Shown piece after piece: positions 1-64,000 of a stretch of DNA of 64,000 bases. The translations under genes and the position numbers were made by a program. The notes below the pieces were generated by a model, which worked only from the letters and a program-made list of their open reading frames with translations, did no database searches and was not told the DNA's origin. The DNA comes from Yuukianura sp. NJ FZ-2021 (Eukaryota): contig CM102290.1 of the NCBI GenBank assembly GCA_046563655.1, forward strand, positions 10,788,001 to 10,852,000, read 5' to 3'. Within the stretch, counting starts at the first letter, position 1. The number at the start of each line of letters is the position of its first letter.

Positions 1-3000
1 ACGAAATCAACAGCAATTACCTCAACGCCAAACGAATCAATCTCGATAACCTAGGAGTGATGAAAGTAAACTAAGGTATGGGTAACCAAATGAGAAGAAA
101 GTGAGTGGCGTTCAATCCAAAGCCAAAGTGAAAGTCAGTCATCTGCAAATAAAAATTTCTCCTTTAGATAAAGCTTTTGGTTAGATTAGGAAAAACTAGG
201 TTTTAAGTTAACCTAACTTGAAAGTTAAAAGAAGTATTTGAAGATCGTCGTACAATTGACAAAATACTAAGGTGTTCGGTTAGGAGGATGCTTATGTTTT
301 CAGTGTTGAACTATTTATTGTTGACCAAATTGCTGTCCACTTGCCTAACCCTGTCTCACCTGACCTCCACCCTCACGAACGCCGTCTGCTCTGAATCATC
401 TGCTCCTGCTTTACCATCTGCTTCAATTTCTTAGACAAAAAGCACGAGACACCTTGGCACAAGCTGGTCGAGGATGAGTAAAAACATGTAACGTGTTATT
501 TCGAAAAAAAAAGAAATTTTGAAAAAAAAATATTAAAGATTTAATAATTTTCTAAATTTTGAAAATGAAAAAAATAAGGCTATGGCATACTCCCCGACTT
601 ATTTTTAGAACATAATTTCCCCAAGGTGTCAAAAAAGAATGCAGCAATGCAATCTCCACATTTTCCTCCTTGACACCAATCTGCAACACCAAGATCAAAA
701 TCACAAGAAACAAAAGAGGCGCCCTTAAAATTAAATTTAAATTTTTGTAACAGCGTCGCAGCCCAATGCCCAACCAACTCAAGGTTGGACGCGTATTTTG
801 GTGGGGGCGGGAAATAAGTTTAGGTCATCATTTTAAAGCTTTACGAAATTACGTAATTTCTCAACCAGAAAACTACGAAAACCAAAAAAAAAAACGGTCG
901 TAACAGTCGCTTAAACTTGAAATTTAAAATTACCGCTCTCATGTGTTGCATCCGCTCAGACGAACCGGAGTTTATGAGCGGCAGGACTTTGAATTTTTTT
1001 TTATTTTTTGAAAGTAAGTGGTGAAAAGTTGATGATGACTTCCCTTTCAGACTGTGTGGATCTGTTCGAGTGGTTTTGTAGCATGTGCCCAACAGGAGAG
1101 CTTGTTAAACCATTTAAAACGGCGCGCGCGCCCATTCCGAAAAAAAGGACTAAAAAAGTCGTCTTTTTATTACTGTTTCTTATTCCCCGCACTTGAAGAA
1201 TTGAAATTCAGTGGGAAGTCTTTCCAGTTTTTTATTGAACAATGTCACACACTGCCCCCAGTTTCGTTTGTACTTTTATGTTATTGTTCGTCTAGTTCCC
1301 CTTCATTTTCTCACAAGTTCGAAGTCCCCCCTCGCTAAAAGGACACACTAAAACAATGACGGGGGACACGACAGATCAATAGACGCTTAACAAGCTCAAA
1401 TGGATCTCAGTCGGCTGGAAACGGCTCATCACCAGAGACAATTTCGGTTTTCAGTTTTTTTTTCTAAAAAACGGAAGGGGAAGTTGGTTTTGGTCAATTC
1501 CCGCCAAGCATTGGGGGGCGGTGATGACAAATTTCATGGTTCGAGAAACTGTCCGGGTCAAATGGTCAAACATTATAAAGTGACCCCCTTGGTCGCCTGT
1601 TGCCTAGCGTAGCTTGTTGATTCTCAACATAACTAACAATGAAATACTCGTTCCAAACAAAAATCCACTGCGTGTAGGATAACCTGACAATTAAATCTAA
1701 CGCTGGGTCAAAATGCAGCCTAATAACCTAACCGATGGTGTAGAAATTCACCCGAACTTGAACAAATCTTAGCGTCAGTCGTAAATCTACGAGATTTGAG
1801 AAAAGATTAAATGAATTGTGGAGAGATTTGTTAACATAAAGACGTTAACGTAGGCTGACAAAAGTGTAACCGCGTTCTGGAAAGTCGTCATTAATAGAAA
1901 GGAGGGGAAGAAACTGCTCCTGGATTTTCTGGAAGTCGAAACAGAAGCGATTACTCTAATGGAAACTCTTGCTTTTTTTTTGTTTAAGCTTCTCCAGAAA
2001 TCCTAACCCAACTAAAAAAAAACTTTCAAAAAAAAACATCGTTTTTTCATTCCGAAAAAAAGTCCAGTTGTCTTACGATTGTCGTTGTACACACTTAAAA
2101 CATGTGCCCAACAGCTGCTTTTGTCTGTTTTTCAAAATCGACACCAGAGGGACTGAAAATACCCGCCAAATTTCAAAAAATTCTCTACTCCGTTCCTGTC
2201 TCATCTCTAAGGCTTTGGCTTAACTGATTACAATCTTTTGTTTTTGAAAATTAGCAGACACCCCGCCACTCAACTGGCATTTATTCCCTGGCTTAGTGTC
2301 TGTTTTTGGTCTTGAGTTGAGCGGTTTCCAAAGGGTCTGGTCGCGGGAGATTTTGAAAATTAACAAAAGTTTTAGCGGTTTTTTGTCGAAAAATAGTGGC
2401 TTTGGCGGTTACGATAGAGCCATTTAAAAAGTTTGACATTCGATATGATTTTGGTTTATTTGAGTTTCTGGAGGACCTATGCGTTCTTTTGAGACACATT
2501 TCCATATTTTTGTGGTTTGGTTCGTATGATTGATTGCTTCAAGTGGGTAATAGATGCCCATCTCTGATGAAGCGGAGTTCTTCGAATGAAAAAGATGTAG
2601 AATAGAGTAGGGTGACTTGGACCCCTTAGACACGAACCCTACGGAAAGTAGGCAACAAAACACGAGGGCGTGCGGACCAAACCATCTGTCGCCCAGACGC
2701 TTGATGGCTTTGAGGCTGGGAACACTTTTCAAAAATACTGGCTCGCAGCATAATCTAGGTTCCGTTACTTAACCATTGTGGACGGTCACCAATGGACGGG
2801 CACTTATGGACGGATCGGAGTCACTTCCTTACAAATCCAAGCATTCCTAGCTTCAAGGGCCCTCTAACTTTCTGCTGTACCTGGAAAACGAATCCAGAAC
2901 TTTTACTCTAAGCTTTGGAATGTCCTGGCAGGTCTACCAAGAACATTCATTGGGTAGTTTTTGAGTAGTTTAGATTTACATTCTTAAGGGTAACCCCGTA

Positions 3001-4200
3001 AAAGAATATTTCGTCCAGAAGCGACTAAGCCATCGCTTATAATATTTCCGTACATAGGTGCCCGTGCATGAGTGTCAGTTTATAAGGCAATGGACCCTTG
3101 AAGCAGAAGATGAGATGCATTTAGAGTCTGTTGATCTTGTGCTGAGAATCTTCGTGGGCCCTTGATCATCATCTTCATCTTTTGGTCCATCTGGAAACCG
3201 GAGGAAGTGTGGCTCCTGGTACACCTGGACGGAGGGCCCTTAACAATTTCCCCGCCAAAACCAAATGGGCCACGAGCAGCATCATTTCCTACTGCTGGAA
3301 CATGAACCCCTTGGCTTAGAGGGCCTTACACTTTAAGAGATCCAGTTGTCTGCAGCCCTTAAGGATCAGAAGATGATGGACATGAAGGTCTGTGTGGTTT
3401 TTTCTTCCGTGACAGATGTATGGCGCTAGGGTTCGAAATTTGAAAATCTTAAGGCTCCCTCTTCCCGTTCTGCCGTGTTAAGTTGGAATGGGAGACTTAA
3501 GGGGCTCTTCTGAGAGCCCTTTAGGAAAAGACGCTGATTTCTTTTCAAAAAAAATTCTTTGAGCTACATTTTGCTTTTGTTATGGAATCAAAAATTTGGA
3601 ACAATTCAAACAATGAGAAAAGAAGCTTCTCACCTTCCTGGTTTCTTTTGAGTTCGGAGATGAGCTAAGGGTCCCCTTCTTAAGGGCTCCAACAGCTGCC
3701 TAGCCTGTGCTTTCTCTTTTTCAAAAAGTTCTTCATAGAGCAGGTTGGCGATGGCTTGGAAAGGTCAAATTTCAATATTTCTAAAGCCAACAAGTTGTGG
3801 AGCACGTGATTTCCACTTCTACAAAAAATTAAACGCGACCTTTTGACCCTGACGTTGAACAAAAACGTGAGCGGGTCATATTGACCTTGAGGAAAACCAA
3901 ATTGAAGAAGGTTGGCCATGGGAATTTGTTTTTGATTTGGCTTTACTAAATTATGAAAAAGAAAATATGTGTATTATCTTTAAAAATTGTAAAAATTCGC
4001 CTTGACAACTCTCGTGACTATGTGTTTTTGTTTGTCTTTTGACAAATTTGTATTTTTCTAACTCGTCGTGGTACAAACTCGTTGTTTTCAATAGAATTTA
4101 AAATTTCAAAATTAAAGCGGAGGGTCACCAAAAAGGTCAGCAACCGACGTTGGCCGATACTTGACCGTCATCAAAACTTTACTTTTTCAAAGACCATACA

Positions 4201-5657
4201 ATGCCTGTCCAACATCGTAGAAGTCGTATGCCCTCGCACCGGCGCAGTAGTAGTAAACGGCCAAAGTATGCGGAGTACTTGGGCAGAATGGAGCCTCCCG
4301 GCCCTCGGACACATTCGCCATACTACCCACCACTCAACAATCCGTCTTATGTGAGTTGAAATTGGGAGCAAATGCCTACTTGACCTTTGACCTTTGATGT
4401 AGCTTCACCTTTGACCTTTACATTTTCCTACAGGACTTCCTCCACACCCACTTGTCGTTCCATCCAATCATGCCGGGCATGCAGTTCTCAACGTTCTACC
4501 CAGCAGGAGTCAGCTCCACTGATGTTCCCGCTGGCACAGCATTCGCAACACGCCAGTACTCGCTCGGCAACTTCACCAAAGTACCCACCATTGTTTCGAC
4601 GTACATGAACCAACCAACCAATGACATTCCGAAGTATCTCCTGGACTCCATGAATCCCGATGAGCGGAAGAGGGCGCTCGAAGGAGTTGCAAAGCTAAAC
4701 GCCGAGGAAGACAGAATCGCTGCGCGCAGAAACATGCGTCTCTTTGGAACAGACTTCCACACTACAGACACTTATAAAGTTCAGGATGAGTCCATTTTGA
4801 AGCGAGAGGAGTCAATAGTACTAGGAGATGGGAAACCAAAACGCCCACCAACACCGAAAAAGGCAAAGTCAAAAACCCCACCGCCGAAAAAACCCAAATC
4901 CAAAACCCCACCACCGAAACCAAAGTCAAAAACTCCACCACCGAAACCAAAATCAAAAACCCCGCCACTGAAACCAAAATCAAAAACCCCCACAAAACCC
5001 AAATCAAAAACTCCATCAAAAAAGCCGAAATCAAAAACCCCGTCAAAGAAACCGAAGTCAAAGTCCAAGACATCAAACAAACCAAAATCAATTATAGCTT
5101 TAAAAAAGCCGAAATCAAAAACACCGAAAAAACGCAAATCCCGAGCTCGATCAAAAATATCAAAAGCAAGACCTCGGTCACAGACGCCAAAACCGCGACC
5201 TCCGCCACAAAAGCCAACATCTCGACCTCCGTCACAAAGATCGAAATCACGTCCGATAGCGAGACGATCTACCAGCAAACCGCAGAAATCACAACCAAAA
5301 CGTATGGCAGCGCCAAAGCAAAAATCAAAACAGGCTCCAATGCAAAAGTCAAAATCACGACCACAACGTCGTCGGGAGCGATCAAGACGATCACGAAAGT
5401 ATGATTACAGTCCAACCGACTCTGAAGACGAGGAGGAGGGACTTTGTTTTGAATTTCGTCCCGTTTCACCATGTGCCGCTGAAATTTCAATTACGATTGA
5501 ACCCGATGAAGACGAGTGTCCATTTGAGTATGCCGTCAATAACGGAATCATGCCCATTGTTTGCTACACGACGCCACCATATTTCGGTATGCCACCAAAT
5601 GGCGCACCAAACACAATGTCACACAATTCCTTTGGTTCGACACCCAGCTACTACTGA
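4201..5657 (+). CDS. Orphan highly basic Lys/Pro/Ser/Arg-rich repeat protein (histone H1 tail / protamine-like composition), 2 exons, 457 aa
   Basis: Exon 1 is 4201-4350 (ATG; MPVQHRRSRMPSHRRSSSKRPKY...NNPSY) and ends at donor GTGAGT. The intron 4351-4433 ends ttttcctacag. Exon 2 (4434-5657) is in the frame of the 401-aa ORF and ends in TGA. About 10 KPKSKTP(P/S) repeats are followed by an R/S-rich tract and an acidic/Cys tail. AATAAA at 5773-5778. No recognisable folded domain. Confidence 0.8.
4845..5135 (+). repeat. Coding tandem repeat (~24-30 nt units) encoding KPKSKTP(P/S)
   Basis: About 10 imperfect copies of AAACC(A/G)AA(A/G)TCAAAAAC(C/T)CC..., with synonymous third-position variation between copies. 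Confidence 0.9.
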
Positions 5658-8600
5658 ATTTCTTGAATCATTGGGCGTGCAAGAAAATTCAAAATTCAAA
5701 ACGTTCTTTATTAACGTACGAAATTTTTCAAAAAATTTCCAAATTTTCCAAACCGTCGTATTTTCGCTCTTAAATAAAAACGCTACCTGCTGTTGCACAC
5801 TTTTCGTTTTACTTGTTCAAATTAACAAAAATCTTAAGCTGAAAAATCTTTTTTTGTAAATCTTTCTTTTTTAAACTTTTTTTTTTAAAACTCTTGAAAA
5901 GGAAAAAAAATTCAACGTACTCCATAACTTTTGAACTCCTAATTTATACTTAATTCCTTCTTCTAAATTTTGAGAATTTCATATTACGAGATTCAGAAAT
6001 TTAAAATTAGTTCCGAACACTTTTTAGTTTTCGTGGTTATAAAAAAAACAGAAATCTTAAATTGTTATGCGACGCATTTTTCCATTTTGGAAATTGTATC
6101 CAGAATTGTTGTCAACTTTTGTATTTAAGTTTTACCGTTTCAAAAATTTCCATTCATTGTTGAGATCACAGGACAATTGAATGATGAAGGTTTCGGAATC
6201 TATTGGTCTAGTTCCCACCCAAGAGGGGACTTAAGGGCCCTTCTCCTTTCTTTACCATCTTCTCATAACTCATCTTAGTGTAGTACTAAGCAACAAAGTT
6301 CCTTTGTTGAATGATTTATTGGAGGGAATATTTGACTTTGGTGAAGAAAATTTTCAATTTATAATTTCCCTCCTGTTTAATAAAAGCTTATTCCATGGTC
6401 CCTCCACTAAATTGGGCCCTTAAGAGGGTGAGCCCTTATTCCAAGCAGGAAAAGTGCAATATCACATCTCAGAAATCAAGGAATTTATTCCTAAATGCAG
6501 GGGTAGTAAATCATCAGAACGGGACACGAATGACCCTTAAGGCCCCCACCCTGTTACCACCCCATCCCCCAAAACCTAACTGCTAAGATGCGAGGATTTT
6601 CCAAGAAAATTTTAGAATCTTAGAAGGGCACAGGATTTTTCTTGGAAAAGGGATCAAGGGCTCGCCATGAATACTTGAAGATTGTTTAAGTTTCAAAACT
6701 TTTATCAATGAAGACAGACCCTCCAGAAGAAGTATGGGGCAAAGTGAGACTTTGACCCCGAAGTCCCCCTCGTTTCTAAGGGTCTTCTGACACGTTTTGT
6801 TCAGCACTGCATTGTCATGGAGATGCTGCATGTACTTAAGGGTAAAGCGGAAGTGTCAGTTGGAGGTTGCCATGGTTTCGCTTCCGTCGATGTCACTCAC
6901 TTTCCATTCATTTTGTGACACAATCGTTTGTCCCTTTTTTCAAAATTTGAATCTTGGCGCTACTGCTGTTTTTCCGTCTCTCTCGGAAGTTTAAAATGAG
7001 ACCATTTCCTGTCGCGCCTTGAAACTTCATCATCATCACTCTCTTTAGAGAGAAAAAAAATTCAAAAAAGTGTAGCGGGAAGGTTCAAAGTCCAAGATGG
7101 TCCATATCCTTTTCGGATGCTACTGCTGGAAAACTGGACCAAAAAAGCTCATTCATTATTTTGAAGAGCCTTTTGACATTAAGTTTGAGTCCTAAAAAAT
7201 AAGTAAGGGATTAAAATAACTCGGAGTTGGGATTAAGATGAACCGAATTTTACCAAAGCGTAACAATTCCTTCAAAATTTTGAAAAGTTATGAGGAAGGG
7301 TCATAACAGTTTCACTTGACTCGATTCTGGTAGTTTCAAATAGGTCAACAGGTCAGACTCGTTGGTTTAAAGTTAAAAAAAAAACCTTCACAAAAATTGG
7401 CAGTTAAGACTAAACTAATCCACCTAACTTACGACCACACTAAATTTTAAAAACTGAAAAAATAAAAATGCTAGGCTTTAAAATTTCAAAAAATGGTTTT
7501 CAAACAAAAGTCAAAAGGCCATCACCCAAGTCTAAATTTCAGAAAAACTGAGAGCTTAAAAAGCTTAAAAAGCGAAAATGATCTGTGATCTGGTCACTTC
7601 AAATTCTCAGTTACACAGTTACAGTTCCGTTAGGCTGTGCATTATGTTAGGTTAGGCTACAGATTATGGTAAGTTATTAGGTTATGTGTGATGTTTAGTA
7701 TATTTTTAGCCTAGTGCGTATACTTATTCCTGGAATCAATTGTTTTTTGTGGAGATGGATGTCAATATTGGTGACAAACAAAAGATAGGAGGAAGCGGAC
7801 GTTATTTTGGATGGGATCAAAAGCATATGGGGATGTGGACGCTGAGTCGCTGGAGCGTCCCTGTCAAATGTCACGAAAGTGACACTGTTGTCGTCACTAA
7901 CTTTCTAGCAACTAACATAACCCATCCTCCCTTTCATCCACCCACTCCCAATTCCAATCATTTCCATCTCCGCCAACGTTTAAAGGGGTCACGAGGTCAA
8001 TCAGGAGAACTGGAGTGTGGGAAAGAGATGTGCTACAATTTCAAGTTTCCCGCTCATTGTCAGATACAAGTCTGAACCATTTTGGATCTCAATCTACTGG
8101 AGCAAAACCTTTTGTCTAAGCAAGGTTTAAACAAACCAATTTTCCCGCTTGTGCAGTTCCTCAATAGCACGATCTCGTCAAAGTTCAAATTCAAAGTTCA
8201 CAATAGCACCCGAATTTAAAAAAAAACAGAGATGGATGGTCAGGTCAAACGATTGAAAAGGCTTGAAAATTCCAACAATGACTTTTGTGGTGAAAGCTTT
8301 CTTTTTACCTTAGTTTAAACATATTTTTTAAAAACGTATAAAAGACTCAACTTTATTCCAAAATTTTCACAATCAATAGGTATTTCCAGAAAAAATTTCA
8401 AAAACAAGAGTCTTATTGTGCACAAATTTTACCTCTGCTGTATAATTTTCAAAAAAAAGGGTTTAAACATAACTGCTAACGTAAAGGTTATAAGTGGGGC
8501 AAAACATTTTTAATTTGACTTCTAATTACATGTTCTAAAAATCGTTGTTTATTTTTTATTGAAAATAGGAAGCGAGTAATGAGAGACAGTGTGGAAATTT

Positions 8601-8823
8601 GAAAGAGGATCCAAAATGTGAAAAACAGGATTCAAAATTTGAAAGAATTTAGCCTCTGTTTACAAATTGTGGATGATGTCATGTGTTGGTCATGTTGTAT
8701 ACAGATGAGTAACATCTTTGGACGAACGAACAACAAGGCAGTGGTGACAAATACCAAAACTATTTCTATGCCTCACTACAAACAAACAGATCCGCCCTCT
8801 AATCGTTTCAAATCACTCAAAAG

Positions 8824-8897
8824 TGGCTCCAAAATTTAAAAAGTTAGTGTATGGCTCCAAAATTTAAAGGACGAATGTGTGGCTCTAAAATTTAAAA
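8824..8897. repeat. Short tandem repeat, 3 x 28 bp
   Basis: TGGCTC(C/T)AAAATTTAAA starts at 8824, 8852 and 8880. Confidence 0.8.
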
Positions 8898-11800
8898 TGA
8901 CCTTGTCACTTTTCAATCGTGTTGATGGTATGACAGCATGAGCAAAAAACACACTTCCTTACATAAATCGAGAAATAGAAACTATTGCAGGCATGGCCTG
9001 TATAAGAGGTTGTGGTCTAACGATGATCGAGTTCGAGACTCAAGGAACTTTTGGAAATCAGAGCGCAAAAAACTGAATCGCAATTTGCAACCTTGTTCCT
9101 CCTTCCAGAATAGACCTTGGTGGGTATAATCTTTGTGGATTAGTTTAGATGTACAACTACGGCAGAAATCAAGTTCTGGATGGCTATGGGACCGTTAGAA
9201 TAGCACATAGTACACATGAGGAAATGTAACTGGACGAATGGGGGCGGGGAGAGGGGGGTGAGTTACATCGTACTCTGGAGACCTGTGTTTACACACGTGG
9301 AAATTTTGGGAAAGCGTTAAGTAGAGAACGTGTATGGAGAAAATGGCGCGTGGATGGAAGGTTTTTGTCTTTTTTGAGTTAGCAGATTTCGAAATAAATT
9401 TGAACGTCCAAAAATAGGAGTTTAAAATAGTAATTGTCTGAAAGAATTTACTTTTTTAAAAAGAATTAAACTAGGTTTTGGAAAACCTCGAAGTAGTTTT
9501 AGTTGTGTGACCTTTGACATGTTGAGTGTCCATTGTGTAATACGGTTTTAGTGGGTTAATAAGATCCTCGAAATTGTTGACATTTGACAACAAGAAGGAG
9601 CATTGCAAGGTGCTTTTCATTTTTTGAAAAGAAGAATTATTCAAAAGAGAATTTTATTTTTCCCAACCTTTTTCTGTTTACTTGGCGGTACAAAGCGTTT
9701 GACCTTTGCTTTTTTTTCAAAAAGAGCTTCAATTTTTTCAAGGTCAAGGTCGCCATTTCTTTTCTTTCCGTTTGATTTGAACATTGCCGCTTTTTTTCTT
9801 TCGCCGCTTAATTGCAAACACCTTGGGAAAATTTTCTAACAAAAAGGTATATTTTCCAATTTTTGAAGCTTTTGTGATGCACAATGGACCATAATCTTGT
9901 TACTTAAGCTTCCTTTTAAATACTACTTTAAAATTTCCAGATTTGTAAAAATTAACAATGTTTTCATAAAATTTCGGAGCCAATTGGTCACTGTCTTTCG
10001 TCCATAACTTTTTGTCAACACTTCTGTGCCATTTGTAAAATGCATACCGTGCCCACTTTGTGTTTAGTGTAGTTTTAAGGAAAGGTATAAAAAGTTGCAC
10101 AAAATTGGCGAAATAGAAGGTGTGATTTGCGAATTACGAGGAATTGCTAAAAAGCGACTGTAAGTATAGTTTTGGTTGTGATTTTGGGAGCGTGGCTGGA
10201 ATGCGATGATCCAATATTTACACAACTTATCACAAAATGCATAACCTCGAAAGTCCTTAATTTCCTCATCGTTAACTACACACATGTAACTTAACTACCA
10301 GAGTTAGTTAACAACACTTGCTAAAAATTTACTCAGAATTTTGAATTGTGAAACTGCCAAACTCATTTTTGTGTAGATAACAATAGACACAAGAACTTGC
10401 TAAAATTGGATCAAAAACGAGGTCTGGGTCTAATGGGGGCGAGAGACCTTGGCTTCCATTCTGGACACAATTCAAACAAAGCGACCACACCCCCATCATT
10501 CCCCTCTTCCCCCCATTTCCATTTCACCATAATTATAGGTGTCACAGGTCAATTTAGTTATTTGAACTAGAAAAACACTACTAAAACAAAAGGCAAAAGG
10601 AGGTCACTTTTTGAATTTGAAATTTTGGTAGTTTGAATGTTCGCGGGCACGCGTTCTGGCTGTTAGGTACAACCGTGGGTGAAAACGGTTTTTGATAAAG
10701 ATCTGTGTAAACCAGAGGTGTTGAAAAACCAACACTGGATTTTTACGGCATTTTAACAATAGATTTTTTTCCGTTCCTTTTTTTTTGGACAATCACGCAT
10801 TTCCAATGCAAAAATTTACAGATTCGTGATTTGAATTCAATTATTTTTTGAGACTTTCCTAGTTCGTTCCCCGCCTTATTTAGGTTGAAATAGGGAAAGT
10901 TTTTAGGAATTGTCGTTGAGCAATTGGCGATGTAGAAAATTTTCCTACGAATCAAAAAACGTGGTTATAATTTAATTCTTTTCTCTCTTTTTGAAGTTAT
11001 CGCTTTAAAAAAAAACAACGAGAGAAATAATTTCCAACGCATATATGTTTACTTTGTATTGTTTTTTTTAACACTTCGAATGATTTATTGAATTCAAACT
11101 TTTGAAAATGGGATTGGATTTACTTAAGATAAATAATAAAATTTACTTTATTGGGTTTGTTTTACTTTGGGCCAATGTTTGCCAATTAATTTTGTCACAA
11201 CTACGATTAAAGCCGTATTTCTCTTTTGTTACAGTTGTTTGAATAAAGAAAGTGAACCTTTCTTACGCAGCGATTCGATTAAAATTAACCGAAGAGCTTT
11301 GTATTGAAATTTTTCCGATTCTTTTGCAATAGTTTGTTTTTCAATGGAAATTGTAAACTTTGTGTTTTGAAGTATTTATTTTCTGTTTCCTTTTGTTTTC
11401 GTTTAAATAAATGATTGCATTATGCCTATTATTACATAAAACTTCAATATATTATAGGATAACTTTGACATTTAATTTTGGCGCCAGAGGTGATACATTA
11501 CTTATACAGTGAAGATAAACGAAAGGTGCAGAAATGAAACTGCACCTTGTTTGTAACACATCGTTTTCCTGTGACTAGGTTTGTCCGCCATTGTTTTTAG
11601 TTTGGATTTTCCTTTTGTTTGGTTTGAATTATGGGAAATTCCTTTAGTTTGAGAGTGTCATCTTCAATGGGACGAACAGGAACTCTCTTTGCCCATTATT
11701 TACTGGTTGTCCTCTTGAACCAATGAGGCACTGGAACATCATGTACGGTATTCTCTGGACGGACGTCCATTCGTAGACGGATATTAAGGACGAACTAGTT

Positions 11801-12699
11801 CCTTTAGTTTCGGTTCAACTCTACGCTAGGCTTGCAGTACATGTACTTCCGTATATGCGAACAGCCGTCCACCGAATTCCGTAGAAGAGTTTCCAGTTCC
11901 GCACTGGTTGATTTGGAATGCAATGCAGACGAAGAAGAAGATCCACATTCCACTGGGATGAGGATGAAGATGAGATGCACAGATCACACTTCATTCAAAT
12001 CACCTCCTTCCGCTTCTTTTCACACGAGACACAGCACTAATCCCTCAAGAAACGCTTCCCAACATGTTTTAACTTCAAAAATTTTCAAGTTCAACATTTC
12101 CAAATGTTTGAAAAAATGAAATTTCCAAAAGTCAATGGTGAAAAACAAAAAGCCTAAATTACTACTACCTAAATAGTTTAAAAGATTTTCACACAAAAAT
12201 TTGTGAGAAAATTGCTGGAAATGTTTAATTTTACAAAGTTTATATTTTTGCTTCATTTTTTAAATTATCATGAAATCGAATAAGCAACGCCCTCGATTAT
12301 TTCAAGTGTATTTTGTCCTCCGCTTCTTTAATTTTGGCGGGATGTTTTAAAATCATTAGTTGCAACGAAGGTACATAACTTTTGTCTAGGTTTGTTGAAT
12401 CATAAAACCGTGGCCGTTAACCCACACTAGTTTACAGACGACGTAGAAAGCTTCCTGGAAGGATATAGGAGGAAGGACCTCAACTTTAACGACGCAATTC
12501 ACTTCCCATGATGTAGAAAAACCGTTGTTGTCCGTTGCACTCTTAACAGAAACTACGCCATGCAATAAAAAATGTACACAACTACGACCGCGGACACACC
12601 GTGGGTGGACTTTTCCGCTGCGCATCAACGCCACGGGTGACAAATCCACTAAAATGCACTTTCACAAAGTGCCTCACAACCTATTTAGTTAATTTGCAA

Positions 12700-12753
12700 A
12701 GGTCATTGACTCGTTTGACCTCATTGGGCTTTATGGCTAAAAGTCATTGACCT
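12700..12753. promoter_or_regulatory. Pair of IR1 nuclear-receptor (EcRE-like) elements
   Basis: AGGTCA-T-TGACTC at 12700-12712 and AAGTCA-T-TGACCT at 12741-12753, each close to the AGGTCA-N-TGACCT IR1 consensus. Motif match only. Confidence 0.4.
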
Positions 12754-15700
12754 CTATGTCCACACCTTCAATAGAATTGGGACCACTTATAGCAAATAGA
12801 TGAAATATTTTATTGCATAGTGCCAAGGTTTAAAGGTTTAAAAACTACTTAATTTTTCAATGTCAAATGACTCGAAAGACGTTATGTTTTTTAAATTGTG
12901 GACGCAGCAAGGTAGGGCGTTGGTTTTGTTTGGAATTTTGATTCAAACAAAAAAGAACCGTTAGTTGGTGGGAAATTGGCAATTCAAAAAAAAATTCAAC
13001 CATCATTTTTTACAATCAAATTTAAAAAAAATTCACTGTAATGCTAATACTTGCCGTTCTACCGCCACGGTTTCCTACACCACAGGAATTTTTATTGAGA
13101 GAAAGTTGTGTAAAAATTTGAGAGAGACTGACGAAGATGCTCATCATCATCATCAACAAGAAGAGAGGGAATGGTTGAGTGAACATCTGAAACTTGTGTG
13201 TTATAAAAATCGTTGCCAAATCGCAATTCTTTCCAAGATTTTTTTGCAAATGAAAACTCTTTTGTACGATTTTTTGCTACTGTAGATAGTAAGATCTCCC
13301 CTGAAAAGAAAAATCTTGCCTTTTGATCTTAAAAAAAAAACAAACAAACGAAGAGATGAGTTAGTTAATTAGAGAGATTTTGTATAAATTTTTTTCACAA
13401 AAGTAATTGACACTTGGCCTCTAAAAAGATGCAATTCTACTTATAAAAAAGTCATATGTTGAGATGCATTGTTTTTTTGGGAGATGCTGTGAATGAACCA
13501 CAAGAAGAAGTGTTTATGTGTGAAGCAAGTGAGTCGTTCTGTTTTGCTACCCAGAGTCCATTGCCCTCTTATTCCCATTGAATCTCATTCAAGTCAGAAG
13601 ATCTACTACGTCGCAGTAGTAGCTCTGCACGAGAATCAAGGGAGAAATCTCGACCTAAATGCAACCAAGTCCAACCGTATGGTTCCCATTTCAGATGAGG
13701 AAGTTTCAAGAAAGGAATGTGGCAGTGGGGATGGGGCGAATTGAGACAGCACACCACCCCTCTTCACAGACAGAATGGGCGGGAGGGGGAAAATTCAAAA
13801 TTCAAATACTTCTTCACACCTCGCACCCTCCATTACAATTCCAACTTCCAGGATTTTTAAAACCTAATCTTTAAAACCTGTTGTGAAAAAAAAAGTTTCC
13901 CTTTGCCCCCGTATCTTACATGTTTACAGTAGCGAGGTTAACCTGTCGTAACTCCATAAAATCGCAACTTTATTATTTTTACTTTGATTTTTATTCAAAA
14001 TATTATAACGATTAGCTTTTGTCGAAAAAAGTACAAAGGAAAATTTAAAATTTTGACTTTGGTAAACGGATACGCACTTTGGATTGATTCTTCGGCTGGA
14101 AAAACTTTTTAAAAGTACACTTATACTTGGAAATTTCAAAAATTTCGGTTTCCCGCTCCCGCCACTGCCTCAGAGAAACTCAAGTGCCACTTTTGAAGGG
14201 TTTTGGTTTGAACTTGTAAAGATCCCCTTTGAAGATTTTAATCTCGTCGCTTTCCCTGAAATTGAAGATGCAATTATACGCAGTGAAGAAGGTGCGGACG
14301 GGGGAGATGAAAAGGAGCCGCGCCAAAATCATGTTGGTCGTCCGCGGGTGATTTAAATTCAAATTCAAAACATGGTCACTCACCACCACTTTATTCTACA
14401 CTCGTGTTCAATTAAAAAGTCAAAGCCCAACTTTCAATGAGGAGGACTCAAATTTCAAATACTGCTCGCCATTGGCCTTCTCACTTGCAAAGTCAATGAC
14501 CTTTGGGCCTCCAGGCTACAAAAGTACAGCGGGATTTTTAAAATTCAAAAATTCCGTAGTCCCAGGAAGTCTGACATGGGTTGGTTCCATGTAAATTTCA
14601 CGCCTTTCCAATTTATACACCGTAAAACAATGGGAATCAATCCATGAATTTTATGTTGATTTGAACGGTATTATCTTACAAGTCTTAAGAGATCCACTTA
14701 CCACCATGCAAATTTTTCATTTTCACGTTTTTTTTAATTTAAAAAAAAACTACCGAAAGAAAGCAGAATCTTTAAAAAAATTTTTAATTCACAACATTTG
14801 GCGAGCTCGTGATTAATATGATAGTAAAAATTTCAAATGACAATCAACTCGGGCTAAATCTGAAATATTGAGCTAAAATTTCGATTAAAAAGTTGTGTTA
14901 AAATTTCAAGTTAAATTTTAAGCTTAAAATTCCAAACCGCAAAAAAATTCAAGAAATAAGACTATAAAAAAACAGGGGACGCTGCGATAAGAAGCTACAT
15001 ACAGTCTGTACAACGTTGTATTGGCGTTACATTGAACCGTTACACTGGCAAAGTTACAATCTGCTAACTTTGGCAAAGGCGCAAGACGTAAAGCGTTTTG
15101 TTTTCCTAGAAAAAAGGTGAGTACAAACGATGAACGTTTGTATGTCGCCTTTAGTCACTTGTTATTGACTTTTGTGGGCGCAAAATTTAATCAAAAGAAA
15201 AACGAGAATGAATGAGAGTGTAGTGTGTACTACTTAAAGAGCTTACGTAGTTTATTTACTATCAATTTCTGAATGAAAGTGTGACGGCAAATCGGAAAAC
15301 GTTGTGGGAAATTCTTTAAAAAAAAGCGACACTCTGGTTTAATCCTTTTGAAATTAGGTTTGGGTCCTGAACAGGCTCAAATTAAATCCGGAATCTAATT
15401 TGAAGTAACAAACGAAAAGGAGTGGGAAGTTCAAATTTTAGAAAACACAAAAAAAAGTTCAAATTCAATGTTTCTAAAACGAAGGTGGGTTGCGTCAATA
15501 CCATTCCCTTGATTTCTTTAGTAGGTAGTTGGAGTGAAAAGCAGTTTTACACGTGTAAACGCGAAGAATTAAGTGTATGTTGGATAAATATAACAAAATA
15601 GAATATAAAATAATAAAAATACACTAAGGGGACATTGAACTAAGCCGAGGTTGAACTCAACTCAAATGAATTCGCACCCACCGCGTCGCGGTCACGGTCA

Positions 15701-18700
15701 AGTGACAAACTGTTGCCTTTCGGAACGGTTTCTTGAATTGAGAGCACGACGACGTTGAAGAAAGTTTGAAAACTCCCTCGCTTCCACTTTGACAGTGGCC
15801 ATTAAGGCCGCTTTATGATCCGAAGGCCTCCGTGAGTTCGATCCTCTCTTCCCTCTTCTTTTAAAAAAAGTAGATCTCCTCACACATTACACTTGTCCGT
15901 GAACCCATTTTATAGTGTGTGACTAGCGTATGTCAGCTAACGTTTGCAGGCGGTGATTTTATGAAAAAAAAATATTTAGTAGGTATACAAAAAGTGCAGA
16001 ATGCTTTTCCCAAATTAAAAAAAAATTGCGGATTAAAAAACAATCACCAGAGTAGAAATCATCTAGTGCCTGTTTTTCAAAATCTGGAAAAAGTTTTGCT
16101 TTAGTGTAGGCCACCTCGTCTTGCTTGTGTTGTTTTGTTTTGTAGTTTTTTTTTTCAAATTAGGAAGTTTTTGAGAAAAAAAGTTTACATTTGGGAGCGT
16201 GGCAGGCGTGATGCCTTTTTTGTGCGAATTGTAATTTCCAGAGCTTTTTTTTGCAATTGTGCAAAAAATTAGACAGAAAACGAGCAGATGTAGGAGAGGG
16301 ATAAAAAGTTTTTTGTTTCTTGCCTCTTCTGCAAAAACATGGCGAATTGGACAGGCCGAACTTATTCACAAACATGGCTGATTCTCTGCCTCTTTGTTTT
16401 CTCCGCGAAAACTTTCAAACTCAAATCCATAATTTTGTCAATTTTAAAACATAGATTTTCAGTTTATTGCATAAAGCATGTGTGGCTAAAATATTTTTTG
16501 CATTCTTCGTTTTCCAAACAATATTTACAACAAAAGATAAATGAAACAAAAACTTCTTTTCTTCTTACTTTTCCAGAAATTTCAAAAAATCAAGAATATT
16601 TTACTTTTGAAAAAGACGCGAAGAAGAAGAGGAATATAATCGTTGGAAATAATTTCGAAATTGATGCCAACTCTCAACTTCATTTAAAAATTTATGAATC
16701 GATTGTTTGGAAAAGGGAAAATTTGACAAGAAGTTGGACAAGGTCCAGGCGACAGAAAAAAAGCAATATTTCTGAGCGCGGGGAAATTTGACTTTGTAAT
16801 GGTGCGAAATTCGAAGGAAATGATTTCCTCGAGAGTAAATTGCTTCACGGATAATAACTGTGGTAATTAAAACCAAAACAATTTAATTACAGTAGTATGC
16901 AATTTTTGTGTTGTAGCGTAGCGTTGTAGTGACCGTGTAACTGAGTAACGTTAGCACGCTACAAACGCCACACAACTGCTTTTCATTTCCTGAATTATTG
17001 AAGGGGAAGACGGTACGCCCCATTTCAGATCACAGGTGAACATGACACACAGCATTGAACCAGAGGGTGGGGGGTGGAATTGAGCCATGGGGTGGGGAGG
17101 GTGGCTTTCTAGGGTGGGACTCGTGGGACAGTAAAATTGGAAGTGGGGGATGGGTTTCCAGAAAACGCTACTTGCTAAAACACTAAATTGGGAATTGATT
17201 TCCAGTGAATTCTGGAACAAAAAAAAACATAATTAACTTTCGAGTCGGATTGGAGTCATTTCCAATATCAAACGGAGCCTTGACATCATTTGGCAACTTT
17301 TAGGAGGACAGGGTCGATTCATGCAGAGCGCCAATTTTCAAATTTGGCCTGTTTTTTTTTCACTTAAAAAAAATTTGGCCCAAAAAAATTTCTTTTGTAT
17401 AAATTTTTAAAAGTTCTTAAAACTTTAAACCTTGTGCTTATTTCTCCATAAATGCAAACACGAATTTTTGCCTGGTTTATGAGAAAATTTTATTTTTCTA
17501 AATTCTTCTAATAATAAGAATTATCTTTTCAGTTTTGGGTAAAAATTTGCATCTTACAATAAAATGTTAAAATTTTAAGAAAATTTTTACAAACGTGATT
17601 TTTTTTTCTGATTTCGGGGGAGGTAATCCCCTTTGTACGGTTCCTAGCTGACGCATTCATTTTCTTTTGGTGGCGTGGCGGTGTTTTTAGCTCTGTAGTG
17701 ATGATGTGTTGGTTTGTTATTGGATGCTGTTCATTAGTCATTGGGCTCGTATGTTTATGCTAACGATGTTGATGATCGTGGTGATGATGATGATAAGGAT
17801 GATGATGAAGAAGATGAGTTATGAATGAAAGGATTTGCTCAAGATTAGCCACTCTCACCAACCGATCGATGCTTTTACGAAGTGAACCAACTCGATACGC
17901 ATTTTTATAAGGAACTTGCTAAATTTTCACGTTTTTTTTAATTTGTAAAAAAATTTAAACTTTATCAAAGCCTCTTTTTTAAAAAAACGTATTGTTATGT
18001 ATCATTTTCAAAGGATACTTTATCATAAAGACGAGAAAACTACAACTTTCTTTTGTATCTGACGCGCGTAACAGATCAAATTCATACTTTAAAGATAACT
18101 CCATAACATAACTCCAGAAAAGAATATCAACAAAATGCAGAATTTTTGAACTGACAGAAGTCTATTGGGATTAACAATCTCGCTCGAATTAGTTTTTACA
18201 AACCATGTTAACAAGTACACCTAAAAGGAATGAAAGAAAGAAAGCAATTTTCTTTTTACTCGTTTCGTTTGATCGCACTAATCAAAAAAATATTTTAAAA
18301 AAGTTTGTTTTTCAGTCATAAAAAGTGTGTTGAGAATTCTTTACCACTGGACGCGTGTCGCTACTTCTAATTGGTTTCGGTTGTAGTCTAAAGTAGTTTT
18401 CATCTAACATTCAGACGGATAATCAATCAACCTTTACACACGCCGTTTTTCGCAGTTCCTTGTTTTGTTCTAAGAATTGGCAAAAGGACAAACACAAAAA
18501 CAGAAGACAAAAGATGTCAGGAACATTGGAATATCGACAAGGACACTTTAGCGTGACAAGTGTCATTTGAGGGTCGGAACATGATTTGCATATGTCAATA
18601 TATACTTTGGACTACGCATTGCTTCGGTAAGTCAGCATGGTCACCCTGGAACGTATCGATTATCGACAACCAATCAAAGTCTCTGAAAACAAAAGAGAAA

Positions 18701-21700
18701 ACTGGAATTGTATTATCAAATGACAAGTTCTGTGAAATTCTCAAAACAAAAACTAAACCACCAATTCCAAATTAATAAAAAGCAAGCACGAGTGTATCTT
18801 ATTTCGTGACGTTCTTTTACCACCGCCTACGCAACCAAAATTTAAAAGCGATCTTGTTTTACGTCCACCCCCCACGATTTTTGAAACCTTTTATAACTAC
18901 CACCTACGTCTTCAGATTTAAAAATTTATCCTCACTCTTGCAAAATTTGACAATTGAAATTTTTTTACGGCCGTTCTGCCGTAACCCGTCAAAATTTATA
19001 ACTTCAAAACGCTTCACAATTATATCCGGCAAAGATTGGTCAATTTTGAATCTAATGCATCCCAACGTGAGTTGAATTTGACAAAGAACATTTCCGGACT
19101 TTAGGGTGAACGATCGTGATGAAACCGAGTTTGGCTCAATTTTTGTTCATAATTTTTCCGGCAACATTTGGAATTATAAAAGTCATGTCCAAGGCATAAA
19201 GTGAGTAAGTAGTGCTGTTGGTTTTTGTTTAGTTTCTTGATTAATGGGAACAGAGTGAAGTTTGTTTCTGGTCGCATGTAATTTAACACTATCCCCAAAG
19301 TAGTCGTGTTCCTAACCTCATTTCTCGTCTGTGCATGACCCAATTCTGCTTGGCTTCTATATTTACTCCCTTTTGCATGGGGAGGGCGGTAAGAGGGGGT
19401 GGTAGGGTTGCGCAAACACAAAATATATGCAACACAAAAGCTTTCTCTTTTTCTTGGAATAAAAATTCAGTTTGGAGAAAAGTCGTATCGCTTCTAGCGA
19501 TTTCCAGAAATTTTCTGGAAAAGATGAGCTTATTCCGCTTCAATTTTTACTTTCTGTGTAATTAAGTACCACCCACGACCAAAATTCACTTGAACAGATT
19601 TCTCTGTGTTCTTTGTTATAAATTTTCCAAGAATTTAATAAACAAGATTATACTTTGCTGCGTAAGTAAACAAATGCTCCAGCTCAGACAGATGTAAACA
19701 ACCAAGAGCGAATAAAATCACATTCAACAATTCACTGGAAATGAGTCACAAAATTGCAAACCTCATCATCACAATGGTTGTTAACCTCCATTCATAAAAA
19801 ACAACTAACTCTCTTGTCAATTAGATTTAACAGTATGACTCTCTAGTTATACATGTTAGATCATTTCAGAAAAAAATGTGACCAGGAATTTATCAATTGA
19901 AAAAAGTGAAAATTTGAAATAAGCTAACAACTCACTTTGTTTTTTTAGTTTTTACTAACTCTAACGATTTAACTTAAAGAAACCAAATTTTTGTGCAGTT
20001 AAGCAGTTCATGATGGGGGTAAAGTCACCCCTGCCGCTTTGAATCCCACGCCTTCCCGAGGTCACTTGTTTAGTTAATCCCGAAATTGTAGAGTTAAGTT
20101 AGTGTAATTAACTAAATTGTTGATTGAAAATATCAACTTTCATGTCCAGTCCAATTCTGAATTGTTTAGTTAAGCTAGAGTTAAGTTGATTAAAAACCAC
20201 AAATGTTTATGAAAGTGAAGTCTGACTTTCAGTGATTGTTGGGTTATACGGTGTCGAGTGACACAAAAGTGGCATGTTTAGATTAGTTTATTGTCTTCTG
20301 AGATGCCAAAACCGTGTTTAAATTGGCACTTGGAATCTGAGGCGGCAGTTAATTTTGTGCCTCGTAAGCATTGCTTTAAACCACCACATTTGAACATTTG
20401 TCAGAGCGAGCGTGAGAAAGTGGTGGAAGACGGGATTCGTTTCAGCTCGGCTCTTGTACGCCTCCAAAACCTTCCTCGGTAAAACTCAACTCCAAAAGTT
20501 GGAAGCGTCCTATGAAAGGCGCCAAGCTTTGGTTTAGAACTTTGGATCTCTCGTAGTTTGAAGTTGGCACTAGAGCCTTTCTCTACTCTACAATCTCCGG
20601 ATCATTGGAAGTCCAAATGCGCGCCTCTCTGTTCGGATGATGATGCCTTGGGACCGGCCGAATTCAAAAGTTTGACTCATCCGAACCCGAGCCTTTCTCC
20701 CCTCATGGTTCAAAATTGTTTTTCTTCCAGATTTTCGAATTTCATTGACATCTTTTTCAACTTTAAGTCGTCCCGCCGAGGTCCAAGTTCCGCCCACACC
20801 CGTACAACATTCGTAACTTGCTCATCTTTCACACCAGGGAAGAAGGAAGCAGGATCTTAGAAGAGACGCCTACGCCGCAAGGGCTAAATGTCAATGAGGA
20901 AGAGCAACCCACGCGACCTGTTAGAATGAGATCATTCAAACTCTCAAGAACTTAGTTTTCGTCCAGATGGAAACTCAAAATTTCAACAAAAAAACAAAAA
21001 CAAATCATGACGCTCAAAATTTTGAAAAGGAGTCTTTTTTATCTTCCCAACTTTTGGTTTATGGTTTACCTTTTATTAGCTTTTTTGTTGTTTTCATTGA
21101 CCAAATTTAGTTTTCAAATAAATTTTCTGGAAATTTTTAAATTCGTTTTAAATTCGCAGAAATTGATGTCTGTTTTGGTGTGAAAGTTGACTAAAAACTT
21201 CGTCAAAATAGTGTCAAAATTCTTAGCAAATGATAAAGACAAAATGTTTGTTTCATACTCCTTAGTTTAGCTTATAAAATCGATCTTTTGTTTTATGAAT
21301 TTTTTTTTCAAGTTTATTATTGTTTTATTCTTATATTTATTTTATTCTTTATGAAATTTGTTTTTGAGTTTAAACTAGTTTTTTTTTGCTTTGCAGTAAT
21401 TGTTGGGGTAGTGAATTGGAGTGATAATGGTGTAGTTCTTTGAGAGAGACAGAAAGTGTCAACATTGAATTCGAATCAATCCGATTGTCTGTCAACATTA
21501 ACAAAAAGTAAAGCCTATCTTTACCTCATGACATCGCGTAAAACTACTTCAATCTAAAAAACCACCTTTTACAACTACAAACTACTACTAGCACTAAAGT
21601 ACACACGCTCTGGCGCACTTGGACAGGTTTCGTTTGAATGAAATCCAAACTGTCCCGCCCTTCCAACTTCCGGCGTCCTGTCCTTTGTCCCCCTCCTCCT

Positions 21701-21877
21701 CCTGCTTGCTCAAAACAAACAATTTGTAACAAATTTCTCAATACTTCAACATCCCCATGTTTTCTGGTCAAACGCCATCAAATCCTGCACATTGGATTCA
21801 AATTTTGACCTTTTCAAAATTGGAAAAAAAAATCAACTTGCTCACTATTGCAGAAAATTGGAACAGAAACGAAATTA

Positions 21878-21936
21878 CAGTTATTTAAAAAAAAGCTGAG
21901 AAATGGCAGTTATTAAAAAAAAAGCTCAAAAATGTC
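21878..21936. repeat. Tandem duplication, 2 x ~29 bp
   Basis: CAGTTATT(T)AAAAAAAAGCT.A.AAATG occurs twice in tandem. Confidence 0.6.
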
Positions 21937-24900
21937 AATTTTTTGTTTTTTGGAAAAGTTGTGATTTTTTTTGGAAAACGTCTGACTGTTGTGTTTGACA
22001 AGTGTGAACTCTATTGTTTTCGTAGTGACTCCGAAGCGTGATGGGGTTAACGGCTCGTCAAATGAAGTTCTGCTTATTCCATCTGCTTGCTCATCCTCAG
22101 GTTAACCTAAGCACTGTGTATTAATTAGTCATCCATTGATGCGAGATCAGTTCCAGCGGAGAGGTCTGATTGGTCAATTGGAGGATGCTGCAGGATGAAT
22201 GAAGCTTACATGAATTCATCACACGGGAAGCGTGATTCAGTTGGTTCAGAATGAATGAAATCTGGTTGGTTCTAATGGTTTGTGGACCGAATAAGGACCA
22301 GTTGTCTGTTCTATTTGTACATTTGGACGATGACTTCATGCAACTAACCAAAAAGGAGCGTTTTGGCTGGTATGAGCTTCCTAACGGCTTGCAAGCCATT
22401 TGAGATGCTGCAACTACTAACATAGCTAGACATTCCGCTCCAAATCCATTGTCTCCCCTATCATTCCCATGTGACAACAAAGTTGAATCCACTTACCCCA
22501 ACAACAGCTCAGAAGCTGCCGTTCACAAATTATCTCGTCTCAAAATAAGCATGGAACATACATGGGCAATCCTCAGACTTCGGACCTCTTCCAGACAGGA
22601 AGTAGCCAATCAGAAACGGATTAGCCCGCGTGACTAGTTATCTGATTTCAGTTTGGTCAGGCTAAGGTCAATCCAGGTAAATACGAGGGCTGCGGAAGAA
22701 GCGTGCCCATGCATGTGCAACATTTTGCCCCCGGGCATTTCTATCACTCCGGAAGCTATAGATTGACGGACAGCCAGTTCTTCACTGATGGTTCGTTGGT
22801 TTTGGCTAGGTTAAGTCTAAAGGTCATAGATCAATGGATGTCGTGCGAGGCAGAATGCCCATGTAGGTCAGCGTAAGTCAGGTTGACAACTGACTTTTTG
22901 GAACATGGACCTTAAACCATGGTATTATGTACTTAACTGTAGTAATGACAGATGACTGACTCATCTTCCTACTCCAAGCTTCAACGACATGTGAAGGACA
23001 CCAGTGTAAACGCGAAAAGTTTCGAAAACTTTTTTTCTTTCAAAATCATTAAAAAAAAAGTAAGGATTTGCATTGGACTTGAAAAGAAGTGGCGCATTTA
23101 TAAATCTGGATTAAAATTGCCTTTCTGGGAATTAAAATTTTACAACACTGAATTATTCCTTGCATACGGATGTAAATTATAGTGAGTCTAAAAACGGACG
23201 CTGTCAAATATTTTCTAACTTAAGTTGGGAAACACACCTACACCATTATTTTCAAAATTTGAATTTTAGCGTGGCGGTGGCATGGTGTGGTTAATGGATC
23301 CAATTTTGGAGTTCTGTTTCAAGTTCATCTGAAATGTTTATTATGATTTTCAGAAGCCTATTATTACTTAGCACATGACGGTGGTTGTTTGTGGTGGAAG
23401 TTGTAAGTTCTGGAGAAGTCACGTGTTTTCCGTTTTTATTGACCCAAACATGAGGTCATTTCTACAGAAAAGCAGAAAATGGAGGGGGTGGAATTTCGAA
23501 CGAAAATAAAGAACGGACATGGAATTGTTCTAGGAACTTTCTCCACTTTTCCACCACGTGATTGTTGGTTACGGTTGTGCTGGATAGTCCTGACCCCGTG
23601 ACCTTTCAAACACTAACCTGAAACATATTAGCTTTTAATGACGTCGCGACAGTTCCTAGAAATGGAATGTTTTTTCTTCGTTTTAGTTTTGTTTTGCTTT
23701 TCTGCAATCTGAGCTTTCACTGAAGTGGGCTTTCATGACAAAAGTTTTGTTTACTAATATTACATTCGACTTTCTTTGAAAGGAAGTTCTGTGACGAAAC
23801 TGAGTCAAGGTCTTTTCTAAAAAGAAAAAAAAGTTGAGGCCGATAGTCAATTATTTGAAAAGCCGCTTGTTTAAAAATTTAAAAAGGAAACTTTGCATGC
23901 TTTCCAAAATACAAGTAAAACGTAATAAGCGCAGACGCAATGAAGGAAATGCACATAAAAACCCCACGCGGTTGAGAAACGTCTTAATTTGAAAGTGGGC
24001 TGCAATGATTCGGTAGGGAATGGGGCTAAGGTCATTCCATTTTGAGGCGCCCAGCATGTTAAGTTCGTTTGGGTTCTGTGCTAAAGCCAAGTACATTCCT
24101 GGCTTCTCAATTATTAATCGAAATAGGCAGAGGCTCAAGGGCACAGGAGCCTGAAGGTCTTTTTTGTTTTCAAAGTTGGCAATTTCAAAAATTTCCGCTC
24201 ATCTTGCGATAAAACCCGCATATAAACGTTCTTCCACGATATGAGATTAATGAGTTTGGGCGATTCGAATTTGTTAAAGAGAAAATCGGTGAACCTGCGC
24301 AAAGTAATTCGATTCTTTGTGGATTTTCTGCGCAGATGAGTCGATTTGGGTCCTTGGCGCATACGTGTGGGCTACTTTTTGAGAATAGGGGCAGGGAAAG
24401 AGGGGTGGGGGTGAGTTGTAGGAATGAGGAAATTGAGGCTTCTACGTCTCGCAGAAATCGAGGTCTTTTACACCTGTAATTCACTTCTCTTTGGACATGA
24501 TATGAATACATGGAAGAGAACTGTGGTTTATGGTTTAAATTTACCGCCAAAAATTTTGAAAATTATAGTTTTCAAAAAAACGTACATACTTCTAAGACAG
24601 CAATACCTTTCTACGGAAGTTGTTCTCGGCTAACCTTATTCTAAACAAAGGCTGTAGCATCAGTGGTGGTTACTTAAACCTTGACGCCAATTTTTTGTAA
24701 TTTTGGCGCTGATGTGCACAATTGGTTAACAAGGGTGTGGCTAGTTTAACAACATTTTGTCATAAGGAAAATAATAGGTTTAACAGAGACATAAAACATT
24801 TAGAAAAATAGGTAGTCGCCGCCGCCAATCTGGTTCAATTCTACTGTGTCAATGTCCATGAGACGATTTTTTTAAGTGTAACATGAGCAGCCGTAAATCA

Positions 24901-27900
24901 TAAACATGGCAAAACCCTTCGGTGAAAATTGAGACATAAATTCAAATTGGTTTAATTTTTGACGCCATTTTTGTCTCAAAAATTTCACCCGTTTTTACAG
25001 TTAAATCCCAAAAGTTCACATTGAGAGGAACGAATGAAACTTTTTTAAATTTATTAGAAAAACATAAACAAATGATTTCCCAATTTTGGCAATAAAGGGG
25101 GGGGGGCGGTTACCTTTGCAAATTTTTCGCAAGGTAGCGCGAATTTCATGCATGATTGATTTTTTGCAAATTGGCAATTGCAATTATCCTTGGAATTGGC
25201 TCAGCCAACTCCACCTTCTCAACAGCATGATCAAAATAATGTTGTAGTATACTAAATTTTTTTGCTTCTTTTTTGTTTGCAAAACAATAAAATTTTTTTT
25301 GCGATTTGTTTCGGTGGGAGATTGGAATGTGAGGAATGTGGTTCCTGTCAAAAAGGGGGAACAATTGCGAATTTTCTCGGCAACAGCATTGGCGAATTGC
25401 AAATAGGTGAAGTGTACGGTGTCTCTACTACTAACGTACAAATGCATAGTATACAAAGACTAAGAGCATGGCAGATTCCGTTATGGAAAGAGAATGCAGA
25501 AAAAGGCGTATGATGACCTCTTTTTTTCGCCCATAGAAAAAAAAACTCTCACTGAGTACCGTTAAGCCTTGTTACACCTTACAAGTCGGCGGGAAAGGAA
25601 TTCCATTTAAGCAAAAGTTGCGCAAAAAACAGGCTTCCATTGTCCCAAGACTTGTTAGAAGACGTTTGTAATTTTTGCAAGTTTGCAAATTTGTCAAGTT
25701 TGCAATAACTTTCCAAAGGGCAGTGGCCTAGGCTGGAAATTTGCACATCTACGGTTTCCCAGCCTCCGAATGTAATATAACAGTTAAGACATGAATCAAC
25801 TGTATCTGCAGATTGCAAATTTTGTAAATTTTTGCAAAACAAAAAAGGTCTTGGGAATCCGCAGCGGGAATCGAAGAAACCGACGCCGTACAACAATAAT
25901 GTACACTAAAAAGTTTAAGTGAGTTTGGTGACGAATAGAAAAAATTAGTACACAAAAAAGCCTTTCTGTTTACGTCAATCAAGTGTAGACAACGGCGAGC
26001 AAAGTCCAAGCATTTTTTTTTTCAAAACCATGGACATATCAACATACACGGAAAACAATGCAGGAAAAACACAACGGCATTGTCAATTGTTTTCAATTTT
26101 TTCTTAAAAAACAGCAAGGCCTTCCCATCTCATTCTTTACTATGCCTCTAAATATCCCAATTCTTTGAATTGAAATTAACCACGTCCGGAATCTGACATC
26201 AAACAATCGACTGTGACGCCTATTTTTGCATTTAGCAATATATTTGCGGTGGATTTCGTCAATTACATGAGAGTTGCAGAGACAGGCTGGCTATTGTGGC
26301 TATTTCTGTCTTTCCTAGGGATCAGGATCTCCGTCATGCATGACGGAGGTTAGAGAACGATAGACTAAAAAAACAGCTGGAAAAAGACGTCACTTTACAC
26401 AAATGCGTCAAAAAATGGCAAATGTTTTGCAAAAACAAATGAGTGGCGACGGAGGAATTTTTGCAAGGCGGAAATTCCTATGCAGGGCATAAATACAATT
26501 TATTGCCAGATACTAAAACTGCACTTTTATTGCAAAAAATACGACGGTTCATCAACAATTCATAAACTTCAAACCGTTATTTTTGGTTTGAATTTGTGTA
26601 GCATTTTTTTTTGGAATTGAACAAATTTTTTGATTTCCAAAAAAAAAGTTTATGACGTACGCACCGCACCTATTGTGTATGAAGTTTCAAAAATTTGGAA
26701 AGCTAAAAATGGAAATTATGAGACTTATACGTAGGCTCACTTTATTAGCCAATCATCTTGAACAGGATATTGAATTCAATCCCAGAAACAACGTATACGC
26801 TTAAAAATGTAGAAAACAATTTTTCTGAAAAAAAAAACTGGAAGAATTTTGATTAAAAAAAAAATCACTTTGCTGTTTCCTTCCAGACTCCGGAAAATTT
26901 TTGGAAATGACGGAGGCAGTTTTCACGCGGATATTTGCAACAAACTAAAAGCGACCTGTGGGAACCGAAGAGATTTTTGCAAAAAAGGAAATCACGTCAT
27001 TTCCAGTACAAAAATTTGCAACTTAAAAACGTGAACGTTTTCGCCAGAAGTCTTGGGAGCCTCACTGACTTTTCCTTCCCATGGTTAATAAACTGCACTC
27101 TGTAAGAGGTACTTACTCGGCGTCTAAGTGTTTGTGCAAATTTGCAAATTTCACAGATTTGCAAATCGTTAAAACTCCGAGTATCCCGCCACCACCATGT
27201 TTTCAATGGGTGCTCATCAATCACAAAGCCCTTATCGTGTCGTACGGTTTTTTTTTGCAAATGTAAACAAAAGTCTGAGTTTCTTCTCGCAGTCAATTGG
27301 AAATGAAAAATATTAAGTGCGTAGCAAGCAACTAAAGAGAGTAACAATAGCAAAACGGATCAACAAACTTTGTAGAAGGGTAAATTTTTTTTTGCAAAAA
27401 ATATGCAAATACAGGGCATTGGCTCTTTTGTTGCCAATTCAGCGCTGCTATATAGACTTCATCAACCTCCTCCAGAAGTTCAAGTGAGAATGTGCAAAAA
27501 AAAGATTCTCAAAAAGGACAAAAGCCCCTCCAAGGACAAAGCAAACCTTCGTGCAACACCAGGGTTGTGAGGAGGATGAGTCTTATGATTGATTTCCATA
27601 GTAGTCAGGTAGTAGAGGAATTAACCGCTGCGGAGTAAAGTGTGCAAATTTTTTGCAGTTTTTTTTTTGCAAATGGGCATATGACTAGTCACGTTGTTTC
27701 TTGGAAGCTTATTGTTAGTTAGCACTTGATAGCTAACGAGAGTTTCGTCTAAATTTGCAAATGTGCGAAAAAACAAATGGTGGACGTAGACAAATAAATA
27801 GACACACTGAGCGGAATTCAGGAAATTTTTGGCAACGGCCGAATCCTCGGCGCCTTCATTCTTACTTACCTTGACTAAGGTTATGTCTCGCCGCTTTTTT

Positions 27901-29389
27901 TAAATTTTTAAAATTCGAGCAAGAACAAGGCTCAATTTTAAATTTAAACCAGAGAAATGAAAGTTGGCAACAAAACTCACGTTTTTAAAACATTAGGCTC
28001 AACATAGACGCTTAGCCATACGCGAGTTACGTAAACACAACCAGCGGAAGGCAGTTTTGTGCTGTTGAAGAATAATTATTGTTACTAACAATAAGTAGAA
28101 ATTATTTAAAGCAGCGGTGAATCCTGTTCACTCTTTATTGTTTACGTAACTTGCAAAATAGTTCTGACCAATTTTGCCAAAAATTTTGGCAGCGGAAGCA
28201 AAGTTCGGAATTCAACACCGCTTCAAACAAAAATCACGAATTGCATTTTTGTGTTGAAATTTTTTTGGCATGAACCCACTCCCAATTAATCCTCATCTCA
28301 AAAGTCTGCAACAGTTAAGTTACTCAAATTTCAAACCCTAGAAACCTAATCTGTCTGGGTTCTTATTTACTCTATTTGTTAAGCTAAACCATAATTTAGT
28401 GCAATTTGCGAAAGTGTGTGTGTGTGCGCGCAAAATTCTTGCTAACCTCCAGACGCCACAAGATTCTCATAAACTAAACTTCAAACCTTACGTCTGCCGT
28501 TAGCATAAGTTTAGCCGATCGTTATTAAATTGGGGGTCTGGATGCAGAGACGCAAAATTCTCCCGAATTTGCAAAATACTTGCAAAATTTTCAAAATACT
28601 TGCAAATTTCTCTTTTTTTTTAATTTGCAAAATAGCTTCCTCCACTTCTGTGTGTGTAGAGCACGACTTAATGCTCCAAATGAGAAGCGTGTGCGTGGGC
28701 AAAGTTTTTTTTTGCAAAGGCGTTTTGCAAATTCGGTGGCATGTGAAGTTAGTCCTTACTAAAGCTGTGCACTGGAAGCTGCTCCGAGTTGGCGTTGGGT
28801 CTTCCCTGCACAGAAACGGAAGCATATGGACCAGACAATTGCAAAATCTTCGTGTCTGCTCTTATTTCACCCACCCACACACGCGTCAAGGTCCTTTGCC
28901 AAATAATTCTCGTTTGCCATTTTCCCCAACATACAAATGACAATTGGCAAACTGAAAAAGACACACATACATGCTCATACAGAGTCCTCAGACCTCGTTT
29001 TTTCTGTGTTCGTGTTTCACTGGTATTCAGAATACAGATTCCGTCCAACTTTTGAATACTTCCGGGTTGTCATCATGAGCCAAAAAACAGCCTCCGTGTA
29101 GCAATTCCCAGTTGTTTGTTATTTCCCTGGCCTTCCAGAACGTGCGGACTCATCAAACGTTTCGCAAAAATGAAATTTTGACAGACAATTTGAATTTACT
29201 GCATGGGATTTCTGCGTTACGCTTAGAATTATTTCCGTTCAATTTTTTCAGGCGAATTTTGTAGGCGAGTATTTGCTTATACCTTGAAAACTGGCATAAC
29301 TGCATTTCTAAATTTTTCACCTTCTTCAGCAATTTGGTGAAAAAAAAAGCACTTCCAAAACGTTGATAAAAATAGAAAAAGAAATCAAA

Positions 29390-30330
29390 TTTTCAAAATT
29401 TGACAAAACGTTTGATGTTTGATTTTAGAGTTTTCAAAATTTCTAAAATTTCTTCATATTTGTTGAAACTTTTTCGCGAAGAGATTTGGTCTCTAACGCT
29501 TTCCGTTGCCGAGATATAAATTTTCAAAATTTTGTTTTAATTTTCAAAAACTTTAAAAATTCATATCTTGGGAACGGAAGGTGATAGAGAGGTAAACTCT
29601 TCACTCCTGAATTCACAAAAATATGGAGTATTTTTAGAAATTTTAAAAAGGTACCCGCAGATTTTGACCAAATTTCGAAAAAATCCATGGACTATAGTCC
29701 ATGGCTTTTTTTCAAAATTTGACGAAAAACTTGATGTTCGATTTTGGAGTTTTCATAATTTCTAAAAATTCTTCATGTTTTTTGAAAGTCTCTCGCGAAG
29801 AGATTAGGTCTCTATCGCATTCCGTTCTCGAGATATAAATTTTCAAAATTTCATTTTAATTTTCAAAATCTTTCAAAATTCATAACTCGGGAACGGAAAG
29901 CGATAGAAAGGTAAACTCTTCGCCCCTGAATTCACAAAAATATATAGTATTTTTAGAAAATATAAAAAGGTACCCTTAGATTTTGACCAAATTTCACAAA
30001 AATCCATGGACTATGTCCATGGTTTTTTTTTCAAAATTTCACGAAAAACTTGATGTTCGATTTTGGAGTTTTCAATATTCCTAAAAATTCTTCATATTTT
30101 TTAAAAGTTTTTCGTGAAGAGATAAGGTCTCTAACGCTTTCCGTTGCCGAGATATAAATTTTCAAAGTATTATTTGAATTTTCAAAAACTGAAAATTCAT
30201 TTCTCGGGAACGAAAGGTGATAGAGAGGTACACTCTTCGTTCCTGAAATCACAAAAATATGGAGTTTTTTTAGAAATTTTATAAATGTACCCTCAAATTT
30301 TGACGCAATTTTGAAAAAAAATACAATGAG
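29390..30330. repeat. Palindromic tandem repeat (satellite or MITE-derived), ~3 x 319 bp
   Basis: Three aligned units, with TTCAAAATTT(G/C)AC at ~29392, ~29711 and ~30030. Junction palindromes CCATGGACTATAGTCCATGG (29685-29704) and CCATGGACTATGTCCATGG (30004-30022) are 319 bp apart. Each unit has internal 33-bp inverted arms (e.g. 29811-29843 vs 29875-29907, 4 mismatches). Confidence 0.9.
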
Positions 30331-30844
30331 CTATAGTTGTTTTCATATGGGATTAATCTGGCATTAAGAAAAAAAGTTTGAGAATTAATTCATTCAAATG
30401 TGGCCACTTTTTCTATCAACTTTTTCCTCACTCCAGTCTTACCTTTTCGATTTTAGAAATTTTCAAAAAATTCAATTTTGCACCGATTTCAGTCATTCCT
30501 TTTGTCGAGGCTCTACTCTTTTCACGTAAAATCTCAAACGCTCACCCTCAAAAATTCTAAATCTTCATGAACGCTTTTCACTCACTCCTTCGAGACTCCG
30601 CATTTTGGTGTGGTTTTAGGAGTTTAAACTTCCATACAAATAAATCTAAGGTCGACTTTGTAATTAAAATTCCTATTTTTTTTTCTCAAAAGATGATAAC
30701 TGTGACCTAGAAAATCAAGTTCCGTAAATACTCTAAAAAAATGCAAGATCTTTAACAACTACACGGCAGGAAAGCAGCTGCAGGTCACCAAGTTGGACTT
30801 TATCCAAAACTCCTGACATTAACAAAACGTAAAATTTTCAAGAT

Positions 30845-32392
30845 TTTATTTTATTTTTAATTAACACGCCCCAATTCTTTCACGACGCAAAGTCCACTAT
30901 GCGCTACAAATAAATTCAACGCACAAACAACATCGTAGTTTCAATTCTCAACTGTTATTCTTCCACTTTTATTCTGCATATATTGCATTGCTCGGTTTCT
31001 TTCAATTATTGAATAGTTTAGTAATTACTTGTTTAAATAACTCAAATTTAAATTTAAATTCCCCCGCCGCAACTAACTTCCAATAAATCCAATTATTATA
31101 ACAAATTTTTGTTTACTCTTAAGCCCTATTTTCATTTAACTTTTCCTTTCCCCTCAAAAATGATCATGCTACACAACAGTCAAAAAGTGTTCTACTTTTT
31201 CTTATACATTTTAAGCCCTATGCGTAGCAGTATAGCTTTTAAGCAATCCTCTCCTGCTCTCACTCTTCCTCCTCTGTTCTAAATATAAATTAAGTTCACT
31301 TTTTTAATACAAAATAAATTCTGGAAGTACAATGCAAAAAACAAACAAAAAAGTGTGTTCCCCTTAAACTTATTTTCTCTTTTCAAAGAAAAGTTTCTAT
31401 CCAAAAGAAGAGAAAACGTAAACTGTTCTTAACTTTTTTAAAGTAACAGAGTCAAATATTACACGTTTTAATTTCTTTTTTCTTAACTTACGTTAGTTCC
31501 TAACAGTACACAGATTTTAGTTAGTTGTAGGGCGCAGGTTTTACAAAATACAAAGTGTAATTGAGGATGATGAAAGTTAAGTCTACTGTTACGCTTTTTT
31601 TCTTACTCAAGAGACAGAGAAAGGAGAAAGAACTTTCTGTTTGCTGTTGCTTTTCACGCTTATTATAGTTTAACTCTAGTTATGATTTAATTATTAATTT
31701 TTAACTACAACAACGGTTGGGTATAAAAAATCGTTTTAATCAGTTTTTTCTTAAGTTGTCGCTAAATGACGACAACGGCGCGCGCTTAAGTCCTAAACAG
31801 TTCAGTACAAATACAATGAAATAAATTAAGCCGTTTCACCTAACATTATCTAAGAGTTTCAAAAACTCAAGGCATTAGAGTTTGGAAGAAGGTTGACTTT
31901 TCAACAGAAATCAGAAACGCGCTTCATCAATCGCTTCTTCCTCACTCCACCTTGTAGTTCTTAGGCTCCAAGCGCTTAGTTTTACAGCGCCAAAAACAAA
32001 AAAAGTCTTTTAAATCTTATATTTTATATGCAAAAACCGTTTCAATTCCAAGTACAAAAATTGTTTTTCTGAAAAGGGAAAAAGTTCCTTCTCTCCTTGC
32101 CGCTCTCTGTTTAGTTGAGAAGCGTTCTTAAACCCTTATCTGAATATAATAATGTTACCTTCTAAAATATATAAATTATTAGTGTTACAGTAAATGATTC
32201 GTCTAATTAGACGCTAAGGTAGGAATATTTGATACTCGTTAGTTCACCTGACTTGAAGTGTCAAAAAAACTTCTGGAGTCGGATGTTCTGGATTTGTCCT
32301 TAATGGGTTCGGAGCAGGTTTTCCGGAGGGTGTATATTAATAGGGGGACGAACAAACTCGAGAATCCAGGCCGGAAGCCGAGTGCTGCCGAG
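30845..32392 (-). other. Probable long AU-rich 3' UTR of the Pim kinase gene
   Basis: AT-rich, ORF-free stretch directly after the TAA. Tandem minus-strand AATAAA hexamers at 30845-30855. The end position is inferred. Confidence 0.5.
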
Positions 32393-32808
32393 TTACGTTA
32401 CGGGAAGTTGCGCTGTTGTCTTATGCAGGAGGTCACCGCAGTGAGCCACAACAGCAGAGCTGACCATGAACCCGTCATTGAGGAGCATCGAGGACTTACA
32501 GGCTTGATTCAGTTGGTTTGACGCAGAGGATGAGGACGACGAAGAGGCTGACGAAGGTGAGCTGGCTGAACTGGCACTTGTAGTTGAGGATGAGCCGGAC
32601 TCAGTACTATTGGAACTACTGCCGCTACTACTACTGCCAGCTCCTTCTCCAGGTGACGAGATCCCTTCACCACTTCCAGGTCCGGATCCTCCAGAACTTG
32701 GACTTGGTTTCAACTGAATTGACATCCAGCTATGATTCATGATCGTTTCCAGGCTAGGTCTATCCGATGGTCTTACTTTTAAACAGGAACGTATCAAGTC
32801 TTTACATT
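32393..32808 (-). CDS. pim: Pim kinase last coding exon (subdomain XI plus Ser/Gly-rich tail)
   Basis: Acceptor tttttgcag; (E)[28 protein letters not shown] ... QLPVT*; TAA at 32393-32395. Confidence 0.92.
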
Positions 32809-35800
32809 CTGCAAAAAGAAATAAAAAAAATTGATTAATTATAAAATTAAAGATTTTCCAAAAAAAAAAAAATTGAGGGTGGAGCGTGAATCTAATCAAT
32901 CAGTTTCTGCGTGCAACTCAACCTAACCTAGCCACTAGTCGCTTCCTGATCTATGTACCACAGAATCCCATTCCAAAAAAATGCTCGTGTCAAAAAAATT
33001 CATCCTCGTGAAAATTCTCTTCCTCTTATGCCCTATGGACCGAATTATGAAAATTGCAAAAGACTTAAACGGGACCACTGTTTTGGTTAGCATTTAATGA
33101 TGCGTAATGATGGGGAATCAAGGTAAAACAGAAATTTGCGCAGCGCATGCGCCTCTTACTTCCTCTCCTTGAAACTTAATTGAAATCACAAGGGAGCCAA
33201 AGTATAATAGGATGCATTAGAGGTCTATTGTCGTCCTAGCGTGACACGACTTGGACTCTAGTTCCTCGTGTTTCATCAAAAACCAATTGTAGTCAATTAA
33301 CTAGCTTAGCAAAAATCCAAAGTCCCTCACCTTGGCTCAGTGATGTTCTAAACACAACTTCGGCTCTTAGGATTTGTTCGTCTTTTTCAAAAGGAATGTC
33401 TCCACAGACCATGTCGAATAGGAGGATTCCAAGGGACCAGACGGTAGCTGTTCGGCCATGGTACTTGCCCATTCGGATCCATTCGGGTGGAGCATAAACT
33501 CTTGTTCCTGTGTTCAAACAAAAATAAAATCACAATTAGGTCAATTGCTAAGTCTCAATTAATTGTAAAATCTTAATTACCAATTGCCATAAGCATCAAG
33601 CAAGCAAAGTAGGAGGGTAGAGAAGCAAGGTAGGGTAGAGGACTAAAAAAATTAACGTTCATTTTCAATTTTCTAAAATTTAAAAAAAAGCGGGAAAGGA
33701 GAAGTCCATGGGAACTCCACAGGTAACGCTCCAAGATCTCATTCAAACTTCCCTCCATGCTCCAATTTTCCGTCCATTCAAAAGCGTCTTCCAGAAGGGA
33801 ATTGGAAAAGGACGCGCCAAAAGACAATGGAGGGGCCTTTTTCTTTTTTTTTTCTTTTTCCAGAAGCGGGAATCGAACCTACAGCCCCCTTCTCAAGGGA
33901 CCCATTTCTCAAAGAGGAGGGAAAAATCTAAACCCGCTGTCATCCGGGACCCTTCTGATTTCCTTTCAACTTTTTTCAAAAGCCGATGGAATGTCAGGGT
34001 TTTTGGTTCGGATTCGGAGGGGACCCTTAGTCAAACAATATGAAAGAGCAGGGGAGCCCTTCATAACCTGAAACTAGGAGGGGTACTTGAACCAGACCAA
34101 TCTTAAGTCTACCTCGAAGGTCAGTTCCTCTTCCCTACCGCAGTGGTTTGTCAAGGAATTCGGCTGAGATTTTACCAAATTCCACTGGGATTAGATTGAA
34201 ACTCTCGCATTCCTCAGAGATTTTAGGTACAAATGCCCATTTTCGTGCAATGTAGGGTTCCACTTACAGCGTTTTAAGGTTATGCCAAACCTAAAACCTA
34301 ACCAGAGCTCTACTTATCATTTCCAACCTAATCAAAAATCAAAAGGAGTCCATGGTCACTACTACCAAGTAATGCAAGGGCACATGCTCCTGAATACTCC
34401 AAAAAAGCTTCATTTACTACCAAACTACGTTAGATTTACTCCCACTTGCCATTTCATTTCGATTTCCAATTCCATCAGCCAATTACTGTGTTCGCAAATT
34501 TTACAAGCCTAACCGCTTTTGCCAGGTTTCCCCTGACGCTACTAACGCTTCAAACAACATTTCCCGCCAAATCCAAAAAACCACAACCATTGTTTACTCC
34601 TACACAACTCATAATCATTGTTTACAAATCTTCACTACTGCCACATACCCTAACCTACTTTCCAACAAACAATCAAAATCTAACAACACATTCATCAATT
34701 CCCCTTAAATTCATCTGTTTGCTCTATTTTTTTCAAATCCAAATCTTCCCGCTCATTTTCAAAAAATGGCTTTTAGGATCTTCTATTACACTATCTCTTA
34801 CTCCACTTCAAACTAACAATTCAAAAACTATAGTAAAGAGGTGTGGCGGACTGGAGGTATCGATTGCAGTTACAAGTGGCACACAGGTCAAACAATCCTA
34901 CCATATCAGTTGTCTGCAAAAAGAGCCAGACAAAAAAGTTGACGTTGTCCCAGAATCTCTAACAATTGAAATGAACGTGTCTGAAGAACATAACTCTCCA
35001 GAGAAGCCCACAAAATGTTAGGCTAGGCGAGTTACCCTGACTAAACTCCAGTCGTCTGTGCATGAAGAGTCAAGGTCGGTTACAAAACAGCACAGAAATG
35101 TTGTGAAAGAGTCATTGGAGTCAAAAGTTGTTTTAACTTTAGAAAAAAGTCTTAAAATTTTCACCAACCAAGAAACAACCTTTAAAAAATACCAAATTTC
35201 AGGTTAATAATCACCGGTTGTGAGAAAATTTCGTCTACTTTTTAACCTTGACTCGTCTTAGGTTCGGTGACCTTCGTCATAGCCTCACTCTGGCCTTGCC
35301 TGACCACGACTCCGCCAACTGTCAAAAAGTGGTTTCAAGTTCAAAATTTAAATGCAAAAGTTCAGTTTGAGTCGAAATTGCGACTCCCAGCAGGAGATTT
35401 TGAACGAAAAAACTTTTTCCAACTCTTGAAATTTCAGAAACAATTTTATTCTTTATATTAAAATTTCCTCTTTTTTTGAATCATATTAAAACGGATGTTC
35501 GAAAATCCGAAAAGTTTAGATTAAAAAAAGATGACATCAAATCAAGTTTTTGCCTCCTGTCTTGTCACACTTGTCGTCTTCCGCGTCTTACTTCAAAAAA
35601 ACACATTCTCAAAAAGTTACGGAACTCTGATCAAGAATATTAAGTTTCATTTTTTTTTAAAAAGAAGTTTTGAAAAGGAGGTGACTCCTGTTACAAATAC
35701 TACTAAACTAAATTAATGAACTTGATTTTCACTTAAACTCATAACGAAACCAAAACAGTTAAGTCTTAATTCTCCTCCGTTACGTTTCTCATCCAAAGCA

Positions 35801-38800
35801 GTTATTATGTAGTGCGCAGTAGCATAATTCGAGCTCATGCGCAGTCAACCATTTCAGTTCTACCGGACAAACACACACTTTAATGAGAACCAAAAGTAGA
35901 CTTGAGGTCATCAAACTCCCTCACCTAACCGTCTACCTTCAAACCTTCCCGTGTCGAGCCAGAGCCAATTTCAGCAATAAATTTCAAAAGTTCCCACCAC
36001 TTTTGCCATTTCAAAAAAAGTTCCCACCGCCCCCATTTTTCATTCATTCAAAACTGCCGGAAGGGACATTCAATTCCACTGAAGAAAAACAACAGACGTT
36101 TTTTTTCGCGCTTTTCTTTTTGAAACGGCCGAGATTTTCCTCGATCGCGTCTCGCGAGAGAACCAATTTCATAAAAACGAGTTCTCACCTTTTGCAAATC
36201 ACAATAAACAAAAGTTGAGCAAAATTTAAACCAAAACAAAAACATTTTGGCGTGTGTGCAGACTACTGCTTTTCTTTTATACTCATAAATTACATTCTTT
36301 GTACCTTTCCAATTTTTTTTTTCTATTCCGTGACCTAGTAGGCCCTACTTTCTCTTGACAAGTGAACAAAAGGTCATAAAGATCACAAGAATTCGGGCGG
36401 AACTTTAACGTACTAAACACTAACGGCCTTCACCTAGTTTCGAAATATAATTTCAAAATTTCAAGGAAATCGATACTAGACTTATGCGCATACTCAGAGT
36501 TCAAAATATAAAATGCAGACGCATGCCGCCACCCCTAAAAATACACAACTTCCTCAACTTCCAAGATCATGTTAACTTATTTTTGTCCATAAAAATAATC
36601 TTACCACTTACTATTTATAAGGATTCTATTAAAAATCGTTTTGGAAGGGAATTAGGTCAAGACGTGAGTAGATTTTGAATGTTTCTCAATGGAGGTATGT
36701 ACTAAGGTTGGAAGGAAACTGTTTTTAAAGCCCGCCCGCCTAAATTTAAATTTGGAAAACACAAATCTCCCTCTCCATGATCCTTGAATTCAAAATTAGT
36801 CTTATCCACACTTTTTAAAAAACTTGTACAAAACAAACCAAAAAGTGTCACAAGATTCGATCACACTTTGCCTTCCAAAGGTTACTTTTGTTAACCTAGC
36901 CTTTTGTAGTCAACTTCTTGTCAACCTTCTGGCTCGTGGACTCTGAACATCAACATAAAAGTCAACTTCATCTCCAGGGAGCAACAGGTTGCCCTATAGT
37001 GACCTATGCCAACAAAACTCCTAAATCTCGCAGTTTCCATTTCTTTTTCCAGAACATCAGGATCTTGTTACCAAATCCAAAGACCTTGTTATTTTCAAAT
37101 TTCAAAAATCATAGTTCAAAATCACTTCCGCCTTACGTCATTCACCTCCAACCCATCTCAACTATCCTAACGAGCCAACTTACTTAAGTTAATGATAGTC
37201 GATTAAGATCAAATCACCATCCCTCATGAACTCCACAACTCTCAAATTGCTTTTAACTAGTCTAAACATACTGTTAACCAAACTATTAAACTAACAACAC
37301 TCTCCCACGAATACCAGGATTTCCTAATTCCCAGACTCCATCGATTCTATAAATCTAATCAAATCCTGCATTCGTAAAAACCAAGGTTAAAAAGGTACTA
37401 GCTCAACAGGAAAACTTCATTTTACCATTCCCAATCCAATCAAATTACGAAACTACACTCACACACAAAAACATCGCTTTTCAGTTTGGACTTTTGAAAA
37501 ATCCCGTGCACGTTCCATTTTTCACTCGAAAATCCCCAAATTACAACTTTCACACACTTTTTTTTTTAGCACAAGGACGTCAATCAACAAACAGGAGAGT
37601 ACCTATAACATTACATCTCCCATCATCATCATCCATCAGTTAAAAGTACTTCTCAAAAAGTCAATTGTTCTGCTCCCAAATTCCCCTCATAAAGGAAACA
37701 TTAACCGTCATGTGACAACAATGAAAAAATTCCTCTAAATACTTTTAACTACCATCATAATCCCACATTTCGCAAACTGTTGGAAAAATGGAAGAAAAAA
37801 TTCCAAATCATAATTGTTACCTGTTATTTTTCCAAGAAAACCTCCATTACGCCATTATTTCATTTAACTGTTCCCATATAGCAACTCATACTTTCCTATG
37901 CTACTAGTCAACAAAACAAAAACGTTATTGCAAGTACATCCCCCTCCATTGTTGTCAATTTACTCAGAAGTGATTTCGTCCAACACAAAAATCCCACCAA
38001 CGTCCAAAGGAATTTCCCCATTTCAACCAAAATTTCGAAAAATTGCAAAAACACTCAACAGCCAAAACGACCTCGTAACAAAACTCTCACTTGCCTTTTT
38101 TCTGCTCATGCGCACCACCACAGGCGTAGTCGTGTAACTTTTCAACCATTTTGAGAAATTCGTAACCTCCTTTCATTCAATTCACAAAAAAGCAAACGTT
38201 TTTTCGTCATTTTCAATCGAAAGCTTTCATTGATTTTTGCCAAAACTTGAGTTCTTGGAAACAAAAAACGTTTTCTCGCCGTTCGCACTCTAAAAGCTCA
38301 TTATAATTTTTTCATTCAATTTTTTCCAAATACTCAACTTTTATTTAGTTTTGCGAAAACGTTTTTCACCATTTTTTGGCAAAAACGTTTTTCAATTGAC
38401 AGGAAGAGGCTCAACATGCAACTTGGACGTAAACAATGGACTCAACTGAGTTTGCCAATTTTGCAACCTGTGGAGAATGACCCTGACGCTTCACGTCGAC
38501 GGCATGACGTTTGCAAAAACTTTGAAAATATATGCTCAATCCTATCTGTGCGAAAAATTCACGTTTTGATTCTCTCCTTTTTTGCATCATGCATCATCAT
38601 CCCGTGCCAGAGCACCAAAAAGTTCTTTATAGTAGATAAATAAACATTGTGCAAAAACTCTTGATGTAATTTTAACTCCACTTTACTTCAGAATCTTCCC
38701 ACCAAACTAAAAAGCTATCCCAACTCGTGACCTTTACTTTAAAAAGCGAAAACCGTACAATATGGTAGAAATAGAAATTTACAACTACGTTTGACCTCAT

Positions 38801-41800
38801 CACTCTCCGTCTATCAGTATGGCGACTTTTTGTAAAAAGTTCTGGAAGGTTTTCCATGCCTTGACGTCATACTTTCAACTCCGTTCTAGGAATTGTGGAT
38901 CCCATGACTCCACTTTCTCCTTAGGTTGATGACTACACCGAAGTCGTCATCAACTTATAGCCTAACATTGGAAGTCCTAGTAGTGAAAATTTTGCACAAA
39001 AAAAGTGTCTGACGTCATGGACATTCTAGTTCTATCCTACCTGTCCTCGTACGCTGACAGTTCAATGAAAACCTATCCCTTGCAGAACTAGACTTTAGTT
39101 AATTTAGCTATTGAAGTCATCTAGATTAATTCCACAAGGTTTCCCTTGTCAGAGTTCCACTTAAAAGCGTCTAGTTTTACGCAAGTTGAGGTTTTGGCAC
39201 TTTTTAATTTTAGTTCTCCGAACTATCAAGGTTCGATTAACTTGACGTCAACGCGCTTTCAAATCCACTTTGTGCTCCTAAACAAAAGGTAGAAAGCATT
39301 CCTTCACCTTCAAAAGGGCCGAAATTATCTAGATTTTTAGCTCCCTAGGACGTAAGCAACAACGTAGTTAACTTTAGCGTTAAGATTAAAATTCATGACA
39401 CTCAAGGATGAGTAACTCTTTTAACCTCAACCGACCTTCAGTCAATCAAAAAGCGTATATTTACAAACAACTACGTCAAAGACTTCCGACAAAAAAAAAA
39501 TTTCGTCCAAAAAATTTCTAGTTATGAGGGGGCCTTTAAACCATTTTCTTCCAAAAATTTTTTCTGCTTGGAAACAACTCCAAAAATTTTTTAAATAATC
39601 ATTAAAACAGCCTCGCGCCCAAAATTTAAAAATGTTCTTTTCAAAAAACGTCGAAAATTCGAAACCGTGTCCCATGACACGTATTACTCAAAACCCTCAT
39701 TTCCATTATGCCACTCTCAACCTGCATGTAATAGCTACGTATAGTAGGTTGACCTCAATTTGCAGTGCCACGAAAGTGCTTCAGAACAGGTAAGGAAGAG
39801 AACTTCCAAGTTCTAACTTTGAGGGCACCTCAATAACAATGAAACAACCTAACTGTAGTAGCTATAACAAAAGTAGTTTACTACGATTCACAAAATTTCC
39901 CTATACAAAGTCCAAAGTAAACTTTGCCATTATTACCAAAATATTTACTATAAGGTATAAACAACCACTGCCTGTTCTTGGAAAGAGCTCTTTTGTTGGT
40001 AAACAAAAGTTCACTTTTATCAACATCAAAATAGTAACGCAGTATTGTATCCATTTTATGCCAATTTTCTACGAAAAGAGAAGCAGACGTGTCCGTGTCC
40101 TGGAAGTGATCTCTCCCCATGACGGTTGTTAGGAAACGGCTTTAAGCGGAAACTGACCTTGTTCCACCTCCATTGACCTCTCTCTACGCCTAAATTGCTT
40201 TCCAACTAATTGATGATGAGCAACGAAACTCCTTCAGTGCAAATGAGTCTTTAAGTACAGGGACTACCAAGAACTTAGCCAAGACCAAACCAAACACTTT
40301 CAGTTTCTTCCTGGGACAGTAAACATAACAGAAACAGTCACATTAGTCAATGAGGGGGTTTTCTCAGAAGGTCACCACATCATCATCATCATCCCTAATA
40401 CTAATCCCTACCATAGAAGAATACCAAATTGAAAATGACTTGAGCCATTACGCCTCTTAATCTCTCCAAATTTCCACTTTTTCACGCGCCTCCATTCAAA
40501 TTTCGAAATCAAAAGTTAGGTTAGGTTCCAAAATCCAAGTAAATTCAAAAAGTTAATCCCTTAAGCTTACGTTAAAAATCTATCGATATTACGTTACCAT
40601 ATCGGTATCTCACCTCCCCAAAACAGGAAACAAGGAGATTCAATTAACCTTGTGTAATTGACATAATTCCTCATCAATTACTTGTCACTTTACCTTGAAG
40701 AGGTGGAGACGTTCCCTCCTCATCAACAATGCCAAAGATCACGTCAGTGGAAAAAGTTTACTTCCGCCTCAAATTCCCCCTCATAAACTACCATCCCCTT
40801 CTAAAATGATTTTTGCCAAAAGTTAATAGGCGCCCTTCTGTGTTTAGGAAATGGGCAATGAATTAGTAAGTTTATTCTGCAGAAAACTCATAGATAAAAA
40901 ACAGTTGGCAATCCCCTAAAGTTTATTAACGTACGTTATGTTAGTGTTGTTGTACGTGTGGGCATTAAGTCAAAATTCCAACGGGATTTCTATTTTTCCG
41001 TTTCTTTTCTTGAGCTGCCTTACGGAACAGAAAGAGGGGGCGGGAAAAGATTCAAGTGAAAAACAGTTAACGTTACAATTTCAACCTGATGTTGGTGGGA
41101 ACGTCAAATTTTTATGCCCCCGGATCCCACCACCCCCTCAACCGGGGGTAGGGTTACATTATGTGGGGGTTTCCTAGGCAACCATCAGCCCAAAATAGGA
41201 CACCAGAACAATGGGAGGTGGGCGGAGGGTGGGGGGTTCGGGGGTGCAGGGGGTTTAGCTCTTCTAGAAGACCCCATTTTCCTTTTATCCCACGGCCTAT
41301 CAAAGTGATCTCCCCAACATTAGGCCTACTTTCTAGGAAAAGTAATAGCGTAAGCGTAGTTCAGCACTTCTCAGCAGGGTTGTAAAAGTAAGGCACTCGA
41401 AGGCACTGCCAAACGAGAACGAAGGCAAAAAGCAGAAAATAGGTCAACCTCATCCTACTATATACTATGTTTAGTACTACGGGAAGCTTCAAAGGTTTTG
41501 ACGACTACACGTTGCAACAGTGCTTTCTCAATAGAGCTATAGAGCCACCGCGGCGGCGGTGCAAGCCACCTTCAAAGCCCCACCAAAGCTGCTACATCTC
41601 ATGCATGCAAGATTTGAGGAAACTTCCCATGTCAAAAGGAACTTTCTAAAGGTAACCGGAAGGAAAATTGTGCAAGAAGGAATGTTATGGCAAAAAACCA
41701 AAATTTGTGCAAATTCTTGGCTCGAAAATTTAAAAAAAAACTTTTGCTTACCGTCAAAGTCTGTGTAAAGTGATTCTCTTAGGATTGCTCCGGAACCAAA

Positions 41801-44800
41801 ATCAATCAGTTTCAGATTATGAGACTTTGAGTCCACCAGAATATTTTCGTCCTGAAATCACAACAAAAACGAAATTTTAACTAAAAAATTCACCTAAAAA
41901 TTTTTTCGTTTCTACAATTTTTTTACTCAACACAAATCTCGTTTCTATTTTTTTGAAAGTAAAGCCCCTTTCACATTTTTTTGAAAACTCATCATCGATC
42001 ACATTCAACAAAAAAAGATTTTTAACTTTTAACATTTTTTTCACCTCCAAATCACATTAGTCACCTCAAAAATTTCATCATTTCCACATAATTTTTTGTC
42101 ACTTTTTTGTCTCCATTGTTTCCCTATCTCTAGCTCTACCCTGCGTAGTCAACTTCTCAGTGTCTAATGTCTATTCTGTCTCCAACACAATTTAGTATCT
42201 TTAAATTTTTGTGTGTCCAGCACTTGTACCACTCCAAACTAATCACTAAAAATCACAATTACCAATTGGAATTAATCATATTAATAGCATTAGTGTAAAT
42301 AGCTACACAGTCCTCTAGTTAGCATTTGTCCTTCCTGTCCATATCCATTTTGGACATTGACTAATTCATATCGAGATGCCAATGATTGATTTCCCTTTAC
42401 ACAACATACCACAAATGGCTAAGGATGACATAAGCTCTCTGGCATGTGTACTATCTACTACACACTGTCTATGTTATGTATTTATGTATATACTAATGTA
42501 ATGTATGTACGTTCGTAACTGTTTCCACGCCAAGTACAGGTTACGATCCACGGGTTTACCAAATAAATCCAAAATCTAGGCAGTGTCACGTCAACCATTT
42601 AATCACACACCCACCTTATACTTTAGCTTTTAGTACTTTTTACTAGTACCTGGGATTGCCTCATCTCCACTAAACTTTGCCTCATATGTCGAAATTTCTT
42701 GGTCATTCAAAAACGTCAAGTGCTCTGCAACATCTGACAGCATGAACGACTCATGGGATTGGCCAGGGTCATCACATTACATACCATAAACTTTAACTTA
42801 TCAAACATTAGCACCCATCGTACATGTACTACTCCGCATCACAGCGTATGTGACCAACAACAGTTGAAAGAAGAAGAAAAATTGGGTTTTATTTTCAAAA
42901 AACGTTAAAAAATTACATATGCTGTCATTTCGAAAAAAAATCCTAGTCAGGAAAATTCTTCAAATGATTTCCGGCAATAATCTTTTGAGTCCACATCCGC
43001 CCCTCCTTAACATGAAATAATCCCTACAAAATTGTGGGTTTTACGTGTCTAAAAAATTTTTTTCTCAAAAAATCTGGATTCCACCGAAAAAATCTTCATT
43101 TGAGCGGCGCCTAATACTTACAATGGAAATGATTCTACGAATTCCTCCAAAAGTACCTAAACAATATATGCTGATGACCTCCACGCGCTAAACACAGACA
43201 GGTAACCTCAAAAAACCAAGGCCCCTCTACATATTCATATGGCCGATTTCCACGTATACTAAATCATTGAACATTGCAATACTTGCCACTGCCAACCAAA
43301 GTCGCTCTAAAAATCAGTGAGTGGATGTGGTTAAATCCAGTTTAGGTCTAACCGCCCCTCCTTAACTTACAAATTGCTACTTTTACAGACAAGACTACTG
43401 TTCCCGCGTACACTTTAAAAAAAATGTCCATGTTCACAAGTCTCTTTTTCTTCCTCATTAATCAACCACATACACTTATACAAAGTAGTTTTAACTAATT
43501 GAGGTTAAGCTCCTTTCATTTTGACCGGGGAACTTCCCAAAGCCGGAAGAAACCTCATTCAAAATTTTGTTTCATTCAACTCAAAAAACCTTAAGACCAA
43601 GTTTAAGTTTCCAACTAAAACCAACAAACATCAAACGGATTTTCTACTTTTTAACAAACTTTTTCCTTTCAATTGAAATCCTGCCACTAACTACCGCCGC
43701 GACTTTGACTTTCCTTCAAAACTTGGTGCATTATAATCCAGAAAAACGCGGTTTCCTGTTTGGGCTTCCAATTCCAAAAATTAACAATAATTTAAAACCA
43801 ACTGACATCATACAATTTTACGCACGTCATTCTATTATCAACATGTGCGGGTTTTACAATGAAATGGATCAATGAATGGAACTTTAGACACAACCTAGTT
43901 AGTTAACTACCAACCAACGTCAACTTTAAACTTTTTTTCATTTAAACTACATCGTCATACAGATCCTGTTAAATTGGTTTAACTTGGGCTAAACCAACTT
44001 GAAGGTTCCGGTTTCTAGTATTGTGAGTTTTTTTTTTATTCCAGCTTACCTTGATATCTCTATGGACAACTCCTGCCTTGTGACAGAGAATGATCGTGCT
44101 AACGATTTGTCGAAAAAACTCTCGCGCTGTGTATTCATCAATGAGTCCCTTCTCGGTTATGAAGTCGAAGAGGTCTTTAACAGGTTCAGGCCGTTCCATA
44201 ACAATAATGAAACTGTCAGATCGTTCAAAGTAGTCCAGAAGTTTAATGACTCCTTCAACATGGGACACTTTTCGGAGAAGACACACTTCCAGAGGAACTC
44301 TCATTCCATTCATCTGCAAATACAAAAATAATCAAAAATTTTAAATTTCTTTTTAAATATCATGTTTCATCAAAATTTCTACAGAATCAGTCTAACTTGT
44401 TGGTCAAACTACAAAGTTCTTAGAAAGTTGGTGCCTGTTTCTTGTTTACGTCTCTCCTCCCATGTTTTGTTTTTTGCAAACAACTCTTCATCATCATCCT
44501 CTTTTCGCGAATGCGTAATGAATGAGCCAGTTTGCATTCCCCGACGCCTGATTCATCTTTCGTGCAAAAGTCCAACTTATTTGATTCATGAGCCACTTTT
44601 AACTAAAACAAAGTAAAATTCCTAGTATTTCGGACTTGCGCATACAGGAATGACAAAGACAAAAAAACAGTACAGAGATCATCTGCTCCGGATTTGTTAA
44701 TAAACAAAGAGTCTCAGAACCTCATGACGCATGACTCATGTCGCTTTTGTTGCAAAACAAGGAGAGATTGACCCTGGCCCCGCCCAGATTCCAAATCCAA

Positions 44801-47800
44801 ATCCTTCCACGACATGGACAGTCATGACGACATTTGTTCAAAATCCATTTCCATTGTCTTCCTATTACTCAACGGTCACTCTTGGTCCAAATGTCGACAT
44901 AAGCTTAAGTCACAAGGTCTCCCAGCCTCCTTGGTCCAGCCAATTCCAGCTCATCTCTCCATGTCTCCTCCTCCCTAACTTAACTTTTTCAAAAGTTAGT
45001 TAACTACTCTCGACTCTGACCTCTTCCTCTTGTACTTTGTCCTCATATCACTCCCTCTCCACTCCTTTCGTGTCATTTTAATTTTTCCAAATGGAACCTT
45101 ACCGCCTGACCTTAAACTCTTTGCCACCAATCTCTCACAATAACACTCATTTTCTAAGCTCCAAAAATTAACAAGTTCACGTGTACTTTTTCTCTTCTTA
45201 GATGGAACTTCCTCACTTTTTCCAAGGAAGTTTCCAACACTGTACCATGTATTCAGCACAAAACTGCGCAAAAAGAAGTGCATGACGGCCATGACGTAAT
45301 GGAAATACAAAGATGGCTCTGATATGATGAAGCAAGAATTCCCAATTATTGACTCTAAGCACTGCCTAGCTTAGACATTGCGCTTGAGCATGGTTATACC
45401 AAAGTCGTTTTTCCTGTTACCTTGCGTTATCGTCAAAGAAGTTACCTTGGGAGATCAAAGATCAAAATCTCCACATTCCATTACCAAATCATAACAATTG
45501 AACACAACAGCACAAAAGGGGCGGAGCCAAGGGAGAGGGGGAAAAAATAATGGGAATTGGACAAGGACATCTTCAAAACGTGCCTACTAAATTTCCTTAC
45601 TCATGACCATCCGTACTCTACTGATTAATTATTGCACACGAAACTAATCAACGGCACTTGAAACAAAAAAGTACAACAAAAATTGACCCCGAAAACTAAA
45701 AAAAGCCTTCAAAAACCAAAAACCAAAGTCCAAACTCCACAAATTTTCCCGGAAAACCAAAAGTATCTTTCAAAATTACCTGAAAACAAGCCCAACCAAA
45801 AGAGGAGAGACGTCTACTTTGTTCTTATAAACTATGCTAAGTTAGTGAGGCTTAAGTTGACCAAAACTAACTTAACATAATTTTTAATTAACTTAAATTT
45901 CGACTTAATTAGTTTATATGTACAGTAAAATGTTTTTAATTGCTCACCTGAACCCACTCAGTGACTTTGGACTTTGAAACATGTTTGATTGCCACCTGAA
46001 AAAAAAATTAACAAAAAATTCGTCATTTTTTTCCAGTTCAACAAAAATTGTTCATTCAAGAACGCACTTCAAAAATTTACTCAGCAAATAAAATTGCAAC
46101 TGAAAATAGCCTAACTTTAAAAAAAAAGTAAACTAACAATTTCAAAAAAGAGTGCACTTACGGGATGGTTATCGCGCAGACGAAATCCTGCGTACACAAT
46201 CCCAAATCCACCCTGGCCAAGGACGTTGCCAAGTTTATAGGCCTTCTCAAATGGCTCTCTTGACATCACTGAAAAAAAAATTAAAAACACAATTGATCAA
46301 ATGCATTTTTGAACTTATTTCTAACCCGTTTTCATTATCCCTCATGCGTAATTCTAAAAAAAATTCCTAATTACTCTTATTCTCTTCAATTCTAGGGCCG
46401 CTGCTCAGCTCCAACAGCGTCTCCGCTGCAGCGGCTGCCCTCAATTCTAAGTCTTTTTCCATCTTCCAGAATTCGGCCCCTTAAGTACCCCAAAAGTGGC
46501 TCAAATAGGCTACAAGCAACAAGGTCCCCCTCTGCGTCCTCAGTCGCTACCGCCCTCCTGCAGCGTCCTTAAGTTCCCCCAACAACCAAAAAAACTCGAG
46601 TTCACAGAGTACAATGAACCGAAAAATTTACTTTTTCCCGCCAAACTGAATTAACTTTACAAATTTTTTAGTAAAATAGTTGCACTAGAAGTCCAGGGGG
46701 TCAAAAACGTCAAAAACTTGATAGTCAAAAATCAAAAAGTTGGTTAATAGGTTGTCAAACTTTTAAAAACTTTTTCTTCAAAATTCAAAAACTTCAAAAC
46801 TTTTGTAGTAACTTCCTCGTCCTGCTTCTACTTTGCATATGTTCACTTTTCAAACACAAAACTTTGTTCTGAACAACAAAAATTTCTAAACAAACTAAAC
46901 TGCCCTCAAGAACAAGAAAAAAGGGGTCGCCAGCCTTTTTTGAAAAAATTGCTTGCAAACTGGGGACTTTTTCCTCCCTACGCCAAAGCCCTTAGCATTT
47001 GTTTCTAAATGCTTTACCATTCGTTTGACCTTTTCAAAATCAAAAACTTTTTTTAGAAAAGCCAAATTCCAAAGAAAAAACCAAATTCCTTCCTCAGAAG
47101 TTAAAAGTATAACATAAAAATTCCAAGAACTTGGTTTTTAGAAAACGGTTTCCAATTCCACCCTACAACTTCTACAACTCATACATTTTTTTTTGTAAAT
47201 TGAAACATTAGAGCTTTCGGATGCTCAAAAAAAGCAGAAAAAAATAAAGAACTTGCGGATGTTAAAAAAACTTCACAAAAATTGAAACTAAAATTCTCAG
47301 AAAGTAAACTAAAAAAGATGCACTCTTCTTGCACATGTTTTCCTGTGTTACGCTGATTCAGCATTCTTCCAAGTCCAAAAAACTCTAAACTTTTGCAGAA
47401 TGAAATAAAAATGCAATGAATGAAAGTTTCAAATTGCAAAAAATTGCATCTTCTTCTAGTTCACTACGACGAACATTGGAACAACATGGGCAATAAATTT
47501 ATTATCTGTCATCACCATTTTCTCATTTTGAAAATACAAAGTACAAATTGAGAGCAGCAGGCTCTTCACCTGCATCTTCTCAGGTCCATGCCCTGACCTA
47601 TCTCTTTTCTCCAATCTGTCAACTTGCACTGCTTGGATAAAAAAAATGTTTTTTACGTTTTTAAAAAATGTGTTTTCGAAATCAAAATGCACATGTCAGA
47701 ATATATTTCGTTTCCGAAAATCCAAAACACATTCATGACGTCATCAAACAATAAAAGAATAACAAGTGCTGTTTTAAGTTTTGTAACTTTATGTCCCCAT

Positions 47801-48800
47801 CACCTTTACTTTATGTTACTTTACAATCGGAAAGGAAATCTTAGAACAATAGCAAAAAATGTTCGGAACAATAGCGCTCTAAGACCCTCTTATGACCATG
47901 GCGTCCTTCACTTTCTCTCTACCCTCCTCGCTTTCTCTCATCTTCAATGTTTTCAAGTAAAATTTTTCAAAATTTTAAGTTTAAATTGAATTTTTTAAAT
48001 TTTAAACTTACTTTTTAAAACCTCAACTGCTTTAGCAATGCTTCACATATATCAGCCTTTCAAAAAAATTTTCTAACATCAGTATAATTTTAAAATTCTG
48101 AATATATTAGTACTCTACCTCCAAAATGTATTTTAAAAAATTGTTATAAATCCTAGTTTCTAAAATTCGGTTTTTTTTTTAAATTTAAATAGGAAATCCT
48201 AGTTCCTAAAACTCCAAAATATTTTCTAAAATTCTGATAAAGCCCACATATCTTGCTTGCCAAAACTCCAGGATTTTAGTAAACCCTTGATTTTGAAATT
48301 ACAAAATGTTTTCAAAAATTGGAAACTTTTCCAAAAAGTTTACCTCCGTTTCTGTCGTAGTCTGAGGTATAGGCTCCAAAGTGATGTGATCTGTCAGTCG
48401 GACTCTCTTTTGTGAAGATCCGGAGAGACGGATCTTCTGCGAGAGGGTGATGAATACTATTGTTGTTGTTATTGGAACTAAGGTTAGACTTAGACGTACT
48501 ATTGGAAGATGAAGATGAACTGCACATTTTAATCGAATTATTAGCACTAGGAGGTGAGCTCAAATTATTGTTATTTCCTAGGAGGCGACAACTTCCTATA
48601 TGATGCGGATCTAAGTCCGTCTGTCCGTCCTCTACTTCTAGAAAGTCCTCTAGATCCTCCTCTACTTCCAGACCACTGCACCCACTACTGTTCCGTGGGG
48701 TCAAGTTGTGACCTGCACCGTACTTGAGGTCATCCAGGAGTCGATCCTCTGCCATTGCCATCCTATCCTCATAGTACAGTACTGGAAACTGATGTTTCAT
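32393..48800 (-). CDS. pim: Pim-family serine/threonine protein kinase, 7 coding exons (522 aa with the proximal first exon)
   Basis: Minus-strand exons are 48344-48800, 46162-46268, 45948-45995, 44050-44313, 41752-41851, 33331-33507 and 32393-32808. All introns are GT-AG with consistent phases; total 1569 nt. Kinase motifs: [16 protein letters not shown], the Pim-specific hinge [65 protein letters not shown]. Confidence 0.96.
33331..33507 (-). CDS. pim: Pim kinase exon (subdomains VIII-X)
   Basis: (G)[61 protein letters not shown] acceptor, GTGAGG donor. Confidence 0.95.
41752..41851 (-). CDS. pim: Pim kinase exon (end of catalytic loop, DFG)
   Basis: [33 protein letters not shown](G); tttcag acceptor, GTAAGC donor. 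Confidence 0.95.
44050..44313 (-). CDS. pim: Pim kinase exon (helix C, hinge, HRD)
   Basis: [16 protein letters not shown]...[19 protein letters not shown]...GVVHRDIK; ttgcag acceptor, GTAAGC donor. Confidence 0.95.
45948..45995 (-). CDS. pim: Pim kinase 48-nt exon (VAIK)
   Basis: [16 protein letters not shown]; poly-T-cag acceptor, GTGAGC donor. Confidence 0.93.
46162..46268 (-). CDS. pim: Pim kinase first common exon (Gly-rich loop)
   Basis: (V)[35 protein letters not shown]; poly-T-cag acceptor (phase 1), GTAAGT donor. Confidence 0.95.
48344..48800 (-). CDS. pim: Pim kinase proximal alternative first coding exon (152-aa acidic, Asn/Ser-rich N-terminus)
   Basis: ATG at 48800, open for 457 nt to the donor GAG|GTAAAC in phase 1, matching the acceptor at 46268. 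Coding-like composition. Confidence 0.72.
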
Positions 48801-51080
48801 TTAATCCGCCGATTAGGACGCCCAGTTCACACAAAAGTAGGAACAATAAGGATCACTGCGTTCCAATCCGCAAGTTACGCCACCACTATTTTTCCTTAGA
48901 TGTTGCAAAACACTAACTTTTCCAAAACACTCAAGTTCCACAAACTTTTGTTTGTTATTGTAAATGTTTACGTTTTCGTAACACTCGACGTATTGAGTCG
49001 CTTTACTGTATATTTTCAAAAAGACGCTTTCGTACCAAAGTGCAAAGTCGTACTGACTTTCACTTCTGGTTCGTTTTTGGTATTTAGGTCCCGCGAGTAC
49101 GAGATCCCCCTAATTCTCAGACTTGTGCTGACTACTCTCCCTCAGCTACGCTCTGCCTCTCCCTACACTCTGAGTGTCGGAAAGTCCAATGAACTTCATT
49201 GACAGTAGTAGTACTACGCTATAGGCTTCTTCAAAAAAACCCACCAAAAACAATCTCCCCCTCTACTCACGCTTAACTCAAATTCAAAACTGAGCGGTTC
49301 AAACTGTTATGGTCGTGGTGGTGGTAGTGGCCTCCATGGGGGGAGACACAAATTCTACAACTTTGAATCCTCCCGCCCGTTCTCGTCCGCATACGGTATA
49401 TAGTAAAAACCCCACCATAACAACATTTAGGAAGCGACTACAAAAAAAAACACAACTTTCCAAGAACTTCAGACATTGACCGCAGAAAAGAAGGTTTCGT
49501 CGTCACCACCCCATAGACTTCCCATACTCTCTAGCATCTCAGCATACAACTCTGAAATTTTTGTAATTGCCCTCTTTTTCCCCCCATGTCTGGCGGGACG
49601 CGTGCCAGGCGTGACCTGTCCCGACGACCCGGTCAGCTTTGGCCCTACGTCAACTACGCTCCACGGGACCGGAGAAAGTTTGGTCTTAAATTTTTTAAAT
49701 TTTGGCTCAGAATTTTCGAAAACGGTGCAGACAGACGAACTACTTGGTTTGGCGCCTCGACTTTTTGCGTCCTACGCCTCATCCCCCAAACATGAAACGG
49801 CATAACTCTCTCGAGGTCCATCGACCCAAATGGGGCCTCTAAAACTTCAACTTTCCCGCATCAGCCAGAAAGAAGCATGCCGTCGACCCTACAGTTGAAG
49901 GGGGTCCCCCTTTCTCTGCAAAGGGGGACCTACACCAGTACAATGCTGCCAGTATTCCAAGGGGCGCCAATACAGACTACATCCATAGCTTCTCAGGAAT
50001 TTCCAACTAGCTGTCCGCACTAGCTTTGTGTAACCTACCGACGCCGTAGTCGTCCCTTTACGTTTGCGTTCAACTTCCAATTGGAAGTAATGGCGGGACG
50101 CAAAGGGGCCAACATAAGAACGCTACACATTCTCCCCCTTGGAAATGGTTTTGCCTCATTGAAAAAACCTTGGTTTCTTACACAGTCTTTGCCAGTCGTA
50201 CCAAAACCCACCCGACCCACACCATTCCCGTCACAACAAAAATTGAGATCATAGTAAAAGGCTTGTGTGCAGACTTACCTCGCCCCTAGCTCCTAACTCA
50301 TCGCGAAAAGGTAGATAGGAAGGTTATTCATCGCACAGCAATCCCAAAGCACATGCACACACTACTCTTACACATAAACAGAGAGATACACACACTTTGT
50401 TACCATCACCACCATTTACAATTACTCTTTCTTTTACCATATCCCAACTTCCCATCTTCTCAATCATTCTTACCAGACTTCTTCAAACATTTCCCCATTT
50501 AAAAACAAACGACAAACCAAACACTCCGCAATATAACCTCTTCCCATGTCGCCCAAAAGTTCAAGTCCAACTTTTCTGTTTTAGAAAAGTGAAACCATGT
50601 CTCAAACGCCCATGTCCCAAAAAGTGTCTCACGACGAGAGCCAAGAATCCCAGGCCTCAGCCAGACACTCCTTTTACAGCGACTACAATCTGGATTTATG
50701 TTTCAAAATACACTAACAGTCTTCGACTTTTTTTTGAGTCTCATCTCTCCGACTGGGGCCGTGCAATATTTTTGGCAGCACAATAGAAATTCCAGACAGA
50801 GGACGAGGGAACTTACGATCCCGTCGTCTGTCTATCCGTACGGGACGGCAGACATAGAACTCATCAAAACAATTGAGTCTCAGTTATTTTATGAATTAGA
50901 GTATTTCTATGAATAGCTCACAACCTCTCACTTCCTCCTTAAATGTCACTCTCCGGATCTTGAGGTGACAAAAATAGTAGGAAACGCAGCGTAGTTGGTG
51001 CATAAGATCACATTGGCTTCATTTCCTGCCGACGTAATTAAACACAAGTCACATGACCCCCATCATTATTTCTTTAAATG

Positions 51081-51572
51081 CTGACGTAACTCGCGGGTGA
51101 TCCAGCTGCACTTTCTCCATGTTTTCTAGGTTAACGTAATTTGTACATGGGCCCTTAAACACACTTTCCCGCCTTAACATAATTTGTGCACGAACTCTAA
51201 ACCACATATTTACGATAACGTAATTTGTGTATGACCTTACATGCAAAATTTTGTGCTAACGTAATTTGCGCATGATACATCAACCATATTCTCTCATATG
51301 TTAGAAAAATTTGTGCATTGCCCCTCAAACACTTTTTATACTAACGTAATTTATGTATGACCCGCCAAAAACATTCATTTTATGTTATAGTATTTAGTGT
51401 GCCCAACCTATCAAGGTAAATTTTTTTCGTTAGCGTGATCTGTGCATGATCTCTCAAGCACAATTTTTTATGTGAACGAAATTTGTGCATGACCTCTCAC
51501 GTGCACTTTCTCATGTTAACCTAGGTTGTAGATTGTAACCAAAATTTTCGTGTTAACGTAACTCGCGGATGG
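51081..51572. repeat. Degenerate minisatellite, 12 units of ~37-50 bp with conserved core TAACGTAATTTGTGCATGA
   Basis: Cores begin at about 51081, 51131, 51174, 51215, 51256, 51301, 51341, 51385, 51430, 51473, 51516 and 51553. The ~20-25 bp between cores is much more variable. Confidence 0.85.
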
Positions 51573-54500
51573 TTTTATTTAACATTAAACATTCAACCAA
51601 GATTTCTCCCCATTTCTCTTGACCGCTTCAATGATGCTCTTTGTGTCTAATCCTCTGAAACCACGCTAAAACGCGCAGCAGAAAGTGAGTTAACTCACAC
51701 TTCATGAGAACTTCGAGGTCAGTAACCTCTACCTGCTCCTTGGAAGTCGTAAATTTGAAATTAATTAACGTGCCCAATTAAACTTCCACTTCGCCCCACT
51801 AACTAATGTTTACCATTTCCGCTTTACTACGATTTTCACCCAAACAGCATTTCACCCTTTACCTTTGCTCCAAATTCCGCTCTCACTAAAATTAAAAAAA
51901 AAATACAAATCCCATTGCCCCATTTCCATCAGTTTCAAAAAATGAAGTGGCGGAGCGTAAATTTCAAAATATTTTTCGGTCCACTTCGAATCAAAAAAGA
52001 GAAAAAAGCATAATAACCTTGGCCAAAAATGAGACTAAAAAGTAGGCCGAAATTCAGCAAAACCTTCAACAAAAAAAGTGAACTAAAAACCTAACCTAGC
52101 CTAACTTTTGGGTCTCTATTCTGCGAAGGAGGAAAAATCCGCCCACGGAATTTAAAAATTCCGTTCCCGGGTAATTCCTAACCTAAGCTATCTCCCATTA
52201 TTCCCGGTACCACTGAAAAACCAGTAAATTTAAATGAGAAAACCCCAGCACTGGATGCATCTATCTCTTCACCAAAAGCAAAGAAAAAAATTAGACTGCG
52301 GTTAACTTATTAAGCCAGGGCATGCCCCCGCAACACAGACAAGTCATTTGGCAAAGTGTTAAGTGGAATCAGTCTGCGAAGAGTAAAGTACTGTAAACTG
52401 CATTGGTTTTTTTTTCGTTTTGCACAGTCTCGTCGTCTTGGTTTTGACTTTGACTGGTTGGAAGAAGTGTCTAAGACAAGTGATAATTGATTCTGCTCTA
52501 CCGCGAACCAACCGCGATCAAGTCACCCAGCAACTTAAGACTTCCCAGACCAAAATAACTTCGGACTTTCTCAATAGGAATCTCAAAATAAACCAGCCTC
52601 ACAACAAGGTCTGAGGAATCCTAAGCAAAGTAGGACTTCCCGTTAGCATTTTCGGAACGCCAAACCCATATCACGTCTCAAAAGCCACCAGACACACCAC
52701 GGACACTTCTTATCCCGCACCACCGCAAATTTCCACGAACATGCCCAAATTCAAATACAAGCCCAACAAAATCAACGTAAACTGGATTTTAAATTCCCGC
52801 TTCATTTTACCATTTTTACAACAGCAAACTAAACCTATCTGTCTGGGAATGCAAAGTGTACATTCCCGTCAAAAATTTTAAGTTGCGTGGGAATGATGAG
52901 GAGTGCAAAAATTTCGAGTTGTGTGGTGCAAATTTCCTCCAACAATTTTGAAACGAAATTTCGATACAAATTGGCAACCGCCGGTCAACTTTCCGCTTCA
53001 AAGAAAAGAAACTAACTGTTCTTTTCATTTCGGTTTACAAATGCAATAAGCTCACTTCGCCGTGAAAAAGGCATCGTACAAAGTTCTAAATCCCCGGGAA
53101 ATTTAAAACCATGAAGTCCCTCATTACTTTAATGTTCACTCTAGTTTATTTTTACAATCCGCGGTACTTTATCAAGCACCTTCACGGTACATCTCAAGTT
53201 ACCTTCCGTGCTGCTAAAGCCTCTAAACCAAAACTTTCTCAAAAATCCTAATCTTGGTTTGTAGCGCTTAATTAAATACCAAAAGCAGAGATCCAGTTTT
53301 AAGTTTTTATTCTTGAACAAATTTATCTCAAAAATGGATCCTAAAGTGCCTTAAACAGACAGAAACGCTAAGTTCCCTTCTTTTGTTGCCTCCATTTGGC
53401 GCTTATTTTGAAATGCATGGCCTGACTCCACGCTACACTGGGCTCCACAGTGCCTCGGGCGGTGAAAATTCCTGGGAAAATATTAACCCCTTCCTCCCTC
53501 AAAACGTAGTGAGAGTAGTGTCTGGGAACAGATCACCTTAAGTGGAGGTTAAGTGTGGGATAATGGCCAATTCAATTACTCCCGCTCACAAGGCACTTCA
53601 ACTCCTCTCTTTAGTCTGTCCACGGAACCAGCCAGAGGTTGAGGGCAACTGACCGATGAACCCTGCCAAGGTCACTTCCTCCTCCCGCCTTTCCAAAACC
53701 ATTCAAAATCTTTGTCTTTTTCTACAACAATTTCTTAATAAGATGGGCGGAGTCCTCTTCAACAGATTCTGACTTCAGGAGACAATGGAACCAACAATCC
53801 ACACTCACATGGAGATCATTCCAAACAGTCCAAGCTTCCACACAATCAACACTCCCTTCATTATTATCCACATGAACAAACACACGCCCTTTACGCTACA
53901 CATTCTACCACCATTCACGTTTTTTTTTAAATCAAAATTATCCCGCTTCACCTGACATCCAACCACTCAAAAACATAAAGTTCAAACCAAAATTTTAAAA
54001 AACTTCCAACTAACTTAACCAATTTGAACGGAAAATAAAGTGTTCCAAGGAATCAAAAAATTTCATCACTTTCCAAACCCATAAATTTTAAATTGTTTTG
54101 ATTGTAAGTTGAGCCCTTTGGCTTTGCAAAAACCAAAATTTCAAAAAAAGAATTGACTAAACTAACAAGAAACTTGGAACGAAACCAATAATTTAATCGT
54201 TTTCCCGAATCACCGATTTGCAAAATTTTAATTGTAAGTTTGTGGTCTTTTCTTTTTAGTAGAAACCAAATTTTCATCACAGAAAACCAAATTTTACGAA
54301 ATTTTAACTTCAAATTAGTGGCATTTGGCATAAGGTTTTGTTGAAATTAGCTGCTGAGACTTCACCTGATTTTTGGCCTTCAAGATTTCGAAACGACAAG
54401 ATTTTCAAAATTCATTATGAAAATCGTCACTTTCTAAAATCAAAGTGCACCTTAAAAACCAACATTTTCAAAAATCATCATACCAAAACTACGTTAATTG

Positions 54501-56449
54501 CATAGATTTGTGTTAAATTCAAAATTAGCACGCAGATGGAACATTTCCAGCGGGAATTTCTAATGTTCCAAAAAAATTTTTTCTTTCAAGCGTCTTAACC
54601 AAAACCCTTCAAGAACAACTCAAAACTTTAAAACTTTTTCTTGCTTTTTAACGTCTTTTTTGTTGCATTTTAAAAAACCTTTGAATCCAAATTTGGTCAA
54701 GAGACCTTAAGTGCGCGCGATAGAATCAAAATGAATGTAGAAAGGAAGGAGAGCAGCGGGAAGTTTTGAAAAAGAAAAAACAAAGACTTGATCATTATTC
54801 CGTATTTCCAAAATGCCAAAGGGTGGACAGTGACAAAAACGACGAGCGGAACGTGCGTCTTTTCTTGGACACTTTCGAATGTCAATTTCTCTTCGTCCAG
54901 AACCAGAAAACTACGTTTTGAGACGTATACTAATTGGAATCAATTCTTCACTTCAACCTAACCAACACTTCTACACTACGAAACGCACAATCCTAAATCC
55001 TCTTTCCCGCATACCTTATTTACGTAAAGATTCAAAACCTCTTAAAATTCCTGCTCTCAAAATCCACAATCCAACTGGACACGACGCATGCGTGCACAAA
55101 ATCTAGCCTCTTCCGTCCAAATTCTTTAGCAGATCTTTTCCTAATGTTACCGTAAATCTTCTAGCAAAACCACACAAAAACTTCCTTTGTAAAACAATAG
55201 CTTTCATGTGCTACGTCAATGCCGGAATTCCAGTTTCTGCAAAAACCAAAAGTTCACTGACCTTTTCCAGCTTTTGTTTTCTTTGTTTCTCACAAAAAAC
55301 CTTCAACTTTTGGCTACGAAATTTCAAAATTTATTCCGAGTCATCTTCAATTCTTTTCAATTTTCAATCTCCTGTCAACTAAAAATTAGAAAAAACTAAC
55401 TCCAAAAAATTGAAAGTTTGGATTCCAATCAGATTGAAATCATGTAAACACAAGTTTCCATTGTACCAGGAAGAAAAACATCTCACACAGCCTCCCAGAG
55501 AAGATCATCTCCGTTTCTCATCTTCTCAAAGATTCTTCCTTAAGCCTAAAATCCTCATTCCAAGGCGTGATCTCGACTCCAAGTGAGCAAGTCACAAGAA
55601 TTTCCAACATCATTTCCATCTTCCCACTGAAGAATGGACCAAGTGCATAGCTAATGGGATTTGTTCAAGGCCTCAACCTCCGCATCTTCAACACAATTTT
55701 TTTTTCGTCTACACTCAAGAACTCAACCCCTCTAAGGAATGCACTCTTCATCTCCCTTCCCGCCAACATTTTTCTCAGTCTTCCCCGCCAAGAATCTTCT
55801 CAAAAGCATGGTTCAGGTTCGTACATAGACGAAACAATGCGTAAAAATGGCTTCCCTCCACTCCCAAAACCAAAAGCAAAAAACGAGGTTTGAAAACGTG
55901 CTTGTCTACGTCGTCTCTTGCTCAAATTCATCTTTTTGTGCTTATTTCTTCGTCCTGGAGGAAGGCTACACGGTCAGTGCCTTCAAAAACCACCAACGAA
56001 AAAACAAAAAACCTTGCATAGTTTCTTGGTCTCTAACATTCAAAAAAAAAGTTTTACTATAATTTCCCCATTTGCCTCAAGGATTTGAATCCAAACAATT
56101 CCAAAATGCTCATCTCAACAACCTCATCAATCAACTACAAATTCTACGACGTAGTACTAATATTACACTTTACTACTACCAACTTATAGTACTTCTAAAA
56201 CCTAAAGCATCTTCCTCATCTCGAATGTTAGTAATCATTAGACCATCCAAAATAAGAATAAAAGGCAATTAGGACAACTTCCTATGTCAAACAGCATCCG
56301 ATTTCCTCGGAGAAAATAGACGAAAAAGAAACTAAAAAAAATGAGAGAAAAGAGAAATGACAAAAAAACATACGAATTGCTAACTCTCGCTTCACTAAAA
56401 CAAAATTTTCCTCGTTTCTCAAAATTTCTGTTCTGAAAACTTCCCTAAT

Positions 56450-56526
56450 CTTCGAGCTTTCAAAAATTTCCTGTCCTTCGAGCTTTTTCAAAAATTTCCT
56501 GTCCTTCGAGCTTTTTCAAAATTTCC
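56450..56526. repeat. Recent tandem duplication, ~2.7 x 26-28 bp
   Basis: CTTCGAGCTTT(TT)CAAAAATTTCCTGTC repeated almost identically. Confidence 0.85.
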
Positions 56527-57655
56527 GTTTCCTCCTGACGATGTTTACTTTTTCTTTTTGCAAAGCCCAATTCCCACCTACATAAACATAAACTACAGAG
56601 ACAGACACTCAGACAGACAGACAAGAACACTCCAAAGTCCAGCAGAGGAGCACCCAGACCAAAATAACAACAAAACAAATTCGATTTATGGACTTCTGAC
56701 GCAGGAGGGTAATTAAACTCAAAACATAAACATCAACAACATTCACTTTCCCATAGTTTAGTAAGTGGAAAGTTGTCCCGTGCAGTCGCATCGTAATAGA
56801 AAACTTCCACTTACGTATTAAGTCATGATCACCAACTCAAAAACACGGCGCAAATTTTAAATTTACATCAAAACAAAACAACCACCTTAATTATTCAGTT
56901 GACAAAACGTCACGTGGAGGGAAATTCCGTGCTAACATGCAAGTTCCGCCAAATTCATGTTCCTTAAAAAATCAAAATATTTCAAAATGTTTCAACATAC
57001 GTTTGCCCATTTCCACACATTTTCTAAATACTTTTTGTTTTAAAAGCTCAAAAAGTTTGGTAGTAAAACCGTAACTCAAATATCAAATTACTCCATTAAA
57101 ACTGTAAATTGCAAAAGTTTTCAAAAATACAAAAATCTTTAGCTTTTTTTTTGCGAAACATCAAAAAATTAATTGCTTGTGCTTCAATTTAGTTTACACA
57201 GCACGGTACTACTACCAAAGTATTTCGTTAACAATTTTTGCCGCAAAAAAAAACCTATCGATTAAAGGAAAACCACGAGCATGCACAGAGATTGGCATTT
57301 CTGTTACAACATTCCCTAAGAGTGCAAATTCTAACTGACAGGACAGTTAAACATAAATTTAGGTTAGTTAACTTTCTAAATCGATTATGTCGGTTAGTTG
57401 AACTAACTAAAAATCATTGAAATCATTCAAGCTCTCCACCCAGCACTTTTAAGCATTGATTGTGTTTGGTGCATCAAAAAATCATGACCTAAGCTAAAAA
57501 TTAACAGAAATGATAATTAGTAAACGAAAACAACGGACGTGAAACCGCAGGGTTCAATTAGGAGTCAATGCCAGCCAAAGTTTTGGTTCGTTAAGTTAGG
57601 TTAGTTATGCCACAGTGTCTACATAATGAAAATACCAATGCACCAACCTTTGGCC

Positions 57656-57668
57656 AGGTCAAAGGTCA
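57656..57668 (+). promoter_or_regulatory. Perfect DR1 nuclear-receptor element
   Basis: AGGTCA-A-AGGTCA. Motif match only. Confidence 0.35.
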
Positions 57669-59541
57669 ACTGTCGTCACCCACTCATTCAAAAAACACGT
57701 TACAACATTTTAATCACAAACGCCACGAGACAATAACAAAAACAACAACATCATCAGCACCATAGTCTAGCACGTAGGCAGTACAAAGACAAGTGACGCT
57801 GACGAGTTGTTTGAAAAGCGGCGCAGAAAAACAATAGGACAAGGAACTCATCTCTGTCGACTTCCAGAATAATCCACCGCCACAGTTAGGTTTACACTTT
57901 AAGTTAGGCTAATCATCATCATCATCACGTCACATGATTCATGTGACCATGAGTAACCAAAGTACGTTTCAAGAGATCCCGCGTTTCAACCGGGATGTGT
58001 CACCTCATCCGCTCGTGGTTCGTAGTTCACTTTAAGTGCAATGCAAACTGCGCAGACTGTCTGTTACTCGTGGCCACGCCACGCACAGACACATAAGCTT
58101 TACAAAATCTCCTACTACTAGCTTTTACTGGAACTTTCGTCCACGTGGAAGCTTCCAGGAACTGTCCAAGGTTATTCGAAAAAAATACACGCGGAGAAGA
58201 TTTTCCAGAAGCTCCCACGCCTCCGCTTTCACTCTACTTTCCAAAAATCTATGTTCCAAGTCACGCGGGTATTCCCAGAGTGGGCGGAGCTTAAGTAGCT
58301 TCCAGTGCATTACACAGGCTCCGCCAACGGCGCCAAAAATATGTTGAACAGACTATAACAACGTAGAAAGTAGGCCTCCAGGAGGCGACCTTTGTAAAAA
58401 ACTTCGTCTCAAAATCACGCTTTCTCCAGGTGAAAAGAGCATGAGGCAACACACACACAAAAAAGGAAAGTCTGCAGCGCTCGACCGTGCGTCGTGGTTT
58501 TCCCCAAAGCTGCCGCCCACAACCGTAGCAAGAGAAAGGTCCAAGGTCAGCTTAGCTAGAGAGTCCAGAGTCCGCCAAAATGCATAGCCTAGGTCTAGCC
58601 TACTATCGCGAGGTCAGTGTCACTTTCTTGCGGAAAAGCCACCATCAGAGCAACGGGAAAGTCCCTAACGTAACATTCCAGAAATTCCTGGAAGGAGAAA
58701 GCGGGGTTTGCTGAGGTTATCCTAACCTATACGTTAGCCTTACCTAACTTTCTGCGCATCATATCCTAAGCACAACTTTCTCCACGTGCTACATAAGTGA
58801 AAATGACTAATCAAACAGGCACATGACAAGGACACGACGACGACAGTTTACTTTGTACAATGCGCATTCTCTCTCCCATCCCTTATTCAGAACAAAACTA
58901 TACAAAAATCCATTTTCGTCACGCCATAATTGTCGTTCTACAAACTTTTGCCCAACCGTATGCTTTAAATGCGCAGTGCTTTTGGGAAGACACCAAAAAC
59001 CTTCGCCTTCGCTGAGAACAAATTTTGAACAAATATACAGACGACGACGGAGAAAATGTTTTCACGTTTACATACACAAGTCATACGCAAACACACGTGA
59101 CCTACTCCAAACCCTTTGCAAGGCCTTGCAAATACCTAGTAATGTATGTAAGGTTGGTAAAAGTTGAGACATTTTTTCCAAGAGTAACATAACAAGTAAA
59201 CATAAAACCAAAAAAATGAAAAGGAAAAGAACCGCCAAAACTTTGAAGCAAAACTTTCACCAAGTTTGCCAAAATTTAGAACAAATTCGGTTGGAAATTC
59301 GCAACAAAATTTTCGAACTTTGTTTATAAAAATTGTTCAATTCTCAGCAACAGTGTAACTCAGTAACCTTAAAATGTTTTGTTGCAAGTTCTAACGTTAA
59401 CTAAGTTTTCAAAATTTACCCAAACTGGGGCAAATTATGAGTTAAGTTGGAAATTCTTTGGCAAGTCAACATTTGCCTTGTCCGGCATGTAGCAACTGTG
59501 GGAGGAAGCTACTTTGCTAGATAATTAATCGTTTCACTTAC

Positions 59542-59608
59542 CACTATTGGCGTCTACGTCGTCTACGTCCTCCTCGTGGGGTCCTCTACACGTCGTGGGC
59601 AGTGTCAT
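59542..59608 (-). CDS. pim: Pim kinase distal alternative first coding exon (MTLPTTCRGPHEEDVDDVDANS); gives a 392-aa isoform
   Basis: ATG at 59608, 22 codons + 1 nt, then consensus donor G|GTAAGT (intron starts 59541). Phase 1 fits the acceptor at 46268 exactly. GC-rich, coding-like island in AT-rich flanks. Confidence 0.65.
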
Positions 59609-60952
59609 CTCGATCAGTGGATGATGAGTTAATGGATAATGAGTAATTAATCAATTAAGTCTTAAGTTTAATTTTTCGGATCTTCTCTCTTCGCGTTCCC
59701 GCCTTCCCGCGCTCCTATTGAAAACCGCCCGACTCCTACCAGTAAAGAAACGCTATTAACTTATAATACTTCAGCGTTGGTAATCGCCATACAATTTGTT
59801 TTTCCGAAACGGAAATGTTAAGTTTTTAAGCCTTAACCTACTGTGGACTTTTTCTAAACCTAACCTGCTGCTGGACTTTAACTGTGAATGAAATTAAGAT
59901 GAAATGAATGGCTTTAGTGAGGGGGCCTATCTTTCATCATATGATAAACATTTCTTGTAACAATAACATTATAACTGTACTTATACACAGAGTACCGTTG
60001 TACCGGATGGACAGCTTGACCTGTCACTGACAGGCTGTCAGGGCCAAGGTCAGTCAAGCTAAGCAGTGTTTAGGTAAAGTCAATCTCAAGGAAGTGACCT
60101 CCCTGACGATGAATCACCTTATTCCTCAGACTGTAATTTAAACAGTACTCTTCTTTAATTACTTTAGTTGCTAGAAACATCCGAAATGCGTAGCGTCTTA
60201 TCGCCAAATTGCGCTTCAAACAGGAATACCGTAAAACGATTAACGGACAACGTCATGGAGTCTGTCCATAATGCGGCTAATGAATGACCAGGAAGTCCAT
60301 TGTTGTAACAACTAAGGAAACAGCGCCGTTGCAGTAAACGTCTTGGGTTTTTTGTTTTGTTATAGTGTTTATTTAGAATTTAATAATAAAATTACCTGAT
60401 TTTATTAATTGTTCAGTCAAACAATTACCTAATGTTATTGGTTACGCTAATTAGCTAAAAATATCGCTATTGTCTATGAAATTTAGCGCAAGCGTTACAG
60501 ATGAGACGATGGTATTACTCATGTGCGGGAAATGTTGGATTGGATGTTGGAGTATCTCTTACACGGACCGCAAGGTTTTTGAATGCAAATCAATTGAATA
60601 TTGAATTAATTGAAAACAAGATCAATCCAGTGCGAGGCAGATTAAAAACTGATCATTCAACTTCAGCATCAAATCAAATATTCCAAAATCCAAAGCTACT
60701 GGAGGACGAAGGAAGAAATCTCTGATCTCTGGTAGTCTTCATCTTAATTGGCAAAAGACTAAAAACGATTAAGGTTCCAAGGCAGCAGAAGAAGAGCAGC
60801 TGATCGTTGGATACGAAACGGCCTTACTGTTTGCTACACCGGCAAACCTTTGAGTTCGTCGATAATCGTCATCGAGCAGCGGAGCGGCGACTGAACTGCA
60901 GTGATTAATCCACCGGTTTGTTCGTGCCTTCTAATTTATCTCACCTTTCCAA

Positions 60953-61481
60953 ATGTCGGGTCGAGAAGGTATAAATTTGGTCTATTGCTAATTATTAACG
61001 ACGAAACCACACTGAAACGTCATCGATTGAAATTAAAATATTATAACATTGATGTTACGTTTATTTGTCAGCTATCTATAGTTTGTGTTATTATTTTTCA
61101 GGGGGTAAGAAGAAGCCTTTGAAGGCACCAAAGAAGGATGCAAAGGAATTGGATGATGTAAGGTTTAATCAAATGATGAACTAGAGACTAAACTAAACAG
61201 AAAGTAGCAGCGATTTGTCAAGTAGTAAATGGTTCTTACTTTGTGATGTTAGGATGACGTTGCTTTAAAACAGAAGAAGAGGGAAGAGCAAAAGAAATTG
61301 GATGAGATGAAGGCAAAAGCGGCTCAAAAAGGACCTCTAGGTAATTTATCTAATTAATTGCAAATTTGCACTGCGTGACACTTGCCCGAATCCATCCCTG
61401 AATCTCCCAAGGGTAGAAGAAATATATTCGTATTATTTGTTTTTAGCCAGTGGAGGAATCAAGAAATCCGGAAAGAAATGA
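60953..61481 (+). CDS. TMA7: Translation machinery-associated protein 7 (TMA7/CCDC72), 4 exons, 64 aa
   Basis: Exons 60953-60968, 61102-61157, 61253-61340 and 61447-61481 (all GT-AG) splice to [64 protein letters not shown], the characteristic TMA7 sequence. AATAAA at 61614-61619. Confidence 0.97.
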
Positions 61482-61826
61482 TGTAATCGATTTTCTACTT
61501 TTTCCTACACTTCATTGAAAAATGTTGCGAAATGAATTCTCAATTGAAGATCATCCAATACAAATTCTGATTATGGTTTAATTACAAAAGTCTAACCCAT
61601 TGGTACAACAAGAAATAAATGGCAAACCATTTCACTTACTTCCCTTTTCGTTTGTCTTACTTTTTCTGATAAGTTTGATTACTGCACATAAGTATAAATA
61701 ATTTATTGGTATAAATAGTTTTCACGTACTAAATTATAACTTTAAACTTACGTATTATAAAAATAATCTACCCTAAGCTATTATTATTTTATTTTTTTTA
61801 AATAGTACTGTGAATCGGCTTTCTTC

Positions 61827-61870
61827 GTTCCCTTAGCAACCTAGAATCGTGTTGTGAGCGCCACCTATTG
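61827..61870. promoter_or_regulatory. Candidate RFX X-box and CTCF-like motif upstream of the ELOVL-like gene
   Basis: GTTCCCTTAGCAAC (61827-61840) is one mismatch from GTTNCCATRGCAAC. AGCGCCACCTATTG (61857-61870) resembles the CTCF core GCGCCACCTAGTGG. Confidence 0.4.
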
Positions 61871-62047
61871 TTAACACAAAAACACCACACATCAGCGCAG
61901 CCGCGCGGCGAAGACCTTGATCTCCCATCTCTGCACTCTTTGTCACTCATCATGAGATCTTTGTCATCTTCACCTTAAAAAGGTCGTCTGCGCTCTCGGA
62001 ATTGATTACAAGTTTTCTGAATACTTCGCAAGTATTTCCGAATTCCG

Positions 62048-63407
62048 ATGGCTGTCGTCGACGCGTACCCGAGCACCAATCTGGAGGTGTCTCGTAAGTA
62101 CTTATCACCGAAAAATAATCATAATAAATTGGGTATAATTCTTACGAACGTTGTATTATTTTCAGATATGCTGTCCCAACACATGCCATTGATGTCGCAT
62201 TTTGTTTATCCATCATGTGTCGTATCGCTGTACGTCACCTACTGTGTCTTTGCCCCGGAGCTGGCCATGATTCGTCCAACTAATCGGAACTTTGGATTGT
62301 ACTTACTGTTGAATCGGATCCGCATCCATGTTCAGTTCTTCCTAGCTGCTCTGGTACTTTTTATGCCGAGTTCGATAATTAACGAATATAGCAACTTCCT
62401 GTACTGTTACTTGGAGTAATTGGTTTTGTTGAATAGTTGGTCTACTGGACGGATCAATCTGGTCGCAACGTACTCTACGCTGGAGTGCCAGGGCCTCAAG
62501 ACATAGAGCTGGATGAACGACTTGATACACAAAAGGTACTGTTTAAATGTTCTTTAAATTAAGAAGTGTCTTGAAAATGATTGTTTCTAACATATAAAAC
62601 TCCTCTATAGATTGCATGGACACTCTGGGTCTTCCACATCATCAAAACAATTCGACTGGCTGACTGTATGCTGATTGTGAGAGGTGGGGTTGACATCAAT
62701 CGGTTCTTGATTTACTATAACGCTGGAATGGTCTACTTGAGTTGGATTGCTGTCAAATACTTCCCTGGTGGAAGCTGTAAGTTGAGACTAACCTTATTGG
62801 ATCTTTAGATTTACAGCTAGAGAAGATAGATTTTTGACAATATATCAGTTAAATTCGTTCATCTAAGTTTGTTTGTGTTGGTGCTAGCTATTGTTCCAGT
62901 ACTGATCAACTGCACGATTGAGTTTCAGTTCCATTTGTGGGATGAAGTGAACAAAGGGTGGCCAACCCTTAACCGGAACACGATCCAGAAAATCTCAAAT
63001 ACCGTAAGGCTTTTTGTCTATGATTATCGCTAATTGCTACTGGAAGTCGCATTCTCATTGAACCCGATGTTATTTGACATTTATAGCTTCAAGTGGCACT
63101 GATCTTCCTTCATTCTGCAGTCGGACTGATTCAATCTCCCTGTGGTTACCCGGAGCTGCTCTTCTTGGCTGTCGTCCTCTACATTCTGTCGTATTTTGTC
63201 GTTGCCCTGATCTGCTACGACGGTTCTCTGTCACAAGTTATGTGGTCATTCTGCTTCTACTACGACCAAGACGAGCCTCCGCTGCCGCGTAACAACGTCA
63301 TTCGTCACCGACCACTGGAGATCGTTGTCCGTCGTCGGCGGTTGACGGATTTTGGCGCTGCTGGAGACTGCCATCCACTCGGCGTGCGACGTCGCTTTGA
63401 GCTGTGA
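62048..63407 (+). CDS. Divergent ELOVL / GNS1-SUR4 family (fatty-acid elongase-like) membrane protein lacking the HxxHH box, 6 exons, 311 aa
   Basis: Exons 62048-62093, 62166-62353, 62437-62535, 62611-62776, 62888-63003 and 63087-63407; GT-AG, phases consistent, 936 nt. ELOVL landmarks appear in the family order: MPLMSHFVYP..LYV.Y...PELAM, W....KTIRLAD, W.AVKYFPGG, LIN, LQ....LH......CGYP. Multiple hydrophobic helices. Confidence 0.85.
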
Positions 63408-63811
63408 ACATTCCCAAACCAAGCTACAATCGCTCAATATCTTTACAACGCTTGGTAGCTGCATCCAAATTACTTGCAAAGTCCGAATCAATAGTAGTCA
63501 GTTCTCGAAGCCAAATTTGAATGGATCTTCAAAGGAAACGGAACGTCAGTCATGAAAGCTTCAGGTTTAAGCCTGTTCTAAATTTTTAACCACGATAATT
63601 CGAGAGAAACGTGAATTTTCTATTTATCATTTATCAGGAAATACAATGGTATGAGATTTACGACGTTGTGGGTGTTGAATAGCATTGATGGTGCTGTAGT
63701 TTGTACTTTGTAGCCTTTTTTCGTGGTGAAGGTCACTGCTCATTCAGAACGAATACATACCTTAAGTAATGTCAATGTCCATTCTATTACAGTTTGTCCA
63801 GTCCAGGTTTT

Positions 63812-64000
63812 TCAGTTGACATAGTAATAAATGTAAGGTTGGCCTTGACGTTGTCCCGTTCCCGGTCCCTGTCCAAGGAGATCTCGCATTACGTGAGCGC
63901 GATTTCTGGATTCAGTTGAAGTTTGGATGTGAAGAGGAGAACGTGGAGATGGGTAGCTCCGGTAGTTGCAAACTTCTACTGTTGGTATTGGCCGTCGTAA
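63812..64000 (-). CDS. Possible C-terminal coding fragment of a convergent gene running off the window edge
   Basis: The minus frame is open from 64000 for 62 codons (LRRPIPTVEVCNYRSYPSPRSPLHIQ...QGQPYIYYYVN) to TGA at 63812-63814, with coding-like composition. No homology recognised. Confidence 0.35.
   Translation of the reverse strand, partial: LRRPIPTVEVCNYRSYPSPRSPLHIQTSTESRNRAHVMRDLLGQGPGTGQRQGQPYIYYYVN

What the first reader, a model, noticed from the sequence alone, without database searches (positions are those of the whole stretch)
62048..63407. Intact ELOVL-family gene that has lost the catalytic signature motifs: candidate pseudo-elongase
Seen: a six-exon, 311-aa frame with no stops or frameshifts and with ELOVL landmarks in the right order. 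The family motifs are replaced: KxxExxDT reads KTIRLADC (62644-62667), the HxxHH box reads LIYYN (62707-62721), NxxxHxxMYxYY reads NCTIEFQFHLW (from 62908), and TxxQxxQ is reduced to SNTLQ. The C-terminus is an extended Arg-rich tail (…VRRRFEL) rather than a KKxx ER-retrieval signal. Established: the histidine box is required for condensation in ELOVL/ELO enzymes. Inference: a catalytically dead paralogue retained for a new role such as acyl-CoA sensor, scaffold, or regulator of active elongases. I know of no described function for such a protein, but could not search.
Basis: partly seen in the sequence, partly recalled or inferred. Interest (0 to 1): 0.72.

Follow-up and report, generated by a model that had tools for sequence, protein, structure and literature searches.

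The report
Elongase-family gene without catalytic histidines
This is an intact gene, kept by natural selection, for a membrane protein that descends from fatty-acid elongases but has lost every histidine those enzymes need, so it probably does something other than lengthen fatty acids.

Summary
A six-exon gene with GT..AG at all five introns (62048-63407, + strand) gives a 311-aa protein. All quoted motifs sit at the stated coordinates. Residues 111-245 are homologous to ELO/ELOVL elongases. They score 50.9 bits against a small profile built from two Pfam-confirmed ELO domains, against at most 5.7 for 500 shuffles. Exon 4 alone gives a sub-threshold Pfam ELO match. Mapped through a canonical ELO onto human ELOVL7, H147, H150, H151 and H181 become L, Y, N and E, while K124, D130, R137 and N177 are kept. 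H150 is the acyl-carrying nucleophile, so the known condensation chemistry is excluded.

It is not a decaying pseudogene. In DNA contigs from two studies, 10 of 12 listed coding differences are synonymous (P = 2.5e-5). All 7 listed indel loci are non-coding.

The proposed role (scaffold, regulator or acyl-CoA binder) is untested. I found no RNA run and no orthologue, and I could not fold the spliced protein. My literature searches found no histidine-less ELO. Verdict: a real, constrained pseudo-elongase, a new variant of a known kind, of moderate interest.

The parts
62048..62093 (+). Exon 1 (46 nt, codons 1-16, start ATG 62048)
   Evidence: First in-frame ATG after a stop. Donor is GT. No listed SNP or indel inside it, while the flanks carry several. 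It is the least secure exon: exon 2 has its own ATG at 62168.
62166..62353 (+). Exon 2 (188 nt, aa 16-78), two hydrophobic segments (about aa 28-51 and 62-80)
   Evidence: AG/GT sites. 4 of 4 listed SNPs are synonymous. Hydropathy. No Pfam hit alone. No similarity to canonical ELO N-termini.
62437..62535 (+). Exon 3 (99 nt, aa 79-111), hydrophilic loop
   Evidence: AG/GT sites. Hydropathy minimum. No listed SNP.
62611..62776 (+). Exon 4 (166 nt, aa 112-167): the ELO core, holding the altered KxxExxDT and HxxHH boxes and PGGS
   Evidence: Pfam ELO PF01151 E = 5.9e-4, 19.9 bits, profile 89-139, below the cut-off of 27. 38-47% identity to three ELO proteins. BLASTP gives 45% to P0003, E = 1e-13.
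62644..62667 (+). KTIRLADC in place of KxxExxDT (K and D kept; E to R, T to C)
   Evidence: Coordinates. Aligned to P0001 and ELOVL7 K124..T131.
62707..62721 (+). LIYYN in place of HxxHH (ELOVL7 H147 to L, H150 to Y, H151 to N)
   Evidence: Coordinates. Alignments. Residue roles.
62888..63003 (+). Exon 5 (116 nt, aa 167-205). A second in-frame acceptor at AG 62898-99 would drop 4 residues.
   Evidence: The 311-aa form scores 50.9 bits against 34.3. The one listed SNP is synonymous.
62908..62940 (+). NCTIEFQFHLW in place of NxxxHxxMYxYY (N177 kept; H181 to E or a gap; the Tyr pair lost)
   Evidence: Coordinates. Alignment. Roles of N177, H181, Y187 and Y188.
63087..63407 (+). Exon 6 (321 nt, aa 206-311 plus stop): two strongly hydrophobic segments, then a hydrophilic tail of about 55 aa
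   Evidence: Hydropathy. 5 of 6 listed SNPs are synonymous, including 4 in the tail.
63327..63404 (+). C-terminal tail with two Arg clusters (VRRRRL 63327-63344; VRRRFEL 63384-63404) and no C-terminal di-lysine
   Evidence: Coordinates. Synonymous SNPs at 63353, 63356, 63386 and 63401.

Best explanation
A real gene under purifying selection encodes a 311-aa, probably seven-helix ER membrane protein. It descends from the ELO/ELOVL condensing enzymes but can no longer carry out their reaction. The nucleophile His, its partner His, the TM5 His and the first His of the box are replaced by Tyr, Asn, Glu and Leu.

Shown: the gene structure, the ELO homology of residues 111-245, the loss of the histidines, and purifying selection on the frame including the tail.

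Inferred: it works non-catalytically, as a pseudoenzyme. My preferred mechanism is a regulatory or scaffolding partner. It would use the retained ELO helical core to pair with active elongases, or with the reductase and dehydratase enzymes of the ER elongation cycle, and so tune their output. The canonical di-lysine ER signal is replaced by a tail with two Arg clusters. These may act as arginine-type ER-retention signals, which are typically masked on assembly (recalled knowledge, not tested).

My odds are about 0.8 that it is functional and not a condensing enzyme, and about 0.35 for the partner/regulator mechanism in particular.
For: - Gene model: all five introns are GT..AG and the frame is open. 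Exon G+C is 44-61% against 25-36% for introns.
- ELO homology: Pfam ELO on exon 4 gives E = 5.9e-4. The only 3 library proteins at E <= 0.001 all carry Pfam ELO. The spliced protein against P0001 scores 73.7 bits. It scores 50.9 bits against the ad hoc ELO profile, against at most 5.7 in 500 shuffles.
- Seven hydrophobic segments.
- Residue mapping via P0001 to ELOVL7 6y7f: K124 stays K, D130 stays D, R137 stays R, N177 stays N. H147 becomes L, H150 becomes Y, H151 becomes N, H181 becomes E.
- The ELOVL7 preprint states that H150 forms the acyl-imidazole intermediate, and that K124, D130, H150, H151, N177, H181 and Q211 equivalents are essential (passages).
- Selection: 40 of 66 differing places were listed. 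12 of them lie in the CDS, and 10 are synonymous against 2 non-synonymous (S = 223 sites, N = 710 sites; binomial P = 2.5e-5). The other two frames give 1 of 12 and 3 of 12 synonymous.
- Listed SNPs number 12 in 936 coding nt against 28 in 765 non-coding nt (Fisher P = 0.002).
- All 7 listed indel loci are non-coding (P about 0.004).
- The tail carries 4 synonymous and 0 non-synonymous listed SNPs.
Against: - No expression evidence. No RNA run was available, so splice junctions rest on sequence alone.
- No orthologue was found, so constraint rests on polymorphism from two studies.
- 26 of the 66 differing places were not shown. Up to 8 of these lie on one divergent haplotype covering 61959-62218, which includes exon 1 and the start of exon 2.
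- The N-terminal third is unrecognisable by sequence.
- The whole spliced protein could not be scored against Pfam or folded.
- Several ELOVL7 CoA contacts are also replaced (H147, M184, Y187, Y188). A conserved ligand tunnel is therefore not assured.
- Nothing tested here bears on binding partners. The reading of the Arg clusters as ER signals is recalled, not tested.
Confidence: 0.45

Rival explanations
1. A non-catalytic ligand binder. The ELO tunnel still holds CoA or an acyl-CoA, and the protein acts as a sensor, buffer or channelling factor. It would resemble TMEM120A/TACAN, an ELOVL-like fold that binds CoA and is not known to elongate.
For: Several ELOVL7 residues that contact CoA or line the active site are kept: D130, R137, N177, Arg at the K204 position and one Gln. 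Purifying selection is shown. The TMEM120A precedent comes from titles and abstract starts in the listing.
Against: Other CoA contacts are replaced: H147 to L, M184 to F or E, and Y187/Y188 to W/D or F/H depending on the alignment. N72 and R266 cannot be mapped, because the N-terminus and the tail do not align. No structure could be predicted.
Confidence: 0.2
2. Still an enzyme, with different chemistry. The replacing Tyr, Asn and Glu, plus the His four residues downstream of the canonical TM5 His position (the H in FQFHLW), would form a new active site. Possible activities are acyl-CoA hydrolysis, acyl transfer, or condensation by another route.
For: Strong constraint on the frame. The replacements are polar or ionisable, not random hydrophobic residues. 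A His lies one helical turn after the canonical H181 position.
Against: No precedent turned up in six literature searches. H150A abolishes acyl-enzyme formation in ELOVL7, and mutants of H150, H151, N177, H181 and Q211 equivalents are inactive in EloA. Four simultaneous losses make residual condensation very unlikely.
Confidence: 0.12
3. A non-functional relic: an unexpressed or recently inactivated duplicate whose open frame and silent-site bias are accidents of young age or sampling.
For: No RNA evidence and no orthologue were obtainable. The N-terminal third and the motifs are very diverged. One contig of organism B shows an odd 2418-nt cycle across the locus.
Against: Divergence from the nearest relative is deep: 45-47% identity in the best-conserved exon. 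The frame has therefore stayed open for a long time. Listed coding SNPs are 10 synonymous against 2 non-synonymous, while silent-site diversity (10/223) is similar to non-coding diversity (28/765). No indel lies in 936 coding nt, against 7 loci in 765 non-coding nt.
Confidence: 0.08

Closest known systems
ELO/ELOVL 3-ketoacyl-CoA synthases (Pfam PF01151, GNS1/SUR4; solved example human ELOVL7, PDB 6y7f)
   Same: Homologous core from the KxxExxDT helix to the last transmembrane helix. About seven hydrophobic segments and a length near 300 aa. K124, D130, R137, N177 and the PGG turn are kept.
   Different: H147, H150, H151 and H181 are all replaced. The MYxYY tyrosines are lost. There is no C-terminal di-lysine, and the tail is longer with Arg clusters. 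The N-terminal third is not recognisable.
P0003, the nearest relative found (a 258-aa unspliced read-through prediction from a 1434-nt public assembly contig, source unnamed)
   Same: 45-47% identity over exon 4. The read-through after PGGS gives the same residues (CKL) as the window's intron 4 read in frame, so the intron sits at the same place and phase. Asn-Cys begins the TM5 motif in both.
   Different: P0003 keeps the Glu, Asp and Thr of KxxExxDT, an intact HVYHH box and the TM5 His. The histidines were therefore lost on the window's branch. Whether P0003 is a paralogue or a distant orthologue is unknown.
TMEM120A/TACAN
   Same: It shows that an ELOVL-like helical fold can serve as a CoA-binding ER membrane protein with no demonstrated elongase activity (listing: titles and abstract starts only).
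   Different: It is a separate family with an N-terminal coiled coil. No sequence relation to this gene was tested or claimed. This gene is a recent offshoot of true ELOs.
Membrane pseudoenzymes such as iRhoms (inactive rhomboids); recalled, not searched
   Same: A polytopic ER membrane enzyme fold that has lost its catalytic residues but is conserved and acts through binding.
   Different: An unrelated fold and pathway, offered as an analogy only.

Membership tests
ELO/ELOVL (PF01151) by descent | Significant profile match to the ELO domain | tested here: met
   The spliced protein scores 50.9 bits (residues 111-245) against a profile built from two Pfam-confirmed ELO domains, against at most 5.7 in 500 shuffles. 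It scores 73.7 bits against P0001. Pfam itself could only be run exon by exon: exon 4 gives 19.9 bits, E = 5.9e-4, below the cut-off of 27, and the other 4 exon pieces submitted (exons 2, 3, 5, 6) gave no ELO match; exon 1 was not submitted.
ELO/ELOVL by descent | Seven transmembrane helices in about 300 aa | tested here: inconclusive
   Hydropathy (19-residue window) shows seven hydrophobic stretches near aa 28-51, 62-80, 116-135, 140-160, 160-180, 205-225 and 228-255. No topology predictor or structure prediction could be applied to the spliced protein.
Active ELOVL condensing enzyme | HxxHH box with the nucleophile His (ELOVL7 H150) and H151 | tested here: not met
   The box reads LIYYN at 62707-62721.
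Active ELOVL condensing enzyme | TM5 motif NxxxHxxMYxYY (N177, H181, Y187, Y188) | tested here: not met
   The motif reads NCTIEFQFHLW. Asn is kept, His becomes Glu or a gap, and the Tyr pair is lost.
Active ELOVL condensing enzyme | KxxExxDT (K124, D130 essential) | tested here: inconclusive
   The motif reads KTIRLADC. The two essential residues K and D are kept, while E becomes R and T becomes C.
Active ELOVL condensing enzyme | TxxQxxQ (Q211 essential, Q214) | tested here: inconclusive
   The profile alignment puts Asn at the first Gln and keeps the second. A one-residue shift gives the opposite result. Alignment confidence here is low.
Active ELOVL condensing enzyme | C-terminal di-lysine ER retrieval signal (feature named by the finding; recalled) | tested here: not met
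   The protein ends in VRRRFEL, with no Lys in the last 7 residues.
Active ELOVL condensing enzyme | 3-ketoacyl-CoA synthase activity | not testable with these tools
   Needs expression and an assay.

The most novel reading that the evidence does not exclude
This is the first dedicated pseudo-elongase: a catalytically dead ELO paralogue kept by selection. [quoted passage not shown] Arg-cluster ER-retention signals would make its release depend on assembly.
Probability: 0.25. Interest if true: 0.7.

Novelty: new variant of a known kind. Interest (0 to 1): 0.5.

Why it matters
Elongases set the chain lengths of the membrane, cuticle and pheromone lipids that govern desiccation resistance, mating signals and insecticide penetration in arthropods. 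How their output is regulated at the protein level is poorly known. A catalytically dead family member that selection nevertheless maintains would be a natural handle on that regulation. It would also add the ELO family to the enzyme families known to produce functional pseudoenzymes. On the practical side, family surveys that require HxxHH (passages read use it as the hallmark) would either discard such genes or label them as elongases.

Tried and rejected
- **307-aa model:** I built it first from a mis-indexed exon 5. I replaced it with the 311-aa model, and the 307-aa form remains a possible minor splice variant.
- **Word-index homologue searches:** exon 6 and exon 4 with 'longer' lengths gave nothing. 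P0003 residues 1-56 found only itself. 'Near' lengths were never searched for the window's exons.
- **Full-library HMMER on exon 4:** only 3 proteins at E <= 0.001, and none is an orthologue.
- **Own genome:** not held, so paralogues elsewhere in the genome could not be listed. tblastn of the model against the window found no second ELO copy.
- **PDB by sequence with exon 4:** nothing at E <= 10.
- **ESM Atlas on exons 6 and 2:** best scores 0.76, uninformative.
- **Sequencing runs:** no RNA holder listed.
- **Metagenome scan with exon 6:** one locus, L001. It shares only the 8-residue search pattern in an unrelated context, so it is a chance hit.
- **Earlier findings:** none for this genome or this sequence.
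- **N-terminal 112 aa against canonical ELO N-termini:** no better than shuffles.
- **Exon 5 against P0003 by BLASTP:** no alignment.
- **Not done:** structure prediction and superposition on ELOVL7, and a Pfam scan of the whole protein. The tools take only sequences read contiguously from the window, and a spliced sequence may not be typed.
- **Literature:** six searches found no ELO or ELOVL lacking the histidine box. Supplements were not opened.

Full report
**What is there**

The region 62048-63407 on the + strand holds a six-exon gene. The exons are 62048-62093, 62166-62353, 62437-62535, 62611-62776, 62888-63003 and 63087-63407. All five introns (72-111 nt) begin GT and end AG. The CDS is 936 nt and gives 311 residues plus a stop. 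The ATG is the first in frame after a stop. Exons are 44-61% G+C and introns 25-36%.

I first mis-indexed exon 5 and used a second in-frame acceptor 12 nt downstream, which gave 307 aa. It also fits ELO domains better, at 50.9 against 34.3 bits, and it restores the usual spacing after the PGG turn. The downstream acceptor stays possible as a minor variant.

The short introns and AT-rich non-coding DNA suggest an arthropod genome, but that is only an inference.

**Is it an ELO?**

Pfam could only be run exon by exon. Exon 4 matches ELO (PF01151) at E = 5.9e-4 and 19.9 bits, below the cut-off of 27. The other four exon pieces I submitted (exons 2, 3, 5 and 6; exon 1 was not submitted) gave no ELO match.

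A full HMMER search of 1.84 billion representatives with exon 4 gave 3 proteins at E <= 0.001. All three carry Pfam ELO. Inside a script I spliced the exons and compared the product with these proteins:
- 73.7 bits against P0001, 47.4 against P0002 and 33.9 against P0003.
- 50.9 bits over residues 111-245 against a profile built from the two complete ELO domains of P0001 and P0002.
- The reversed sequence scored -2.2, and the best of 500 shuffles scored 5.7.

Hydropathy shows seven hydrophobic stretches. The first 112 residues show no significant similarity to the N-termini of the two canonical domains. The protein is therefore an ELO by descent with a strongly diverged N-terminal third.

**Loss of the catalytic apparatus**

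P0001 aligns with human ELOVL7 (6y7f) at E = 8.6e-47, and chain numbering equals ELOVL7 numbering. Chaining that alignment with the model-to-P0001 alignments gives this mapping.

| ELOVL7 residue | In this protein |
|---|---|
| K124 | K (kept) |
| E127 | R |
| D130 | D (kept) |
| T131 | C |
| R137 | R (kept) |
| H147 | L |
| H150 | Y |
| H151 | N |
| N177 | N (kept) |
| H181 | E (a gap in the profile alignment) |
| Y187 / Y188 | W / D, or F / H, depending on the alignment |

The TxxQxxQ region aligns ambiguously, with one Gln kept.

I read passages and section 7 of the ELOVL7 preprint (10.1101/2020.11.11.378570). It states that H150 forms the covalent acyl-imidazole intermediate and that H151 and D130 tune it. 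It also states that H181 and N177 act in transacylation and decarboxylation, and that mutants of the equivalents of K124, D130, H150, H151, N177, H181 and Q211 are inactive in EloA. With H150, H151 and H181 all gone, the known condensation mechanism cannot run. This last step follows from established mechanism. It was not measured here.

No H..HH occurs in any frame between 58 kb and 64 kb. The introns are too short to hide an alternative 166-nt exon. No alternative exon in view restores the box.

**Alive or decaying?**

No run on record as RNA holds the stretch, so expression could not be examined. DNA contigs of four runs from two studies were laid on 61900-63600. One study is represented by three runs of one sample, which may be the sample the window was assembled from.

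Of 66 differing places, 40 were listed:
- 12 lie in the CDS. Of these, 10 are synonymous and 2 non-synonymous (I133T and L206V).
- With 223 synonymous and 710 non-synonymous sites, 10 or more silent changes out of 12 has binomial P = 2.5e-5. It is 5e-4 even if a third of random changes were silent.
- Read in the other two frames, only 1 and 3 of the 12 would be silent.
- Silent-site diversity (10/223) is about the same as non-coding diversity (28/765). Replacement diversity is 2/710, a ratio near 0.06.
- Listed SNPs are rarer in coding than in non-coding DNA (12 in 936 nt against 28 in 765 nt; Fisher P = 0.002).
- All 7 listed indel loci are non-coding (P about 0.004).
- Four silent and no replacement changes fall in the Arg-rich tail, so the tail is also read in this frame and constrained.

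There are caveats:
- 26 differing places and 3 indels were not shown.
- For the one contig spanning the whole stretch (X2), 23 of its 25 differences are listed. For X4, 20 of 21 are listed.
- Even if all three unseen differences on those two contigs were replacements, the ratio would stay near 0.16.
- A divergent haplotype over 61959-62218 has up to 8 unseen differences, and these could touch exon 1 or the start of exon 2.

The nearest relative is only 45-47% identical in the best-conserved exon. The frame has therefore stayed open over a long divergence. Together these results argue strongly against a decaying pseudogene.

**Nearest relative**

P0003 is an unspliced read-through prediction from a 1434-nt public contig. 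It keeps the Glu, Asp and Thr of the KxxExxDT box (the first position reads F in the alignment), an intact HVYHH and the TM5 His. It reads PGGS followed by CKL, exactly as the window's intron 4 reads in frame. The intron position and phase are therefore shared. The histidines were lost on the window's lineage after it split from a canonical-looking ELO.

**How it most likely works**

The shown facts support a functional ELO-fold membrane protein that does not condense. The rest is inference. I prefer a non-catalytic partner or regulator of the ER elongation machinery, for three reasons:
- The conserved part is the helical core.
- The di-lysine signal is replaced by a constrained tail with two Arg clusters. 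These resemble arginine-type ER-retention signals that are masked on assembly (recalled knowledge).
- Pseudoenzymes commonly act through the binding surfaces of their active relatives (recalled knowledge).

The main rival is a ligand binder in the manner of TMEM120A, an ELOVL-like CoA-binding ER protein (listing and abstract starts only). Retention of D130, R137, N177 and an Arg at the K204 position favours it. Loss of H147, M184 and the Tyr pair that CoA wraps around weighs against it. New chemistry from the Tyr, Asn, Glu and a nearby His is possible but has no precedent in my searches. A silent relic is the least likely reading.

**Known or new?**

Six searches of the held library returned no description of an ELO or ELOVL lacking the histidine box. 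The insect papers whose passages I read treat HxxHH as a universal hallmark of the family: PMC5039406, PMC9961117, bioRxiv 10.64898/2026.04.19.719439 and PMC8315507. Supplements were not opened, and subscription journals are outside the library.

Dead members are common in enzyme families in general. I therefore rate this a new variant of a known kind, with moderate interest (0.5). It is real and constrained. Its role, expression and phylogenetic spread are all open.

Noticed in passing
window 60955-61481 (+): A small four-exon gene directly upstream encodes TMA7 (translation machinery-associated protein 7). Two exon pieces match Pfam PF09072 at E = 6.8e-9 and 1.2e-6.
   Followed up: partly
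window 62886-62899: Two in-frame AG acceptors lie 12 nt apart at the start of exon 5, giving 311-aa and 307-aa products. The upstream one fits ELO homologues better.
   Followed up: yes
window 61903-63183 (run X4, organism B, record 18): A 2448-nt contig begins and ends in the same 30 nt (62929-62958). It carries 1137 other letters between 61903 and 63183, which makes a 2418-nt cycle. Its depth is 19.2 against 3.4 for the neighbouring contig. This may be a tandem duplication or amplified unit covering TMA7 and most of this gene, or an assembly-graph artefact. No repeat in the window explains it.
   Followed up: partly
window 32393-32899 and 43969-44331 (-): Protein-kinase domain exons on the minus strand (Pkinase E = 8.7e-17 at 43969-44331; a weak C-terminal piece at 32393-32899), probably one long gene.
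   Followed up: no
window 34000-60000: Sustained negative GC skew (-0.1 to -0.34) over about 25 kb of the + strand. Only two small tandem arrays lie there. Unexplained.
   Followed up: partly
window 63820-63999 (+): An open frame runs off the window end, with a Met followed by a hydrophobic, signal-peptide-like stretch. It may be the first exon of the next gene. No Pfam hit.
   Followed up: no
L001 3001-3057: A metagenome contig hit that shares only the 8-residue search pattern from the tail, in an unrelated context. It is a chance match.
   Followed up: yes
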